Shown: positions 1 through 64,000, counted from the stretch's first letter. The stretch: DNA of 64,000 nt from an uncultured Actinomycetes bacterium (GCA_963841735.1 CAWJDT010000001.1:1344001-1408000); one strand, 5' to 3'. A program made the numbers and translations. The notes: generated by a model from the sequence alone, not told the origin.

Positions 1-435
1 TCAGCCATTGTCGCCACCGTCCTCCTCGACGCCCATGTCGCGCAGCGCGGCCGCCACCTTGTCGAACGCCTCGTCGGTGGTCATCTCGCGGATGTCGAGG
101 GGTACCATGTCTTTCTTCACGTCCATGCCCTCGGCGGCGAACGCGTCGCGGAACATCTTGTTCTGCATGTTGGGGGCGCAGGCGGCGATGACCAGGGGCC
201 GCTTGGCCTGCAGGATATCGGCCAGAAAACGGTCGCCGTCTTCCTCGCACAACTGCGGGTGGATCATCCCGAACTCCACCGGCAACTCGATACGGACCCG
301 GTTGATGAAGTCCCAGATGTCCATCTTCTCGAAACCGGGACACTTGCCGGTGCACACGCACATGATCAGGCCGGGGCGGACCGGCGGGGTGCCGGCCGCG
401 GCTTTTGCTTCAGAGTTCTGTTGGGTGTCGCTCAT
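1..435 (-). CDS. Stand-alone heterodisulfide reductase subunit A-like (HdrA N-terminal-like) protein
   Basis: 144 aa; CVCxGxC, HPQLC and VIAACAP motifs resembling the HdrA N-terminal Cys-rich domain; GGAGG RBS upstream. Confidence 0.7.
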   Translation of the reverse strand: MSDTQQNSEAKAAAGTPPVRPGLIMCVCTGKCPGFEKMDIWDFINRVRIELPVEFGMIHPQLCEEDGDRFLADILQAKRPLVIAACAPNMQNKMFRDAFAAEGMDVKKDMVPLDIREMTTDEAFDKVAAALRDMGVEEDGGDNG

Positions 436-657
436 CGGTCATCTGCCTCCTTGGGCTTGTCCGATCCGGCGTGGATCGCGGCCAAGCATAAGATACCGTT
501 TCATTATAACCGGATAAACGGGTATAAACGAGCCCACCCCAGGCGATGCCTTCGTCGTGGTTGCCAAGGCTGCTTTTCAGGCCATGACCCCGAATAAGGG
601 CGATCACCCCGTTGGGGTATGCGCTGTAGCCCACCAGATCACCCCGGCCTCAGCCTG

Positions 658-1506
658 CTATCGGGGCTTAGTCGCGCAGATGTTGGCCGACAACACGTAG
701 TCCTCCAGCCGGGTCCCCGGCTCCCATTCCCGTATGAACTCCCGGCTTTCTTCCTTGGCGTGGATGTCGATATCCACAAAACCGGCCGCCCGGAGCATCG
801 TCTCCACCTCGTCCACCGTGGCTGCTCCCGAGATGCAGCTCGACAGCGCGTGCATGTCTTCTCGCCATTCTTCAGGCAGTTCCGCCGTGGCTACCACGTC
901 GCTGACCGCGAGGCGTCCGCCCGGCCGCAGCGCCCGGAACGCCTCCCTGAACACCGCCGGCTTATCCGGGGAGAGGTTGATCACACAGTTGGAGATGATC
1001 ACGTCGGCAGTCGCGTCGGCCACCGGCAGGTGCTCGATCTCGCCCAGCCGGAAGTCGACGTTGGCATAGCCCGCCTTGCGCGCGTTGTCGCGGGCCTTGG
1101 TCACCATCTCCGGGGTCATGTCCACCCCGATGACGTTACCGTTGCCCCCAACCGCACGAGCCGCGAGGAAGCAGTCGAAGCCGGCGCCCGCTCCCAAGTC
1201 CAGCACTACTTCACCCGGCTTGAGCGCCGCGATAGCCTGTGGGTTGCCGCACCCCAGCCCCAAGTTGGCGCCTTCGGGCGCCGCCGCCAGCTCTTCCGCG
1301 GTGTAGCCCAGGGTGTGCGAAGTGGCGTTCGCGTCGGAGATCGCTCCAGGAGCCAGCGTCCCGCAGCACGACGAGGACGACCCGCAGCAGCCAGTGCTTG
1401 AGCCCGAGTCCGCTTGGGCGATGCCTGCGTAGCGTGAGCGCACCGCGTCCCGTACGTAGTCCTCACGCGCGCCGTCACCCGCCGCTTTTTGGTCTTGGTC
1501 TTTCAT
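658..1506 (-). CDS. arsM: Arsenite S-adenosylmethionine methyltransferase
   Basis: Start MKDQDQ overlaps acr3 stop (TGATG); CC pairs, [36 protein letters not shown] motifs. Confidence 0.93.
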
Positions 1507-2576
1507 CACTCCTCCTTGGAGATATGGGAGTCGCCGATCACGGCCGGGACCGGCCAGTATCGCCGCCGGAACCAGAAGGCCACATTCACCAGCCCTATCA
1601 TCACGGGCACCTCCACCAGCGGGCCTATCACGGCCGCGAAAGCCTGGGCCGAGCCCAGCCCGAAGACCGACACCGCTACGGCGATGGCCAGCTCGAAGTT
1701 GTTCGACGCCGCGGTGAAGGCAAGGGTGGTGCTCTTGCCGTAGTCGGCCCCTATCTTCTTGCCCATGTAGAAGCTCACCAGGAACATGATGACGAAGTAG
1801 ATCAAAAGCGGGACGGCCACCCTGAGCACATCCAGAGGCAGTTGCACGATGATCTCGCCCTTGAGCGAGAACATCACCAGGATGGTGAACAGGAGCGCGA
1901 TCAGAGTGATAGGGCTGATGCGGGGGATGAACTGGGTGTGATACCACTCTTTGGTCTTGAACCTCAGCAGCGTGAAGCGGGTGAGAATGCCGGCCGCGAA
2001 GGGGATGCCCAGGTAGATGCCCACGCTCTTCGCGATCTGCCCGATGCTCACGTCTACGGCCACTCCCTCCAGGCCGAACCAACGGGGTAGCACGGTGATG
2101 AACACGTAGGCGTAGACGGAATAGAAGAGTACCTGGAACACCGAGTTGAAGGCCACCAGCCCGGCGGCATATTCGCTGTCGCCCTTAGCCAGCTCGTTCC
2201 AGACGATGACCATGGCGATGCAGCGAGCGAGCCCGATCATGATCACGCCCTGCATGAGGGCCGACTTGTCCGAGAGCAAAAGGATGGCCAGGAAGAACAT
2301 GAGGATGGGACCGATGATCCAGTTCTGCACCAGGGAGAGCACGAGAATCTTCCAATTGCGAAAGACGTCGCCCAGTTCTTCGTAGTGGATCTTGGCCAGG
2401 GGCGGGTACATCATCACGATAAGCCCGATGGCGATGGGGATAGAGGTGGTGCCGATAGAGGCGCGCTCTATCGCCTTGCCGATCTGGGGCCACAAGTACC
2501 CAGCCGCCACCCCGATGCCCATGGCCAGGAAGATCCACAGGGTTAAGAATCGGTCAAGAAATGAAAGACGCTTCAT
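1506..2576 (-). CDS. acr3: ACR3-family arsenite efflux transporter
   Basis: [48 protein letters not shown] motifs; about 10 hydrophobic segments. Confidence 0.95.
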
Positions 2577-2628
2577 CCGCTGCCTCGCCTTGCGCCGGAA
2601 CAGAGCCGCTGGTCATGTCATGCTCGCG

Positions 2629-2678
2629 TACAACCGCTTGCACGGTTGTATTGTAGCGCGAATCACGTCTGTTGTGGA
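2629..2678 (-). promoter_or_regulatory. Putative acr3-arsM promoter with overlapping inverted-repeat operator
   Basis: Minus strand TCCACA-N17-TACAAT (2678-2650); inverted repeat TACAACCG-N6-CGGTTGTA at 2629-2650. Confidence 0.5.
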
Positions 2679-2691
2679 GGGAAGTGGCCGG

Positions 2692-2856
2692 GCAACTCTG
2701 GACGCCTCGTTCTGCACCCAGGCACTAGAAGAAGCTCTGGATCGTCACGGAGCCCCGGAGATCATGAACACCGACCAAGGCTCTCGGTTTACCTCGGAAT
2801 GTTTCACCGGTCTGCCGCACGCCTCCGGCGTCAAGATCATCATGGACGGCCGGGGC
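2692..2856 (+). pseudogene. IS3-family transposase (integrase core) fragment
   Basis: TLDASFCTQALEEALDRHGAPEIMNTDQGSRFTS...IMDGRG matches IS3 OrfB DDE core; no start, rest of gene or IS ends visible. Confidence 0.8.
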
Positions 2857-2944
2857 GCTGTTTCTTCGGTCGTCAGGAAGCTTTTCTCACCCGCAAGGAG
2901 TCTGCGCAACCGTGGAGCTTTGTTTGGAGTACGCCGGTGCCGTA

Positions 2945-2974
2945 TTGACTTCGTGGTTACGCATTTGATAGTGT
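2945..2974 (+). promoter_or_regulatory. Putative sigma70-type promoter upstream of the secreted-protein gene
   Basis: TTGACT (2945-2950), 18 nt, extended -10 TGa-TAGTGT (2966-2974). Confidence 0.45.
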
Positions 2975-3188
2975 CACACCAAGCCGTAATGGGGTATCAG
3001 CGTTGCCGAACGCGGAGCCACAGAGCCCGGCTCGGGGGGGGGGCGCCTTTGGAGCACAAACAGAGGATTGCCGTAGCGGTCTTGGGCCGAATCGCTGCGA
3101 TTGCCCTCTAGCCGTGCGCGGCTTCAGCATTCTCAACGTCTCCGTGTCGTATCGCGAGATCTCGTTCTACAATGGGAGAGAGTGAGAG

Positions 3189-3599
3189 ATGAAGAAGACT
3201 GTCTTGGTTCTGATCCTTTGCATCGCGTTTCTGCTTGCGGCTGCGGCTCCCGCCCTAGCCGACATCTACTACAGCGGGAACTGCTATCACTACTTCAACA
3301 CCTCCTACACCGACGAGGCTTTCGAAGTGGGCAAAGTGGTGATGGTGCAGGCTACGCAGTACAGGATAACTGGCCCGACGGCGAGCGTCTTGTATCAGCT
3401 CTACAATGCCCAAGGATATCAGTCCAGTGATGCTGATTGGCTTGGGGGGAACTGCACGGGAGTCGCCTGGTTGACTCCCAAGTGGACCACAATCTCATAT
3501 CTCCGTGTCACGAATCTCAACTGGACAAGTAGCAACCCTTACGGCAGCAGAATCCACTCCGATGGAGCTGTCTGGAATAACACCGTTCCAGCAGACTGA
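3189..3599 (+). CDS. Secreted hypothetical protein
   Basis: Sec signal MKK-hydrophobic-ALA|D; Tyr/Thr/Asn-rich mature part with two Cys; RBS upstream. Confidence 0.75.
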   Translation: MKKTVLVLILCIAFLLAAAAPALADIYYSGNCYHYFNTSYTDEAFEVGKVVMVQATQYRITGPTASVLYQLYNAQGYQSSDADWLGGNCTGVAWLTPKWTTISYLRVTNLNWTSSNPYGSRIHSDGAVWNNTVPAD

Positions 3600-3625
3600 G
3601 CATCGGCTATTCGTAGGTGAGTTCG

Positions 3626-3656
3626 CCCGGAGGGGGCCGTTGAGGCCCCCTCCGGG
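3626..3656 (+). terminator. GC-rich hairpin after the secreted-protein gene
   Basis: Perfect 13-bp stem CCCGGAGGGGGCC / GGCCCCCTCCGGG, 5-nt loop; no U-tract. Confidence 0.55.
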
Positions 3657-3812
3657 TAACGAGGCCCCGTTGCGGCGGGCATCAGCATAGGGATATCCCC
3701 ACATGTGATGGGATGGCTTACGAGTGCTAGGGGGAGGCATTGCACAGGCGTTCACTACAGCTCAACTTGTCCGGGGCGGGTCTCGGCCCTTCTTGGAGGT
3801 AATGGAGGTTCG

Positions 3813-5189
3813 ATGCGCGGCACGCGGTTTGCCACGATTTTTGTCCTGCTAGCTGTTCTGTTTGCTGGCCTAGGCCAGGCATGCTCCGACACCGCAGACG
3901 GCAGCACCCTTACGCTTGGCTGCGTCACGCGGGAACAGGCCGACGCGCTGGAGAGTCTGGTGGTGAAGCCGTATCTGGCCGAGAACCCGGATGCGCGCAT
4001 CCGGGTGGTCTGCCTTTATGAAGACAGCAGTGAGATGCCCGCTGACATTGACGCGACCCTTCCCGACAAGATCGCCGCCGGGCTGAAGAACGACTTCGAT
4101 GTGTTTGCCGGGCTCTCTGCCGAAGGTTTGGGCAAGTTGGTGGAGCAAGGGATCGTCGCCGGACTGGACACCTATCTCGAGCGGACTCCAGAAGTTGTGG
4201 AGAACATGGCGCTTCCGGTAGAGTCCATCCTGCGAGCAGAGGGTGACGGCAAGCTCTATGCTGTGGCGCCGGCCTTCTATGGTATGGCCCTAGCCTACAA
4301 TGCGGACATGTTCGACGCAGCAGGGGTCAAGTATCCCCAGGGTCTCTTGACTTGGGAGGAGGCTTTCAATCTGGGGCAAGAGGTTGCCACAAAGACCCCC
4401 GGCCGAGTGGCAGCCTTCTCGTTCGGCCCTGGGCGGGGGGAAGCAGGCTTCTGCGACACCTTCTTGCAGCACGTCCCGAGTGCCGGCGTGTACGTGATCG
4501 ACGGCGATCAAGTGGCCGTTGACGGGCGGTTTGCCGAGCTTTGGGATTTGTTCATGGACGCCGAAGTGCGTTACGCTCTGTCGAAGGACGGCGATGCATT
4601 CTGGCGCGGCGAGACTGCTCTTGCCCTTATTTACAACGGGCAAGTGGACGACCCGGCCACTTTTCAATCGGCGCCCACGTACACTCGGTTCAGGTGGGAC
4701 ATAGCGGAGCCCCCGGTCTTCGACAAGGCGCGGCCGGTGTCGTATGCGGGCATCTCGAACACTTTTGTCATGTCATCGTCCAGCAACCTAAAGGAAGAGG
4801 CATGGGGGTTTCTGGAGTATGTCTCCGGGCCACAACTGGGCGAGAGTATCGCGGCAATGAAGAACCCTGGTATGCCGTTCGGTGGGAGTCTACCCTCCTG
4901 CGTCACGGACGAGATGTTCGTGGCCATGAAGACTCGTGTGGACAAGAACTACGAGAGCTTCTATGTGTATGCGGCGCCTAGGGCGCGTGCATACCCGCGC
5001 AACCTCGGTGGTGCCAACTACGTGTTCACCCTTCTGGATAGACTGATGTACGAGACTCTGAACGGCCGCCTCGACGGGGCGGAAGTCGCCGCCATAATCA
5101 ACGAGCGTGGTCCGGGGCTGCTGGCGTCGACTGAGGTGGTTGACCCCATGGAGAATCCCGAGGCTTTACGGGATCTCATTGGGTTTTGA
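3813..5189 (+). CDS. Extracellular solute-binding lipoprotein (ABC SBP family 1-like), orphan
   Basis: GGAGG RBS, signal ending in QAC; LAYNADMFDAAGV, TWEE, KEEAWGFLEY motifs of sugar-type SBPs; no permease genes adjacent. Confidence 0.8.
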   Translation: MRGTRFATIFVLLAVLFAGLGQACSDTADGSTLTLGCVTREQADALESLVVKPYLAENPDARIRVVCLYEDSSEMPADIDATLPDKIAAGLKNDFDVFAGLSAEGLGKLVEQGIVAGLDTYLERTPEVVENMALPVESILRAEGDGKLYAVAPAFYGMALAYNADMFDAAGVKYPQGLLTWEEAFNLGQEVATKTPGRVAAFSFGPGRGEAGFCDTFLQHVPSAGVYVIDGDQVAVDGRFAELWDLFMDAEVRYALSKDGDAFWRGETALALIYNGQVDDPATFQSAPTYTRFRWDIAEPPVFDKARPVSYAGISNTFVMSSSSNLKEEAWGFLEYVSGPQLGESIAAMKNPGMPFGGSLPSCVTDEMFVAMKTRVDKNYESFYVYAAPRARAYPRNLGGANYVFTLLDRLMYETLNGRLDGAEVAAIINERGPGLLASTEVVDPMENPEALRDLIGF

Positions 5190-5591
5190 CTTGGCACGTC
5201 TTCGGCGGTTTGCTCGGCTAGGGAGGACAGTCGGAGAGCAGCGCGGGTTGCACAACTAACTAGGCCGCGAGTGTCTCTCTGTGCAATGCGTAGAGATGAT
5301 CCGGATCGTTGATGTGCTCGCCGGTGGACTCCAGCACGTAGGTGCGGGGTCCCCCGGGCGGAGCGCCTCGGCAAACGGGGCCGAACAACGTGGCTGGCCT
5401 TCTTCGCGCAGGTCTACCTTGAGCCCTTGGTGAAGGTAGAAGACGAGTGTGCGTTCCCACCACTGTCCGCGCCCCATCTCGCTTCCGTCGGGGCCGAACA
5501 CTGTGATGTCGAGAAAGACGGTCTCGCCGATAGCCGAAGGGTCCGTGTTGTAAAATGCTACCTGCGCATCCCCCGCAGGTAGTCCGGCTAG

Positions 5592-6494
5592 CTACTCGTT
5601 CGCCCGGTAGTACGCCGCCCACTTGGCGTCCACCTGGGCCTGGATATCGGCGATCTTGTCGTCGGTGAGCAGTTTGAAGCGCGCCTGAGGCTTAAGGTAG
5701 TCGGCTACGGGCACCAACTGCCGCTTTTCCAGGAGCTTCTCCGAAGCGCCGGTGAGCCGGAACTCGCCCTGCACCACCTCGTACAGATCGAAGTAGCCCG
5801 TCTCCACAGCCAGCCGGCCCAGCTTTATGCTGTAGCGCGGGTCGAAGCCCCAGCCCGGTGGGCAGGGCGTGTGGATGTGGATGTACTTGGTGCCCTTTAG
5901 GGTGAGGGCCTTCTTGATCTTGTCGTAGAGGTCGAGCGGGTAGGCCCCCGAGGCAGTGGCCACGTAGTCGATGCCGTGCGCGGCCATGATGGCCGGCACG
6001 TCCTTCTTCTGCTGCAGCTTGCCCTTGATGGGGGTGGTGGCGGTGATGGCTCCCTGGGGTGTGGTGCCCGAGCGCTGCACCCCGGTGTTCATGTAGCCTT
6101 CGTTGTCGTAGCAGATGAAGAGGAAGTCGTCGCCGCGCTCGGCCGCGCCCGAGAGCGCCTGGATGCCGATGTCGGCGGTGCCGCCGTCGCCGGCCCACGC
6201 CACCACCTTGGTGTGTTCCCTGCCCTGGGCCTTGAGGGCCTCGAGCACGCCTGTGGCCGCCGCCGCCGTGGAGGCGAACGTCACGTTGAGGCAAGGCAGC
6301 TTGGTGGAGGCTACCGGGAAGAGACCTTGTAGCACTGTGAGGCAACTGGGCGGCACCACCAGGATGGTGTCGGGCCCCAGGGCCTTCAGGCCGATGCGGT
6401 AGGCGATGCTGAGGCCGCAGCCCGTGCAGGCTCGGTTGCCCGGGTACACGTACTCCTCTTTGGGGAGCGCGAGGATGGTGGTCTTGGTGCTCAC
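5592..6494 (-). CDS. porB: Pyruvate/2-oxoacid:ferredoxin oxidoreductase beta (TPP-binding) subunit
   Basis: ACxGC, AGDGGTADIG, YDNEGYMNTGVQRS, PCPPGW motifs. Confidence 0.9.
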   Translation of the reverse strand: MSTKTTILALPKEEYVYPGNRACTGCGLSIAYRIGLKALGPDTILVVPPSCLTVLQGLFPVASTKLPCLNVTFASTAAAATGVLEALKAQGREHTKVVAWAGDGGTADIGIQALSGAAERGDDFLFICYDNEGYMNTGVQRSGTTPQGAITATTPIKGKLQQKKDVPAIMAAHGIDYVATASGAYPLDLYDKIKKALTLKGTKYIHIHTPCPPGWGFDPRYSIKLGRLAVETGYFDLYEVVQGEFRLTGASEKLLEKRQLVPVADYLKPQARFKLLTDDKIADIQAQVDAKWAAYYRANE

Positions 6495-7702
6495 AGCTTG
6501 TTCCCTATCCAGACGGGCCCATCTTGCAGCGTGCCATTGACGGCGGCGCGCAGGGTGTCGGTGAGGTCGGGGGTGCGGATGTCGCGGCCGCCGATGCCGG
6601 CGATGAGGCCCTTGACTGGGGGCGCCGCGCTGCCGCCGGCGGCGCGGCTCAGCAGTTGCCCGTAGAGGGCGGCCTTGACGTCGGAGCAGAGGGCTCCCTC
6701 GTAGCCATAGGAGAGAGCCTTTTCTATGACAAACACCCCCTGGGCATGCCGCACGGCCTGGGCCAGGGCCTCGTCGGGGAAGGGCCGGTAGAGCCTCACT
6801 CCTAGCACGCCCAGCTTGAGCCCCTCGGCCCGCAGGGTCTCGACCACGTCGCGCAACTGGTAGGTGAGCGAGCCAAGGCCGACGACGATGTACTCGGCGT
6901 CGTCACAGCGGTAGGGCTCCAGAAGGGCGTCGCCGCCCCGGCCGAAGACCGCCTTGAAGTCATCTTCAACCTGTTGGGCGACGGTGAGGGCGCCGCGCAG
7001 GTCTTCCTGCAACAGATAGCGGATCTCCATGTAGCCGTGGGCCATCTCGCCCGTGGTGTCCATGCGCACGTCGGGCAGGGTGACGGTATTGAGGTTGGCC
7101 GGATTGGCGGGATCTAGAGCATAGGAGGGCTTGAATGGCTTCAGGAAGCGAGAGACATTCTCGGCCTCTGGAACCTCGAAAGGCATGTAGGTGTGCGAGA
7201 GCAGATAGCCGTCGTAGCAGACCATGACGGGGATGCTCACGGTCTCGGCCAGGGCGAAGGCTTTGAGTACGGTGTCGATGATCTGCTGGTGATCGCAGCA
7301 GTACATCTGGATCCAGCCGGTGTCGCGCTGCGAGATGGAGTCTTGGTGGTCGTTCCAGATGCACCACGGGGCTCCCACGGCGCGGTTGACCACGCACATC
7401 ACCAGGGGGAGCCTGGCGCCCGCCGCCCAGTGGATCTGCTCGTGCATGTAGAGCAGGCCGTTGGCGCTGGTGGCGGTAAACGCCCGCGCGCCCGTGGAAC
7501 TCGCGGCGATGCAGGCCGCCAAGGCGGAGTGTTCGCTCTCCACGGGGATGTACTGTGCCTTCATCTCGCCGGCCTCGATGAGTTCCGAGAGTTTCTCGGT
7601 GAGGGGGGTCTGTGGGGTGATGGGGTAGGCTGCGATAACCTGGGCTTGGGCCAGCTTGACCCCCAAGGCCGCCGCGACGTTGCCGTTCTCGATTATGTGC
7701 AT
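6491..7702 (-). CDS. porA: Pyruvate/2-oxoacid:ferredoxin oxidoreductase alpha subunit
   Basis: AYPITPQT, VESEHSA, FTATSANGL, RDTGWIQ, YRPFP motifs. Confidence 0.9.
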   Translation of the reverse strand: MHIIENGNVAAALGVKLAQAQVIAAYPITPQTPLTEKLSELIEAGEMKAQYIPVESEHSALAACIAASSTGARAFTATSANGLLYMHEQIHWAAGARLPLVMCVVNRAVGAPWCIWNDHQDSISQRDTGWIQMYCCDHQQIIDTVLKAFALAETVSIPVMVCYDGYLLSHTYMPFEVPEAENVSRFLKPFKPSYALDPANPANLNTVTLPDVRMDTTGEMAHGYMEIRYLLQEDLRGALTVAQQVEDDFKAVFGRGGDALLEPYRCDDAEYIVVGLGSLTYQLRDVVETLRAEGLKLGVLGVRLYRPFPDEALAQAVRHAQGVFVIEKALSYGYEGALCSDVKAALYGQLLSRAAGGSAAPPVKGLIAGIGGRDIRTPDLTDTLRAAVNGTLQDGPVWIGNKL

Positions 7703-8071
7703 GGCCGCGGTCCTTCGGTTGAGCAGGCTTCGGGGATGTCGGCGCCCTCGGCGGGTAGCGCGGCGCCGTCACCGGCGCCGTCGGCGGCGGCCTCGTCGAC
7801 CATGGTGATGGCCTTGGTGGGGCACTCCTCGGCGCAGATGGCGCAGCCCTTGCAGTACTCGTAGTCGATGGTGGGCGGGAATGGTGCGCGAGATCACGCA
7901 GTCGGGGCAGTAGAGCCAGCAGATGAAGCAGGCCTCGGTGCCCCGCTTGGCCGGGGTGCAGCGTTCCAGGTCGATGACCGGGCGCTGGACGCGCCAGGAG
8001 CCGGTCTTGCCGCCGTCGCCGGGGCCGGACAGGCTGTGTGAAGTCTTGAACCGGTATTCTCGGGTGCCCAT
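7693..8071 (-). pseudogene. porD: 2-oxoacid:ferredoxin oxidoreductase delta subunit (2x[4Fe-4S]) with one frameshift
   Basis: KTGSWR..RP..CFICWLYCPD in one frame, IDYEYCKGCAICAEECP in the next; one extra base in the C-run (forward GGG 7877-7879); restored ORF ends at TAA 7693-7695. Confidence 0.85.
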
Positions 8072-8694
8072 CAGTCGCCTCCGCCGGCGGGCTTCGCGCC
8101 GCCGCCTGTGTCGCCGCCGGCCGCGCCGCCCGCGCCGGCCGCGTCGCCGCCGCTCACGGTCGTCTTGCCGTAGGCCAGCCGGGCGGCCTGGGAGTTGGCT
8201 TGCGGCCGCTTAGTCTTGAACTCGGCCTCGATCTCGGCGAGCACCAGGTCGAACGGCACGATGTCGAACGCCCGGCACAGCGATCCGATGATGCCTGAGT
8301 TCACTACACCGCGTGGCAGCCCCGCCTCGACGGCCAAGGTGGTGACGTCGGCCACGGCCAGCCGCATGCCGGCGAAGTCATAGGCCGAAGCGGGCTTCGG
8401 GGTGTTCAGCACGATGAGCCCGCCGGGCTTCAGCCCGCTGGTGACATCCGCCTCGGTCAGAAGCAGATGGTCCAGTACCACCACGATGTCGGGAGTCTCG
8501 ATGGGAGAGATGTCGTAGATCTTCTCTTTGGATAGCTTGAGCGAGGTGAAGACCGGAGCTCCGCGCCTTTCGGTGCCGAACGTGGGGGCCATGACCACCC
8601 CGGTGTATCCGGACTTGAACGCCGCCGTGGCGAATATCTTCGCCGCGGTGATGGCGCCCTGCCCTCCTCTGCCGTGCCAACGTAACTCGATCAT
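8071..8694 (-). CDS. porG: Pyruvate/2-oxoacid:ferredoxin oxidoreductase gamma subunit
   Basis: MIELRWHGRGGQGA, FGTERRGAPV, PDIVVVLD motifs. Confidence 0.9.
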   Translation of the reverse strand: MIELRWHGRGGQGAITAAKIFATAAFKSGYTGVVMAPTFGTERRGAPVFTSLKLSKEKIYDISPIETPDIVVVLDHLLLTEADVTSGLKPGGLIVLNTPKPASAYDFAGMRLAVADVTTLAVEAGLPRGVVNSGIIGSLCRAFDIVPFDLVLAEIEAEFKTKRPQANSQAARLAYGKTTVSGGDAAGAGGAAGGDTGGGAKPAGGGD

Positions 8695-8848
8695 GCAGTC
8701 TTCCTACTGTGTCGCGAACGCGCGTGCGAGGTATTCTAACTTGCCTTCGGCATCCGCGGGGCTTTTTCGAACTGGTTTCAAGATGAAGCTCCGCCGCAAG
8801 GGACGCCTTGGGCATGCGCGAGAGAAGGATCGAGGGAGCGTGAATAGC

Positions 8849-9619
8849 ATGCATATCGACATCAAGACATCCGAGGGGGTGGCTCTCCTCACCATCAACC
8901 GGCCTGACGTGCTGAACGCCATGGACGGCGCTCTGCTCGATGAGTTGTCCGAGGCTCTGGAGCGGGTGCGGGAAGATGACGAGGTGCGGGTGCTCGTGAT
9001 CACGGGCAGCGGGCGGGCTTTCATAGCCGGCGCGGACATCGCTCACATGCGCACCCTCACTCCTCAGCAGGCCAAGGAGTGGTCGGAATTCGGCCAACGC
9101 ACGGTGGGCATGATCGAGAGCATGAAGAAGCCTGTCATCGCGGCCATCAACGGTTACGCGCTGGGCGGGGGCACCGAGTTGGCTCTGGCCTGCGATATCA
9201 GGGTGGCCTCCGACAAGGCCGTGTTCGGCCAGCCCGAGGTCAAGTTGGGCATGATCGCCGGATTCGGGGGTACGCAGCGGTTGCCCCGGCTGGTGGGCCC
9301 CGGCAGAGCCAAGGAGATGCTCTTCACCGGCGATCACTACGACGCCCAGGCGGCCTATCAGATGGGCTTGGTGAACAAAGTCGTCCCGGCGGATGAGCTC
9401 TTGGACTATTGCCTGGCTATGGCCAAGAGGATCGCCACTCGGGGTACGGAGGCCGTCAGTCTAAGCAAGGAAGCGGTGAACAAGGGTCTCGATCTAGCGT
9501 TGGAGCAGGCGCTCGAGTTGGAATCCGATTTGTATGGCGCGGTGTTCTCCAGCGGTGAACCCGTCGAGGGTTGTGGTGCGTTTCTAGAGAAAAGGGAGCC
9601 AAAGTGGACTTCGAGCTAA
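8849..9619 (+). CDS. Enoyl-CoA hydratase (crotonase family)
   Basis: INRPDVLNA, AFIAGADI, AAINGYALGGGTELALACD, GQPEVKLG, GGTQRLPRLVG. Confidence 0.92.
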   Translation: MHIDIKTSEGVALLTINRPDVLNAMDGALLDELSEALERVREDDEVRVLVITGSGRAFIAGADIAHMRTLTPQQAKEWSEFGQRTVGMIESMKKPVIAAINGYALGGGTELALACDIRVASDKAVFGQPEVKLGMIAGFGGTQRLPRLVGPGRAKEMLFTGDHYDAQAAYQMGLVNKVVPADELLDYCLAMAKRIATRGTEAVSLSKEAVNKGLDLALEQALELESDLYGAVFSSGEPVEGCGAFLEKREPKWTSS

Positions 9620-10743
9620 CAGAAGATCAACAGCTGATAAGGGATACGGTCAAGGACTTCGCCGACCGGGTAGTCGCGCCGCGGGCGGCCGAGATCGACA
9701 AGACCGGCGATTTTCCCGTGGACATCCTGGGTCAGATGGCAGAGCTCGGGCTGATGGGTCTGCCCATAGCCGAGGAATACGGGGGATCGGGCGCCGACTA
9801 CCTGAGCTACTGCATGGCGCTGGAAGAGATCAGCCGGGCCTGCGGGTCCACCGGACTCACCTATGAGGCGCACATCTCGTTGGGCTGCATGCCTATCTAC
9901 TACTTTGGCACCGAGGAGCAGAAGAAAGAGTACCTGCCGCAGCTCTGCAGTGGGGAGAGCATGGGGTCGTTCGGCCTAACCGAGCCGGAGGCCGGCTCCG
10001 ACGCCGGCGGCACCAAGACCACCGCCGTCTTGGACAACGGCGAGTGGGTGATCAACGGCGGCAAGTGCTTCATCACCAACGCCAGCTACGCCAAGTTCGT
10101 CACCATCACGGCCCTCACCGACAAGGGCCAGGGCACCCGCGGCATCAGCGACATCATCGTGCCCACGGACGCGCCGGGTTTCACCATCCGAGCGGCCTAC
10201 GAGAAGATGGGTCTGCACGGCTCCAACACGACCGAGTTGACCTTCGACGGCGTGCGGGTGCCCGAGAAGAACCTGCTGGGCAAACGCGGCGAAGGTTTCA
10301 AACAGTTCCTCAAGGTGCTCGACGGTGGCCGCATCGCAATCGGTGCCATGGGAGTGGGCATCGCCCAGGCCTGTCTGGACGCCAGTCTCAAGTACGCCAA
10401 GGAACGCGTCCAGTTCGGTCAGTCCATCGGCAAGTTCCAGGCCATCCAGTTCAAGCTGGCCGACATGGCCATGAACATCGAGCTGGCGCGACTGATGTAC
10501 CAGAAGGCGGCTTGGCTGAAAGAGCAGGGCCGTCCCTACTCCAAAGAGGCCAACTACGCCAAGCTCTTTGGCTCGGAGATGTCCACCAAGGCGGCTCTGG
10601 AGGCCATCCAGATCCACGGCGGTTACGGGTACATGAAGGAATTCCCGGTGGAGCGCTACCTGCGCGACTCCAAGCTGCTGGAGATCGGCGAGGGCACCTC
10701 TGAGGTAATGCGCCTGGTGATCGCGAGGGGTCTGGGTTTGTAG
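9604..10743 (+). CDS. Acyl-CoA dehydrogenase (short/branched-chain type)
   Basis: GTG start VDFELTE; FGLTEPEAGSDA, GGRIAIGA, RVQFG, QIHGGYGY, EIGEGTSE. Confidence 0.93.
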   Translation: MDFELTEDQQLIRDTVKDFADRVVAPRAAEIDKTGDFPVDILGQMAELGLMGLPIAEEYGGSGADYLSYCMALEEISRACGSTGLTYEAHISLGCMPIYYFGTEEQKKEYLPQLCSGESMGSFGLTEPEAGSDAGGTKTTAVLDNGEWVINGGKCFITNASYAKFVTITALTDKGQGTRGISDIIVPTDAPGFTIRAAYEKMGLHGSNTTELTFDGVRVPEKNLLGKRGEGFKQFLKVLDGGRIAIGAMGVGIAQACLDASLKYAKERVQFGQSIGKFQAIQFKLADMAMNIELARLMYQKAAWLKEQGRPYSKEANYAKLFGSEMSTKAALEAIQIHGGYGYMKEFPVERYLRDSKLLEIGEGTSEVMRLVIARGLGL

Positions 10744-10769
10744 CGTGCACACGGCAAGGAGGCGTTGAA

Positions 10770-11213
10770 ATGGCTGAGCAAGTGAAGTTCTACCCCGCGT
10801 ACTGGGGCGGGAAGAAGCTGTGCTATCCCAACGTTCCCGCGGAGGCGCCCAAGTTCGCCAATTCCGTCGTGGCCGGCAACCTCATCTTCGTCTCGGGGTG
10901 CCAGGGCCAGAACGACGAGACCGTGAGTGTCGATACCGACGTCTTCGAGGAACAGATGATCATCGCCCTCGACAAGGTGCGGCACTGCATGGAAGAGGCG
11001 GGCAGCAGTATGAACAACGTCATCAAGACGCTCATCATGCTCAAGAATGTCCAAGACTACCCGCGTATGCGCAAGACCGAGCTGGAGTACTACCAGAAAC
11101 ACGCACCCCTGCTTGTGGAGGATCCACCGGCCAGTACCTTCATGGTGGTGGGTCTCGCCAAGCCGGAGTTTCTGATAGAGATCGACGTGGTAGGGGTGGT
11201 CTCCAGGGGCTGA
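10770..11213 (+). CDS. RidA/YjgF family protein
   Basis: NLIFVSG, EAGSSMNNVIK, PPAST, LIEIDVV; AAGGAGG RBS. Confidence 0.8.
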   Translation: MAEQVKFYPAYWGGKKLCYPNVPAEAPKFANSVVAGNLIFVSGCQGQNDETVSVDTDVFEEQMIIALDKVRHCMEEAGSSMNNVIKTLIMLKNVQDYPRMRKTELEYYQKHAPLLVEDPPASTFMVVGLAKPEFLIEIDVVGVVSRG

Positions 11214-11238
11214 CCGCCTGCCCGCCTGCCGATGCCGG

Positions 11239-11661
11239 CTAGAGTTCCGTCAGCAGCTTTACGACGGTCTTCTCGTCGTCGGCCGTGTCCACCCCGATAT
11301 GCGCGACGAACTTGGTGCCCAGACCGGCAGCGGAAAAGCCGCGCATGTTGACTCCGGCATCTCCAATGGCCCCCGCAAGGGCGGCTGCGACTCCGGGCTC
11401 GTTGGGCCCCTCTACGCGAACCGAGTGCAGCCTGGAGGTGACGGCAAACCCGACTGCCGCCGCCGCCTGGATCTCGCGGTCGCCTCGGAGTGGGGTCACG
11501 AAGATGACGCCGGTGCCGGACTTCTCGGGTGCGCGCCGCACTATGACGAAGTCGAGATCCACGCCGGCGGCGTTCAGCGCCGACAGCACAAGTGCCAACG
11601 CCCCCGGCTTGTCATTCATGCTCGCCGCCCAGACGTCCTCTCTCTCCACGAGCAAGTCCAT
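11239..11661 (-). CDS. Tandem ACT-domain (amino acid-binding) protein
   Basis: DKPGALA..L..AGVDL and NEPGVAA..I.DAGVNM ACT repeats; GGAG RBS before MDLLVE. Confidence 0.75.
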   Translation of the reverse strand: MDLLVEREDVWAASMNDKPGALALVLSALNAAGVDLDFVIVRRAPEKSGTGVIFVTPLRGDREIQAAAAVGFAVTSRLHSVRVEGPNEPGVAAALAGAIGDAGVNMRGFSAAGLGTKFVAHIGVDTADDEKTVVKLLTEL

Positions 11662-12120
11662 GATCACTCCTTCCCGCGTAGCCTGCATGGATTCTCAAGC
11701 CAGAGACTACCCACATCCCTCGGGCCTCATTCGCGCGGTCAGAAAGTCACGACTTCGGCCTATCCCGGCGCCTGGGATACCGGACGGCATTCGAACCCAA
11801 GGCTAGGGCCCCAGCCCGCCCGCTCCTCAGCCGTCCACTTGCGCGAGGAGGCCAAGGGCCGCTTCCCTTTGTCTTGGAGCGCGTCTCGACGAGTGTCTTG
11901 CTGGCGTTTCGGGGAGGCCGACCCTCGCACGTCATCTTCGAACGTCGCATCTCCCCGAGGCTGTAATGTCAGGCGGAAGTGGCAAGGCGTGCCGCCCCGC
12001 CCCGCTTGACTCCCCGTGGGGCGGCATATACAGATGGGATGAGAAGGCCGACCTCCCCCGGAGTACCGTGAGGTCCCCAATCAGAGTCGGGCTCGTGGGC
12101 CCAAATGAAGGAGGCCAGCC

Positions 12121-13203
12121 ATGTGCGATGCTAGCACCACCGAGCAAGCGAAGGTGACCGTGGGTCTCGATCTGAGCGACCGTTGTTGTCAGATCTGTGT
12201 GCTCGACGAAGCGGGCGAGGTGACCGAGGAGGGCCGGGTGACGACCAAGCCGGAAGCCTTGCGTCGCCGCTTCTCCGGGGCGGATCCGCTACGCATCGTG
12301 ATCGAGGCCGGCACCCACTCCCCCTGGGTTAGCCGTCTGCTTTCCGAACTTGGACACGACGTTGTCGTGGCCAATCCCCGCAAGCTCCGCTTCATCTACC
12401 AGAACGACTCGAAGTCAGACCGGGTGGACGCCGAGTACCTGGCCCGGGTCGGTCGTCTGGACCCGGAGCTGCTGGCCCCCCTCACCCATCGGAGAGCCGA
12501 GACCCAGTCCGACCTCGCGCTTGTGCGCAGTCGCAATGCCCTGGTCAGGGCTCGCACCCGTCTGATCAGTCATGCCCGCGGCTGCACGAAGTCCTTGGGC
12601 AGCCGCCTGCCCACCTGCGCGAGCGACGTCTTTGCCCAAAAGGCCGGGCCGTGTGTCCCCGAGGAGCTTGCTCCCGCCCTGGCTCCGGTCCTCACCGTCA
12701 TCCAGAACATCTCCGATGAGATCCGCGCTCTCGATCAGAAGATCGAAGACATGGCCAAGGAGCGCTACCCAGAGACCGCGCTTCTCTCCCAGGTGCCCGG
12801 CGTGGGCACGCTTACGGCCACAGTCTATGTCCTTACCGTGGAAGATCCCGAGCGCTTCCCCAAGTGCCGCTCGGTGGGCTCGTATCTCGGCCTCAGGCCC
12901 CGGCAGGCAAGCTCCGGTTCCCTGGAGCCTCAGCTGCGCATCACCAAAGCCGGGGACGAGCACCTGCGCTGGCTCCTCGTGAGCGCCGCCCACTACATCC
13001 TCGGGCCCTTCGGCCCGGACTCGGATCTCAGGCGTTGGGGTCTTGCCTTGGCCGCGCAGGGCGGCAAGCGGGGCAAGAAGCGAGCGGTAGTGGCGGTGGC
13101 CCGCAAGCTCTCGGTGCTCCTCCTGCACCTCTGGAGGACCGGTGAGGTCTACGAGCCACTGCGCAACGTCCGGCTCCGCGGCGAGACTGCGCCCACCACC
13201 TAG
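12121..13203 (+). CDS. IS110-family DEDD recombinase/transposase
   Basis: GLDLS, IEAG, KSDRVDA (RuvC-like DEDD); VPGVG, SYLGL.P..ASSG, KRAVVAVARKL; AAGGAGG RBS. Confidence 0.95.
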   Translation: MCDASTTEQAKVTVGLDLSDRCCQICVLDEAGEVTEEGRVTTKPEALRRRFSGADPLRIVIEAGTHSPWVSRLLSELGHDVVVANPRKLRFIYQNDSKSDRVDAEYLARVGRLDPELLAPLTHRRAETQSDLALVRSRNALVRARTRLISHARGCTKSLGSRLPTCASDVFAQKAGPCVPEELAPALAPVLTVIQNISDEIRALDQKIEDMAKERYPETALLSQVPGVGTLTATVYVLTVEDPERFPKCRSVGSYLGLRPRQASSGSLEPQLRITKAGDEHLRWLLVSAAHYILGPFGPDSDLRRWGLALAAQGGKRGKKRAVVAVARKLSVLLLHLWRTGEVYEPLRNVRLRGETAPTT

Positions 13204-13546
13204 GAGCGGTGAAGATGAGAGATGCCGACGGGAAGGATCGATAACCAAGGAAGACCGGCGGGTGAACCCATCGCAGGAGACCAGCAAAAAGACCAACCGC
13301 CCAGGGTGAAAGCGACTGCGCACACAGACTCGGCCGTACAGAACGACACCAACCCGGTGCCGTCCCCAAGGCCGCTATACAGATAGCAGCGCTTCCCCCC
13401 GGCCGGACCCCAACGTGCACCGGGTCCCGCCATAGGTTCCCGACAAAAAGTGCGAATGGAAGCGTGGCCGTGGTCTTGGCTCTTCGCGGCGGAAGAGGGA
13501 TGATAGAAACCGAGCAGAGGAGGAAGAAGCAACCCAAGAATCGCTC
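13204..13546 (+). ncRNA. Putative bridge/seek RNA region of the IS1111 element (exact ends unknown)
   Basis: Stem-internal loop-stem at 13310-13394 carrying CAGACT (13325-30) and TATACAG (13376-82), matching the reconstructed target TATAC-AG-TCTG; ATGGAAG (13456-62) matches the donor junction. Confidence 0.7.
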
Positions 13547-13572
13547 TTGACACCGGCCGGCTTCTCATGGAA

Positions 13573-13675
13573 GTCTGCATAACCCCAAGACCGCGCGAGC
13601 GTCTTGGGCCCAGAAACCGCTCGGCAGGCCGACCAGGGGGGCCGTTTTGAGATTCGCACCCGGAGTTATGCAGAC
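13573..13675. repeat. About 100-bp segment with 11-bp terminal inverted repeats (MITE-like, or atypical attC)
   Basis: GTCTGCATAAC (13573-83) / GTTATGCAGAC (13665-75); internal hairpin CCCAAGAC / GTCTTGGG; no clear L boxes. Confidence 0.5.
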
Positions 13676-13698
13676 ACCCTGGTGCTTCGTCGGTCTAT

Positions 13699-13731
13699 TT
13701 GGGCAGACTGGATAAGCATTGTTGGGCAGAC
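13699..13731 (+). other. Putative integron attI site
   Basis: Core GTTGGGC (13721-27) is the exact complement of R'' GCCCAAC of the first attC; direct repeat TTGGGCAGAC at 13699-708 and 13722-731; no attC-type hairpin. Confidence 0.55.
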
Positions 13732-13837
13732 GCTCGGGACTGTGCCGAGAAACGGACCCGTGTTCATGGAACGACCCCATGAACCAGGATGGACTGGACT
13801 GATGCGTAGACACGTCAAGATGAGAGGGACTACCACG

Positions 13838-14341
13838 GTGAAACCGGCGAACGGAGAAGGACCTTGGTTCACTGAGCTGGATGAAGGTTCGCCCCTCTTC
13901 CTCGAGGCCGTCCGACGGGCCAGGGCGACCGCCCCGTCATTCATCCAGGCCTACACCGCGAAGAAGTACCCAGAGGCTGCTTTCCTCATAAAGGTCCCCT
14001 TCGACAGGATGGGCCCCGAAGGTCGCTGCAGAGTCCGGAGCGCAGACGATGCAGGAGCACTCGGCGAGGCCTACATGCATCTCTGGATGCTTGTGCACGA
14101 CGCGCTCGATGATCTTCTGTTTGCACACACCTTCGAGTTCCCAGAGGGCTTGGTCGGCCTTGACGTCGGCCAAACCTATGTGATAGGCCCAGACAGAATC
14201 GAAGACTGGATGATCAATGAGCAGGGAGTCGTGTTCGGTGCCTTCACTCTGAGGCTCCAAAGGGACGCGCTTCCCGAAGCCGAGCGGCCACGCTTTGATG
14301 CTCACACTGGCATCGTGCGCTTTTCCGACGAGCTGCCGTGA
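13838..14341 (+). CDS. Cassette 1: DUF2314/YegJ-like protein
   Basis: AVRRARAT..F, FLIKVPF, HLW, IEDWMI, GAFTLR pattern; GTG start after GAGGGA (ATG at 13820 is an alternative). Confidence 0.7.
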   Translation: MKPANGEGPWFTELDEGSPLFLEAVRRARATAPSFIQAYTAKKYPEAAFLIKVPFDRMGPEGRCRVRSADDAGALGEAYMHLWMLVHDALDDLLFAHTFEFPEGLVGLDVGQTYVIGPDRIEDWMINEQGVVFGAFTLRLQRDALPEAERPRFDAHTGIVRFSDELP

Positions 14342-14367
14342 AGGGCTGAACTGCTCGATGCCTCGCT

Positions 14368-14428
14368 GCCCAACAAGCCGGTGCAACGGACGCCCTTCGG
14401 GCGCCGCTGACCGGCTGAGACGTTAGCC
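14368..14428 (+). repeat. attC site 1 (61 bp)
   Basis: GCCCAAC-aagcc-GGTGCAAC...CGCCC-TTC-GGGCG...GCTGACC-N9-GTTAGCC. Confidence 0.88.
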
Positions 14429-14484
14429 GCACTCGTCCCAAGGTTGCATGTGTACGTGTCCGATTCGCGAGGTATCATCAAGCC

Positions 14485-14697
14485 ATGAGCATGCCTGCTA
14501 TCGATATCAACGCCATGGAGCCCGAAGAGCGTCTGCGACTCATCGGTGATCTCTGGGACTCCCTCACTGAGAGCCAGGAGGACGTCGGCCTTACGCCGGG
14601 TCAGCGCGCTGAACTCGACCGTCGCCTAGACAGACTGGAGTCTGGTAAGGCGAAGCTAGTGTCTTGGGACGAGCTCAAGGCGCGACTTGTCGGCTGA
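14485..14697 (+). CDS. Cassette 2: addiction module antitoxin (TIGR02574-like)
   Basis: EERLRLIGDLWDSL, QRAELDRRL, SWDELKARL; TATCAT 6 nt before ATG (leaderless). Confidence 0.85.
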   Translation: MSMPAIDINAMEPEERLRLIGDLWDSLTESQEDVGLTPGQRAELDRRLDRLESGKAKLVSWDELKARLVG

Positions 14698-15001
14698 GCC
14701 GGCTCGTGCGGTCTGGCTTCTCGATGAGGCGGAAGACGATATCGCCGCCGCGTTCGAATGGTATGAATCCAGACGTCTCGGGCTTGGTGCGGAGTTCATA
14801 CACGCAGTCGACGGGGTGCTTGTCTCGTTGCTTGACTTCCCAGAATCACGCGAGGCCGTCCACCGGAGTACTCGCCGCTGTCTCGTGGGGAGATTCCCTT
14901 TCGAGATCTTCTACCGCTTGGAGCCGGGTCTTCTGGTCGTCGTCGCGTGCATGCACGCTGCTCGCGATCCCAAGGCTGTGCTTAGGCGTATCGGCGGCTA
15001 A
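14687..15001 (+). CDS. Cassette 2: RelE/ParE-family toxin
   Basis: EAEDDIAAAFEWYE, GLGAEF, RRCLVGRFPFEIFYR, VACMHAARDP; stop TAA lies in R'' of attC2. Confidence 0.88.
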   Translation: MSAEPARAVWLLDEAEDDIAAAFEWYESRRLGLGAEFIHAVDGVLVSLLDFPESREAVHRSTRRCLVGRFPFEIFYRLEPGLLVVVACMHAARDPKAVLRRIGG

Positions 15002-15056
15002 CAAGTCGGTGCAGCAGACGCCCTTCGGGCGCGGCTGACGCGCTGAGTCGTTGGCG
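14996..15056 (+). repeat. attC site 2 (61 bp)
   Basis: GGCTAAC-aagtc-GGTGCAGC...CGCCC-TTC-GGGCG...GCTGACG-N9-GTTGGCG; closely similar to attC1. Confidence 0.9.
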
Positions 15057-15074
15057 ACATCTTCGGGAGGTCAG

Positions 15075-15506
15075 ATGGAGCCGCGGATCAGCATCGTTTC
15101 GCTTGGCGTTGACGACTTGCCTCGCGCGATTCGCTTCTACCGTGATGGGTTGGGTCTGCCCACATCGGCGGCTGACGACGCGAGCATTGCGTTCTTTCAG
15201 ACTTGGGGCACGTGCTTCGCGTTGTATCCAAGAGACGGCCTCGCGGCTGACATCTCCTCCGACCTTGCGTCCGCGGCTTCACCGTTCTCGGGCGTGACGC
15301 TCGCGTACGTGGCGCGTTCCGTGCAGGAGGTCGATGACACGCTGGCGTTGGCAGAGCGTGCCGGCGGCACGATTGCCAAGCCTGCGCAGAAGGTGTTTTG
15401 GGGCGGATACAGCGGCTACTTCAGGGATCCAGATGGACACTACTGGGAGGTTGCGTACTGGGACGAGTGGGTGTTCAAGTCTGACGGAAGTCTGGTCATC
15501 GAGTAG
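15075..15506 (+). CDS. Cassette 3: VOC/glyoxalase family protein
   Basis: RISIVSLGVDDL.RA.RFYRDGLG, KPAQKVFWGGYSGYFRDPDGHYWEVA; GGGAGG RBS. Confidence 0.92.
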   Translation: MEPRISIVSLGVDDLPRAIRFYRDGLGLPTSAADDASIAFFQTWGTCFALYPRDGLAADISSDLASAASPFSGVTLAYVARSVQEVDDTLALAERAGGTIAKPAQKVFWGGYSGYFRDPDGHYWEVAYWDEWVFKSDGSLVIE

Positions 15507-15507
15507 T

Positions 15508-15686
15508 CGCTAACGAGCGCGATGCCGCGCCCAAAACAGTCCCGATGCGGCCGGGTCATCGAAGCCGACTTCGGAGCCCATTGCGTGGCGGTTGCGGTGT
15601 AGGATTGATATAGGAGCAACAGCCGACTTCCTGCGTTGTCATATATCACGGCCGACGGGCGCGGCTGACCGGCATGAACGTTGGGT
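15508..15686 (+). repeat. attC site 3, interrupted or composite
   Basis: R'' CGCTAAC (15508-14) and right arm GGGCGCGGCTGACC-N9-GTTGGGT (to 15686) are 179 bp apart versus 61 bp in attC1/2. Confidence 0.65.
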
Positions 15687-15705
15687 GCAGAATGTTGGAG
15701 CGGAT

Positions 15706-16139
15706 ATGCAGATGATAACTGGAAGCTGTTTGTGCGGTCATATTGCATACGAGTACACAGGGGAGCCTGGCCCTTCAAGTTATTGCCATTGTTCGGACTG
15801 CAGGAAAGTAACAGGAACTGCCTTTATGGTAAGCGTTCGTTTTGAAGCAAGATTCTTTAGAATCACTACCGGCAATAATACTAAGAGCTATACCAAAATC
15901 GCTGACAGCGGCAATAGCATTACAAGGGACTTTTGTCCAAATTGTGGTTCTCCGATTTTCACAGCATCACCACACTGACCCGGAATATATCTGGGTAAGA
16001 GCAGGTACTTTGGACGATTCAAGCTTTATCAAGCCGGCCCATCAAAGCTGGACTGATTCAAAAGTCGAGTGGGCTGATATTCCGGACGATATAGAAAGCT
16101 TTCGAAAAGGTCGTCCACAAGACGGAGTTATCACCCAAC
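15706..16139 (+). pseudogene. Cassette 4: GFA (DUF636) family protein, frameshifted
   Basis: GSCLCG, CHCSDCRK, RDFCPNCGSPI, then shift near 15975 to PEYIWVRAGTLDD..HQSWTDSK.EW; visibly AT-richer than host. Confidence 0.85.
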
Positions 16140-16190
16140 ACCGGCATCAAGACCGACCGCTATCGCGGCGGTCTATGGTATGCGTTAGGC
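16133..16190 (+). repeat. attC site 4 (58 bp, different sequence type)
   Basis: ACCCAAC...AGACCGACCGC-TATC-GCGGCGGTCT...GTTAGGC; R'' complements GTTGGGT at the cassette start. Confidence 0.8.
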
Positions 16191-16414
16191 AGGCTCGTGC
16201 GACGCTTCAATGCTCTGAGGTCTAGACCCTGGCTGTCGCCCGACCTTGCGAAGAGGTTGGATGGATGCTTTCTTGTATGGTGTTTGCCGGGTGGCAACAG
16301 CCATTCATGAACTCCCGGCCATTGCGTACACGCGCGGAATGAGACTGACTGGGGCGGGTCGGATTCTGAGTCAGGACTGCACGGTGAAAACGAGAACAAG
16401 AAGGAGCCGATAAG

Positions 16415-18097
16415 TTGAAGACAAGAACAGGAACACTCTGCCTTCTGATCGCCTGCGCTATGGCTCTGATGTTCACTCTTGCGGGCTGCGGTGGATCAAG
16501 TGAAACCACGGCGGCCGCGATAGATCCCGAAGACGAAGCGCTCTCGTTTGCCGGTGTGGCTGGTGAAAAGTACGACGTGATGCTCGACGGGGCACCTATC
16601 GGCATAACCAAGTACTTGGTCACCTACGTTGCCAGTCCTATTCAGATGTCCGATGAGGTGGCAGTCAAAGACGACACCACGCAGTCGAAGATGGACCTCT
16701 ATGCAAGGCAGAAGATGTACATCTATGTGCCTGACGTCTCGGCTGATGATCAGGGCGCGGCTATCATCCTGCAGGTGGACAACGCTGGTTGGGTGAGCAG
16801 CCCGGTGCGGGACGTTCTGCCGGTAGGCAGCAAGGCGGTCAGCAATTCGGACAAGGACCCACTCGGTGCCGCCTTGAAGGCCGGTTACATCATCGTCAGG
16901 GCCGGCACGCGCAGCCGCGGACTCACTGCCGCGGACGGCACGTATGCCGGTCATGCTCCGGCGGTCGTCGTAGACGCAAAAGCGGCGATACGGTACCTCA
17001 AGCTCAATGACGAGAAGATGCCCGGATCGGCAGGCAGGATCGTCATCACCGGGACAAGCGGCGGCGGTGGCCTCTCGGTGGCAGTGGCGGCCAGCGGTAA
17101 CAGCCCCGACTACTACCCGTATCTGCAAGAGATCGGGGCCGCGGGAATCGACGCGAACGGCAATAGCACGCTCACCGACGACGTATTCGCAACGGTCGCC
17201 TATTGCCCGATCACCGACCTCGACCACGCGGACATCGCCTACGAGTGGCAGTATGGAGCGACGAGGCTGCTTGGTGACTACACCAAAGGCGAGCCTGAGA
17301 CCCCGGTTTCCGATGACATGAAGGCTGTATCCGCGGAACTTGCGGCCCAATACCCCGCGTATCTTGCCGGCCTCGGGCTGAAGCTCGATGATGGCACGGC
17401 GCTTACCGCCGAAACCATGCCGAGCGCGATTGAAGCGCTGGTAAGAGCCGGAGTCGAAAAGGCGATGGCAGGCGGCGATACTGTGCCGGATCTGGGCGAA
17501 CAGTGGACATTCGGCGCCAGTAGTGCGACCAACGAATGGCTGGATGTTGACAATGACGCTGACACCGTTGTGAGTATCGACTACACCAAGTACCTTGAAT
17601 TCGTAGTCACGATGACTCAGCTCAAGACGGCCCCCGCGTTCGAGAGCTATGGCACGCCGCTCCAGGGCATAATGAATGAGTCCAGCCTCGCCGGCGACGA
17701 AACACAGGAGTACAACCACTGGTTGCGTTGGTCGTGGGAAAACGACGCCAAGCCCGGTAACGGAGTAGGTTTGGACGACACCGCACTAGCCTTTGATCAG
17801 TTCATGAGCACCGACGCCGGCAAGGCAGTGACGAAGCAGATGAAAATGATCAACCCGCTGCCATACCTCTTGAGCAACGAAGAAGGCGACAGCGCGCCGT
17901 ACTGGTATGTCCGTCACGGAATGCGCGACCGCGACACGTCATTTGCAGTCGAGGTGGCGTTGTTCTACGCGATCCAGAGCGATCCGACCGTCAAGGGTGC
18001 CAACTACGCACTGGCCTACATGCAACCGCACGCCGGCGACTACGACGTCCAGGAGGCCTACGCCTGGCTCGCGGGAGTCTTGGCGACGGCGGAGTAG
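16415..18097 (+). CDS. Subtype B tannase-like alpha/beta hydrolase lipoprotein
   Basis: Lipobox LAGC; VDAKAAIRYL, GTSGGG nucleophile, YCPITDLDHAD.AYEW, RHGMRDRDTS, HAGDYD; AAGGAG RBS before TTG. Confidence 0.85.
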   Translation: MKTRTGTLCLLIACAMALMFTLAGCGGSSETTAAAIDPEDEALSFAGVAGEKYDVMLDGAPIGITKYLVTYVASPIQMSDEVAVKDDTTQSKMDLYARQKMYIYVPDVSADDQGAAIILQVDNAGWVSSPVRDVLPVGSKAVSNSDKDPLGAALKAGYIIVRAGTRSRGLTAADGTYAGHAPAVVVDAKAAIRYLKLNDEKMPGSAGRIVITGTSGGGGLSVAVAASGNSPDYYPYLQEIGAAGIDANGNSTLTDDVFATVAYCPITDLDHADIAYEWQYGATRLLGDYTKGEPETPVSDDMKAVSAELAAQYPAYLAGLGLKLDDGTALTAETMPSAIEALVRAGVEKAMAGGDTVPDLGEQWTFGASSATNEWLDVDNDADTVVSIDYTKYLEFVVTMTQLKTAPAFESYGTPLQGIMNESSLAGDETQEYNHWLRWSWENDAKPGNGVGLDDTALAFDQFMSTDAGKAVTKQMKMINPLPYLLSNEEGDSAPYWYVRHGMRDRDTSFAVEVALFYAIQSDPTVKGANYALAYMQPHAGDYDVQEAYAWLAGVLATAE

Positions 18098-18101
18098 GGC
18101 G

Positions 18102-18150
18102 GGTCAACACTTAGTCGCAACACCTTCGCTGACGCGCTGGGACGTTAGTG
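18102..18150 (+). repeat. Degenerate attC site 5
   Basis: Right arm GCTGACGCGCTGGGAC-GTTAGTG nearly matches attC2; left arm truncated (CAAC at 18105-08 and 18118-21). Confidence 0.55.
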
Positions 18151-18229
18151 TCGCCGGTCCGGCCCCAGGAATGAGTACAGGTCGTGCGTCAGGAACTGCA
18201 CCCGGTCTTCTCCGCCTGATGCGGGCAGA

Positions 18230-20779
18230 CTACGGGTTGCCGCTTGTCCAGGCAGCAGCGTGCGGGTTCTCGCCCTCCCGACGCGACCATCCGACTGCGA
18301 CTAGGCGGTCGCCGATGCCGACGACGTCGGAGACTATGCCGTAGAGAGCCAAGTGGTCGTTGGCCCCGCCTGCCTGGGGAAGCGGTTCCCACCGGGCCCA
18401 GAAGGCAAGGTCCGCGGTAGACCACACGGCCGGGTGATCGTGACCGGCCCTGGGGATTGCGCCGCTCACGAACAGGCGGGAGCCGATGACCGAGAGACCC
18501 GCCACTTCCCCTTCCTCGCCGGCGGCCTCGAGGGCGGAGACGGCGTCGAAGGCAATGAGGGCCCAAGATCGGAGGTCCGCAGTCACCAGCACCACCGGCG
18601 ACCAGGTGCCGTTGGTGACCCTGTCGCCGACGATCACCAAGCGGTCGTCGAATGTGATGGGGTGGGTGCTAACCCGGAAGCCGGCGAACGCGGGGTCATC
18701 CGGCAGGCGGGTCCAACCCTGCCCGTCTGGGGAGGCCCACAGCGAGAGAGACCCGGTCTTGGCGTCGGTGCGCACAAGAACGAGTTGTCCTGCCACTTCG
18801 AGGATGCCGCCCACAGGGTCGCTCCCCGGTGGTTGGGCGACGGCGGTATCGGTCCAAGTCCGGCCATCCGCGGAGGTCCACAGTGCCGGCGTGGTGAAGT
18901 CGGAGAACCCGTACGCGTACAACTGCCCGCGACCCTGCCAGATACCCTGAATGTCACCTCTGGTCGCACTCGGTACGACCGCCTTCTGCCACGAAGACAG
19001 GTCCGTAGACCACCAGATGGCTCCGCGCAAGTCCCACCCTGTCGTGATGATGGTGCCGTTGAAAGAGGCTACGCTCTCAAGGCCGATGACGACGCCCCGG
19101 GGGGGCACGGGGGCGGCGCGGCGGGACCAGATGCTCCCATCCACCGACGTCCACACGAATGCTTCCGTCGCCGCGGAGGACTGAGTGGAGTTGCTCCCGA
19201 CTGCGACGATCCCGTTCTCACCGGCGACCGCGCTCGCGATCCAACTGAAGTCGGGCGCCTCGAACCGGGGGGCTTCACGCCAGGTACCCGTGGGCGTGAC
19301 ATCGGCTCTTGGAGAGGCGACCCAGATCGCCCCGTCCCCAGCGCCGTACGTTCCCTGCTCGCCGACCACGATGAGGGTCCCGTTCTGGGCGAGAGCGTGG
19401 TGAGGATACTGAGGACCGGGGAGCGCCCCCACTGCTCCCTGATGCCAGGTGGACCCGTCTTTGGATTCCCACACTATGAGATCCGGATCGGTGGGCGCCC
19501 CGGTGCGGCCCACGACGACAAGGGTCCCGGCGCTCTCCACGACCGTATCCATCACGGTCCATGGACCCCGTCCGGCGAAGTTGGCGTGCAGCATGCTGGG
19601 GGTGTACTCGGTCTCGTTGCCCAATCGGATCCAGCTCTCGCCGTCGGCGGAGGTCCACACTGCCGCGACCGACGTGCCGGCTGTGGTCTGATCGGCGCCT
19701 ACAGCTACAAACCCGGGACTCCCCGCGGCGATATCCCAGGCGAACACCCTGGCATCGGCATTGGCCGGGTTGAAGTCGCTGACCGCGGTGGTGAGATTGA
19801 CGTGGTCTACCCGGGTGAACCCGCTGCCGACCGCGCCGCGCCAGATGCCGGCATTCGGACGATCCTCGCCTGTAGCGACCATCACACCATCGGAAACCGC
19901 GACGCCCAACATCTGCTGGACCCCGGGTTCGGCGATCGTACCCGCCACCCAGAGGGAACCGTCGGAACTAGTCCACCACGCAGAATCGATGTCGCCGTTG
20001 TTGTTTACCAACCCGACGGCTACATATCCGCCTGGGTACGCCACCAGATCGGAAATCTGCTGAGCTCCGGCCGGAAGGATGCCGTCCGGGGCGGGCTGGC
20101 GGACCCAGGTGATGCCGTCGTCCGAGGTCCATGCCGCGAACACAGGCGGGTCGGTCAGGCTCCGGCCTACCCCCACCAGAGTCCCGTCGGGTGCCGACAC
20201 CACATGGAGCAGATGCGCCCCCTCCAGACCAAGGGCAGGCTCCGGGGTCCACGACACGCCATCGGGGCTCATCCACACCGTCGCCTGAGCCGAGATGCCG
20301 ACCGCGACATAGCCTTCACCGAGCGCGGCAACGTCCCACAGACTTTGACCACCCTCGCCACCGAGACCCGCGTCGGCGACCGTGTGCCAAGCTGCCCCCG
20401 ATACCGTCACCGGCCCCGGTAGCGGGACCGTCGTGACAGGCGCGGATGTCGAGGGTGGGGTGGTGCTCGAGGTCGAAGACGACACCGCACCCGACGTCTG
20501 AAGAGTCGACGATGTCACCGGCAGCGTCGCCGCTGCTCCGTCGTCTTTTCCTCCGCGGGTGAGCATGAACACGATCGCCACGGCAGCGGCAGCCAGAACC
20601 ACCACGACTATAAGGGTCACCCACAACCCCACATGAGACCGAACTGGGGGCGGAGGTAGCGGCTGCCCCTGTATCGGTACCCTTCCGGGAGCGCCGCACA
20701 CCTTGCAGAACCGGTCGCCCGCCGAAATGGGATGTCCGTTCACACAAAACACTGCCGTCCCCTTTGGTCGCTCCACCAT
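18230..20779 (-). CDS. Zinc-ribbon + single TM + Ser/Thr linker + WxSxDG-repeat extracellular protein
   Basis: FCVNGH...FCKVCG, Pro-rich stretch, TM helix, then many W-x-S-x-D-G-x-x-W (Asp-box-like) repeats. Confidence 0.75.
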   Translation of the reverse strand: MVERPKGTAVFCVNGHPISAGDRFCKVCGAPGRVPIQGQPLPPPPVRSHVGLWVTLIVVVVLAAAAVAIVFMLTRGGKDDGAAATLPVTSSTLQTSGAVSSSTSSTTPPSTSAPVTTVPLPGPVTVSGAAWHTVADAGLGGEGGQSLWDVAALGEGYVAVGISAQATVWMSPDGVSWTPEPALGLEGAHLLHVVSAPDGTLVGVGRSLTDPPVFAAWTSDDGITWVRQPAPDGILPAGAQQISDLVAYPGGYVAVGLVNNNGDIDSAWWTSSDGSLWVAGTIAEPGVQQMLGVAVSDGVMVATGEDRPNAGIWRGAVGSGFTRVDHVNLTTAVSDFNPANADARVFAWDIAAGSPGFVAVGADQTTAGTSVAAVWTSADGESWIRLGNETEYTPSMLHANFAGRGPWTVMDTVVESAGTLVVVGRTGAPTDPDLIVWESKDGSTWHQGAVGALPGPQYPHHALAQNGTLIVVGEQGTYGAGDGAIWVASPRADVTPTGTWREAPRFEAPDFSWIASAVAGENGIVAVGSNSTQSSAATEAFVWTSVDGSIWSRRAAPVPPRGVVIGLESVASFNGTIITTGWDLRGAIWWSTDLSSWQKAVVPSATRGDIQGIWQGRGQLYAYGFSDFTTPALWTSADGRTWTDTAVAQPPGSDPVGGILEVAGQLVLVRTDAKTGSLSLWASPDGQGWTRLPDDPAFAGFRVSTHPITFDDRLVIVGDRVTNGTWSPVVLVTADLRSWALIAFDAVSALEAAGEEGEVAGLSVIGSRLFVSGAIPRAGHDHPAVWSTADLAFWARWEPLPQAGGANDHLALYGIVSDVVGIGDRLVAVGWSRREGENPHAAAWTSGNP

Positions 20780-20986
20780 GGATCAGCCAAGGTGGGGTTC
20801 TCTAAGGGTACAGCAATGCTTGAACGCGCGGGGGGATGCTGGATGGAGTCCGAATACTGTGAACTGAGTTCTGCTCGCTGCAGCGCGGACACTTCAGCAA
20901 TCTCCAGACGCCTTATGAGCTTCGGGTCTAGCAGGAAGATACAGGCCGCGGGCAAGTCGCCGAAGCCTCTCAGAAACCTTCAGCGA

Positions 20987-21157
20987 CTACAGCTTCTTGG
21001 CGACTGACCCCACCAGCATCAAGGCAAGGCCGGCAATGGCAAACCAGAACGCGTATTGGGCCAAGCCGCCAATGATGTCATAGTGACCGAGCAAGGCAAG
21101 AACACCAAGAACCACAGCGATCACCCAGGTTACGTACTTCACAGACCTGACCTTCAT
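20987..21157 (-). CDS. Small two-TM membrane protein
   Basis: 56 aa MKVRSVKYVTW...; two hydrophobic helices; AAGGGGA RBS. Confidence 0.6.
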   Translation of the reverse strand: MKVRSVKYVTWVIAVVLGVLALLGHYDIIGGLAQYAFWFAIAGLALMLVGSVAKKL

Positions 21158-21209
21158 CTTCGTATCCCCTTCCAGGTGGACATTTGTCGAGCGAGATTCC
21201 CAGACACCT

Positions 21210-21356
21210 AGCTGCGATGCTGCCGACCCCCCCAACGGCCACTCCGAAGCTGCGCCGGTCTCATCCGGTCACGCCGGCCTCTCCGAACTGGTTCATGATG
21301 AACCTGGCTACCAAGCCCGCCAAGCCACCGAAAACGATCCAGGCCAAAATCCCCAT
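21210..21356 (-). pseudogene. GlsB/YeaQ/YmgE (transglycosylase-associated) family remnant
   Basis: MGILAWIVFGGLAGLVARFIM joined directly to NQFGEAGVTG*DRRSFGVAV: middle helix missing and in-frame TGA at 21261-63. Confidence 0.65.
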
Positions 21357-21467
21357 ATCGGAGTGTTTTCTGTCTGTCTCTCTTACTTTCTCTGGCTATA
21401 CCATTAAAAGAACAGCAATAAACCTCCGCCGGTCGACGGGTCTGATCCTAGGTGGGGCTGTCAGACA

Positions 21468-22397
21468 CTACCTGACCTTTTCGGGAGGGTCGCCGGAAGC
21501 CTCGGACTCCGTCTCGGCTGGTTCGACGTGCACCACCACGTCTGCGAGTTCTGGGAAGCGCGCACGTAGCGCGGCCTCGACGTCATGCGCGAGGCCATGT
21601 CCGTGCTCGACGGTGGTGTCGGGATCCACCAGCACGTGAAGGTCCGCCGAGATGGAGGTCTCGGGGCCGCGCGTGCGGACTTCGTGACACCCAGCTACGC
21701 CTTCGATGCTCAGGCCGATTGCGATCACTTCTTCCACCGGAAGCCGCGCGGCGTCGCTGAGTGTGCGTCCGACTCCCCTGAGGATGGTGAGAGCGGTGTA
21801 GGCGATTGCCACCGCCACCAGCAGCGCCAGCACGCCGTCGGCCTTCTCGAACCCGACCTTGACCAAGATGAGGCTCACGATCACGCCGGAACTCACCAGC
21901 ACGTCGCTGAGGGTGTGGCGGGCGTCGGCCTTGAGCACCTCGCTGCCCAGCCTTCGGCCTTCCCGGGCCTCCCAGGTGGTCACCCCGAGGTTCACAGCGA
22001 GCGTGATCGCCATCACCACGAACGAGCCGATGCCCACTCGGGCGTCGCCCTCCCCCTGAAGGCTGTTGATAGCGCCTCGAGCAACGGTGTAGCCGGCGAT
22101 TCCCAACATCGCCGCGATGGCGGCGGCGGTGAAGGTCTCGAATTTGCCGTGCCCGTAGGGGTGACTCTTGTCGGCCGGCCGGGCGGCGAACCACATGCCG
22201 ATGAGCCCGACGATGTTCGAGGCCCCGTCAAAGAAAGAGTGGATGCCGTCTGCCTGCATTGCCATCGAGTGGCTGAAAAGTCCGTACAAGAGCTTGGCCA
22301 CGGCCACGGCGATGTTGAGGGCAAGAACGACCCACAGCACGCGGCGGATATCGCGCTCGCGACCTTTTGGCCCGGCAGGCTTCTCCGCGGCGCTCAT
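21468..22397 (-). CDS. Cation diffusion facilitator (FieF-like) metal transporter
   Basis: ADGIHSFFD, HPYGHGKFE, ADARHTLSD, HEVRTR, DVVVHVEP. Confidence 0.92.
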   Translation of the reverse strand: MSAAEKPAGPKGRERDIRRVLWVVLALNIAVAVAKLLYGLFSHSMAMQADGIHSFFDGASNIVGLIGMWFAARPADKSHPYGHGKFETFTAAAIAAMLGIAGYTVARGAINSLQGEGDARVGIGSFVVMAITLAVNLGVTTWEAREGRRLGSEVLKADARHTLSDVLVSSGVIVSLILVKVGFEKADGVLALLVAVAIAYTALTILRGVGRTLSDAARLPVEEVIAIGLSIEGVAGCHEVRTRGPETSISADLHVLVDPDTTVEHGHGLAHDVEAALRARFPELADVVVHVEPAETESEASGDPPEKVR

Positions 22398-22398
22398 G

Positions 22399-22827
22399 CT
22401 AGATGTTGTAGACCTCACGCCCCAAAGTCTTGACCCAGTTCTGGGCCAGGATCTTCTGGGCCTCTTCGGTGCGGTCCACTCCCAGGATGACGATAGCGGC
22501 GTTGTCCATGCGGCCCAGGTGTGGATAGAGGTAGTGGACGTTTACGCCGCCGGCCCTGAGAGGCTTCAGCATGGCGTTCATGCCACCGGGATGGTCGGGG
22601 GTCACGACGGCGAGCACGTCGGTCTCCTTGGGATGGTACCCGTTGCCGGTGAGGATGTTCTTCGCCTTCTCGGGATCGTCCACCACAAAACGCACGGTGC
22701 TGATGTCGGAGGTGTCGGCCACCGAGATGGCTCGGATGTTTACGCCTTCTCGCCCCAGGACCTCGCTGACGGTGGAGAGGCTGCCGGGGCTGTTGTCGAG
22801 GCTGACAGAAAGCTGCTTAATGACCAT
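22399..22827 (-). CDS. Tandem ACT-domain protein
   Basis: IKQLSV.LDN.PG.L, GVNIRAISVAD, PDHPGG, GVNVHYLY. Confidence 0.88.
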   Translation of the reverse strand: MVIKQLSVSLDNSPGSLSTVSEVLGREGVNIRAISVADTSDISTVRFVVDDPEKAKNILTGNGYHPKETDVLAVVTPDHPGGMNAMLKPLRAGGVNVHYLYPHLGRMDNAAIVILGVDRTEEAQKILAQNWVKTLGREVYNI

Positions 22828-23371
22828 AAGCCCTGTCCTTTGCGTAGTTGTAGCCCACCGCGAGGGCTTCGCGGTTGAGTTTGAGGAGCTTCGCCTTACC
22901 TTCGCCGAGTATTCCGGTGAGGTTCTCCAGCATGGCGTCGTACGAGATCACGCCGCTTGCCCTAAGGAGCCCCCCAAGCATGACCATGTTGGCCACTTTG
23001 ATGGTTCCCAGGCCCTCGGCCAACTCGCTGGTGGGAATGGCCAAGATCTCGATGTCGCTGCGGGCCGACTCGGTGTTGACCAGTGAGGAGTTGGCGCATA
23101 GCAGGCCACCGGCTTGGAGGATGCTCTGAAACCGGGCGAACGACGGTTGATTCATGGCCACCAGGAATTCGGGCTCGGAGGCTACCGGAGAGGCTATCTC
23201 CTCGTCGGAGACCACCACGGTGCAGTTGGCGGTGCCGCCCCGCACTTCGACGCCGTAGGTGGGCAGGTAGGTGACGTACTTGTTCTCGAGCATGGCAGCG
23301 GTGGCCAAAGTGGTGCCCATGGACAGGACGCCCTGGCCTCCGAATCCGGAGAATATGGTGCTTATGAGCAT
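22817..23371 (-). CDS. 2-oxoacid:ferredoxin oxidoreductase gamma subunit
   Basis: SGFGGQGVL, YGVEVRGGTANC, ANMVMLG. Confidence 0.9.
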   Translation of the reverse strand: MLISTIFSGFGGQGVLSMGTTLATAAMLENKYVTYLPTYGVEVRGGTANCTVVVSDEEIASPVASEPEFLVAMNQPSFARFQSILQAGGLLCANSSLVNTESARSDIEILAIPTSELAEGLGTIKVANMVMLGGLLRASGVISYDAMLENLTGILGEGKAKLLKLNREALAVGYNYAKDRAYGH

Positions 23372-24105
23372 GGCAGGTCCTTGATGACGCCCAGCGGGAA
23401 CTGCTTGGTCATGACCTCATCGATCCACTTGCAGGCCTCCAGGGGGCCCATCTTCCAGTTGACGGGGCACGGGGAGAGGATCTCGACGAGGGAGAAGCCG
23501 CGCCCGTCGAGCTGGCGCTGGAAAGCCTTGGCGATGGCCTTCTTGGTCTTCACCACCGCCGCCGGTTTGTTCACAGCCACGCGCTCCAGATAGGAGGTGC
23601 CGTCGAGCATGGCGAACACTTCGCAGACCCGAACGGGATGGCCGGCGAGGATGGGGTCTCGCCCGGCCGGCGTGGTGGTGGTCACCTGGTCGAGCAGGGT
23701 GGTCGGCGCCATCTGGCCGCCTGTCATGCCGTACACGCCGTTGTTGACGAAGATCACCGTGATGTTCTCGCCCCGGTTGGCGGCGTGAAAGCCCTCGGCG
23801 GTGCCGATGGCGGCCAGGTCGCCGTCACCCTGATACGAGAAGATCAGGTTGTCGGGCTGCACCCGCTTGATGCCCGTGGCGACGGCGGCTCCGCGGCCGT
23901 GGGCCGACTCGAGCACGTCGATCTCGAAGTAGTTGTAGAGCAACATGCCGCATCCGGCGGGAGCGACGCACACCGCCTTGCCCTGCAGGTCCATCTCCTC
24001 GATGACTTCCATCAGCAACCGGTTGATGATGCCGTGACCGCAGCCGGGGCAGTAGTGAAAGTGCGCTTCCTTCAGAAGCTTCGGCCTCTGGTAGACGGTG
24101 CTCAT
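23362..24105 (-). CDS. 2-oxoacid:ferredoxin oxidoreductase beta (TPP-binding) subunit, Vor-like
   Basis: HYCPGCGHG, YQGDGDLAAIG, NNGVYGMTGGQMAPTT, SPCPVNW. Confidence 0.9.
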   Translation of the reverse strand: MSTVYQRPKLLKEAHFHYCPGCGHGIINRLLMEVIEEMDLQGKAVCVAPAGCGMLLYNYFEIDVLESAHGRGAAVATGIKRVQPDNLIFSYQGDGDLAAIGTAEGFHAANRGENITVIFVNNGVYGMTGGQMAPTTLLDQVTTTTPAGRDPILAGHPVRVCEVFAMLDGTSYLERVAVNKPAAVVKTKKAIAKAFQRQLDGRGFSLVEILSPCPVNWKMGPLEACKWIDEVMTKQFPLGVIKDLPCS

Positions 24106-25181
24106 GGCTTCTTCCTCTTGCCGGTCGACTGCGCCTGGTAGTAGTGGCGCGAGATGATGCGGAAGAGTTCGATGGGCATGGGGGTGACGCCTCCGGGTCG
24201 GCCGTAGAAGTGCACGTTGCCTTTGCCCTCCAGGGCCAGCTTGACATCGTCCACCATCTGGCCGGTGCTCATCTCAAAGACAAAGAAGTCGTCCACCGTC
24301 TTGGCCATTTCCTGCAGGGCCTCAGTGGGGAAGGGCCAGAGGGTGATGGGCCGCAACAGGCCGACCTTGAGGCCCTCTTGGCGCAGCCGCTTGACGGCAC
24401 CCTTGGCGATACGGGCGCCGATGCCGTAGGCGACCACCACCATCTCGGCGTCATCGGTGAGGAAGGTCTCGAACCGGACCTCGTTCTGCTCCATGAGCTG
24501 GAACTTTCGGAAGAGCTTCCAGTTGTGCTCCTCCTGAAGTCTGGTGTCGAATATCAACGAATGCACCTTGCGGGCCGGCCGGTCTTTGGCTCCGTCGAGC
24601 ACGTACTCCTTCGCATAGTCAGGAGGGCGGACGAGACCTTCGAAATCTATAGGCTCCATCATCTGGCCCAACATGCCGTCGCCCAGGATGACCACGGGGT
24701 TGCGGTACTTGTCGGCCAGGTCGAAGGCTAGGGGCACGATCTCGGTAAGTTCCTGCACCGAGCCGGGAGCGAGGACCACGGTCTTGTAGTCGCCATGGCC
24801 GCCGCCTCGGGTAGCCTGAGAGTAGTCTGACTGGGAGGGGGCGATGTTGCCCATGCCGGGGCCGCCCCGCATGATGTTGACGATGACGGCCGGAAGCTCG
24901 TCGGCGGCTAGATACGAGATGCCTTCTTGCTTGAGGCTGATGCCGGGCCCGCTGGAGGAAGTCATGGCTCGTGCTCCCGACACGGCCGCTCCGAGCACCA
25001 TGTTGATGGCGGCGATCTCGCTCTCCGACTGGATGAAGACGCCGCCGACCTCGGCCATGCGCTTGGCCATATACTCAGTGAGTTCGTTCTGCGGGGTGAT
25101 GGGATAGCCGAAGTAGCAGTTGCATCCGGAGAGCACTGCCGCCTCCCCAAGGGCGGCGTTGCCGCTCATGAGGCGCTTCAC
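24102..25181 (-). CDS. vorB: 2-oxoisovalerate-type oxidoreductase alpha subunit
   Basis: GTG start; GYPITPQNE, ESEIAAINM, TSSSGPGISLKQEG, GGGHGDY, RPITLWPFP. Confidence 0.85.
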   Translation of the reverse strand: MKRLMSGNAALGEAAVLSGCNCYFGYPITPQNELTEYMAKRMAEVGGVFIQSESEIAAINMVLGAAVSGARAMTSSSGPGISLKQEGISYLAADELPAVIVNIMRGGPGMGNIAPSQSDYSQATRGGGHGDYKTVVLAPGSVQELTEIVPLAFDLADKYRNPVVILGDGMLGQMMEPIDFEGLVRPPDYAKEYVLDGAKDRPARKVHSLIFDTRLQEEHNWKLFRKFQLMEQNEVRFETFLTDDAEMVVVAYGIGARIAKGAVKRLRQEGLKVGLLRPITLWPFPTEALQEMAKTVDDFFVFEMSTGQMVDDVKLALEGKGNVHFYGRPGGVTPMPIELFRIISRHYYQAQSTGKRKKP

Positions 25182-25411
25182 AGCTTGTTCACTTCGATGG
25201 CGACATCCGGGCACATGAGTGCACAGGTGCCGCAGCCGTTGCATCCGGCTCCGTCGTCGGACGAGGTGCTGAACGCAGCTACGTAGTAGCCCTTGAGGTT
25301 GAGCTCCTCCGACAGCGAGATGCTGTCCCTGGGACAGAAGTCGATGCACAGGCCGCAGCCCTTGCAGCGCTCCTTGTCGATTTGAACGTCGCCTCTCAAC
25401 TCACCTCTCAA
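25178..25411 (-). CDS. 2x[4Fe-4S] ferredoxin (delta) subunit
   Basis: CKGCGLCIDFCP and CNGCGTCALMCPD motifs. Confidence 0.9.
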   Translation of the reverse strand: MRGELRGDVQIDKERCKGCGLCIDFCPRDSISLSEELNLKGYYVAAFSTSSDDGAGCNGCGTCALMCPDVAIEVNKL

Positions 25412-26691
25412 TGATCCACGTCTAGCGTCCTATTCAAGGATGCCATATCGGCGGCGATCCTCGCCGGGCATTTCTGCGTCGCGGGGTTGAGCCGCAGCGT
25501 CACGAAGAAGGCCACCACTGCCACCCCGCAGGCGGCGAAGAAGGGAATCCGGTAGCCGACGTAGTTGAGGACAAACCCGGCCGCCACCGGCACCACCACC
25601 GCGGTGGCGTGGGAGAGGGCTTGTCCCATGGCCAGACTCGGCGCGAGGTCTTTGGGGGCACAGATCTTGCGCAGGTAGGTGGAGCAGCCTATGTACGACA
25701 CAGGCCCGATGATCGCGTAGATGCAGTAGAAGACGCAGGCCATGTACACATTGTTGGCGAGGGCATATCCCACGAGTGCCACGATGTAGGCGATGTTGAC
25801 CAGCGAAAGCGCGCGGCGCTCGCCGTAGCGGTCGATGGCCCGGCCTAGCCGGGGGGTGGTGATGATGCAGGTGAAGCCGATTATGAACATGACGATAGAT
25901 ATGTGCTGTACGTCCAGACCGAAGCGCTTGACCAACACCATGAGCCCGAAGGAAAAGAACACCTGCATCCTGGCTCCATCCAGTATGGAGATCAAGTAGT
26001 ACAGGTGATAGTGCCGGCTCCACACAAGACGCTGGCGCTCGGGGGCCACTTTGCACAACTCTCCCTCATGTAAATGGGGGAAGGGGAGTATCGCCAGTGC
26101 GGCCAACAGGGCTACTCCTCCCAAGATGATGAAGATCGGCCGGTAGGAGAGCCATTGAAATCTGAACAGCACAAAGACCATTGCCAGGGCGGCCATGTTG
26201 CCCATCTGCCCGAGGGCTCCCAAGCGGCCGAGGATGTTGCCGGTCCGCTCAACGGTGGTCAGACTCATGGCCAGGGAGGTCTGCGTCTGGAGGACCGTGT
26301 GCATCCCCAGGCTGGTCAACAGGACCCAGGGCACCACCGATCCGAAACCATCCGCCAGAGAGAAGAGCGCGTAGCCTACACCCACCACCGCCAGCGCGAC
26401 GGCGGTGAGTCTTTGGAGTGAGACGCGGTAGCACAACGCCATGACAAGGATGAGCACGAGCCCGCCGGTCTCCCGCAGGGCCGTGATATATCCGAATTGG
26501 GGCGCCGACATGTGGAGAATGTCGTTGAAGTAGTTGGTGACGATGTTGCTGTGCGCGCTTCCGGCGAAGCCGAAGGCGGCCGACATGACAGCGAGCATGA
26601 TAAAGCCACGGCCGGCCGGGGTTCGCCACATAGTGCGCAAAGGCAGTCCTTTCCTGAGCATTTGAAGTGAGGGGCTCCATCCTTCGGGCAT
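25408..26691 (-). CDS. MFS transporter
   Basis: About 12 hydrophobic segments, GRAIDRYGER loop motif; start uncertain (26691 chosen for RBS and upstream TACAAT). Confidence 0.85.
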   Translation of the reverse strand: MPEGWSPSLQMLRKGLPLRTMWRTPAGRGFIMLAVMSAAFGFAGSAHSNIVTNYFNDILHMSAPQFGYITALRETGGLVLILVMALCYRVSLQRLTAVALAVVGVGYALFSLADGFGSVVPWVLLTSLGMHTVLQTQTSLAMSLTTVERTGNILGRLGALGQMGNMAALAMVFVLFRFQWLSYRPIFIILGGVALLAALAILPFPHLHEGELCKVAPERQRLVWSRHYHLYYLISILDGARMQVFFSFGLMVLVKRFGLDVQHISIVMFIIGFTCIITTPRLGRAIDRYGERRALSLVNIAYIVALVGYALANNVYMACVFYCIYAIIGPVSYIGCSTYLRKICAPKDLAPSLAMGQALSHATAVVVPVAAGFVLNYVGYRIPFFAACGVAVVAFFVTLRLNPATQKCPARIAADMASLNRTLDVDH

Positions 26692-26809
26692 GGGGCGACC
26701 TTCTATAAAGATATATTGTAACGCATCGGATTGCGACAAAGCGACGAGTTCGCGCAACACTTCCAGCTACGTGCGGGCGGAGGTGCTGCGCCCGAGGAAG
26801 CGGAGCCGG

Positions 26810-28372
26810 TCAGACGAGCGGGAGTCTTAGCTCAAAGCGCGACCCCGACCCCGAGCTTCCGGCGGAGGCATCGGAGGCGGTGCCGCTCTGTGCCGTGCGG
26901 CTCTGTACGGAGACCGTACCCCCGTGGAGTTCCACGGTGGCTCGTACGATGGCCAAGCCAAGACCGCTGCCGGGGTAGGCCGCTGCATTGCGTCCCCGGT
27001 GAAAACGGGAAAAGAGACCCTCCAGATCGCCAGCCGGGACGCCGATGCCTGTGTCTTCCACCCAGACCAGGGCCGTGTGGCCGTCGGCCTTGGCGCCCAG
27101 GACCACGGAACCGCCGGCGGGAGTGAACTTGAGCGCGTTGTCCAGGAGATTAGCGGCAGCGTTGCGGAGGGCGTCTGCATTGCCTTTCACCAGGAGATCG
27201 CCGGCCGGAAGGTCGAGGCTGAAGTCTACGCCGGCCTGCTCCGCCCGGGACGCGATGTCATCGGCCAGCCGTCTGGCGAGAGGCACCAGGTCGAGCGGTT
27301 CCACCGGCATCGAAAGGGAGCCCCGCTCAAGCCGGGAAAGTCGGAGCAGGTCGATCGATAGATGCTGGATGCGGTCGGTCTGACCGAGCGAACGGCGGAT
27401 CAGTCTTTGCACGCTTGGTTCGCTACTGCCTTGCTGGGCCAGCTCGAGATCGGCCTGGAGCGCGGTCAGCGGCGTTCCCAACTCGTGCGCGGCGTCGGCC
27501 ACAAAGCGGCGAAGGGCTTCCACCGTGTTCTGAGTGGTGGTGGCCATCGCATTGAAGGATGTAGCCAGCCTGCCGATCTCGTCGGCGCGGTCGATCTCGG
27601 CTCGGACCCCCAGGTCGCCGCGGGCCATACTGTCGCTGGCCGCGGTGATCGCCAGCAGGGGCCGGGTCAGCCGCCGGCTGATCATCCAGCCCGCCAGCGC
27701 CGCCAGGATCACCGCGCCGATACCCGCCAACAGCCAGGCGACAACGGTGGTGCGCAGCACAGTGGCGCCGTACGCCGGTCCTTCCGACAGGCGGACCATG
27801 GCTACCGTTTGCCCGTTGGTGGTAAGTGTGGCCGTGGCCGAGCGGTCCGAGCGGGAGCCCCGTGATTCGTCCGCGGCCAAGAGGCCGGAGCCCACAGGGC
27901 TGGGTAGCCGTGCGGAGCCATCTTCTCTGACGGGGTCGTCGTCTCCGTCGGTTCTGCCGTCAGCGTCGTTGCCACCATCATGGGAGTCGACTATGCCGGT
28001 GGGGTCGATGTCGTTCACCGGTCCCGAATCGATCAGGAGGAGCCCTTGGGGATCGAAGACCTCGATGCGCAACTGCAGGGAGAGGGCTTCGATCTTCACT
28101 CTCTGGAGGGCCGCGGCTGTCTCCAGCACGTTTGCGTCTCCACCTGCCGTGACCGAGACCCAGTCAATCGTAGAGAGCTGCTTGATGGCATCCGCGGTTC
28201 CCGCGGCAAGGTAAGACCCCTCTGCCCGGTCGTAGTGGTTGTTGAGCAGCGGCATCAAAATCGCTCCCAGCACGAGCATGGTGAGGAGGGCTACGCCGGC
28301 GAAACTCGCCGGCAGCCGGAGACGTAAGGACATGCCGCGCATCTTGGACGCAAGGCCGGCTGGGAAGCTCAT
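26810..28372 (-). CDS. HAMP-domain sensor histidine kinase
   Basis: 2 TM, HAMP (DEIGRLA.SFNAM), H-box DAAHELGTPL, NLLDNALKF, DTGIG, GSGLGL; ATGA overlap with regulator. Confidence 0.93.
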   Translation of the reverse strand: MSFPAGLASKMRGMSLRLRLPASFAGVALLTMLVLGAILMPLLNNHYDRAEGSYLAAGTADAIKQLSTIDWVSVTAGGDANVLETAAALQRVKIEALSLQLRIEVFDPQGLLLIDSGPVNDIDPTGIVDSHDGGNDADGRTDGDDDPVREDGSARLPSPVGSGLLAADESRGSRSDRSATATLTTNGQTVAMVRLSEGPAYGATVLRTTVVAWLLAGIGAVILAALAGWMISRRLTRPLLAITAASDSMARGDLGVRAEIDRADEIGRLATSFNAMATTTQNTVEALRRFVADAAHELGTPLTALQADLELAQQGSSEPSVQRLIRRSLGQTDRIQHLSIDLLRLSRLERGSLSMPVEPLDLVPLARRLADDIASRAEQAGVDFSLDLPAGDLLVKGNADALRNAAANLLDNALKFTPAGGSVVLGAKADGHTALVWVEDTGIGVPAGDLEGLFSRFHRGRNAAAYPGSGLGLAIVRATVELHGGTVSVQSRTAQSGTASDASAGSSGSGSRFELRLPLV

Positions 28373-29097
28373 GTTGACGCCGCCAGCCGGTATCCCAGGC
28401 CCGTCACCGTGAGCACCAACTTGGGATCGCTGGGCTCCAACTCGATCTTCTCGCGCAGCCGCCGGATGTGGACGCTGACCGTCTTCTCGTCGTAGCAGTC
28501 GGCGGAATATCCCCACACCTGTTCCATGAGCTGCGTCCGGCTAAAGACCTGGCCCGGGTGCTGGGCCAGAAACACCAACAGCCGGAACTCGGTGGGTGTG
28601 AGGTTGATCTGCTTGTCACCCCGGGTGACCCGGGCCAGGGTGCGGTCGACCACCAGATCGGCTACGTAGAGAAGGTCGGCCTCGGCCGCGGAGAGTTCTC
28701 CATAGGCTCGGCGGAGCAAAGCTCTCACCCGGGCGATGAGCTCGCGCAGTCGGTACGGCTTGGTGAGGTAGTCGTCGGCCCCCATCTCCAGCCCGAGCAC
28801 CTTGTCCACTTCGTCGTTCTGCACCGTGAGGATCAGGATGGGCTGGCGCATTCCCAGGCGACGGATGTCCCGGCAGAAATCGAAGCCCGAGCCATCGGGA
28901 AGGCGCACGTCGAGCACGACGAGGCGGGGGTTCTTGTCGCGCGCATAGGCGACTCCTCCAGCACCGGTGGATTCCCAGTGCACCGTGTAGCCCTCTTGGC
29001 CCAGGCCTTCGCTCAGGCTCTCGGCGATGGCCGGATCGTCCTCGATAAGTAGGATGAGGGTTTCGGTCTTGCCGCTGGTGTCGATTCTGTCTGCCAT
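28369..29097 (-). CDS. OmpR/PhoB-family response regulator
   Basis: LLIEDD, LDVRLPDGSG, GADDYLTKPY, LTPTEF, VHIRRLREKIE; TACGCT 7 nt before ATG. Confidence 0.95.
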   Translation of the reverse strand: MADRIDTSGKTETLILLIEDDPAIAESLSEGLGQEGYTVHWESTGAGGVAYARDKNPRLVVLDVRLPDGSGFDFCRDIRRLGMRQPILILTVQNDEVDKVLGLEMGADDYLTKPYRLRELIARVRALLRRAYGELSAAEADLLYVADLVVDRTLARVTRGDKQINLTPTEFRLLVFLAQHPGQVFSRTQLMEQVWGYSADCYDEKTVSVHIRRLREKIELEPSDPKLVLTVTGLGYRLAAST

Positions 29098-29139
29098 GGC
29101 TTTGAGCGTACCACCTGGTTCGCCGTGCTAGTAGGGAGA

Positions 29140-29171
29140 GGCGCCGGAGCCTCAGCTGAGGCTCCGGCGCC
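29140..29171. terminator. Perfect 32-bp palindrome downstream of PepSY-like gene
   Basis: GGCGCCGGAGCCTCAG-CTGAGGCTCCGGCGCC, no spacer. Confidence 0.5.
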
Positions 29172-29204
29172 GGAACGAGGGGGGGTGTAGTAGGGGGCTA
29201 GGTC

Positions 29205-29696
29205 TTAGGAGCCGCTGGTGGAAGTGGAATCGTCGGTGTCCGCACAGTTGTCGCCACGCCCGTGATGGCCGCCGTTGCCGCCGGCCTGGTCGCCGGTCGC
29301 CACGCTGACTACGTTGTAGGAGTCGTCGACATACACGGTGAGCTTGGTGCCGTCGGCCTTCTGCATATGCACTTCATACTTGGCGTTGCCGTCGCCGTCG
29401 GTCTCGACGCGCACTACTGTGACGCCGGGTTCTTTGGCTACTGCCGCCGCCTGCACCTTGGCAAGCGCGTCACCGGTGAGAAGGGTCTCGTCGGCGCGCT
29501 GCTGATCTTTGTCGGTGGTGGCCGTCGTGGCCTCGGTCGCGCCGGTGGCGGTGATTTGCATGATGGCCGTTGAGGTGGCGGGGTCAGTGACGGTAGTCGA
29601 CGATCCGGTCGCGGCAAAGGCCGCCGAACCGATGGACACGGTGAGGACAAGTGCCGCTACCGGTACCACCCACTTCGCTCTGAGGGATTTCTTCAA
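29205..29696 (-). CDS. Secreted PepSY-like domain protein
   Basis: Signal ending AFA, Thr-rich linker, VVRVETD...YEVHM...TVYVD; AAGGAG RBS before TTG. Confidence 0.75.
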   Translation of the reverse strand: MKKSLRAKWVVPVAALVLTVSIGSAAFAATGSSTTVTDPATSTAIMQITATGATEATTATTDKDQQRADETLLTGDALAKVQAAAVAKEPGVTVVRVETDGDGNAKYEVHMQKADGTKLTVYVDDSYNVVSVATGDQAGGNGGHHGRGDNCADTDDSTSTSGS

Positions 29697-29839
29697 CTTG
29701 GTCTCCTTGCACTGTTTGCTGCTGCCCGCGGTTCCCCGGCACCCCTTGGGGTCCCGGCCGCTGGACTCAGTGTGCCCGGCGAAAGATGTGCTGGGGTTAG
29801 CGCGCGGCTACGGTCTCGTAACCGGCTTGGGCGTCTTGG

Positions 29840-30125
29840 AGCGCATGGTGAGGTTGCGACTCCGCCGCTGAGCACATCAGGCCGGCTGCGGGCGGGCGAC
29901 CTCTTACGCAGGCTCCAGCGGGGCGAGCTGCTTGGCTTTCCTCATTCGCGTCCCATGGGGACCATCGGCGCAAGATGCCCCAAGAAGATGCAACAGGAGG
30001 CCGCGGGCTGGTGCGTGGGGAACGCGGCTGAGTTTCTTGGATTGACCCCAGAGGAAGCGGCCTTCGTGGAACTGCGGTTGGATCTCGCGCTCTACCTTCG
30101 AGAACTTCGTCGGACAAACGGGTGG
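29840..30125 (+). pseudogene. Collapsed HigB(Gp49/RelE-like) toxin-HTH antitoxin remnant
   Basis: HGEVATPPLS...LLRRLQRGELL.FPHSRPM.TIGARC (toxin N-half) runs in frame into EAAGW.VGNAAEFLGLTPEE..FVELRL (antitoxin N-part); both incomplete. Confidence 0.7.
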
Positions 30126-30436
30126 GCCGGATCATCGGGAAGGTGGCCTAGGCACTTCTCCACGTGTAGCTGAGAAGAAGCCGGTAAGTATTGGTGCGTG
30201 GACGGGCCGGCGTTCTCCATGGCGGAGCTTAAGGAGCTGCCGGACGAGTTGTAGGCGCCGACGCCGACCTGCCGAGGTGCGGGGGCCCGGGCGGTGATGC
30301 TTACCGCGGCGGTGACCAGCCGCCGGTCACGAATAGCCACCCCGGGTGTGACGACGACCGTTGAGGTTTTGGGCAAAGTCTTGTGATGTTCGTATTGGGA
30401 CGCCGAAAGGCGCCCCTCATGTTGGGGAACATATGC

Positions 30437-30465
30437 TTGACGGGCCACAAGGGCGCAGATAGAGT
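30437..30465 (+). promoter_or_regulatory. Putative sigma70-type promoter
   Basis: TTGACG-N17-TAGAGT. Confidence 0.5.
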
Positions 30466-30583
30466 TCTGGAGGGCTTGCTGGCCTCTGCTGTCTGCTGGG
30501 GCAGGAAGTATCGCTGTTGTTTGCCCTGGACCCTGTTGTGGCGAAGTCGTGTGAGGAAGGGTGCTGCATGGACTACTTGACTC

Positions 30584-31093
30584 ATGTCTGACGAGGTCTT
30601 GGCCGCAGTCATCATCGGTGCGGCAACCATCTTGGCTACCGTGGTCGGTGTCGTGCTGGCCGGGATTAGGCGCAAGGACAAGCGTATGGCCTCGACTGAG
30701 CAGTCCACGAGGTCCTATGGCTTGAGGATTGTCTCGCCAGCTTCCGGCTCCCTGGTTGCCCGCGGAGAGGTCAAAGTCTCCGGCGTATTTATGGAGAAGC
30801 CGCCAAACGATTCGCTGTTCCTAATCAACGCTAGCCTGAACGCACCTCTCTACTGGCCATGCGTTGGGCGGCCACCGACAGAGGTGTCGCCACCGACCAA
30901 GACCTGGAGGGCCAGCAGCTGGGTGAATGATGACACGCGGATATTGGTCGTAACGGTTGGCCCTTCGGCTCGTGCTCTGTTTGACTACTACGAGAAGGTT
31001 GGTCAACAAACGGGGCAATGGCCACCGATCACGCGGCTTACACCCGACGTGATTGAGCACGACGAAATAACGGTTCGAGTGCAACGAGCCTGA
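30584..31093 (+). CDS. Hypothetical protein with N-terminal TM anchor
   Basis: 169 aa; hydrophobic helix then RRKDKR; beta-rich remainder. Confidence 0.65.
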   Translation: MSDEVLAAVIIGAATILATVVGVVLAGIRRKDKRMASTEQSTRSYGLRIVSPASGSLVARGEVKVSGVFMEKPPNDSLFLINASLNAPLYWPCVGRPPTEVSPPTKTWRASSWVNDDTRILVVTVGPSARALFDYYEKVGQQTGQWPPITRLTPDVIEHDEITVRVQRA

Positions 31094-31139
31094 CGCGAAC
31101 TTGCGCTGCATGGAGCCGGAGCGAGGGGTCGGGGGTGGG

Positions 31140-31406
31140 GCCGAGAAGGAGCTCAAGGACACCAAGGAGCGCATCAATGCACTCACGCGTCAGGCGCGGT
31201 TGGCGGTGACGCCCGAAGAGCAGCACGGAGTGCAGGAGCAGATCCGCGAGTTGGAGAAGAAGAAACGCTATCAGCGCCAGCGCATCTTCGAAGTCGACGA
31301 TGAGATCATGGCCAAGCGTGACGCGTTAATAGAGAGACTGGAGAGACGGATGCAGCAACAGACGACGGTGGAGCCACTGTTCACGGTGCAGTGGGCTATC
31401 GTTTGA
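31140..31406 (+). pseudogene. C-terminal fragment of SNF2-type helicase typically linked to Type III R-M loci
   Basis: AEKELKDTK..I..L.RQARLA...IRELEKKKR.QRQRIFEV.DEI..KRD.LI..LE.R......LFTVQW; no helicase motifs upstream. Confidence 0.7.
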
Positions 31407-31514
31407 AACAAGTGCTAGAGCTTGTAATGGCCAATTACAAGTGCCATAAGTTGTAATCGCCGGTTACAAGTGCCAAAGCTTGTAATTGTCGGCTGCAAGT
31501 GTTAGAAGTTGTAC
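31406..31514. repeat. Four tandem 29-bp units, each with palindrome TTACAAG-N8-CTTGTAA
   Basis: ACAAG at 31408, 31437, 31466 and GCAAG at 31495; (C/G)TTGT at 31421, 31450, 31479, 31508. Confidence 0.9.
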
Positions 31515-32216
31515 GGCGTCGTACAGACCGTCGAGGTGGGCGGCATCAGAACACCAAAGGACAACATATACGCCGTGGTGACAGGCGATGTAGTGGGATA
31601 TACGGCCCTGTCTGAGGATGGGCGCGCCGGTGTTCTGGGCACGCTGCGCTACGCGCACAGTCGGGTTCACCGGCACTACACAGAAAGTATGTCGGCAACG
31701 CTCACCATGTTCCGCGGGGACGGCTGGCAGTTCACAATGTCCACACCGGATCAGTCGCTACGCGCCGCCCTCTTGTTCCGGGCGACGGTGATCTCGCGCT
31801 CTTTGGACACGCGCCTAGCAATCGGCATCGGTACAGTAGACATCTTGCCCGAGGCCCCTGTCTCGGCGGGTGACGGCGAAGCGTTCTGGAGGTCCGGAAG
31901 GGCTTTGGACGATATGTCCCGAGACGAGCGCATGGTTCTCAAAGCACAAGGGTCGCTCGGCTCGATGGACCCGGCCACTGTGGACGTGCTTGTCGCTCTC
32001 TTGGATGCCCTGGTGAGCACATGGACGCCCGGCCAGGCCGCCGCAGTGGCCGGCGCGCTCTTGGGCCTGAGCCAAAAGACGATAGCGTCTGAGTGGGAGA
32101 GTGGGGCTATCACGCAACAGGCTGTCGCACAGCACCTTGATCGCGCGCGCTGGACCACCATCGCGCGGGCATTGCGCCACTTCGAAACCCAGTGTGGGGA
32201 GAGTCGCGCACTATGA
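31509..32216 (+). CDS. SatD-family protein (nucleotide cyclase-like domain + C-terminal HTH)
   Basis: AVVTGDVVG, FRGDGWQ, RLAIGIG, DGEAFWRSGRALD; LSQKTIA...ITQQAVAQHL HTH; start uncertain (TTG 31509 or GTG 31536). Confidence 0.8.
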   Translation: MYGVVQTVEVGGIRTPKDNIYAVVTGDVVGYTALSEDGRAGVLGTLRYAHSRVHRHYTESMSATLTMFRGDGWQFTMSTPDQSLRAALLFRATVISRSLDTRLAIGIGTVDILPEAPVSAGDGEAFWRSGRALDDMSRDERMVLKAQGSLGSMDPATVDVLVALLDALVSTWTPGQAAAVAGALLGLSQKTIASEWESGAITQQAVAQHLDRARWTTIARALRHFETQCGESRAL

Positions 32217-32995
32217 CCCACTTGCAGGTCGACCTGGCAATCGCCCTATTTGCTGCTCACGTGATCTCGGACTTCGTTCTCCAGACGGACACCACCATCA
32301 AGGCGAAGAAGCGGGTCCGGGTGTTGGTGGGCCACTGCCTCATCGTCGCGCTGCTCAGCTACCTGTTGGCGGGCATGTGGGAAGTTTGGCTGATTCCAGT
32401 GGCGGTCTTTGTAACACACCTGCTCATGGACTTCGTCAAGAGCAGATGGCTCTCTGAGAGACTGCAATCGTTCGCTATCGACCAGGCAGTGCACCTCGCG
32501 ATCATCGCGGCTCTGGTGTTCGCGGTGCCCCGTATGGTTGGGCCGGATCAGACGATGCTCTGGCAAGATGCGGTATCGCCGCGGTTCTATCAGTGGCTGC
32601 TCGGCGCTGCCGGTCTGGTCGCCGCGACTTGTGCTGGAAGCGTACTGGTCAGTCTAGTAATCAAGAAGTTCCAGCAGCAGCCGGCGAAGCAGAAGGGGGC
32701 CCCGCCGCCACCAGCCTCAGACCGCGAAGGGCTTGACAAGGGCGGCAAGTGGATCGGCCTACTGGAGCGGGCGTTGATCTTCGTCCTGGTGGCAGCGGGG
32801 CAGCCTGCGGCGATCGGCTTTCTAATAGCCGCCAAGTCGATACTGCGGTTCGGTGAGATCGGGAAAGGGGCCGACAGAAAGGACGTCGAGTACATTATCG
32901 TCGGTACCCTGACGAGCTTTCTTGTCGCGCTTGTGGTCTCATATCTCACCCGTCTGGGTTTTCTTGAATACGGGGCCTCGTGGCTCACAAACTGA
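32213..32995 (+). CDS. DUF3307-family multi-pass membrane protein
   Basis: AHVISDFVLQ, THLLMDF, IDQAVH, GKWIGLLER, GFLIAAKSILRF, EYIIVGTL; ATGA coupling to satD-like gene. Confidence 0.85.
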   Translation: MTHLQVDLAIALFAAHVISDFVLQTDTTIKAKKRVRVLVGHCLIVALLSYLLAGMWEVWLIPVAVFVTHLLMDFVKSRWLSERLQSFAIDQAVHLAIIAALVFAVPRMVGPDQTMLWQDAVSPRFYQWLLGAAGLVAATCAGSVLVSLVIKKFQQQPAKQKGAPPPPASDREGLDKGGKWIGLLERALIFVLVAAGQPAAIGFLIAAKSILRFGEIGKGADRKDVEYIIVGTLTSFLVALVVSYLTRLGFLEYGASWLTN

Positions 32996-33018
32996 GCGCT
33001 GAATAGGGGAGGGGGAGC

Positions 33019-36000
33019 GTGTCACAGGCCCTAGATAGACTGAAGGCTCTTCTTGCCGAACTCTTCCAGTTCGACCAGGCCGACTTGGACTTCGGCATCT
33101 ACCGCATCATGAACGCCAAACGCGACGAGATAGGCCGCTTCTTGGACTAAGACCTGCTTCCGCAGGTGCGCGAAGCCTTTCAGGACTATGAGTCGGAGGA
33201 CCGCAAGGTCAAGCAGGCCAAGCTCGACGAGCTGGTGCAGAAGGCCAAGGACCTGGGCGCAGACCCCGAGGTGCTGCCACAGGTGCAGACACTGCGCGCA
33301 GAGCTGGCTCAGGCCGTGGACATCAGCGCCCTGGAGGCCGAGGTCTACTCCCACCTGTACAGCTTCTTCCGGCGTTACTACCAGGAGGGTGACTTCATCT
33401 CGCTCCGTCGCTACAGGGAGGGCGTCTACGCCATCCCCTACGAGGGCGAGGAGGTCAAGCTCCACTGGGCCAACCACGACCAGTACTACATCAAGACCGG
33501 CGAACACTTCCGCGACTACGCGTTCAGCCTGCCTTCGGGCAAGCGGGTGCACTTCAAGTTGGTCGAGGCAGACACAGAGAAGGACAACAAGCGCACCGCT
33601 CCCGGCGAAGAGCGCCGTTTCATACTCGTGCAAGAAGAGCCGGTGATCGAAGACCAGGGCGAGTTGGCGATTCGGTTCGAGTACCGGTCGCATCCGGACA
33701 AGGCCAAACAGGCGGACCTCAATGCCGAGGCCGTGAGCCGCATTTTGAACGAGACCAAGGGTCTGGAAGAGTGGCGGCGAGAGCTGGCAGGCCTTCGTCC
33801 TACCGAGAAGAACCCGCGGCGCACGCTACTCGAAAAGCACCTGGCGGACTACACAGCTCGCAACACCTTCGACTACTTTGTCCACAAGGACCTAGGCGGC
33901 TTCTTGCGGCGAGAGTTGGACTTCTACATCAAGAACGAAGTCATGCATCTGGATGACATCGAGAGTGAGAGCGCTCCTCGGGTGGAGCAGTACCTCTCCA
34001 AGGTCAAAGCCCTACGTCGGGTCGCCCACAAGATCATCGATTTCCTGGCCCAGATAGAGGACTTCCAGAAGAAGCTCTGGCTGAAGAAGAAGTTTGTGGT
34101 CGAGACCCAATACTGCATCACTCTAGGCCGCATCCTCGCAATAGAGGACGACAAGAAGCGCGACTCACTCCTGGCATCGATAGTAGAGAACGACGCTCAG
34201 CGTGAGGAGTGGATACAGCTGCACGCCATCGATGAGATCGAGGGCGACTTGGTCACCGCAGGGTATTCATCACCGCTCACGCGGGAGTTTCTGGAGTCAC
34301 ACCTAACGCTGATGGTGGACAAGCTCCTTTCGGATGACCCCGCCTTGTTCATCGCCATCGATGACTTCGAGATGGTTGACTTGTGCGAACTAGTTGACAC
34401 CCATTTCCCTCGACTACGAAGGGAAATGATCGTCATCAATCACCACCCCCAGGGTGGGAAGGCCAAGACACTGGCCAACACGCATGAGTACATGCTTGCG
34501 TGCGTGGCTGCAGATTCTGACAAGACGCTCAGGGGTAGGCTGTGCAGTGGTGGGGTGGAGCACCGCCCGTTCAAGCGAAGCGGTACGGCCGAAAGCAACT
34601 TCCGATACGCGAGGCCCAACAGCTTCTACGCGATAATCGTCGATTCACAGACGAAGACGGTGCTTGGAGCTGAAGCACCTCCCCCGCTTGGCATCGATTA
34701 CGCCACAGAGCCCACTCCAGACGGGCATCTGCGGATCTACCCGCTTGGCGCGCGTGGTGAGGAGAGGGTTTGGCGGCGCTCCTATGAGTCAGGCGTCGAG
34801 CTCATTGCCTCGGGCGGCCTGGAATGCACGGCCAACCTGACCATCTACCATCTGATTGAGGCTGAGGACAGGACACCTGCACTCTTCAGCAACTGGGTCG
34901 ACACGCGCTACAACGCCGGAACGTTTGGCGCCAATCTCCTTGCGGATATCATTGGCGAGCACAATCCGTTCTTGTATCCGAAGTCGGTGAAGACGGTCGA
35001 AGATGCAATCTTCTCCGCTGGCGTCGGCCAGGATGCTACTTGTCTGGACTACTTCGCAGGTTCCGGCACGACGGGTCATGCCATTGTCAATCTGAATCGA
35101 GAGGATGGAGGACGGCGTCGGTTCATCCTCGTGGAGATGGGCGACCATTTCGACACGGTGCTCACACCCCGCATGAAGAAGGTCACCTTCACGCCCGCGT
35201 GGAAGAACGGCAAGCCCGAGCGTATTCCGACATCGGTGGAGGCAGAACGAGGGCCACACGTGGTCAAGGTCCTTCGCCTCGAGTCCTACGAAGACACTCT
35301 GAACAACCTGGTGCTCGCGCGGGCGAAGGCCCAACAAGACCTTCTCGAACAGCAGGCCGAATTCCGCGAGGACTACGTGCTTCGCTACATGCTTGATGCG
35401 GAGAGCCAAGGGAGTGCTTCGCTGCTCAACGTCCACCGGTTCGAAGACCCCTTCGGCTACCGGCTGGACATCGCTACCGGCTCGGCGGGCGAGACCAAAC
35501 CCACCGTGGTGGACCTGGTCGAGACCTTCAACTACCTCGTCGGTCTGCGGGTGAAGACCATCGACCATATCGGCGGCGTCCGTGTCGTCACCGGCGCGAG
35601 TCCCGAGGGTGATCGCGTCCTCATCCTCTGGCGCAACGTCAAGCAGACGGACAACGACGCTCTTGACGCCTGGTTCGCCAAGCAGGGTTACAACACCCGC
35701 GACCAGGAGTTCGACATCATCTACGTCAACGGCGACAACAATCTGGAGAACCTGCGCAAGCCCGATCAGACTTGGAAGGTGCGCCTCACCGAGGACGACC
35801 CCGATTTCATCACCGAGTACCGGCTGTCGGTGGAGCGCTCGCGCGAGGACATCATCAAGAAGCTCGAGGAGGTCAAGGGTCTCATCGAGACCGGGCAGCT
35901 CCGCAACATGGAGTTTGGGTCACTGCGGATCATCGCTTTCGACCGCCACCCCTACCAACCACTCATCTACGCGGGCAGCGATTCCATTGAGGTGAAGCCG

Positions 36001-36366
36001 GTCGTTCTGGAGAACGAAGGCGAGCGCGACTTCGTTCTCGATCTGCAGTCCTTCTGCGAGGCCAACCGGGAGTTCCTAGAGGGCAAGGAGCTCTGCCTGC
36101 TGCGCAACATGAGTCGCGGCCGCGGCGTCGGGTTCTTTGAAGCGGGCAACTTCTACCCCGACTTCATCCTTTGGCTGCTGGAGGGTGGACGCCAATATGT
36201 GAGCTTCGTCGATCCCAAAGGCCTGCGCAACCTGGAAGGGGCCGAGGACCCGAAGATCCAGTTCTACCAGACCATCAAAGACCTGGAGGCCAGGAACGTT
36301 CTCTTCCAGGCAGAGGACAAGGGCACCTATATCCGCGGGCTGCTGGACAAGACGCTAGGCGTGTAG
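33019..36366 (+). pseudogene. Degraded Type III restriction-modification locus: mod (nonsense + deletion) fused to 3' end of res
   Basis: ELFQFDQADLDFGIYRIMN start, TAA at 33148-50, FAGSGTT present but no DPPY; after KVRLTE (about 35793) continues into Res-like [14 protein letters not shown]...DPKG without helicase motifs. Confidence 0.85.
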
Positions 36367-36432
36367 GGCCGTGGTTCTGAGATCACTCGAGCCTCCGCGC
36401 ACGGTCTAGGAATACTCGAACGCGTCTTGGGC

Positions 36433-37653
36433 CTACTCCTGCTCGCTCAGCGGGCAACTAACCCCGGTCACGCTCATGGCAGCGAGGCAACGGTTGCAGC
36501 TGTCGCAGTCGGACTCGGTGATCTCGCCGCGCTGGCACCGGGCCACGAAGTCCGGGTCGCGGACGGTCGAGCGACCCACCTGCACGAAGGCAAACCCCTT
36601 CTGCACGAGACGCTCCATGTCGGCGAACGAACGGACTCCGCCTACATAGGCCACTGGGATGTCCACCGCCTCGAGCACTAGGCTGGCCTGCTGTTCCAGG
36701 AAACAGGGTTCGAACGGGTAGCGCTGCACCAGGGCCCATCCGAACATCGCCATGCCCAGCTTGGTGAGCAGCTTGGGTTGAGCGCGCGCGAACGCGAGGG
36801 TGGGGACATTGCCTCGCAGCATGTAGAGGGGAGTGCGCGCGGTGAAACCGCAGGACGGCACCAGAGCGGTCGCTCCCGCCGCTTCGTAGGCCGCCGCGAC
36901 CTCGACCGCCTCGTCGATCTCCAGGCCGCCCTTCATGCCGTCGCGCAGGTTTGTCTTCACCAGGACGGGGTATTCGGGGCCGAGGGCTGCTCTCACCTGC
37001 TCGATCACCGCCACCGGGAAGCGCAGCCGGTTGGTGAGCGGCCCGCCGTATTGGTCGGTTCTGTGATTGGTCCACGGGGAGACGAACTGGCTGAGCAGAT
37101 AGCCGTGTCCCGCGTGGATCTCCACCGCGTCGAATCCCGCCTCGCGGGCCATTTGGGCGGCCCGGACGAAATCGGCCGTCTTAGCGTCGATGTCCTGTTG
37201 AGTCATCTCCTGACAATATGAGACACGGAAGAGGCAGAATTTGGGCGAAGCGCCCAGGGGCCGCCGCTTGATCACCGAGGGGCTGGCGAAGAAGCCGCAA
37301 TGTCCCAACTGGATGGAGGCAGCCGCTCCTTCGGCGTGAACGGCCTCGGTGAATCTACGCAGGCCCGGCATGATCTCGGGTCTCATCCACAGCTCGTGGC
37401 CGAAGGCGCGCCCGTCGAAGCTGACAGAGCAGTACGAGAGGGTCGTCATCCCCACCCCACCGGCGGCCACCCGGCGGTGGTGCTCTATGAGGCGGTCGGT
37501 CACCTCGCCTCCATGGGAGAGGCCCTCGAAGCAGCCGGCCCTGACCACACGGTTGCGCAAGGTGAGGCCGCCGAGAGTCAGCGGCTGGAGCACTGCGGGC
37601 GTCTTGTCGGTCACGGGATGGGGTCCTTCCGGTCTTGGGCTTGACAGTCTCAT
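36433..37653 (-). CDS. NADH:flavin oxidoreductase (Old Yellow Enzyme family)
   Basis: LRNRVV, IQLGHCG, AGFDAVEIHAGHGYLLSQF.SP.TN.RTD.YGG..NRLRF, C-terminal CDSCNRC; start 37653 or GTG 37614. Confidence 0.9.
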   Translation of the reverse strand: MRLSSPRPEGPHPVTDKTPAVLQPLTLGGLTLRNRVVRAGCFEGLSHGGEVTDRLIEHHRRVAAGGVGMTTLSYCSVSFDGRAFGHELWMRPEIMPGLRRFTEAVHAEGAAASIQLGHCGFFASPSVIKRRPLGASPKFCLFRVSYCQEMTQQDIDAKTADFVRAAQMAREAGFDAVEIHAGHGYLLSQFVSPWTNHRTDQYGGPLTNRLRFPVAVIEQVRAALGPEYPVLVKTNLRDGMKGGLEIDEAVEVAAAYEAAGATALVPSCGFTARTPLYMLRGNVPTLAFARAQPKLLTKLGMAMFGWALVQRYPFEPCFLEQQASLVLEAVDIPVAYVGGVRSFADMERLVQKGFAFVQVGRSTVRDPDFVARCQRGEITESDCDSCNRCLAAMSVTGVSCPLSEQE

Positions 37654-38369
37654 CCCAACAACGACATCCCGGCGGCGGCCGCGAAACCCAGCACCGTGGC
37701 GAGGCCCACCAGCCTGCCGCCGTGCTCGTAGGCCTCGGGGATCATGGCGTCCGCCAACATGGTGAGCATGGCTCCAGCCGCGAAGGCCTGGACCACGCGC
37801 GCGTCGGCGGAGGGCATCCACTCGACGAAGCCGCTGCCTAGCGCCGCGAAACCGGCCGAGACCAGCACCAGCGCGATCCACATCCAGAGCGTGCTTCGCC
37901 GTGAGTGACCCGCAGCGGTGAGGTTGACCGTCCCGGCCAGACCCTCGGGGATGTTGGACACGAACACGGCCACAAGAAAGGCCACGCTGACCGAGCCACC
38001 CAGCGCCAGGCCCATGCCCAGCACGATCGACTCGGGGATGGCGTCGAGCAACGTGCCTATGAAGATGGCCGCGCCCGAACCCTTCTCGGCCTTGGCGCCG
38101 ATCCTCTTGCGGTGAACACCGCCCCAGTTGTCTACGAACCAGTCGCCCGTGAAGAAGACCAGCGCGCCCAATACAAAGGCTACGGCCGTGCCCCAGCCTC
38201 CGATGGCCGACTCGGGCACCAGCTCGTAGGCGATGGCACTTATCAGAGCGCCTGCGCCAAAGCCCATGAATAGCCCGATCGTCCGGTTGGCCAGCCCGCG
38301 CCCGGCCAGCAGGTACCCGGCGAGCAGGGAGAGGGCGGCCAGCCCGCCCCAGAGAGCGGCCGCAATCAT
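37650..38369 (-). CDS. ZIP-family metal transporter
   Basis: FGAGALISA, LDAIPES, SNIPEGLAG, AFAAGAML, MIPEAYE. Confidence 0.88.
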   Translation of the reverse strand: MIAAALWGGLAALSLLAGYLLAGRGLANRTIGLFMGFGAGALISAIAYELVPESAIGGWGTAVAFVLGALVFFTGDWFVDNWGGVHRKRIGAKAEKGSGAAIFIGTLLDAIPESIVLGMGLALGGSVSVAFLVAVFVSNIPEGLAGTVNLTAAGHSRRSTLWMWIALVLVSAGFAALGSGFVEWMPSADARVVQAFAAGAMLTMLADAMIPEAYEHGGRLVGLATVLGFAAAAGMSLLG

Positions 38370-38400
38370 GTAGGGCCTCCCCTGTGGAGCGCGGCCGCGA

Positions 38401-39462
38401 TCATCTGTCGGCCCTTACATCCGCCAGCGTCCGCCGGAAGGCTTCTTCGCGGGAGACTATGGGCTCATATCCGAAGTCCCGCTCAGCCCGATCGTGCCGG
38501 TAGGTGTGGTCCACGCAGGTCTGGATCACGGCGAAACGGTTGAAGTTGGAGCGGGGTGCCACTACCTCGGCCACGCAGGCCAATCCGTAGGCCACGGGGT
38601 AGGGTATGCGCCGCCGAGGGATCGGCAGATCCAGGGCCGCCAAGAACGGGTCCATGAAGTCGAAGAAGTTGTCGGCCGGGTAGTGATCGCCTATGAAGTA
38701 AGGGCGCCCAGCCATCAGCGAACCCGGAAACAGATGAGTGGCTGCGCATACGTGCGCATGGGCCACGTTCTCGGAGTAGGCGTGGCTGAAGCAGGCCTTG
38801 CCGCTGCCCAGCCGTAGTTTGTTGCCCTTGCGGGCCATGGCCAGGATATTACCCAGGTGATAGCGGTCCCGCGGGCCGTACATGCCCACCGGCCGGAGGG
38901 CACTGGTGGCCAGGTCGGGGCCGTCGGCGGCTAGTACCAAGTGCTCGGCCTCTATCTTGGTGCGGCTGTAGGGGTCGCGGGGCAAGCGCCTGGGGTAGGG
39001 CAGCGACTCGTCGCCGTCCACGATGGGCCGGCGCCCGTCGACCACCACGTCGATGGTGCTCGTGTAGACGAGCCTCTGGATGCCGAGCTTCCGGCAGACC
39101 TCAACCACCAAGCGGTTGCCACCCACGTTGACTTCGTCGTACACGCGAGCCGGGGTTCTCACGTCCCAGACGGCGGCGGCGGTCTGGAAGACCACGTCCA
39201 CGCCGGCGCAGGCGGCTTCGACGTCCTCTCGGGAGCGGATGTCGCCCACCCGGGCCTCACAAAGCGGTTCCGGTGCCGGCTGCGTATCGAGGATGCGCAT
39301 CTGCTTGCCCGCCGCGGCCAACTGCTTGACGATCTCGAAACCGAGCATCCCCGCGCCCCCGATCACCAGGCAGCGCTGGAAGTCGCGAGTGTCGCCGGCC
39401 GATGCCGCGACCGCGGGCTGGGGCGGGGTGTCGCCCGCCGATGCCGCCGCCGGATTGCTCAT
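38401..39462 (-). CDS. Extended SDR, 3-beta-hydroxysteroid dehydrogenase/epimerase family
   Basis: GGAGMLG, LVYTST, YSRTK, LRPVGMYGP, AERDFGYEP. Confidence 0.85.
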   Translation of the reverse strand: MSNPAAASAGDTPPQPAVAASAGDTRDFQRCLVIGGAGMLGFEIVKQLAAAGKQMRILDTQPAPEPLCEARVGDIRSREDVEAACAGVDVVFQTAAAVWDVRTPARVYDEVNVGGNRLVVEVCRKLGIQRLVYTSTIDVVVDGRRPIVDGDESLPYPRRLPRDPYSRTKIEAEHLVLAADGPDLATSALRPVGMYGPRDRYHLGNILAMARKGNKLRLGSGKACFSHAYSENVAHAHVCAATHLFPGSLMAGRPYFIGDHYPADNFFDFMDPFLAALDLPIPRRRIPYPVAYGLACVAEVVAPRSNFNRFAVIQTCVDHTYRHDRAERDFGYEPIVSREEAFRRTLADVRADR

Positions 39463-39755
39463 GCGCCGGCGCTCCTGTCCGCGCTTTCGCCCGCGGGCCG
39501 ACGGGCTTTCACCGTGATCGCGCTCTGCGGGCAAAGAGCCACGCACTTGCCGCAGCCGGTGCAGAGCGACGGCCAGAGGGGGGTAACGCGCCATTTCCTG
39601 GGGTCGAAAGGGTCATCTTCCACGGCGCCCAGGGTCTGGTGGAGTAGGAACAGAGCCGGGTCACAGGTCCGCAGGCAGAGGCCGCACTCTCGGGGGTCCA
39701 CTCCGGCGCCGTCGCCGCAGCGGGTGTAGTCAATGGCGATCCGGTTGCGTCTCAC
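39459..39755 (-). CDS. Ferredoxin-like 4Fe-4S protein
   Basis: C...CGLCLRTCDP and CTGCGKCVALCP. Confidence 0.8.
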   Translation of the reverse strand: MRRNRIAIDYTRCGDGAGVDPRECGLCLRTCDPALFLLHQTLGAVEDDPFDPRKWRVTPLWPSLCTGCGKCVALCPQSAITVKARRPAGESADRSAGA

Positions 39756-39795
39756 AGATGGTGCCTAATCTAAAGGTCAGCTTGACGGTAAGGCT

Positions 39796-40665
39796 TTAGT
39801 ATTTACCGGCGAAAGCCGGGACGTGGTCTCGCGGCACCAGGAAGAGCGCGTCCGTGGGGCAGGCGTGGCGGCACACCCCGCAGCCGTAGCAGCTTTCCCG
39901 GTCGACTACCGGGTGGTCCAGGGCCTTATCCATGCGCAGGGCGCCGAAGGGGCACTTGGCCACGCAGGCGCCGCAGCCATAGCACAGCGAGTCGTTCAAC
40001 TCCACCAGGTACTCCGCCTTGTAGACGGACTTCACGCCAAAGTCCACCCGCGGCCTGAGGCCGGCGCACTCCGGGTTCGCACACGAGCAAAGGTTGTTGA
40101 TGTAGGGAAACGGTCCGTACCAGATGGTGCCGATGTACCCCTTGGTGTTGTGCTCGCGGAAGCGGGCCACCGCCTCATCGCGTGAAAGGTGGTACTTCTC
40201 CTTCTCGGGGATGAAGCGCGGCAACTTATCGATGATCTCCGACATGACCCCGAAGTTGATGCAGCAGGACTCTTTGACCCCACGGCTCATGTAGCGGCAC
40301 ATGCAGTTCTTCTCGATGATGGGCTCCGCGGCGCAATGCTGCAAGATGGCCTCGGCGTCCTCAAGCGGCACCACTTGGCCGATGTGCCCCTCGGGGCGGA
40401 ACGGGTTGACTGGGGGCTTGTGGCTCTGAAGCATACGTTCGGCCAGCCTTTTGACCACCCGGCCGATGATGGGCATGCGGAAGGTGTAGTCCATGCCCAC
40501 GGGACTCACCCCGGCCACCTTGCGTACCGACATCTGCTCGAAGTTGGTGTACTGCTCGAGCAAGAACTCTCGGAGGTTGTACTTCTCGGCGATCTCGTCG
40601 GAGTAGTGCTCGGCGTTGAGGTACCACTTGCCTCCGGCGCCGTGTTTCATACAGTTCTCACACAT
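39796..40665 (-). CDS. 4Fe-4S dicluster-domain protein
   Basis: MCENCMKHG..KWYL, CMCR, NLCSC...C, C-terminal CYGCGACVAKCP and CYGCGVCRHACP. Confidence 0.85.
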   Translation of the reverse strand: MCENCMKHGAGGKWYLNAEHYSDEIAEKYNLREFLLEQYTNFEQMSVRKVAGVSPVGMDYTFRMPIIGRVVKRLAERMLQSHKPPVNPFRPEGHIGQVVPLEDAEAILQHCAAEPIIEKNCMCRYMSRGVKESCCINFGVMSEIIDKLPRFIPEKEKYHLSRDEAVARFREHNTKGYIGTIWYGPFPYINNLCSCANPECAGLRPRVDFGVKSVYKAEYLVELNDSLCYGCGACVAKCPFGALRMDKALDHPVVDRESCYGCGVCRHACPTDALFLVPRDHVPAFAGKY

Positions 40666-40730
40666 GACAGCTGATGATGACGGATGGCTCCGGTGATGGC
40701 AACTCCGATCGCAGAGGCTTCTTCCGGTCG

Positions 40731-40778
40731 GAAAACGAAACAGGCCCCCGGCCATCGAGAGATGGCCGGGGGCCTGTT
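40731..40778 (-). terminator. Rho-independent terminator of DUF3068 gene
   Basis: 18-bp stem 40739-56 / 40761-78, 4-nt loop, T-rich tail on minus strand. Confidence 0.8.
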
Positions 40779-40819
40779 CACCGTTCTTACAACGTTCTAC
40801 GCGCGGTTGCCTCTGGGCT

Positions 40820-42025
40820 CTACTCCTGGCTCGGGACGACAGGCGCCGCGGGCTTGCGGGCTTTCGTGATGAGCAGTGCAGCTGCGAGCAGCAGGATGAC
40901 CCCGACGATCACTACGATCAGCGGTATCCACATGTTGACGAATCCCATCAGAGAAGCCTTACTCTTGGCGTCTTTGGCGAGGGTCTCCTCACTGGCCGGG
41001 ATGATGCTCATGCTCTGGTTGAACACCTTTGTGGCCGGTGCCTGTCCCAACTGAGTCGCCGCTCCCATAGCCGCGGCGATTGCCGGGCCGACTGTGGGAT
41101 CGGTCGCGTACTTGCCGATGATCGCGAAGGCCCCCATGAGACCGGCGGTATCCGGTTGCATGGTGGTGGTGCGATCGAAGGCGGCCCCGACGGTGGCGCC
41201 GGTCTTCGCCTCGATGTAGATGGCGTCGCCGCTCTCCTGCTTGTAGATCATCTTGATGGGCTGCTGAGTGAGTGCCTGCAGGGCCTGCATGTCCTCAGCG
41301 CTTGCCACCGGGAGCAGCGCGCCCATAAGGGCATCGAGGTCGAGTCCCTGGGCCTTCAGTTGGGCGCTGAGTTGCGCGAAGGTGATCTCCATAGGTAGGC
41401 CCTGGCCGCCCAGCACCGCCTGCGCTATGGGTGGGTAGTACTCGGTGGCCGGGCGCGTAGCGTCGATCTTGATGGCCGTGATCCCCAGGCCGTTGTAGTT
41501 GTCGATCTTCTGCGCGACCTTGATATCGAACGCCGTGTTGACGTCATTGAAGAAAGCCGAGACGGTAGTCCCGACCTTGAGGCCGCCGGGGAAGATGGGA
41601 CCGTACTTGCCCACCCGGGCGCTCATGATCATCTCGGGGCTGTAGGCCCAGTTCTCGTTGCTCTCAACGCACTCGCGTGTCTTCCGATCAAGAGCGTACA
41701 TAGTGATCTGCGCGGGGCTCTCCTGACCGCCGGCGGTCATGAGGATGGTGTCCGAGCAGACCGCCATGCTGGAGGTGTACTTGTCAGAAACCGAGGCGAA
41801 CGTGCGGAGGACGGTGAAGGGGATGGCCACCTCCTGGCCCGCGGGAAGCGACTGCCCGGTCGCCGGGTCTATGTATTTGGTCAGGGTCCCTTCAAAATCC
41901 ATTTTGACGTCGAGGTCGCTCGGCAGCTTGGTCAGCGACGGTGCCAGCACCACCCACCACACGACGGCCACCACGACCAATACGATACCGACGATTCCAA
42001 ACGCGATGCTGCTCTTCTTTCCCAC
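40820..42025 (-). CDS. DUF3068 / porin PorA-family protein
   Basis: N- and C-terminal TM, KLPSDLD, YALDRKTRE, IEAKTGA; AGGAGG RBS before GTG. Confidence 0.7.
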   Translation of the reverse strand: MGKKSSIAFGIVGIVLVVVAVVWWVVLAPSLTKLPSDLDVKMDFEGTLTKYIDPATGQSLPAGQEVAIPFTVLRTFASVSDKYTSSMAVCSDTILMTAGGQESPAQITMYALDRKTRECVESNENWAYSPEMIMSARVGKYGPIFPGGLKVGTTVSAFFNDVNTAFDIKVAQKIDNYNGLGITAIKIDATRPATEYYPPIAQAVLGGQGLPMEITFAQLSAQLKAQGLDLDALMGALLPVASAEDMQALQALTQQPIKMIYKQESGDAIYIEAKTGATVGAAFDRTTTMQPDTAGLMGAFAIIGKYATDPTVGPAIAAAMGAATQLGQAPATKVFNQSMSIIPASEETLAKDAKSKASLMGFVNMWIPLIVVIVGVILLLAAALLITKARKPAAPVVPSQE

Positions 42026-42297
42026 GTATACCCCTCCTCGTGTCAAGGAAATCAATGGCAACTCTGCATGCAGAGAACTCGCGCATGCTACGGACTGTGC
42101 CGTCATTAAGAATGAAGGGGCATCCTTTGTCAAGGACGGGGGTGTCGCGTCTCTCGCATCCACGATGTAATCCATCGAGGCCGCGGAAAGGCGGCCCCGT
42201 GTTTGCGGTGGCGGTATGCTGGGGAGGACCTGACGGTGCAGTGGCGCCGCGGGTCTAACGACCGGCCGGCTCCTCACTTATCCGTAAGGTAGGCCTC

Positions 42298-43320
42298 ATG
42301 AGAAAGATAGACTTCGAGACCCACTTCGCCACTCAAGCCTGGGTGGACGCCCTGCACGCCAACGAGGGCTACCCGCGCTTCGAGCGGGACAGGGAGACCA
42401 AAGTCCTGCGCCTTTGCTATCAGCCTGTCGCCGCTGAACCCTATGGGGACGCTCTGGTGGAGAAGCTGCTTGACCTGGGCAAAGGGAGGCTGGAGCGGAT
42501 GGACGCCGCCGGTATCAATCTGGCCGTTCTCTCGCTGGTCGCTCCGGGAGTTGAACAGTTCGAGCGCGGCTTGGCGGTCGGAATGGCCCGCGATTCCAAC
42601 GACATCCTCGCCGAGGCCGTCGCCAACAACCCCGGACGCTACCAGGGCTACGCCGCTCTTGCGGTACAAGATGTGGATGCCTCAGTCAAGGAACTGGAGC
42701 GGGCCGTCAAGGAATTGGGGTTCAAGGGCTGGAAGACGCACTGCAACTACAGTGATTCATATTTGGATAACAAGCGCTACTGGCCCATCCTTGCGAAGGC
42801 CGAGGAGCTGGGTGCCACCATCTACCTGCATCCCACCGTGCCTATCATCCCCGACTTCTGGACATACGGCATCGCTCTGGCCGGGCCGCCCTTTGGTTTC
42901 GGTGTCGCGACCGAGCTGGCCATGCTGCGTCTGGTGTTGAGTGGCGTTTTTGACGCCTTTCCCGGGCTGAAGATCGCCCTCGGGCATTACGGCGAGGGGC
43001 TGCCCTTTCTCATGGAGCGCATCGATTGGGCCTTCGTGTCGCCGCACGTCAAGTCGGACAAGGGTGCGCTGGTCGATATCAAGAAGAAGCCCAGCCAATA
43101 CCTGCACGAGAACATGGTTGTGAGTACCAGCGGCAACTACCTGCCGGCGGCTTTCAAGTGCACTCGGGAAGCTCTGGGCATGGACAAGATCCTTCTGGGC
43201 ACCGACTACCCGTTCCAGGACATGGTGGCGAGCTTGGACTATCTCGAGGGACTCGGTATGACGGCCGAGGAGAAGGACATGCTCTACGGCGGCAATGCGG
43301 AGGCCATGGGACTCGTATAG
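42298..43320 (+). CDS. Amidohydrolase_2 family protein (aromatic acid decarboxylase-like)
   Basis: KIDFETHF, RMDAAGI, IYLHP, GHYGEGLPF, TSGN, GTDYPF. Confidence 0.88.
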   Translation: MRKIDFETHFATQAWVDALHANEGYPRFERDRETKVLRLCYQPVAAEPYGDALVEKLLDLGKGRLERMDAAGINLAVLSLVAPGVEQFERGLAVGMARDSNDILAEAVANNPGRYQGYAALAVQDVDASVKELERAVKELGFKGWKTHCNYSDSYLDNKRYWPILAKAEELGATIYLHPTVPIIPDFWTYGIALAGPPFGFGVATELAMLRLVLSGVFDAFPGLKIALGHYGEGLPFLMERIDWAFVSPHVKSDKGALVDIKKKPSQYLHENMVVSTSGNYLPAAFKCTREALGMDKILLGTDYPFQDMVASLDYLEGLGMTAEEKDMLYGGNAEAMGLV

Positions 43321-43346
43321 AGCGGACACGGAGAAGGAGACAGGCT

Positions 43347-43700
43347 ATGAGCAGATTGGTGGATGTAGGAGCGGTTGGGGATCTGGTCAGTGGGACCATG
43401 AAGGCCATTACAGTGGAGGCGCGGGAGCTGCTTCTGGCGCGAGTGGGAGATGAATACTACGCCGTCGACGATCTCTGCCCGCATATGGACGCCCGGCTCT
43501 CGCGGGGCAGTCTACAGGGAGCCGTCGTGGTCTGCCCAAAACACGGCTCGCGTTTTGACCTGAGCGACGGCCGGGTGGTCCAGTGGACGGAATGGTCCGG
43601 TGTCAAGTTGAGCCTGGCCAAGGCTCTGAAGTCCCCGCGGCCACTCAAGACCTATCCCGTGCGCTTGCAGGAAGGACGGCTTCTGGTCGAGCTGGACTGA
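43347..43700 (+). CDS. Rieske-type [2Fe-2S] ferredoxin
   Basis: CPH and CPKHGSRFD motifs; AAGGAG RBS. Confidence 0.9.
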   Translation: MSRLVDVGAVGDLVSGTMKAITVEARELLLARVGDEYYAVDDLCPHMDARLSRGSLQGAVVVCPKHGSRFDLSDGRVVQWTEWSGVKLSLAKALKSPRPLKTYPVRLQEGRLLVELD

Positions 43701-43777
43701 GTCGCTTAACGGGGACTTTATTCGTCGCCGTGTAGACTCGCGGCAAGAATCGAAAGGCGATACCGTCGCCCAGAAGA

Positions 43778-44107
43778 GTGATGGGAGATGCGATGTTGGG
43801 TTTAGAGCGCGGACTGATGCAATTTGGCGGGGAGCGCGTGCTTGGGATTGGCGGCGACCACGAACCGCTTCAGATCTTGTGTATGGTTCTCGGCCTGATT
43901 CTGTGGGCGCTTGTAGTGACCACCTTGGTGTTGTTGATCATCAAATTGGTGCGGCACCTCCGGACCCCCGGGTCCTCAGCGGCGGCCCTGCCCGCGGCGA
44001 GCGGAGATCCGGCTGCCCTGAAGATCCTCGAGGAGCGCTATGCCCGCGGGGAGATCGATCAGGCAGATTATCTGGCGCGCAAGAAAGACTTGACCGGCCT
44101 GTCCTAG
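43778..44107 (+). CDS. SHOCT-domain membrane protein
   Basis: TM helix then ALKILEERYARGEID...Y..RKKDL; start uncertain. Confidence 0.8.
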   Translation: MMGDAMLGLERGLMQFGGERVLGIGGDHEPLQILCMVLGLILWALVVTTLVLLIIKLVRHLRTPGSSAAALPAASGDPAALKILEERYARGEIDQADYLARKKDLTGLS

Positions 44108-44153
44108 GCACCCTCCCTGCCGCGGCCGCCCGGCGCGACGCGGAACCCCCGAT

Positions 44154-44194
44154 ACGCTCCGTGAGGGCAACCCTCCCGCCCTCACGGAGCGTTT
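44154..44194 (+). terminator. Terminator-like hairpin
   Basis: 15-bp stem ACGCTCCGTGAGGGC / GCCCTCACGGAGCGT with short T tail. Confidence 0.6.
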
Positions 44195-44222
44195 GCTATG
44201 AGGATGGTGTAGACTTCTGCCC

Positions 44223-46511
44223 ATGAAGAGTTATGGCGCGCTGTATCGGCGCCGAGACCCTCACCAGATGAACGACAGCCGGGGCGTACGCCGCTCCATT
44301 GGCTTTGTAGTTGCCGTGATCGCTGCAGCGATCGCTATCGGCTTCGTGATTCTCCCTGCCTCCTCCGCTTCCGCGGGCAACTTCGTCTTCTACGGCCGGG
44401 GCAACGGGCACGCCGTGGGTTTCAGCCAGTGGGGAGCGTGGGGAGGGGCCAGGGAAGGCCACACCTACAATGAGATTCTGGCTTTCTACTACCCCGGGAC
44501 CACGCTGCAAACGGTCAGCCCCTCCCAGAATGTGCTGACGGTGCGGATTTCGAGTAACCCGTACGGCTCCAGCAGCAGCCCCACCTATACGACTGTCGAC
44601 CTAAAGCCTACTGTATCCGCTGCGACTCTGCGAAAGTACACTTCCGCCACAGCCTTCACCACCGAAGATGTAGCCGTGGGCGTGCTCGTCAATACGGTGT
44701 GCAGCGCGGGCCACGTCATGGTGACCGTAGGGCCCGGGACTTCGCAGGGTCCATACGACAAGGTCGAGCTGGTGCCGGGTGGTACCGGTGACTCAGAGGG
44801 TCGGGTCTTTGTTCCAACCGTCCAGTCTTCTAATCACGGAGAGTTTTGGGGCACCGTGCTTGTCCGACCCGCTTCTTCGACCTCGTTGCTGATCGAGAAC
44901 TTGGTGCAGGTGGATCACTACGCCGCCGGTGTAGGCGAAGTCATATCCGACTGGGCTCGAAGCGACATGCCCGAGTGGTACGCGCTGGAGGCGGTCAAAG
45001 CTGAGGCGGTGGCCGCTCGCTCCTACGCTTTGGCAAAAGATGCGTCGGGCACGCTCTACGACAATGCTAACGACATCTGCTACTGGGGCTACACGTTCGA
45101 ACACAAGTATTCCGGGCTCACCCAGGCAGCCGCGGAGACTGCCGGCAAGATCCTGACCTATGGCGGCAATCCTATCTGGTCCTACGCTTCGGCCCACTCC
45201 GGTGGCTACACGACCGCTGTCGGTTTCTCATTGCCCTATATCGTCGCGCAGGCGGATCCTTGGAGTGCGGCGGCGCCTACGGCTCACCCCTCCTACCCAG
45301 GGCCGGGATGGCCATGGTCGCACACCTACACGGCGGCTGATCTCTCCGCTCAGGTCAACGGCCACATCACCAACCTCAGCACCGGCAGCACCGTGAACGT
45401 GGGCACGCTCCTCAGGATCACAGTCGCCTCCTACGAGAAGGCCTCCGACCCTGCGAGCCGTCCTCTCACCCTGTATCTGGTCGGGAGCACCGGAACGGCG
45501 ACCGTCAGCTTCAAGACCTTCGGGAATCTTCTTGGTTGGTCGACCATTCAAAGGTACGTCTACAGCATCACCAGCCCCGCCGTCACCACGGTACCTTGCG
45601 TCACCATCAGGGGCGCCGAACGCTTTGATACCGCCATCCGTGTCTCGCAGGCTATGTTCCCCGGACCCCTTCCTTCCGGTTCGGGCGTGGTCCTTGCCCC
45701 CGGCGAGACCTTCCCCGAAGCCCTCTGCGGGGCTCCGCTGGCCGCCGCCTATGGTGGCCCGGTGCTGCTCAACTCGCCCACGCTTCTCTTTGGATACGTG
45801 CGGGATGAGCTTGTCCGTCTGGCTCCAGACTATGTTTTCTGCATCGGCCTCTCGAGCGCGGTGGCCGCAGCCGTCAAGGCGGAGCTACCTGGCACAAACG
45901 TCATTACCATCAACGGTAGCGATGTCTACGACATGAGCTACCGGGTGGCTAAAGCCCTGCAGCAAAAAGTGGGCGACCTCACCGGTGCTACCGCTATCAT
46001 CACCATAGGCACCAACTTCCCCGATGCCCTGGGGGTCTCTCCGCTGGCCTGTGCCAAGCTGTGGCCCATACTCTTGACCGAACCCGGCACCGCGCGTGTG
46101 CCGGTGCCGTCCCTTAACCCCAAAGCCGGCCAGGCTCTATCTGAGCTAGGCATCACCCAGGTCATCAAGGTGGGCACCTACGTCACCACGGCGCCTGCGA
46201 TCAAGTACTACAACCTCTCCGGAGCCGATCGCTACTACACCAATGTAAATGTAGCCAAATGGGCCCAGGCCTGTGCCGGTCTGACCTATGATCATCTGGG
46301 CATCGCCACCGGAGACAAGTTCCCGGATGCTCTCGCTGCCGGGCCCTATATGGCGCGTGACCACGGCATACTGCTTATCAGCCCGCTCAACGGCGCCTTG
46401 CCCTCGGGCATCGCGGCCGAGATCTCCGCCAACGCCGCCGCTATCGACAAGGTGACCTTCTTTGCGATGATCGAGCCTGTGACCAGCCAGGTCCGGGCCC
46501 TTCTGCCGTAG
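44223..46511 (+). CDS. SpoIID/LytB-domain protein with cell wall binding repeat 2
   Basis: GRGNGHAVGFSQWGA, EAVKAEAVAARSYA; G.ERFDTA, FPEAL/FPDAL x3; TAGACT 7 nt before ATG. Confidence 0.88.
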   Translation: MKSYGALYRRRDPHQMNDSRGVRRSIGFVVAVIAAAIAIGFVILPASSASAGNFVFYGRGNGHAVGFSQWGAWGGAREGHTYNEILAFYYPGTTLQTVSPSQNVLTVRISSNPYGSSSSPTYTTVDLKPTVSAATLRKYTSATAFTTEDVAVGVLVNTVCSAGHVMVTVGPGTSQGPYDKVELVPGGTGDSEGRVFVPTVQSSNHGEFWGTVLVRPASSTSLLIENLVQVDHYAAGVGEVISDWARSDMPEWYALEAVKAEAVAARSYALAKDASGTLYDNANDICYWGYTFEHKYSGLTQAAAETAGKILTYGGNPIWSYASAHSGGYTTAVGFSLPYIVAQADPWSAAAPTAHPSYPGPGWPWSHTYTAADLSAQVNGHITNLSTGSTVNVGTLLRITVASYEKASDPASRPLTLYLVGSTGTATVSFKTFGNLLGWSTIQRYVYSITSPAVTTVPCVTIRGAERFDTAIRVSQAMFPGPLPSGSGVVLAPGETFPEALCGAPLAAAYGGPVLLNSPTLLFGYVRDELVRLAPDYVFCIGLSSAVAAAVKAELPGTNVITINGSDVYDMSYRVAKALQQKVGDLTGATAIITIGTNFPDALGVSPLACAKLWPILLTEPGTARVPVPSLNPKAGQALSELGITQVIKVGTYVTTAPAIKYYNLSGADRYYTNVNVAKWAQACAGLTYDHLGIATGDKFPDALAAGPYMARDHGILLISPLNGALPSGIAAEISANAAAIDKVTFFAMIEPVTSQVRALLP

Positions 46512-46568
46512 AATCCTATTTGAGGGACGCCTTGTCGCGTCCGCATCGGTGATCGGGGAGGTTGTCTC

Positions 46569-48818
46569 GTGAAGAAGTCTCACGAACCAAAGGCACGGCG
46601 TTCGGCGATGGCGTTGGTGATGCTCTTTGCGGGAGTGTTACTGGGCTGCTTGGCCCCGGGCGGCTGGATGCTTCCCGGCACTGCCCGGGCCGCCGGCAAC
46701 CAGACCTTCGTCTTCGAGGGTAACGGCTACGGCCACGGGGCCGGCATGAGCCAGTGGGGCGCATGGCAGAAGGCCCGCGACGGCGAGACCTGGGCGCAGA
46801 TAGTGGCCTTCTACTATCCCAACACCACGGTGGTCGACAACGCCAACATCGAGATAAAGGTCAAGATCTCACCGTCGGTAACCAGTTGGGCTCAGGAGTA
46901 CTCGGAGGTGCAGCTCACCGGCACCGACTTGAGCAGCGCGGCGGCTCCCATGACCCTGATAGCCCATGACGCGGCCGGTGACCATACCCAGGAGATCGCC
47001 GCGGGGTTCTTCTGCGTCATCGTTCGGCGCGAGGACGGCAATGTGTACGTGACTACACCGGCCGGCGAGGAGGGCCCCTTCGACTGGGTGAAGGGGGTTC
47101 CGACTCTGGACGGCGGAGGCAACGAAGGCCGCATCAAGATCAGACTCCGTACCGTTTCGGGACTGCAGGCTGCCAAGGAATACTGGGGCAGTATGCAGGT
47201 GGCCAAGGCAGCGGCTGCCGGATACCTCAACGTCTACAACTACGTGCTCCTGGAGAAGTACACCCGCAGCATCGCCGAGGTCGATCCCGCTTGGGCCAAA
47301 GCGAGCGTGCCGGCATCGTATGCCCCGGAGGCGGTCAAGGCCCAAGCGGTGGCCGCCCGCACCTGGGGGGTGTACAAGCAGACGGGGTACGGATGGTTGA
47401 ACGACAACACCAAGGACGTTGCCTACGCCGGGTATACCTGGGAGGCGAACAACCCGGGTGTCGCGCAGGCCGCGGCAGACACGGCCGGCAAGGTGCTTTT
47501 CTACAACGGCAAGGCCATATCGTCCAGCTTCTCTGCCCATTCCGGCGGATACACATCGGCGAACCCCTGGGGATACTCCACTCCGGCCTACTGGCGGGTG
47601 GGCCCCGACCCGGCCAGTCTGAAGGCGCCTCCCTGGCGGCCGGCTTACTCCTGGAAGTGCTCGGTGTCGGTTGCCGCTCTCTCCACCGCCGTCAACAACT
47701 ACTTGAGCGGCCAAGGAGGCAGCAACCTAGGCAGCATCTACCGGGTGCGCATAGCCTCCCGGGACGTGCCCTCCGACCCCGCCAGCCACGCCCGCACTGT
47801 AGAGTTGGTGGGGACTCTGGGCACCACGACCATGCAGGCGGAGACCTTCCGGTATCTCATTCCCACCGACCCGGCCACCGGCGACAACGTCCGGTCGACG
47901 CTCTTCACCAAGATCGTCAACCCCTATGACACCTACGTCGGGGTGGACCGCTACGAGACCGCCCTCATGCTCTCGCGGGCCGGTTTTCCCAGCGGTGCCC
48001 CTGCTGCGGTGCTGGTCTCGGGCACCGACTTTCCCGACGCTCTGGTGGGAGCGCCTCTCGCTGGAGCTTATGACTCTCCGCTTCTGCTGACTCCTCCCAC
48101 CATTCTGCCGAGTAATGTCGCGGCGGAGCTGAAGCGGCTCAATCCGGCCAAAGTGTTCATCATAGGATTGCCGGCGAGTTTCGTGGGCAAAGTCAAGGCG
48201 GCTGTGCCCGGATTGGGCGCGGGGCAGGCGGTGCTGCTTTCGGGAAGCACCCGCTACCACACCGCCGCCCTCGTCGCGCAGGTGATGAAGGCCAAGCTCG
48301 GTAGCATCTCTGGGGTGATCATCGCCCCCGGCGACAAGTTCCCGGACGGGTTGGCGGCCGCTCCTTTGGGGGCCATCAAGGGCTGGCCCATCCTACTCAC
48401 CCCTGCCTTTGGTCCCTTTCCCAAGGTCTCAGCCGACGCCATTGTCGCTCTGGGTGTGAGTACCGGCATCGAAGTCGGCAGCTACGTGAATCCGGGTGTG
48501 CCGGGCTTCACCGTGATCGCGCGTTTCGCCGGAGTCGACCGCTACGACACCTGCGCGCGGATCGTGGAGTATGGTCTCAAGCAGGGACTGAACTTCTCCC
48601 ATCTGGCTGTCACTACCGGTGAGAAATTCCCCGACGCCCTCGCCTCGGGACCATATCTGGCGCTTGATGGCGGCACGCTGCTGCTGACGCCGGCCAGCGG
48701 CGCATCGCTCTATACTGCGGCAAGCCTCGCGGCCCACAAGGCTGAGATCGACCGGCTGGACTTCATCGGGCTGGGTGGCACTGCCATTCGACAGATCGTG
48801 GACCTCGTCAGTCGGTAA
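46569..48818 (+). CDS. Second SpoIID/LytB-domain protein with cell wall binding repeat 2
   Basis: GNGYGHGAGMSQWGA, EAVKAQAVAART; GVDRYETA, FPDAL/FPDGL x3. Confidence 0.88.
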   Translation: MKKSHEPKARRSAMALVMLFAGVLLGCLAPGGWMLPGTARAAGNQTFVFEGNGYGHGAGMSQWGAWQKARDGETWAQIVAFYYPNTTVVDNANIEIKVKISPSVTSWAQEYSEVQLTGTDLSSAAAPMTLIAHDAAGDHTQEIAAGFFCVIVRREDGNVYVTTPAGEEGPFDWVKGVPTLDGGGNEGRIKIRLRTVSGLQAAKEYWGSMQVAKAAAAGYLNVYNYVLLEKYTRSIAEVDPAWAKASVPASYAPEAVKAQAVAARTWGVYKQTGYGWLNDNTKDVAYAGYTWEANNPGVAQAAADTAGKVLFYNGKAISSSFSAHSGGYTSANPWGYSTPAYWRVGPDPASLKAPPWRPAYSWKCSVSVAALSTAVNNYLSGQGGSNLGSIYRVRIASRDVPSDPASHARTVELVGTLGTTTMQAETFRYLIPTDPATGDNVRSTLFTKIVNPYDTYVGVDRYETALMLSRAGFPSGAPAAVLVSGTDFPDALVGAPLAGAYDSPLLLTPPTILPSNVAAELKRLNPAKVFIIGLPASFVGKVKAAVPGLGAGQAVLLSGSTRYHTAALVAQVMKAKLGSISGVIIAPGDKFPDGLAAAPLGAIKGWPILLTPAFGPFPKVSADAIVALGVSTGIEVGSYVNPGVPGFTVIARFAGVDRYDTCARIVEYGLKQGLNFSHLAVTTGEKFPDALASGPYLALDGGTLLLTPASGASLYTAASLAAHKAEIDRLDFIGLGGTAIRQIVDLVSR

Positions 48819-48977
48819 CGCTGGGAGGGGCTCTTCGACGTGTAGTGGGAGAGCGGGCGCAATCGGGGAGCAAACGAGGGGGCGGCTACGCGATCCACCA
48901 CTTGGCCAGGTGATTCCGCCGGGGTAGATGTCTCGCTGGCTGCGCGCGGCTCCGAGTGGGCCGATAGCTACGAGCAT

Positions 48978-49436
48978 GTGGTCAGCAACAAGGCAGAGCG
49001 GCTGGTCCGCAGTCTTGCCGTGATCTTCCTCGATCGCGAACTGGCGGCGGACGCAGCCCAGGAGGCCTTCGTCCAGCTCTATCTCCATTGGGATGAGGTC
49101 ATCAAGGGCGGCGACCCGGAACCCTGGCTCTACCGGGTGGCTGTGAATCGGGGCAAGGACTACCGGAGAGCCATGGCTCGGGCCGCGCGGCTCTTTCAGC
49201 GTCTGGCCGACACCGCCGACCTGCGCCCGGTCGCACCGGAGTGGGAGCCACGAGCCGAGTTCATGAGCGTTCTCGGTCGTCTGCCGGCCCGCCAGCGAAC
49301 GGCGGCCGCTCTCTACTACGACGCCGACTTCTCGGTGGCCGAGATCGCCGCTGTCATGGGGATCTCCACCGGTTCGGTCAACAGTCACCTGCATCGGGCA
49401 CGCCAAGCTTTGAAAAGCATTTTGGAGGCGGAGTGA
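48978..49436 (+). CDS. ECF sigma-70 factor (SigE-like)
   Basis: AADAAQEAF, WLYRVAVN, LPARQR, SVAEIA..MGIS.GSV.SHLHRAR; true start may lie upstream. Confidence 0.85.
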   Translation: MVSNKAERLVRSLAVIFLDRELAADAAQEAFVQLYLHWDEVIKGGDPEPWLYRVAVNRGKDYRRAMARAARLFQRLADTADLRPVAPEWEPRAEFMSVLGRLPARQRTAAALYYDADFSVAEIAAVMGISTGSVNSHLHRARQALKSILEAE

Positions 49437-52411
49437 TGGACAGCAGACGGGTCGACGGACAGGCTGACGACAAGATCCGCGGGCTCTACCGCGAGAGCGC
49501 GCTACGGGCAGACACGGCCGTCTTCAGCGATAGGTTGCGGGTGAGATTGGCCGCGCAGCGGCCGCGCCGGGCGGCGGCGCTGCGGCGGGGTGCGGAGCGG
49601 GGGAGACCGGCAGGTTGGCGGTCGCGGCTGCGTGGCAGACCGTGGCGGTTGACGCTGGTCGCGACCGCGGGTGTCGTGGTACTCGGTGCGGTGGGCTTCG
49701 GTGTGTACGGAGTCGTGGAGCGCCTGGACCGCGATGAGCCCATGCTCGTCATCGGCGACGACAGCATGCTGGGCTCAACCGCGGTGCCCTCGGCTTACGA
49801 CGCTGTCTTGCCTTCAGGTGTGTCGGCGGTGGTGGGAACGTCGGGGTCGTCGCTGTGGTGCGTATCCCGGGTGTTCGGGTTCGCCACCGTGGAGGTTGAC
49901 GCTTCTCCGGTGCTTGCGGCCACGGGGACCATGGGCGACTTGGTGGCCTTCACCACCGAAGCCTCCGGAGCGGGTGACGTCTCTGTCTGGGATGTCTCGG
50001 AAACGGGTGCGGATACGGCTATCGCCACTCTTGCCGTGGGCGATCCCTCGCAGCCCATCGCGGCGATGGCGATGTCGCCGGATGGGACCATGCTCGCGGT
50101 GGCGCGTGTCGCGGTGACATCGACCGACGGCTCGTCTTGGATCGGGCGCCTGTACATGGTCGATCTGGTCACGGGCACCGCCGCGGAGTGGCAGTGGCCC
50201 GATGGGGAGGCCCCTCCGGCCGGGGCTATGCTCGATGGCTTGGTGTGGAGCCCGACCTCCGATCTCTTCTATGTGTCGTTCGAGCCGGTTCTGGAAGGCC
50301 CGGCCTTGGGCGGGAGCGCTCTCACCTACGTCTGTGAGCCTGCTACCGGCACGAGCACCGGGGCAGGGAGCCTGCGGACGGTGCGGGATGCCAACGCCAA
50401 CCGTGATGTCGTCTGGCTCCACCTCGGAACCGAAGGTATGGCCTCGAGCTACTACGCGTACCCCTCGCTCACCATCTTGCGTGACGGGCAACTGTCCACC
50501 ATGGAGCGGACGACTCGGAGCACCGTCGGTCCATTGTTCATCTCGGCCGACGGGGAGAGCGTGGTTCTGCAGGAGGACGCCTACGATGAGTCCGGTCAGG
50601 CGCAGAACCTTCTCGAGGTCATCCGTCACGGGGACGAAGGCTGGGCCGCAGCTCAGGTGGTAGCCCCGGCCTCTCTGCCGCACCTGACCAGTCTGGGTTT
50701 TGCCGGCGGGGACCGGTTCTATTTCGCTGCCGGCCCGAGCGTTGAGAATGACGGCTCCGCCACTCATTGGCAGCTTGGCGTGCTTGATCCGGTCACCGGC
50801 GACTATCAGATGCAGGCCGAGCTGCCGGTCGAGGGCAGCTCGCGGGTGGTCGGGCTGTGGACGCAGCCCTCGACACCGGAGGAGACGCCCGGTGACACGA
50901 GCACCACTATCCCGGCGACGACCACGACCTCGGAGCAGTCCTCGGCGCCGGCGCCGGTTACTTCGACGGCTTCTCTGCCGCTCAGCGAGGCGGCCGGCAC
51001 CACCGTCTTCAGCGCGGGCTGGGGCAGCGGACCGGGTCAGTTCGGCATAGACACGGCCTCGGGCGACTGGCTCTCCAGTCGGGGGCCGTCGGCCTTGTGG
51101 GTGACTGCCGACGAGCGGCTGTACATCCTCGATCCATCGAACCATCGTGTGCAGGTTGTCGGCTCGGATGGCACGGTGGGATCCGCCATACGCATCGACA
51201 TGGAGTATCCAATAGATGTCGCGGCGGCGGCCGATGGGACGGTGCTGGTATTGGGCCACATTCCCGACCCGGACGACGCCTCCCTGATCGTCGAGATCAT
51301 CCAGGCCTACAGCCCGGCTGGGGAGAAGCTGGGTGAATTCGCCGCGGCGTTCGATGGCGCCTGGCCGGTGGAGTTCAACGCCGACGAATCCACTGTCTAC
51401 TGCGCGTTTCAGCGCGACGTGGGCCAGGACGCCACCGACGCCCCGCTCACGGTCACCAAGTACGTCCCGGTGTACCGAGACGGGGAGTTGCTCGATCCTG
51501 CCTCCGGTTGGGAGACGGCCTCGTACGATCAACCCTTGGGCAACGGGCTGAGCCTGCGGGTGGGCGATCATCCCCCCGGAGAGGGAGCGGCCTCGGAGTC
51601 CATAGGCAACATCCACGTCTATTCCGGCGATCAGCCGGTGTTCTCCTCGGATCTGACGCCGGCCGACTACGGGGCGGTCACGGGTTTGGCCACCGATGCG
51701 GGTGAGGTTCTTGTGGCCAGGCGGTGGATCGTCTCGGATGATATGGACGGGACGCACATGGCCCATGCGGTGTGGGTGTACTCTCCCGCGGGGACTCCCA
51801 TTCAGCGCGTGGAGGTGCTTCAGCCGCTGCTGGGCACCTCAGATAGCAGCGGAGGCTCTCGCTCCCGGCTGTGCCGCAGCGGTGCGCTCTTCGTGCTCAC
51901 CACGACTGCCGGCGGGGTGAAGGTGCTCCGCTACGACCTGGGCGGGGGAGGCGTGTCGCAGCTCGCCACTCTTGCCGAACCGATGCCCGCCGACTTCGGC
52001 CTGGTGGCCAAGTACGGGTGGGGTGGCAGAGACGTCATCGACACGGTAGCGGGCACCGTCGTCAAGGACCTGATCGACGACGGCACCGTCGGCGCCCAGC
52101 TCAGTCTGACCAGCGCGGATTTGCAGGAGCTCTACCGCGGGCTCATCGACCTGGACATCCTTGGCTATCCGTCGCACTTTCAGCCGGCGCCCGGCGCTTC
52201 GGCGGCCGGCGGCGCGCGGGCGGAGTACTACTTGGAGATCAGGATGGGGGGTTTGGTGACCAAGTTCGTTATTTGGCAGGACCTCAATGGTTCGATCCAG
52301 CCGGAGGCGGTGGCTCTGCGCGAGTGGTTCGCCGAACTGCAACGGATGATCGAGGCCAAGCCCGAGTGGAAGGCGTTGCCTCCGGCAGTGGGCGTACGCG
52401 AGCAGGGCTAG
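49436..52411 (+). CDS. Large single-TM protein with beta-propeller-like extracellular domains (putative anti-sigma factor)
   Basis: TGATG coupling to sigma gene; Arg-rich N-terminus, TM, SPDG/WSP repeats, Thr linker, NHL-like LYILD..NHRVQV. Confidence 0.7.
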   Translation: MDSRRVDGQADDKIRGLYRESALRADTAVFSDRLRVRLAAQRPRRAAALRRGAERGRPAGWRSRLRGRPWRLTLVATAGVVVLGAVGFGVYGVVERLDRDEPMLVIGDDSMLGSTAVPSAYDAVLPSGVSAVVGTSGSSLWCVSRVFGFATVEVDASPVLAATGTMGDLVAFTTEASGAGDVSVWDVSETGADTAIATLAVGDPSQPIAAMAMSPDGTMLAVARVAVTSTDGSSWIGRLYMVDLVTGTAAEWQWPDGEAPPAGAMLDGLVWSPTSDLFYVSFEPVLEGPALGGSALTYVCEPATGTSTGAGSLRTVRDANANRDVVWLHLGTEGMASSYYAYPSLTILRDGQLSTMERTTRSTVGPLFISADGESVVLQEDAYDESGQAQNLLEVIRHGDEGWAAAQVVAPASLPHLTSLGFAGGDRFYFAAGPSVENDGSATHWQLGVLDPVTGDYQMQAELPVEGSSRVVGLWTQPSTPEETPGDTSTTIPATTTTSEQSSAPAPVTSTASLPLSEAAGTTVFSAGWGSGPGQFGIDTASGDWLSSRGPSALWVTADERLYILDPSNHRVQVVGSDGTVGSAIRIDMEYPIDVAAAADGTVLVLGHIPDPDDASLIVEIIQAYSPAGEKLGEFAAAFDGAWPVEFNADESTVYCAFQRDVGQDATDAPLTVTKYVPVYRDGELLDPASGWETASYDQPLGNGLSLRVGDHPPGEGAASESIGNIHVYSGDQPVFSSDLTPADYGAVTGLATDAGEVLVARRWIVSDDMDGTHMAHAVWVYSPAGTPIQRVEVLQPLLGTSDSSGGSRSRLCRSGALFVLTTTAGGVKVLRYDLGGGGVSQLATLAEPMPADFGLVAKYGWGGRDVIDTVAGTVVKDLIDDGTVGAQLSLTSADLQELYRGLIDLDILGYPSHFQPAPGASAAGGARAEYYLEIRMGGLVTKFVIWQDLNGSIQPEAVALREWFAELQRMIEAKPEWKALPPAVGVREQG

Positions 52412-52491
52412 GAGGCTGACTGGGGGAGGAAGGCGCGGTGCAGGCACGCAGCCCCTTCCCGCTACCCGTTGGACCCTCTAGACTGTCTGAC

Positions 52492-53253
52492 ATGGCGGAT
52501 GCGGCGAATACCACCCCGAGTGAGCGTCTCTATCTGGCCCTGTATCGGAAGTCGATCAAGCGCCTGAGACGGCGGGGACTGAGCGACGACGATGCGGCCC
52601 GGGTCGCGCGCGTGGTCGCCAAGAAGGCCGTCGAGAGGGCCAAGGCCCCGAACCTCAAATCCGACAAGGACTTCGCCGCCGTGGTGAGCTATGTCTGCGG
52701 GGAGTTGAGCAAGGGCAAGAGCTTCTACGACCTCATCGGCGGACGGCCCTATCTGGCGACCGGCCGGATCGACAGGCTGGTAGCTACTTCCTCGTATGCG
52801 AAACCCCCCGTCGCCGCCGTCACGGCTCTGGCGGCCAAGAAAGCCGCCAAGCTGAGGAGGCTGTCCGGCTCGATGGCGGTGGTTTTCATGGCAGCCGCTC
52901 TGGTTACGCTGGGCCCCCTGCCCGCGCTGGCCGTGGGGATGGTGGTGGCCGCGGCCGCCGAGCTCTACGTGCAACTGGGCGTGCCCGCCTCCGTCAGGCT
53001 CACCCTTGCGCGTATCAGGCTGCCCCAGTACATCGGCGTGGCCGCCCTCCTCGGTCTTGGATACTCGGGGTACGACTGGTTGCACGACAGGGAACACCTT
53101 TACATCTACGGCGCCGCCGTCGCAGTGGCCGCAGTGCTGGTGTGGCTGGCTGTTCCGGGCCTCACTCTGGCCGTGATGGTGGGCCGCCGGGAGCGCAAGT
53201 GGCGGCAAGGCCTAGAGAAGCGGCTCGTAGAGGCCTTGCGTCAGCGCGTATAG
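52492..53253 (+). CDS. Hypothetical membrane protein (about 4 TM)
   Basis: Host-like codon usage; TAGACT 7 nt before ATG; basic N-terminal domain then hydrophobic helices. Confidence 0.7.
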   Translation: MADAANTTPSERLYLALYRKSIKRLRRRGLSDDDAARVARVVAKKAVERAKAPNLKSDKDFAAVVSYVCGELSKGKSFYDLIGGRPYLATGRIDRLVATSSYAKPPVAAVTALAAKKAAKLRRLSGSMAVVFMAAALVTLGPLPALAVGMVVAAAAELYVQLGVPASVRLTLARIRLPQYIGVAALLGLGYSGYDWLHDREHLYIYGAAVAVAAVLVWLAVPGLTLAVMVGRRERKWRQGLEKRLVEALRQRV

Positions 53254-54365
53254 GTCCAGATGTCGTTGAAGTAGGTCGCCCCGTCGGCTCCACCAAAGAG
53301 GAACAGCCGGCCTTTGCTGGAGTCATAGGCCAAAGCTTGACCGGAGCGGGCTACCGGCAGGGCCCCGGCGGGAGAGATCTGGGCCCAGGTGTTGGCCGCC
53401 GGATCGTACACCCACATATCGCCCATCGCGATGTTGCCGCTGGTGCCCCCGCCCACGAGGATCATCTTGCCGGTGCTCGCCTCGCATACCATGCGGGACA
53501 ACGCCCGGTTGGAAGGGCCTTCTCCGGCTGGGGCGGCGTCGGTCCAGGTGTTGGCGCCCGGGTCGTAGATCCAGGTGTCACCAAAGTCGGTGGTTTGACT
53601 CCATCCTCCAAAGAGGATCACTTTGCCGGTTTTGGCCTCAAAGGCCATGGCCTGGGAGTCGCGCGCCGCGGGAATGCTGCCGCCTGGCCTTAGCTCGGTC
53701 CAGGTGTTGGCGCCCGGATCGTACACCCAGGTGTCGTCGAATTCTTTAGCGCCGTTCCAGCCACCGAAGAGATACACCTTCTGGTTGGATGAGTCGTAGA
53801 CCAGGGAATGGCCATCGCGGGCCTCCGGCACGCTTCCAGACGGGCCCAAGTTGGTCCAGCTGTCGGCGTCGATGTCGTATGCCCAGGTATCACCGAGATA
53901 GACGGAGCCGTTGTACCCACCGAACATGAGCAGCCGACCTGTGTCGGGCAAGTAGACCACGGAGTGGAGCGCCCGGGCCGCAGGCGGGTTGCCGCCGGTA
54001 TCCAGGCTTGTCCAGGTGTTGGTCGTGAGGTCATAGCTCCATACCGTGTCGAAGAACTCGGTGCCACCCCAGCCCGCAAAAAGGAGCAGGCGGTCCGTAG
54101 TGGGTTCGTAGGTCAGCGTGCCGCCCATGCGGGCATCCGGTAGGTCCTCGGCGGCGCTCTGGGGGACCAGTTGGGTCCATGCGCCCGGCGCCTCCGTGGT
54201 GGTCGTGGTGGTGATGATCTCCACAGTGGTCGTGGTGAGGGGGGCGAGCGTTGTGCTTACGCTCGTGACCGAGGCCGTTGTCTCGGGCGTCCCAGAGCAC
54301 CCGAGGGTGCCCAGAACAATGACGAGGCATAGCCCCAGCATCACGACAAAACAGGACTTTCGCAT
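53241..54365 (-). CDS. Kelch-repeat lipoprotein
   Basis: Lipobox TLGC, Thr-rich linker, six P.AR..H/LFGG/DTW.YD...N.W repeats. Confidence 0.88.
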   Translation of the reverse strand: MRKSCFVVMLGLCLVIVLGTLGCSGTPETTASVTSVSTTLAPLTTTTVEIITTTTTTEAPGAWTQLVPQSAAEDLPDARMGGTLTYEPTTDRLLLFAGWGGTEFFDTVWSYDLTTNTWTSLDTGGNPPAARALHSVVYLPDTGRLLMFGGYNGSVYLGDTWAYDIDADSWTNLGPSGSVPEARDGHSLVYDSSNQKVYLFGGWNGAKEFDDTWVYDPGANTWTELRPGGSIPAARDSQAMAFEAKTGKVILFGGWSQTTDFGDTWIYDPGANTWTDAAPAGEGPSNRALSRMVCEASTGKMILVGGGTSGNIAMGDMWVYDPAANTWAQISPAGALPVARSGQALAYDSSKGRLFLFGGADGATYFNDIWTYTR

Positions 54366-54420
54366 GGTCTGCCCCTCCCGGACCGGCCCGTGGTGTACTC
54401 AGCCACACATGATATCGGTA

Positions 54421-55959
54421 CTATCCGCCTAGCGACCAGGTGTCGTTGAGACTCGACTCGTCGTTGTACCCTCCAAAGAGGATCATCCGGCCGGTCACCG
54501 GGTCGGCGGCGAAGGAGAAGCCGCTGCGCCCCTGGGGCACTTCGCCGGAGAAGGTGAGCTCGGTCCAGGAGCCGGCGACGGGGTCGTAGGCCCACGTGTC
54601 GCCGACAACAAAATCGCCGTCGTATCCCCCAAAGAGGATCACTTGCCGGCGGGTCGCGTCGTACGCCAGCGCGTGACCCACTCGTGGCATCGGTCGGTCG
54701 CCCAAGGGCGCGAGTTGGGCCCAGGTGTTGTCTGCCGGGTCATAGGCCCAGGTGTCACCGAGGTAGTTCACGTCGTCGTAGCCACCGAAGAGCAGTATCC
54801 GCCCCGAACTTGCGTCCAAAACCATCTTGTGGCCATCGCGCGCGCTTGGGACGTTCCCCCCGGGATTCAGCTTGGTCCAGGCGTTTGCCTGCAGATCGTA
54901 GGCCCAGGTCTCGTTGAGTTCGGTCGAAGCGAAGTCGTCCCACCCTCCGAAAAGGATCACCTTGCCTGTGTCTGGGTCGTACACCATGGCGTGATACGCG
55001 CGGGCGGCGGGAGTCTCTCCCCCGGGGTTCATCGGGGTCCAAGTGTTGGCCACGGGATCGTATGCCCAGGTGTCGTCCAGTTGTAGGTCTGCGCTCCACC
55101 CGCCAAAGACGATCACTTGGCGTCGAGCCTCGTCATAGGCCATTCCAAAGCCCACGCGGGCCGGCGGCAGTTCACCGTTCGGGCTGAGTTCGGTCCAGGT
55201 ATTGGTCACTGGGTCGTATTCCCAGGTGTCGTTGAGGGGGGTGTCGACGTCATACCCTCCAAACAGGATGTATTTGTCCCGCGCCCTATCGTAGACCATG
55301 TTGTGGCCGTCGCGGGCCTTCGGCACCGCGCCCGTCGGCTCGAGCTGCGCCCAGGTCACCGGGCCGACCACAGTGGTCGCGGTGGTAGTGGTCTCGGACG
55401 TGGTCGTGGAGGCGTCGTCCAGGGTGCCGGGAGTCTGGGCCTTGGTCGTGGTGGTCCTCCCGGTCACGACGGCGCCCCCCTGGTCGCCGCCGTCCTTGTC
55501 ATAGAAGGCGCCGAAGTAGATGCCCAGGCCTGCTCCGGCCAGCACCAAAACCGCGACTGGGATCACCCAGACAAGCCAAGAGCGGTTCTTGCGTGAGGGG
55601 TAGCCGCTAGGCCCCCCGGGGTAGGCGGGATACGCTCCGCCCTGGTAGGCCCCTGGGTATGCTCCGCCAGGGTATCCCGTGGGTCCCTGCGGACCGGGTC
55701 CCTGCGGACCCGGCGCCGCCATCGGCCAGGCGCTCGGGCTCGGTGGTGGCGGAGACGGTAGCGCGGGCAGCAGCCCCGGGATCTGCCCGGCAGGTAGCCA
55801 CTGCGGCAGCGACTGGGTCCAGACGAGATCGGCCGCCGTCAGTCCGCCCGATCGCGCCAGCGAAAGCAAATCCTCCCAAGTCAGCGGCCCCGTGGGTTGC
55901 CCGGAAGACGCGCCGGCCTTCGCGTAGAACCATCCTGAAGAAGCAGTATCCGCGTTCAT
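54421..55959 (-). CDS. GYF_2-like domain + Pro-rich + TM + Kelch-repeat protein
   Basis: WFY......GP....L..LA..G.L...DLVW...L..W..AG.IP.L; YPG repeats; TM; six Kelch repeats. Confidence 0.85.
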   Translation of the reverse strand: MNADTASSGWFYAKAGASSGQPTGPLTWEDLLSLARSGGLTAADLVWTQSLPQWLPAGQIPGLLPALPSPPPPSPSAWPMAAPGPQGPGPQGPTGYPGGAYPGAYQGGAYPAYPGGPSGYPSRKNRSWLVWVIPVAVLVLAGAGLGIYFGAFYDKDGGDQGGAVVTGRTTTTKAQTPGTLDDASTTTSETTTTATTVVGPVTWAQLEPTGAVPKARDGHNMVYDRARDKYILFGGYDVDTPLNDTWEYDPVTNTWTELSPNGELPPARVGFGMAYDEARRQVIVFGGWSADLQLDDTWAYDPVANTWTPMNPGGETPAARAYHAMVYDPDTGKVILFGGWDDFASTELNETWAYDLQANAWTKLNPGGNVPSARDGHKMVLDASSGRILLFGGYDDVNYLGDTWAYDPADNTWAQLAPLGDRPMPRVGHALAYDATRRQVILFGGYDGDFVVGDTWAYDPVAGSWTELTFSGEVPQGRSGFSFAADPVTGRMILFGGYNDESSLNDTWSLGG

Positions 55960-55972
55960 GGCTATGTCCTTG

Positions 55973-57112
55973 CTAGTCGGAGAGTGCCCAAGTGTCGTTG
56001 AAGAACGAGGTCCCGGCCGATCCCCCGAAAAGGATGGCTCTGTTTGTCTTGGCATCGTAGACCATCGCCTGGCCGTCGCGAGCGGCGGGCGCGCTCGCGG
56101 GGGAGATCAATTCGCTCCAGGTGTTGGCTACGGGTTCGTACGCCCAGGTGTCGTTGAAAAGGGTGGTCCCGGCCACGCCACCGAAGAGGATGAACCCGCC
56201 GTTGTTTGGAGCGAAGACCAGAGAGGCGCGCGTGCGCTCAGGTGGCGCAGAACCGGAAGGAGAGGCTTCAGTCCAGCTGTTGGCGGCCAGGTCGTAGACC
56301 CAGGTATCGCCGAAGTATTGGGTGGCGTCGTAACCGCCGAAGAGAACCACCTTGCCGGAGTCCGGGTCGAGCGCGAGTGCGTGGAACGCCCGTGCGGGCG
56401 GAACGGCGCCCGCGGGCTTGGCGTCGTTCCAGACGCCTGTCTTGCAGTCGTATAGCCAAGTGTCGTTGAAGTAGGCCTCCGGACCGCTCATGCCGCCGAA
56501 GAGGATCACCCCATTGGAGGCTGGGTCGTAGGCCATCGCATGGAACGCGCGGGCCGGGGGGGCGCCGTTGTCGTCGCGGGCAAGCTCAGCCCACAAGTTA
56601 TCCTCCGGGCTGTAGCCCCAGGTGTCCGCGAAGGCATTCTGGCCGTCATACCCGCCGAACAGCACGACTTTCTTGCAGGCCGAACTGTAGATCATCGGAG
56701 CCCCGGCGCGCGCCGGGGGCGCGCGGCCGGCGGGGGCGAGATCGGCCCAGGTGTTTGCCGCAGGGTCGTAAGCCCAAGTATCGTCGAAGGGGTTCATTAC
56801 CTCCAGCCCTCCGAACAGAATGGTCTTGCCTGTGTTCGAATCGTTGGCGAGCCCGTGAAAGCTGCGCGCCGCTGGAACCGCGCCCGCAGGGTTGAGGATC
56901 GTCCAACTGGCGTTGGCCTGTGGTGCGGTTGTGGTAGTGGCCCGTGGTGCGGTCGTGGTGGTAGCCGCAGCGGCTGTGGTGGTGGTCTCGAGTACGGTGG
57001 TCGCAGGGTTATTGACCGCGGTCGTGGTGGTCTCCGCGCCGCCGCACCCTGACAGACCGCTTGCAGCGCCGCAACAGAGTATCAGCGCAGAAACCAAGCA
57101 TTTCATCCGCAT
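55973..57112 (-). CDS. Kelch-repeat lipoprotein
   Basis: Lipobox LSGC, Thr/Ala linker, six Kelch repeats; GAGGAGG RBS. Confidence 0.88.
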   Translation of the reverse strand: MRMKCLVSALILCCGAASGLSGCGGAETTTTAVNNPATTVLETTTTAAAATTTTAPRATTTTAPQANASWTILNPAGAVPAARSFHGLANDSNTGKTILFGGLEVMNPFDDTWAYDPAANTWADLAPAGRAPPARAGAPMIYSSACKKVVLFGGYDGQNAFADTWGYSPEDNLWAELARDDNGAPPARAFHAMAYDPASNGVILFGGMSGPEAYFNDTWLYDCKTGVWNDAKPAGAVPPARAFHALALDPDSGKVVLFGGYDATQYFGDTWVYDLAANSWTEASPSGSAPPERTRASLVFAPNNGGFILFGGVAGTTLFNDTWAYEPVANTWSELISPASAPAARDGQAMVYDAKTNRAILFGGSAGTSFFNDTWALSD

Positions 57113-57345
57113 GGCGCGCTCCTCCTCTGCCGGTCCGACGTGGTGGGTTGTTCCAAGGGCCATCATAGCGCGGCCCGCCGGCAGCTGGTCGGCTCTGCGC
57201 CGGTTTGCGCCGCGCCGGTTCACGGCCCGCCCACAGCCGGTCGGCTCCGCGCCGTTTCGCGGCGCGCCCAGCCCGCTGGGTGGTGTAAGCTTCGGCCTGC
57301 GTCCGGCGAGTCCGCGGGCGCCGGTCAACTCGTTGGAGGAGTCCC

Positions 57346-58539
57346 GTGGAGCCGACGCTCAACCCCAAACCGCAGAGTAGCGTGTCCGAGGCGAGCATAA
57401 GACACCGCCGCGCCCAGATACGGCGCCGGCGGGTGGTCGCGTTGCTCGTGTTCGTGGGCGTGGTGGCAGTGGCTGTGGCTGTTCCCCTCATAGTCCGCGA
57501 CGGCGAAGATGGGGCCGAGGCCACACCTGGACAGACCACTGGGGTGAGTACATCATCCGGCTCTGAGCCCATCGGCTCCACCACCACCGGCTCCGTGCCC
57601 CCTGCCTCGACTACCACCACCCTGATAGCGCCCGGGCAGCCGATCACCGCCGAGGTGGCCAAGACCATCAAGGCCAACGAGATGGGTTTGGTACCCGTGC
57701 TGATGTATCACAAGATCGGCAACGACATCGTGCCGCCTGCGAGGCTCCGCGACGACATCGCCCGTCTCAAAGCGGCGGGGTTCTACCCAACCACCATCAG
57801 GGAGATGGCCGAAGGTACGATGGATATCCCGGCCGGTAAAAGCCCGGTGATCCTGACCTTTGACGACTCCAGCCCCACCCACTACAAGATCCTGGAGGAT
57901 GGCACTCTCGATCCCGATTGCGCCGTAGCCATAATCCTGGCCGCTGTCGAGACCGGTGATTGGGCTCCCAAGGCCTGCTTCTTCCCTCTACTCCAGGTCG
58001 ATTCGGCGCCCAACATCGTCTTCGGGCAGCCGGAACTCGCCGACCAGAAGCTCCGCAACCTGGTGGCATGGGGCTTCGAGGTCGGCAGCCACACCATGAC
58101 TCATCGCGATCTTTCGAAGGCCACCCCGGAACAGATCCACAAGGAGCTTGCTCGATCCAAGGCGCAGTTGGAGGAGATGATTGGCGGCGGGTACCAGATC
58201 TACACGCTGAACCCACCGTTCGGGGAGTATCCGGACGACGTCTCCCTTTTGAAGTCGGGAGAGTATGAGGGCGTGGCCTATCAGTTCTCGGCTGTACTGC
58301 TGGCCGCGGGCGGCAGAGGTTTCTCGCCTTTCTCGACCGATTTCAACGCGGTGCGGATACGGCGCATCACTGCCTATCCCACTGAGACCGTGCCGAATCT
58401 AGTCACATACTTCCAGAATCACCCCGAGATGCGCTTCGTCTCGGACGGGGATCCGTCGGTGGTCTCGGCTCCGCAAGACCTTGCCGCGGATTTGGGGGAC
58501 TTGCGGACCGACCTTGCGCAGACCATCGTGCGCTATTAG
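57346..58539 (+). CDS. Membrane-anchored polysaccharide deacetylase
   Basis: PVLMYH, ILTFDD, GFEVGSHTMTH, PPFG; N-terminal TM. Confidence 0.88.
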   Translation: MEPTLNPKPQSSVSEASIRHRRAQIRRRRVVALLVFVGVVAVAVAVPLIVRDGEDGAEATPGQTTGVSTSSGSEPIGSTTTGSVPPASTTTTLIAPGQPITAEVAKTIKANEMGLVPVLMYHKIGNDIVPPARLRDDIARLKAAGFYPTTIREMAEGTMDIPAGKSPVILTFDDSSPTHYKILEDGTLDPDCAVAIILAAVETGDWAPKACFFPLLQVDSAPNIVFGQPELADQKLRNLVAWGFEVGSHTMTHRDLSKATPEQIHKELARSKAQLEEMIGGGYQIYTLNPPFGEYPDDVSLLKSGEYEGVAYQFSAVLLAAGGRGFSPFSTDFNAVRIRRITAYPTETVPNLVTYFQNHPEMRFVSDGDPSVVSAPQDLAADLGDLRTDLAQTIVRY

Positions 58540-58567
58540 CCACGGGTTGCGCCGGGGCGGCGCCGGC

Positions 58568-59263
58568 CTACTGCGCGCCCACCAGCGAGAAGCTCTCCAC
58601 CGTGCCGTCGAAGAAGTAGCGGCTTCGTTCCCATGCGTTCTCGTCGGCCCCGAACATGAACGTGTAATAGCAGTTGCCGGCCTCAAGCAAGCAGAGCCGC
58701 ATGAACGATGTTTCGTCTGCCGCGCCGAACTTGGCGGTCAACTCGGCTCCGTTCATGAGGGCGCCTTCGATCTTCCGGACGTCTCCCTCGACTGAAAGAC
58801 CGGGAAGCTCGATGCTCTCGATCTGGGTGTCGAGTAGCTCGAGCATCTCTTTGACGGACATGTCGACGCCACCTGTGTAATTTTGAGCTGCGAAGATCAT
58901 TACGGCTCCCAGCCCCGACCCGCCGGTCACCAGGCTCCCTTCTCCGAAAGCGACGAACCCGGTAGGCATCGTATCCATGCCGACCGCGATGCCGGTGAGC
59001 ACGGCGGACGCGTCGTCAAGCGGGATCTGCTCCCAGGAAAGCGGCACCTGGAAAGAGACGCCTGTTGAGTAGTCTGTGTAGGTGCCCATTTGAGCCAGCG
59101 CCGTGGCCTTGGCCTTCTGCTCAGCGGCGGCGGCGGTCTTGGCGTTGATCAGAAGGAAGGCGGCGACGCCCGTGGCCACGACCAGGAAGGCCACTATCGC
59201 CAGAATGATGGGGGTCCTACGCAAGTAGCTCCGAGCCCGCGGCGTGCGCAGCTCTGAGGCCAT
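58568..59263 (-). CDS. Hypothetical single-TM protein (PsbP-like extracellular domain possible)
   Basis: TM helix, GVSFQVP.SW, C-terminal FD..VESF; start uncertain (up to 59335). Confidence 0.6.
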   Translation of the reverse strand: MASELRTPRARSYLRRTPIILAIVAFLVVATGVAAFLLINAKTAAAAEQKAKATALAQMGTYTDYSTGVSFQVPLSWEQIPLDDASAVLTGIAVGMDTMPTGFVAFGEGSLVTGGSGLGAVMIFAAQNYTGGVDMSVKEMLELLDTQIESIELPGLSVEGDVRKIEGALMNGAELTAKFGAADETSFMRLCLLEAGNCYYTFMFGADENAWERSRYFFDGTVESFSLVGAQ

Positions 59264-59486
59264 CGTCTCATACTCGCACGAGGACACCGGGTCGGGTGTT
59301 GCCCGCTCAGACCAGTGAAGCTTCGGTTGACCCACCTCTATCTCCCGATCGCCATTGATTCCCTGCGCACTTGCAGGGATGGTTATCGGCGCTCCTGCCG
59401 CGGCGGTTTAGCGCGTTTGCGGCGCTGGGGGTTCCGTACCGGGTGGTGTTCTGAGGCTCAGGTCCAGGCCCACGGTCCCTCTGGCC

Positions 59487-60935
59487 TCAGAGGGCTAGAT
59501 CGCCGAGCATTCCCTTTGCACCATGCGGGCCGGCGCCTTCGGAGCGCGCGAACCGCAGTCCGTTGATCTCCGCGAATGTCATGTACTTACGGGCCAGCCC
59601 CCTTGAGCTCCGCCGGGACGAGAGATTGGCGATTATGCTCCATATCGGGCTACGGCCTTCCGTCACACCGGTGAGCGTGCGCCAGAGGATGTTGGGCAGG
59701 GAGTAGAAGGTGCCGTTGCAGGTAATCATCTCTGCGACGGTGTCGCTGAGTGTCAGCTTGGGATGGCGCGCCACCGGATAGGTGAGGGTGTAGTACTGCC
59801 AGTCGGCCGGGAAGTTGTCCATGGCGATGCGGTGCTGCTCCTTCATGCGGTCCCAGAGTCGGGTGCCCGGCAGAGGGGTGGCGAAGAGCACGTTCATGAT
59901 GTCCACTCCGTACCAGTCGGCGGCCGCTGCGATCCTGCCGCCGATGCCCAGGTCGTCACACTCGAGGCCGATCATGAACGAGCCTACCACCATGATCCCG
60001 TGGCCCTGGATGTTACGAACGGAGGCTCGCAGGTCGCGCGTCTTCATGAGGTTGAACTTCTTGCCCACTTCCGCCACTCCCTCGGCGGTGGGTGACTCGA
60101 AGCCGACAAAGGCCCCGATGCAGCCGGACTTCTTGGCCAGGGTGAGTAGCTCGTCGTCTTCGCCGAAATTGACTGTTACCTGGCCTATCCACTTCTTGCC
60201 CAGTTTGGCGTCGGCCATGGCTCGGAACAGATCCTTGGCCCGGCGGACCTGAGCGGGCCCGGTGCCCACGAAATTGTCGTCCACGATCAGTACACGCTTC
60301 TCGGGGATGTTGCGGAACTCCTCGACCACCTCGGCGACGGGACGCTGCCGGTAGCGGGAGCCGTTGAAGCCCGGAACGCTGCAGAAGTTGCAGTTAAGCG
60401 GGCAGCCTCTGGTGGTCTGGATGGCCCCGAAGGCGTAGCCGGAAGGCAGCAGGTCATGCCTGGCCGGGCGTATGTCCTCTATCTCGGCCAAGCCGCCCTC
60501 ATAGCGAGGCTGAAGCCGGCCGGCCAGGAAGTCGTCGAGCACCTTGCTCCACACTGCCTCGGCTTCTCCGGTGACTACCGCGTCTACGCGAGAGGCCGCT
60601 TCATCCGTGCACATGGTGGCATGGATGCCGCCCATGACCACCGGGATGCCCTGCGCCCGGAAGGCCCCAGCCAGCTCGTAGGCTCGGTTGGACTGGGAGG
60701 TAAAGGCGGTGATTCCCACCAGATCAGGGCGGGCGATGGTTGTGTAGTCGGGTATGTTCAAGGTCTCGTCGACTATGCGCACGGTCCAGTTGGGCGGGGT
60801 AAGCCCGGCCACCATCATCAGGCCAAGGGGTTGCCAGGCACGGAACCGGGTCCATTTGCTCGAGTTGGCCGTGGAGGTGCCGGCCAGCAGATTGGACGGA
60901 TTGATGAGCAGAAGGTGAGGGGAATTCGTAGTCAC
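59487..60935 (-). CDS. B12-binding domain radical SAM protein
   Basis: LLINP, DLVGIT, VVMGGIHAT, GEAE, TRGCPLNCNFC, GFES, TPLPGT. Confidence 0.9.
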   Translation of the reverse strand: MTTNSPHLLLINPSNLLAGTSTANSSKWTRFRAWQPLGLMMVAGLTPPNWTVRIVDETLNIPDYTTIARPDLVGITAFTSQSNRAYELAGAFRAQGIPVVMGGIHATMCTDEAASRVDAVVTGEAEAVWSKVLDDFLAGRLQPRYEGGLAEIEDIRPARHDLLPSGYAFGAIQTTRGCPLNCNFCSVPGFNGSRYRQRPVAEVVEEFRNIPEKRVLIVDDNFVGTGPAQVRRAKDLFRAMADAKLGKKWIGQVTVNFGEDDELLTLAKKSGCIGAFVGFESPTAEGVAEVGKKFNLMKTRDLRASVRNIQGHGIMVVGSFMIGLECDDLGIGGRIAAAADWYGVDIMNVLFATPLPGTRLWDRMKEQHRIAMDNFPADWQYYTLTYPVARHPKLTLSDTVAEMITCNGTFYSLPNILWRTLTGVTEGRSPIWSIIANLSSRRSSRGLARKYMTFAEINGLRFARSEGAGPHGAKGMLGDLAL

Positions 60936-61097
60936 GTTTCTCCGATCGAGATCGCGAAGCAGCATACGCAGAATGAACGCAAAGCACGTGAGCCAGGTTA
61001 CCACGTAGGCGTCAGGGGGGAGCGTGGCCACCCGTCTCTTATAGAATACCGCCTTCGCCGGGTAGACAAAACGCCTTCCAGCCGCCAATATCGGCGC

Positions 61098-62162
61098 ATG
61101 CTTAAGCGCATCGCCTCTCTCATACGCAAGGAATTCATCCAGATACGCCGCGACCGGCGGACTTTGATGATGATGATCGCCATCCCGATCATCTGGATCG
61201 TGGTGTTTGGGTATGCGGCCACGTTCGACGTCAAGAACGTCCGTGCCGTGGTGGCGGTACCGAAGGATTCGCCTGCGGCGGCGCTCATCGCGGCCGGCCT
61301 TGACGCTTCCGAGTACTTCCAGGTGGTCGAGCAAGGCCCGTTCTCCGACGTCGAACTCGAGGCGGCCATCAATGAGCACAGGGCTTCGGTCGCCATCCGG
61401 CCCCCAGGCACCGACGCTCCCGGCTTGTTCATCGCCGACGGGTCCGACCTCTTCACCGCTCAGGCGGCCGCCCGGCAGATCCAGGCGCTGGTCCAGCGTT
61501 TGGCCGAGCAGACGGGCACTCCCGCCTATGTGGAGCAGAGGATCCTCTACAACCCCGACCTGCGCTCGGTCAACTACATGATCCCCGGACTGGTGGGCAT
61601 CGTCATGGTGTTCATCGCCACCATGATGACGGCCGTCGCGGTGGTGCGCGAGCGCGAGCGGGGAACCCTGGAGCAACTGCTCGTCACGCCTGCCAATCCC
61701 ATGGAGATCATGATCGGCAAGATCATCCCTTACATGGTCATCGCATTTGCCGACTTCTTGCTGGTGATGGCCTGCGGGGTGTGGATATTCAATGTGCCCT
61801 TTGCCGGCAATCCCGGGCTGCTTATGCTGCTGTCGCTGGCCTTCTTGTTCGTGAGTCTGGGGTTGGGGCTGCTGATATCTACCGTGTCATACACTCAGCA
61901 GCAGGCCATGCAGTTGGCTGTGTTCACTTTGGTGCCCCAGATACTGCTCTCAGGGTTCATCTTTCCGCTGGCTGCCATTCCCTGGGGGGTGCGCTGGGTG
62001 GCCTATCTGGCGCCTCTCACATACTTCCTGCCTATCTCTCGCGGCACATTCATGCGCGGTGAGGGTCTGAGCGACCTGTGGCTGTATGTAGTTATTCTGG
62101 TGGGCTACGCGGTGGTGATCGTCAGTTTGGCCGCCTGGCGCTTTCGGAAGAAGCTGATGTGA
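61098..62162 (+). CDS. ABC-2 type exporter permease
   Basis: RKEFIQIRRDRR, YNPDL, RERERGTLEQLLVTP, LSGFIFP. Confidence 0.92.
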   Translation: MLKRIASLIRKEFIQIRRDRRTLMMMIAIPIIWIVVFGYAATFDVKNVRAVVAVPKDSPAAALIAAGLDASEYFQVVEQGPFSDVELEAAINEHRASVAIRPPGTDAPGLFIADGSDLFTAQAAARQIQALVQRLAEQTGTPAYVEQRILYNPDLRSVNYMIPGLVGIVMVFIATMMTAVAVVRERERGTLEQLLVTPANPMEIMIGKIIPYMVIAFADFLLVMACGVWIFNVPFAGNPGLLMLLSLAFLFVSLGLGLLISTVSYTQQQAMQLAVFTLVPQILLSGFIFPLAAIPWGVRWVAYLAPLTYFLPISRGTFMRGEGLSDLWLYVVILVGYAVVIVSLAAWRFRKKLM

Positions 62163-63115
62163 GCTCGGAGGAGTTTGCGCCGGTGTCATCCCGGGGCGCA
62201 TCGCCCCTTCTTGAGTTGCGGGGAGTCGTGGTCCGTTATGGCCGGACGGTGGCGCTTGACGGGGCCAGTCTGGTTATCCGGCCCGGCGACACGGTTGCCG
62301 TGCTGGGCCCCGACGGAGCGGGCAAGTCCACGCTCTTGCGAGTGATGGCCGGTCTTGCCCGAGTGGCAGCTGGCACTGTGGACTCGCGTCTCTCCCGGGG
62401 TGAACTGGGGTACGCGGGTTCTACATTCGACCTCTACGGCGATCTGACCGTACTGGAGAACCTTCAGTTTTTCGGGCGGCTGCGCGGCATGGACGAGGCA
62501 TGGTTGGGCGATCGGATCGCGGCCATGCTGGCTCTGACAGGACTGAAGGCCGCCCAAGGCCGGCTCGCGGGGCGTTTGTCCGGCGGGATGAAGAAGGGCC
62601 TCGCCCTCGCCTGCGCCATGGTGCACCAGCCGGCCTTGCTGCTGCTGGACGAGCCGACGGTGGGAGTGGACCCGGTCTCGCGCCAGGAGCTATGGGACAT
62701 CGTCATGGCGGTCGCGGCCGCGGGCACCGCCACGGTGTTCACCAGCTGCTACTTGGAGGAATCCCAATACGCGGCTCGGTTGGTCGCCATGGGCGGGGGA
62801 AGACTTACCGAGACCACAGTTGCAGAGGTCATGGCGGGCGCCGCGGGGTGGTCGGCTTGGGTGATGCCGGTGTCAGAAGACCGGACTGAGGTGCGCGCCC
62901 GTCTTGCCGAAGTGGTGCACGAGCCCCGCGTCTATCTGCGGCCGGAGGGGTTGACGGTGTTGGCCGAGAACGAGGAGACCGCGCGCCGGCTGCTGGCGCA
63001 GACCGTGGGAGGTGCCTTCGCGGCCGCCGGGCTCACCCGCGGCCGACCGACCTTTGAGGACGCCTTTGTGCTGATGGAGGGCCGAGCCGGGGTCCGAGAC
63101 GGGAGCGGAGGGTGA
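62159..63115 (+). CDS. ABC transporter ATP-binding protein
   Basis: GPDGAGKST, LSGGM, LLLDEPT. Confidence 0.92.
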   Translation: MSSEEFAPVSSRGASPLLELRGVVVRYGRTVALDGASLVIRPGDTVAVLGPDGAGKSTLLRVMAGLARVAAGTVDSRLSRGELGYAGSTFDLYGDLTVLENLQFFGRLRGMDEAWLGDRIAAMLALTGLKAAQGRLAGRLSGGMKKGLALACAMVHQPALLLLDEPTVGVDPVSRQELWDIVMAVAAAGTATVFTSCYLEESQYAARLVAMGGGRLTETTVAEVMAGAAGWSAWVMPVSEDRTEVRARLAEVVHEPRVYLRPEGLTVLAENEETARRLLAQTVGGAFAAAGLTRGRPTFEDAFVLMEGRAGVRDGSGG

Positions 63116-64000
63116 ATGGGTCCCCCGTCATAGAGACCCAGGGTTTGACGAAGGCGCTCGGCGGTCGGACCGTGGTCGACGGTCTGGACCTGGCAGTACA
63201 CGCGGGCGAGGTCTACGGATTCCTGGGTCCCAACGGCGCCGGCAAGACCACGACGCTCCGCATGCTTCTTGGACTACTGGCCACCGATTCCGGCTCGGCC
63301 ACGGTGCTGGGGTTCGACTGCCGGCGGCAGGGCCCCGCTCTGCGGCGGCTGGTGGGCTACGTCTCGCAACTGCGTTCCCTCTACCTGGACCTCACCGTGG
63401 AGCAGAACCTGCTCTTCTTCGGCCGCATGTATGGCCTGGGGCCGGAGCGGCTGGCGGAGCGCATGGCGGCGGAGGTGGAGCGCTTCCAGCTGGGCGGAGA
63501 CCTGGGCCGGCTGCTTGGCTCGGTGCCCACCGGGGCTCAGCGCCGTTGCTCACTGGCGGTGGCTCTGCTTCACCAGCCTAAGCTGTTGATCCTAGACGAG
63601 CCCACCAGCGGCATGGACACCACCAGCCGTCGGGAGTTCTGGGCTTTCTTGGGCGGCTTGGCCGCAGCCGAGACCACCGTTATCATCACCACTCACCATC
63701 TGGAAGAGGTGCAGGTCTGTGACCGGCTTTGCCTGATGCTCGGAGGCCGCCTGCATTTCGAAGGCACCCCCTCCGACATGGTGGAGGCCTTCCCTGGGCC
63801 GGTGCTACTGGTGTCCGCCGAGGGTTTGCAGGAAGCGCACAAGATCTTGAAAAATGAATTCGGTGCCTCTCTTCTGGGGGACCGCATCCGAGTCCAGCGC
63901 CAGGGCGTCGAGCCGAACCAGGTGCTACGCGTTCTGGAGGCTGCCGGCATAAGCGGGGCGTGGGTGGAAAGCGTGGCGCCGACGTTGGAGGACGCCTTCG
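63112..64000 (+). CDS. Second ABC transporter ATP-binding protein (runs off window end)
   Basis: GTG 63112; GPNGAGKTT, ILDEPTSG, TTHHLEE read directly from sequence; no stop before 64000. Confidence 0.9.
   Translation, partial: MNGSPVIETQGLTKALGGRTVVDGLDLAVHAGEVYGFLGPNGAGKTTTLRMLLGLLATDSGSATVLGFDCRRQGPALRRLVGYVSQLRSLYLDLTVEQNLLFFGRMYGLGPERLAERMAAEVERFQLGGDLGRLLGSVPTGAQRRCSLAVALLHQPKLLILDEPTSGMDTTSRREFWAFLGGLAAAETTVIITTHHLEEVQVCDRLCLMLGGRLHFEGTPSDMVEAFPGPVLLVSAEGLQEAHKILKNEFGASLLGDRIRVQRQGVEPNQVLRVLEAAGISGAWVESVAPTLEDAF

Follow-up and report, generated by a model that had tools for sequence, protein, structure and literature searches.

The stretch of DNA analysed here, called the window, is 64,000 nucleotides long (C1:1344001-1408000) and comes from the 2.8-Mb genome (8 contigs) of an uncultured bacterium. 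A putative attI site and five co-oriented cassettes, each bounded by an attC site, occupy window positions 13574-18150 on the plus strand. Upstream lie an insertion sequence (IS) and the 3′ remnant of an integron-integrase gene (intI).

11966..12024, plus strand: 3′ remnant of intI; firm part 12001-12019, then GGCGG
13574..13723, plus strand: putative attI; two AGTTAYRCAGAC-like repeats (about 13664-13676 and 13699-13711), crossover GTT at 13721-13723
13721..14430, plus strand: cassette 1; DUF2314 reading frame 13802-14341 (PF10077, E=2.9e-10), attC1
14366-14430, plus strand: attC1; covariance model 80.9 bits, bottom-strand fold z=-3.8
14422..15058, plus strand: cassette 2; antitoxin gene 14485-14697, ParE-family toxin gene 14687-15001, attC2
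14994-15058, plus strand: attC2; covariance model 71.2 bits
15050..15687, plus strand: cassette 3; VOC/glyoxalase-family gene 15075-15506 (PF00903, E=6.5e-17), attC3
15506-15687, plus strand: attC3, long; covariance model 24.6 bits, outside the training set
15680..16190, plus strand: cassette 4; GFA gene with a frame change near 15970, attC4 (16132-16190)
16184..18150, plus strand: cassette 5; lipoprotein alpha/beta hydrolase gene 16415-18097 (560 aa), attC5
18101-18150, plus strand: attC5, short; covariance model 31.6 bits

Cassette cargo and cassette boundaries

The first-pass annotation had listed a toxin–antitoxin (TA) pair and VOC, GFA and DUF2314 proteins as cargo. Pfam searches returned the same families, and a tannase-like gene and the frame change in the GFA gene can be added. 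The TA pair of cassette 2 matches PF09720 and PF05016, and also TIGR02574; such a ParE-type cassette would stabilise the array. In cassette 4, the reading frame 15592-15978 of the GFA (glutathione-dependent formaldehyde-activating) family covers profile positions 1-84 of the 115 of PF04828, the C-terminal part lying in another frame. The hydrolase of cassette 5 is subtype B tannase-like (NF041556, 341 bits at a cut-off of 300; PF20434). At 15-17 kb the G+C content of the cassettes is 0.566-0.571, lower than that of the flanks (0.62-0.67). A scan of positions 11600-18400 for the sigma-70 consensus, which may not be that of this lineage, gave a single site, on the minus strand, where 1.4 were expected; no plus-strand site, and so no promoter-like one ahead of the array, was found.

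As a consequence of the G|TT crossover, the first bases of a cassette are complementary to its own R″. Complementarity over 8-9 nt had been claimed for cassettes 1-4, and direct reading bears this out. Cassette 1 starts with GTTGGGCAG (13721-13729) and has the R″ CTGCCCAAC (14366-14374), and for cassette 2 the pair is GTTAGCCGC (14422-14430) and GCGGCTAAC (14994-15002); both are complementary at 9/9 positions. Cassette 3 pairs GTTGGCGAC (15050-15058) with GTCGCTAAC (15506-15514) at 8/9, cassette 4 GTTGGGTG (15680-15687) with CACCCAAC (16132-16139) at 8/8. Cassette 5 breaks the rule that the other four of the five follow: its start GTTAGGCAG (16184) and R″ CGGGTCAAC (18100) match at AAC and two positions only. 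Over the six variable core positions, agreement is 6, 6, 5 and 2 for cassettes 1, 2, 3 and 5, and 5 for cassette 4 (read by eye); the non-cognate start/R″ pairings in the window have a mean of 2.5 of 6 (25 pairs). In a genome of the same genus (G133), 20 of 26 adjacent pairs agree at five or more of the six positions, compared with 8.8% of 703 non-cognate pairs. Complementarity of this kind is what insertion of the cassettes at attI by IntI-catalysed attI × attC recombination would leave behind.

The attC family

The inverted outer cores R″ (RYYYAAC) and R′ (GTTRRRY) can be read in all five attC sites of the window, some departing from the R/Y pattern at one position, e.g. GTTAGCC. We built a covariance model (R1) from eight attC sites of the host genome itself and searched the whole window with the filters off. 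Four matches had E<=8e-5, all on the plus strand and within the array (14368-14428, 14996-15056, 15529-15686 and 18102-18150); the next best stood at E=0.3. Three of the four are training sequences and attC3 is not, and attC4 was not found by R1 in this search. The 3′ half of attC3 is common to the prevalent 90-nt attC type of the genome. Genome-wide, R1 gave 17 matches with E<=1 (the eight training sites and nine new ones), all on the array strand within five of the six arrays described below; since 150 of 645 first-look candidates were scored, attC sites elsewhere in the genome are not strictly excluded. Around the IntI genes of other genomes there were 88 matches, every one on the IntI strand and 87 downstream of intI, with a match at 34 of 86 loci; 27 of the 88 belong to G133, within 20 kb downstream of its IntI.

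The structural register of the eight-site alignment is specific: 77.7% of cells are paired in it, and sliding the partner leaves no more than 42.6% paired. The inner L″/L′ helix comprises 12 pairs, 76% of its cells being paired, and leaves a single base of the 5′ arm (column 16) extrahelical, and the outer AAC/GTT core is invariant in 8/8 sites (pairs 5-91, 6-90 and 7-89). Between the R and L boxes, the paired stretch of these sites appears longer than is usual in class 1 attC sites. Covariation in the alignment did not exceed the shuffle control (four double-change pairs, 3.6 expected), and an Rfam scan matched no family and returned no attC family.

The repeats might be REP- or terminator-like intergenic elements whose core complementarity arose by chance, in which case the locus would not be an integron. 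While the weak covariation and the empty Rfam scan would suit such elements, the placement of the repeats would not: the latter occur only downstream of IntI genes or remnants and on the IntI strand (17/17 here, 88/88 elsewhere). The cores of cassettes 1-4 (6, 6, 5 and 5 of 6) and the adjacent pairs of G133 likewise stand apart from their non-cognate pairings. This explanation is already contradicted, and we give it practically no weight. The covariance search had been set beforehand as a possible refutation of the cassette array, and a proteobacterial host was another; the model matches sites of the window, and the host lies outside the proteobacteria. The cassette-array reading was right.

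Integron platforms of the host genome

The host is placed in Actinomycetota by inference, on the basis of WhiB, which is present in 44 of 81 genomes of the same phylum. The designation ‘actinomycete’ holds at that level, but the host's class is without WhiB and CrgA. IntI proteins above the curated cut-off were found in 16 of 101 genomes of this class and, in an even sample of the whole phylum, in 20 of 301. Complete-genome surveys give integrons as nearly absent from Actinobacteria (PMC9024848; PMC13323075), with no complete integron in one of them (PMC9024848); the rarity assumed at first agrees with these surveys but does not extend to this lineage, with its 16 of 101 genomes.

The genome contains six integron platforms, two with an intact intI (C1:809628-810572, the nearest at 547 kb from the window locus, and C6:31559-32503) and four with intI remnants. 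The intact proteins score 485.6 and 455.3 bits on TIGR02249 (cut-off 265, exceeded in none of 14 control genomes), and VchIntIA (PDB 2a3v) can be aligned with IntI over the full length, at 296 bits. All 8 PF00589 and 10 TIGR02249 matches of the genome lie outside the window, which confirms that the 64 kb hold no tyrosine recombinase reading frame. The statement that no integrase is nearby stands for an intact gene but misses the 3′ remnant directly upstream, beyond the IS, and the genome at large does encode two intact integrases.

Positions 12001-12033 are 91% identical over 34 nt to the intact intI ends plus target site (blastn E=1e-6), the former stop codon TAG having become TGG (bases 17-19 of 12001-12019), and the left-junction alignment of five platforms backs the assignment. 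About the last 35-50 nt of intI survive; upstream of them no recognisable intI was found (tblastn E>=0.05). With so short a remnant, loss by deletion is deduced from the paralogues and not seen directly. Downstream of intI, or of what remains of it, all six platforms have a stretch homologous to window positions 13574-13723 (65-94% identical), and the window copy is 88-94% identical to the one beside an intact intI and to that of another platform. Platform sequences diverge right after a conserved ...ATTGTT, and cassette-type sequence starts after GTT in each, which suggests that this stretch functions as attI.

An orphan array is excluded by attI and the intI remnant directly upstream; separated by the IS, the two mark the locus as a decayed complete integron. 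Originally, intI, attI and cassettes would have followed one another on one strand; of intI the last few dozen bases are left, and the IS lies between remnant and attI. We consider it highly probable that the locus is a co-oriented (‘inverted-integrase’) chromosomal integron which lost its integrase and kept attI and five cassettes intact. This conclusion draws on the parts and their order, the five paralogous platforms and the specificity of the attC model, all directly observed. Treponema denticola is an example of the inverted-integrase type, with intI and cassettes on the same strand. The type is named as such in the methods of PMC13323075. Both intact platforms share its arrangement, with intI, attI and cassettes on one strand, as do the 88/88 attC matches on the strand of related IntI genes from many phyla; the host phylum Actinomycetota and the presence of six platforms in one 2.8-Mb genome set the present case apart.

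The sedentary chromosomal integrons of Vibrio have TA cassettes, homogeneous lineage-specific attC sites and small accessory enzymes as cargo. The same traits are found here, but in short arrays (2-5 attC sites each) over six platforms and not in one large array; G133, unlike the host genome, has one large array. IntegronFinder uses a default attC-to-integrase cluster distance of 4 kb. With five attC sites in 14366-18150 and the nearest intact intI 547 kb away, the locus counts formally as a CALIN, though one in which attI is retained. CALINs are clusters of attC sites lacking an integron-integrase, defined with IntegronFinder and proposed to be degraded integrons with fewer cassettes than complete ones (Cury et al. 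2016 PMC4889954; Neron et al. 2022 PMC9024848). The locus resembles them in having at least two attC sites and no integrase gene nearby. It differs in that attI still adjoins the first cassette and the adjacent intI, expected of a complete integron, persists as a recognisable 3′ stub, so that decay is caught mid-way, and in that five sister platforms of the same genome show intact and intermediate states.

The two intact IntI paralogues can probably still shuffle the array in trans; the attI and attC sites of their own platforms belong to the same sequence families as those of the window. Cassettes recur between arrays: the TA cassette has a 91% identical copy in G133, between two attC matches; arrays C6_31 (third position) and C1_392 (first) have one cassette in common (86% over 715 nt), and C1_810 and C5_151 share attI and the first cassette (98.5% over 1089 nt). 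Alternatively, the array could be a dead relic without an acting integrase, its cassettes fixed chromosomal genes and its attC sites decaying, which we regard as rather unlikely. Its own intI is gone, but two intact IntI genes reside in the same cell, and its attI has stayed 88-94% identical to one beside an intact intI and to that of another platform. Folding is mixed: attC1 and attC4 (bottom strand, z=-3.3) are well-formed hairpins, whereas attC2 (z 0.2, with two mismatches in the L stem), attC3 as a whole (z 0.09) and attC5 (z -0.07) fold no better than shuffles. The lost complementarity of cassette 5 and the shortness of the array (five cassettes, compared with at least 27 attC matches in the array of G133) are in keeping with a relic, as is the GFA frameshift; a frame change is seen in rpoB too, however, so that the one in GFA may have arisen in assembly.

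The insertion sequence between intI and attI

The element upstream of attI is delimited as follows.

12025..12033, plus strand: left half of the IS target site, CATATACAG, seen by comparison with the empty site
12034..13573, plus strand: IS110/IS1111-family element, 1540 bp, between the intI stop and attI
12121..13203, plus strand: DEDD transposase gene, 360 aa (PF01548 and PF02371)
13204..13573, plus strand: non-coding region 3′ of the transposase gene, 370 nt, the place expected for an IS1111-type seekRNA
13574-13582, plus strand: right half of the target site, TCTGCATAA, seen by comparison with the empty site

The uninterrupted target, ...GGCGGCACATACAG|TCTGCATAAAC..., can be read in platform C1:392, which lacks the IS. 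A 2-nt ambiguity (AG) affects the ends of the element, and a placement at 12032-13571 is equally possible. The transposase matches NF033542, ‘IS110 family RNA-guided transposase’, with 217.7 bits (cut-off 140); its gene has 87 nt of the element upstream and 370 nt downstream. The sub-terminal inverted repeat reads ATGAGAAG(G)CCG; counting the ambiguous AG as part of the left end makes its extensions 7 and 3 nt long. PMC11187229 characterizes IS1111 elements by a longer non-coding region 3′ of tnp, where the seekRNA, which pairs with target and donor, is positioned, and by a sub-terminal inverted repeat of about 11-13 bp, extended by 7 bp on the left and by 3 bp on the right. The present element thus has the family features, namely a DEDD transposase with an IS110-type C-terminal domain, the longer 3′ region, and the repeat with its extensions. 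Its non-coding region contains TATACAGAT, identical to the left target/IS junction, together with further 6-7-mers that occur in target and donor; it had no Rfam match.

The genome holds five copies of the IS, 99.87-100% identical and all with the 360-aa reading frame intact, whereas the flanking attI regions are 65-94% identical. All five occupy the identical junction in five platforms, past the intI stop and ahead of attI; no copy lies in an attC, and the sixth platform has the empty site. This suggests a recent invasion of five of the six platforms. No relative of the transposase was found beside intI in 88 loci of other genomes.

Near-identical copies of a 1.5-kb element could mislead an assembler, and the array, or IS and array, might have been joined through the repeat from another organism or locus. 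The genome is 89.7% complete with 2.33% contamination, synteny with two same-genus genomes ends at about 10,750 in the window, upstream of the locus, and these two share little of 18.2-38 kb. The locus nevertheless lies inside a 1.77-Mb contig. The flank with the intI remnant is unlike that of all other platforms, which rules out a duplicate join; the attI here is related to but distinct from theirs, and the TA cassette and attC type of the locus are common to a same-genus genome. Such a chimera is very improbable.

The IS is presumably a site-specific, RNA-guided element recognising CATATACAG|TCTGCATAA immediately 3′ of the stop codon of intI. It is quite possible, though somewhat short of probable, that an RNA-guided IS1111-type element evolved specificity for the intI–attI junction of co-oriented integrons and swept five of six diverged platforms in a deep-branching, WhiB-less actinomycetotal lineage. 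The present IS can be compared with the IS1111-attC group (ISPa21, ISKpn4, ISPst6; Tetu & Holmes 2008; Post & Hall 2009). Members of that group insert into attC sites of gene cassettes; the targeting of ISKpn4 and ISPst6 is described in PMC11187229. The present IS shares with the group the DEDD transposase, the long non-coding region 3′ of tnp, the sub-terminal inverted repeat (extended by 7 nt and 3 nt when AG counts as left-end sequence) and strict site specificity for an integron component; its target, however, is the interval between intI stop and attI of co-oriented integrons, not attC.

If the proposed specificity holds, the IS would represent a new integron-targeting group, aimed at the platform and not at the cassettes, and a natural programmable DEDD recombinase directed to a defined platform site, for which an empty site, filled sites and a candidate guide region are all at hand for testing. 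With the same 1.5-kb repeat placed between each integrase and its array, the two could become uncoupled, cassette expression could change, and homologous recombination could exchange arrays among platforms or remove intI; this would be one route by which CALINs arise. Uncultured actinomycetotal lineages do carry integrons, as this genome shows, and its platform series (two intact, four decayed, one of the six IS-free) documents the passage from an integron to an orphan cassette cluster.

The cassette array and its attC sites

Sequence reading delimited five plus-strand units at 13.7–18.15 kb, each starting with GTTRRRY and ending in an imperfect palindrome. The outer left core of the closing palindrome, RYYYAAC, is the complement of the opening bases of the same unit, except in cassette 5. 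The first-pass annotation had reported core complementarity over 8–9 nt for cassettes 1–4, and direct reading gave the same extent: start and R'' match at 9/9 positions in cassettes 1 and 2, at 8/9 in cassette 3 and at 8/8 in cassette 4, while cassette 5 is complementary to its own R'' at AAC only. Over the six variable core positions, cassettes 1–3 score 6, 6 and 5, cassette 4 five of six (by eye) and cassette 5 two; the mean of the 25 non-cognate start/R'' pairings is 2.5 of 6.

Pfam recovered the cargo proposed earlier (TA pair, VOC, GFA and DUF2314) as DUF2314, an Unstab_antitox/ParE pair, Glyoxalase/VOC and GFA. Cassette 5 encodes a 560-aa lipoprotein that scores 341 bits on the NCBIfam model for subtype B tannase, above its cut-off of 300. 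A 225-nt non-coding leader (window 16190–16415) separates attC4, which closes cassette 4, from the tannase-like gene; taken with the absent start/R'' complementarity of cassette 5, the leader may point to a fused or ORF-less cassette. In the GFA gene (window 15960–16000), ...FTASPH is followed by TGA, and the conserved C-terminal part VRAGTLDD continues in the next frame. Given this frame change near 15970, the gene is a pseudogene or else the assembly has an indel here. The rpoB gene of the host genome G000 (L094, C1:122993–126436) was matched by its profile in three frames, in pieces without internal stops; the assembly therefore probably carries indel errors, of which the GFA frame change may be one. 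The G+C content of the cassettes is 0.566–0.571 at 15–17 kb, lower than in the flanks. An Rfam scan of 11500–18500 (E ≤ 1) gave no match, and a promoter and terminator scan returned counts at chance level and identified no promoter.

The attC model was based on an alignment of eight sites, of which three are in the window and the other five lie outside it in G000. The RNAalifold consensus paired L' with R', which is not the attC fold; the attC structure was therefore supplied by hand: R'' pairs with R' and L'' with L', the spacer between the two helices stays single-stranded, and one base of the L''/L' helix is left unpaired. In the imposed register 77.7% of cells are paired, compared with 17.6–42.6% when the partner is slid by 1–3 columns. 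Covariation in the eight-site alignment did not rise above the shuffle control. An unfiltered search of the window with the resulting covariance model (R1) gave four matches at E ≤ 8e-5, all on the plus strand within the array, the next match being at E = 0.3. The absence of covariance-model matches, named in the first-pass annotation as part of a refutation, was thus not what R1 showed. The matches include attC3, though it was outside the training set; attC4 was not recovered by R1 in the window. Bottom-strand hairpins were found for attC1 (z = −3.8) and attC4 (z = −3.3), and attC2, attC3 and attC5 folded no better than shuffles.

Across G000, where 150 of 645 first-look candidates were scored, R1 gave 17 matches at E ≤ 1, nine of them outside the training set; every match scored lies inside an integron array, on the array strand. 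As an independent test, R1 was run on 86 IntI-gene loci of other genomes, which yielded 88 matches at E ≤ 0.01, spread over 34 of the loci; every one of the 88 is on the IntI strand, and all but one (87) lie downstream of intI. In the same-genus relative G133, 27 matches lie within 20 kb after IntI, and adjacent cassette starts agree with their own R'' at five or more of six positions in 20 of 26 cases, against 8.8% of 703 non-cognate pairs. At this locus (L108, G133 C2:80500–100499) the relative has a single large integron, co-oriented, whose attC, at least 27 within 20 kb, are uniformly of a ~92-nt type; its intI and attI are not separated by an IS.

attI, integrase genes and sister platforms

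The stretch 13574–13723 is conserved after intI or its remnant in all six platforms of G000 (the window, C1:810, C6:31, C5:151, C1:403 and C1:392 kb). It ends ...ATTGTT, after which different cassettes follow, and carries two AGTTAYRCAGAC-like repeats; on these sequence features it is read as attI. Absence of an integrase nearby, as first annotated, holds in so far as the 64 kb contain no intact IntI and profile searches of the window found no tyrosine-recombinase domain; a 3' remnant of intI, however, lies upstream of the array. This remnant comprises the last ~35–50 nt of the gene (91% identity over 34 nt), its stop TAG changed to TGG, and the 330 nt between it and the neighbouring ACT-domain gene show no further recognisable intI sequence.

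The genome-wide IntI search suggested in that annotation did find integrase: two intact genes, at C1:809628–810572 and C6:31559–32503, score 485.6 and 455.3 bits, respectively, on TIGR02249 (cut-off 265, exceeded in 0/14 control genomes). The two share 80% identity, and the former can be aligned over its full length with VchIntIA (PDB 2a3v; 296 bits). The platforms at C5:151, C1:403 and C1:392 kb have intI 3' remnants of varying length. In all six platforms intI, attI and cassettes are co-oriented, the layout named 'inverted-integrase' in PMC13323075.

Several cassettes recur. The TA cassette of the window is found in the G133 array at 91% identity, between two attC matches ~12 kb from IntI, and one cassette is common to the C6 array (third position) and the C1:392 array (first position), at 86% over 715 nt. 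The C1:810 and C5:151 platforms have attI plus first cassette in common (C1:812131–813219 and C5:149998–148910, 98.5% over 1089 nt), and differ beyond this stretch; one of them has an intact intI, the other only a remnant. The C1:403 platform (L010, C1:394000–404500) carries the IS and a diverged attI (65% identity); R1 recognised no attC there, and its first core is GTCGGG instead of GTTRRR. In another C1 excerpt (L001, 958–1387), a 148-nt unit in 2.9 tandem copies (96% matching) sits between a CoA-ligase-like gene and the intact intI start.

Start/R'' complementarity, attI and the R1 matches bear out an integron-like cassette array. To judge from its sequence, the window locus is a decayed co-oriented integron turned CALIN (a cluster of attC sites lacking integron-integrase) with its attI retained, a locus of known kind. 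Here and below, recombination and transposition activity are inferred.

An IS element at the intI–attI junction

Between the intI remnant and attI, the ORF at 12121–13203 encodes a DEDD transposase (PF01548 and PF02371 in Pfam; NF033542 at 217.7 bits), and BLAST of window 11.9–13.8 kb against G000 found four further IS copies. At the left junction of every copy, the intI 3' end or remnant (...SPLDSL-stop) is followed by GGCGG or a variant and then CATATACAG; at the right junctions, alignment gave the identical continuation TCTGCATAA... in all copies. The sixth locus, at C1:392 kb, is an empty site, reading ...TAGGGCGGCACATACAG|TCTGCATAAAC... uninterrupted, and therefore defines the IS as window 12034–13573 (1540 bp), with ends ambiguous by the dinucleotide AG. 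When AG is assigned to the left end, the IS has a sub-terminal inverted repeat of 11–12 nt, extended by 7 and 3 nt; its non-coding regions measure 87 nt upstream and 370 nt downstream of tnp. Such repeat/extension and non-coding features separate IS1111-type from IS110-type elements, according to PMC11187229.

Identity among the five copies is 99.87–100%, and in each the 360-aa ORF is preserved; the ~150 nt that follow on the right are only 65–94% identical between loci. From this difference the insertions are independent events of far later date than the platforms, except in the case that the copies were made alike by gene conversion. The downstream non-coding region holds TATACAGAT, equal to the left target/IS junction, plus other 6–7-mers of target and donor; these words would fit a seekRNA, short of proof. 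At window 13360–13390, ...CCCCAAGGCCGCTATACAGATAGC... joins a 7-mer from the right target flank to the target/IS 9-mer of the left junction, and is a candidate for the guide segment in the putative seekRNA.

No related transposase was found beside intI in 88 loci of other genomes, nor a description of an IS targeting attI or the intI end in the literature outside subscription journals. In a further excerpt (L011, 6589–6722; C1:815.6 kb), an attC match of 47 bits lacks a canonical R'', with TTTTCATGG in place of RYYYAAC, and is preceded by ...CATGGAAG, which resembles the IS right end. A possible second IS end inside attC (~6630) was not supported, no transposase ORF being present there.

Surroundings, host lineage and IntI distribution

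Synteny with two same-genus genomes spans window 5.6–10.75 kb and then ends. The shared gene order up to ~10750 comprises ACAD and upstream genes (75–89% amino-acid identity, tblastx); the RidA and ACT-domain genes and all beyond are absent from the corresponding locus in both relatives. Since synteny ends at ~10.75 kb and little of 18.2–38 kb is found in these genomes, the array locus is situated on the margin of a variable region. Three public DNA runs carry 5–7% of the sampled words, mostly as IS-like pieces at 90–99% identity; in one of them, a contig runs from the right end of the IS into attI, and 227 nt of the tannase gene are matched without a difference. These matches were not counted as evidence, and no RNA run was listed among the runs carrying sampled words.

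WhiB (PF02467), CrgA, Spo0A and LpxC are all absent from G000 (89.7% complete). WhiB, known only from Actinomycetota, occurs in 44 of 81 sampled same-phylum genomes including G000 (41/78 without the unpublished G001, G018 and G048), in Corynebacterium only among 14 named controls, and in none of the five further genomes sampled from the class of G000. From its presence in same-phylum genomes and its restriction to that phylum we infer that the host belongs to Actinomycetota, in a class without WhiB; the 'probable actinomycete' of the first-pass annotation is thereby settled at phylum level only. A weak hint of Bacillota from EF-Tu look-alikes in the protein atlas was set aside as uninformative, phylum being known for only 4–19 members per cluster. 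Domain 1 of the EF-Tu of G000 (L095, 1495–2700) contains four cysteines in one stretch (...HGCGDRECSKCGS...), which may be a zinc-binding insertion useful for taxonomy. The best non-IntI matches of the flank ORFs (blastp-fast) are flanks in Actinomycetota MAGs at 46–63% identity, which is suggestive only.

Published surveys of cultured or complete genomes agree with the rarity of integrons in Actinomycetota claimed at first: IntegronFinder 2.0 gave zero complete integrons, one In0 and a few CALINs for Actinobacteria (PMC9024848), and a permafrost study speaks of a 'virtual absence' of integrons from Actinomycetota (PMC13323075). In the host's class, however, IntI exceeded the curated cut-off in 16 of 101 genomes; across the phylum it did so in 20 of 301 sampled (18/299 without the unpublished G177 and G238). 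In a scan of named genomes, G000 itself not among them, close IntI relatives (61–79% identity) occur in MAGs labelled Actinomycetes, Thermoleophilia and Coriobacteriia, and also in those labelled Desulfobacterota-type taxa, Planctomycetota, Nitrospira and others. A search of the literature outside subscription journals found no description of integrons in actinomycetotal MAGs. Two aspects are worth following: the IS1111-type element aimed at the intI–attI junction, undescribed in the literature searched, and the abundance of integron platforms in an actinomycetotal lineage.
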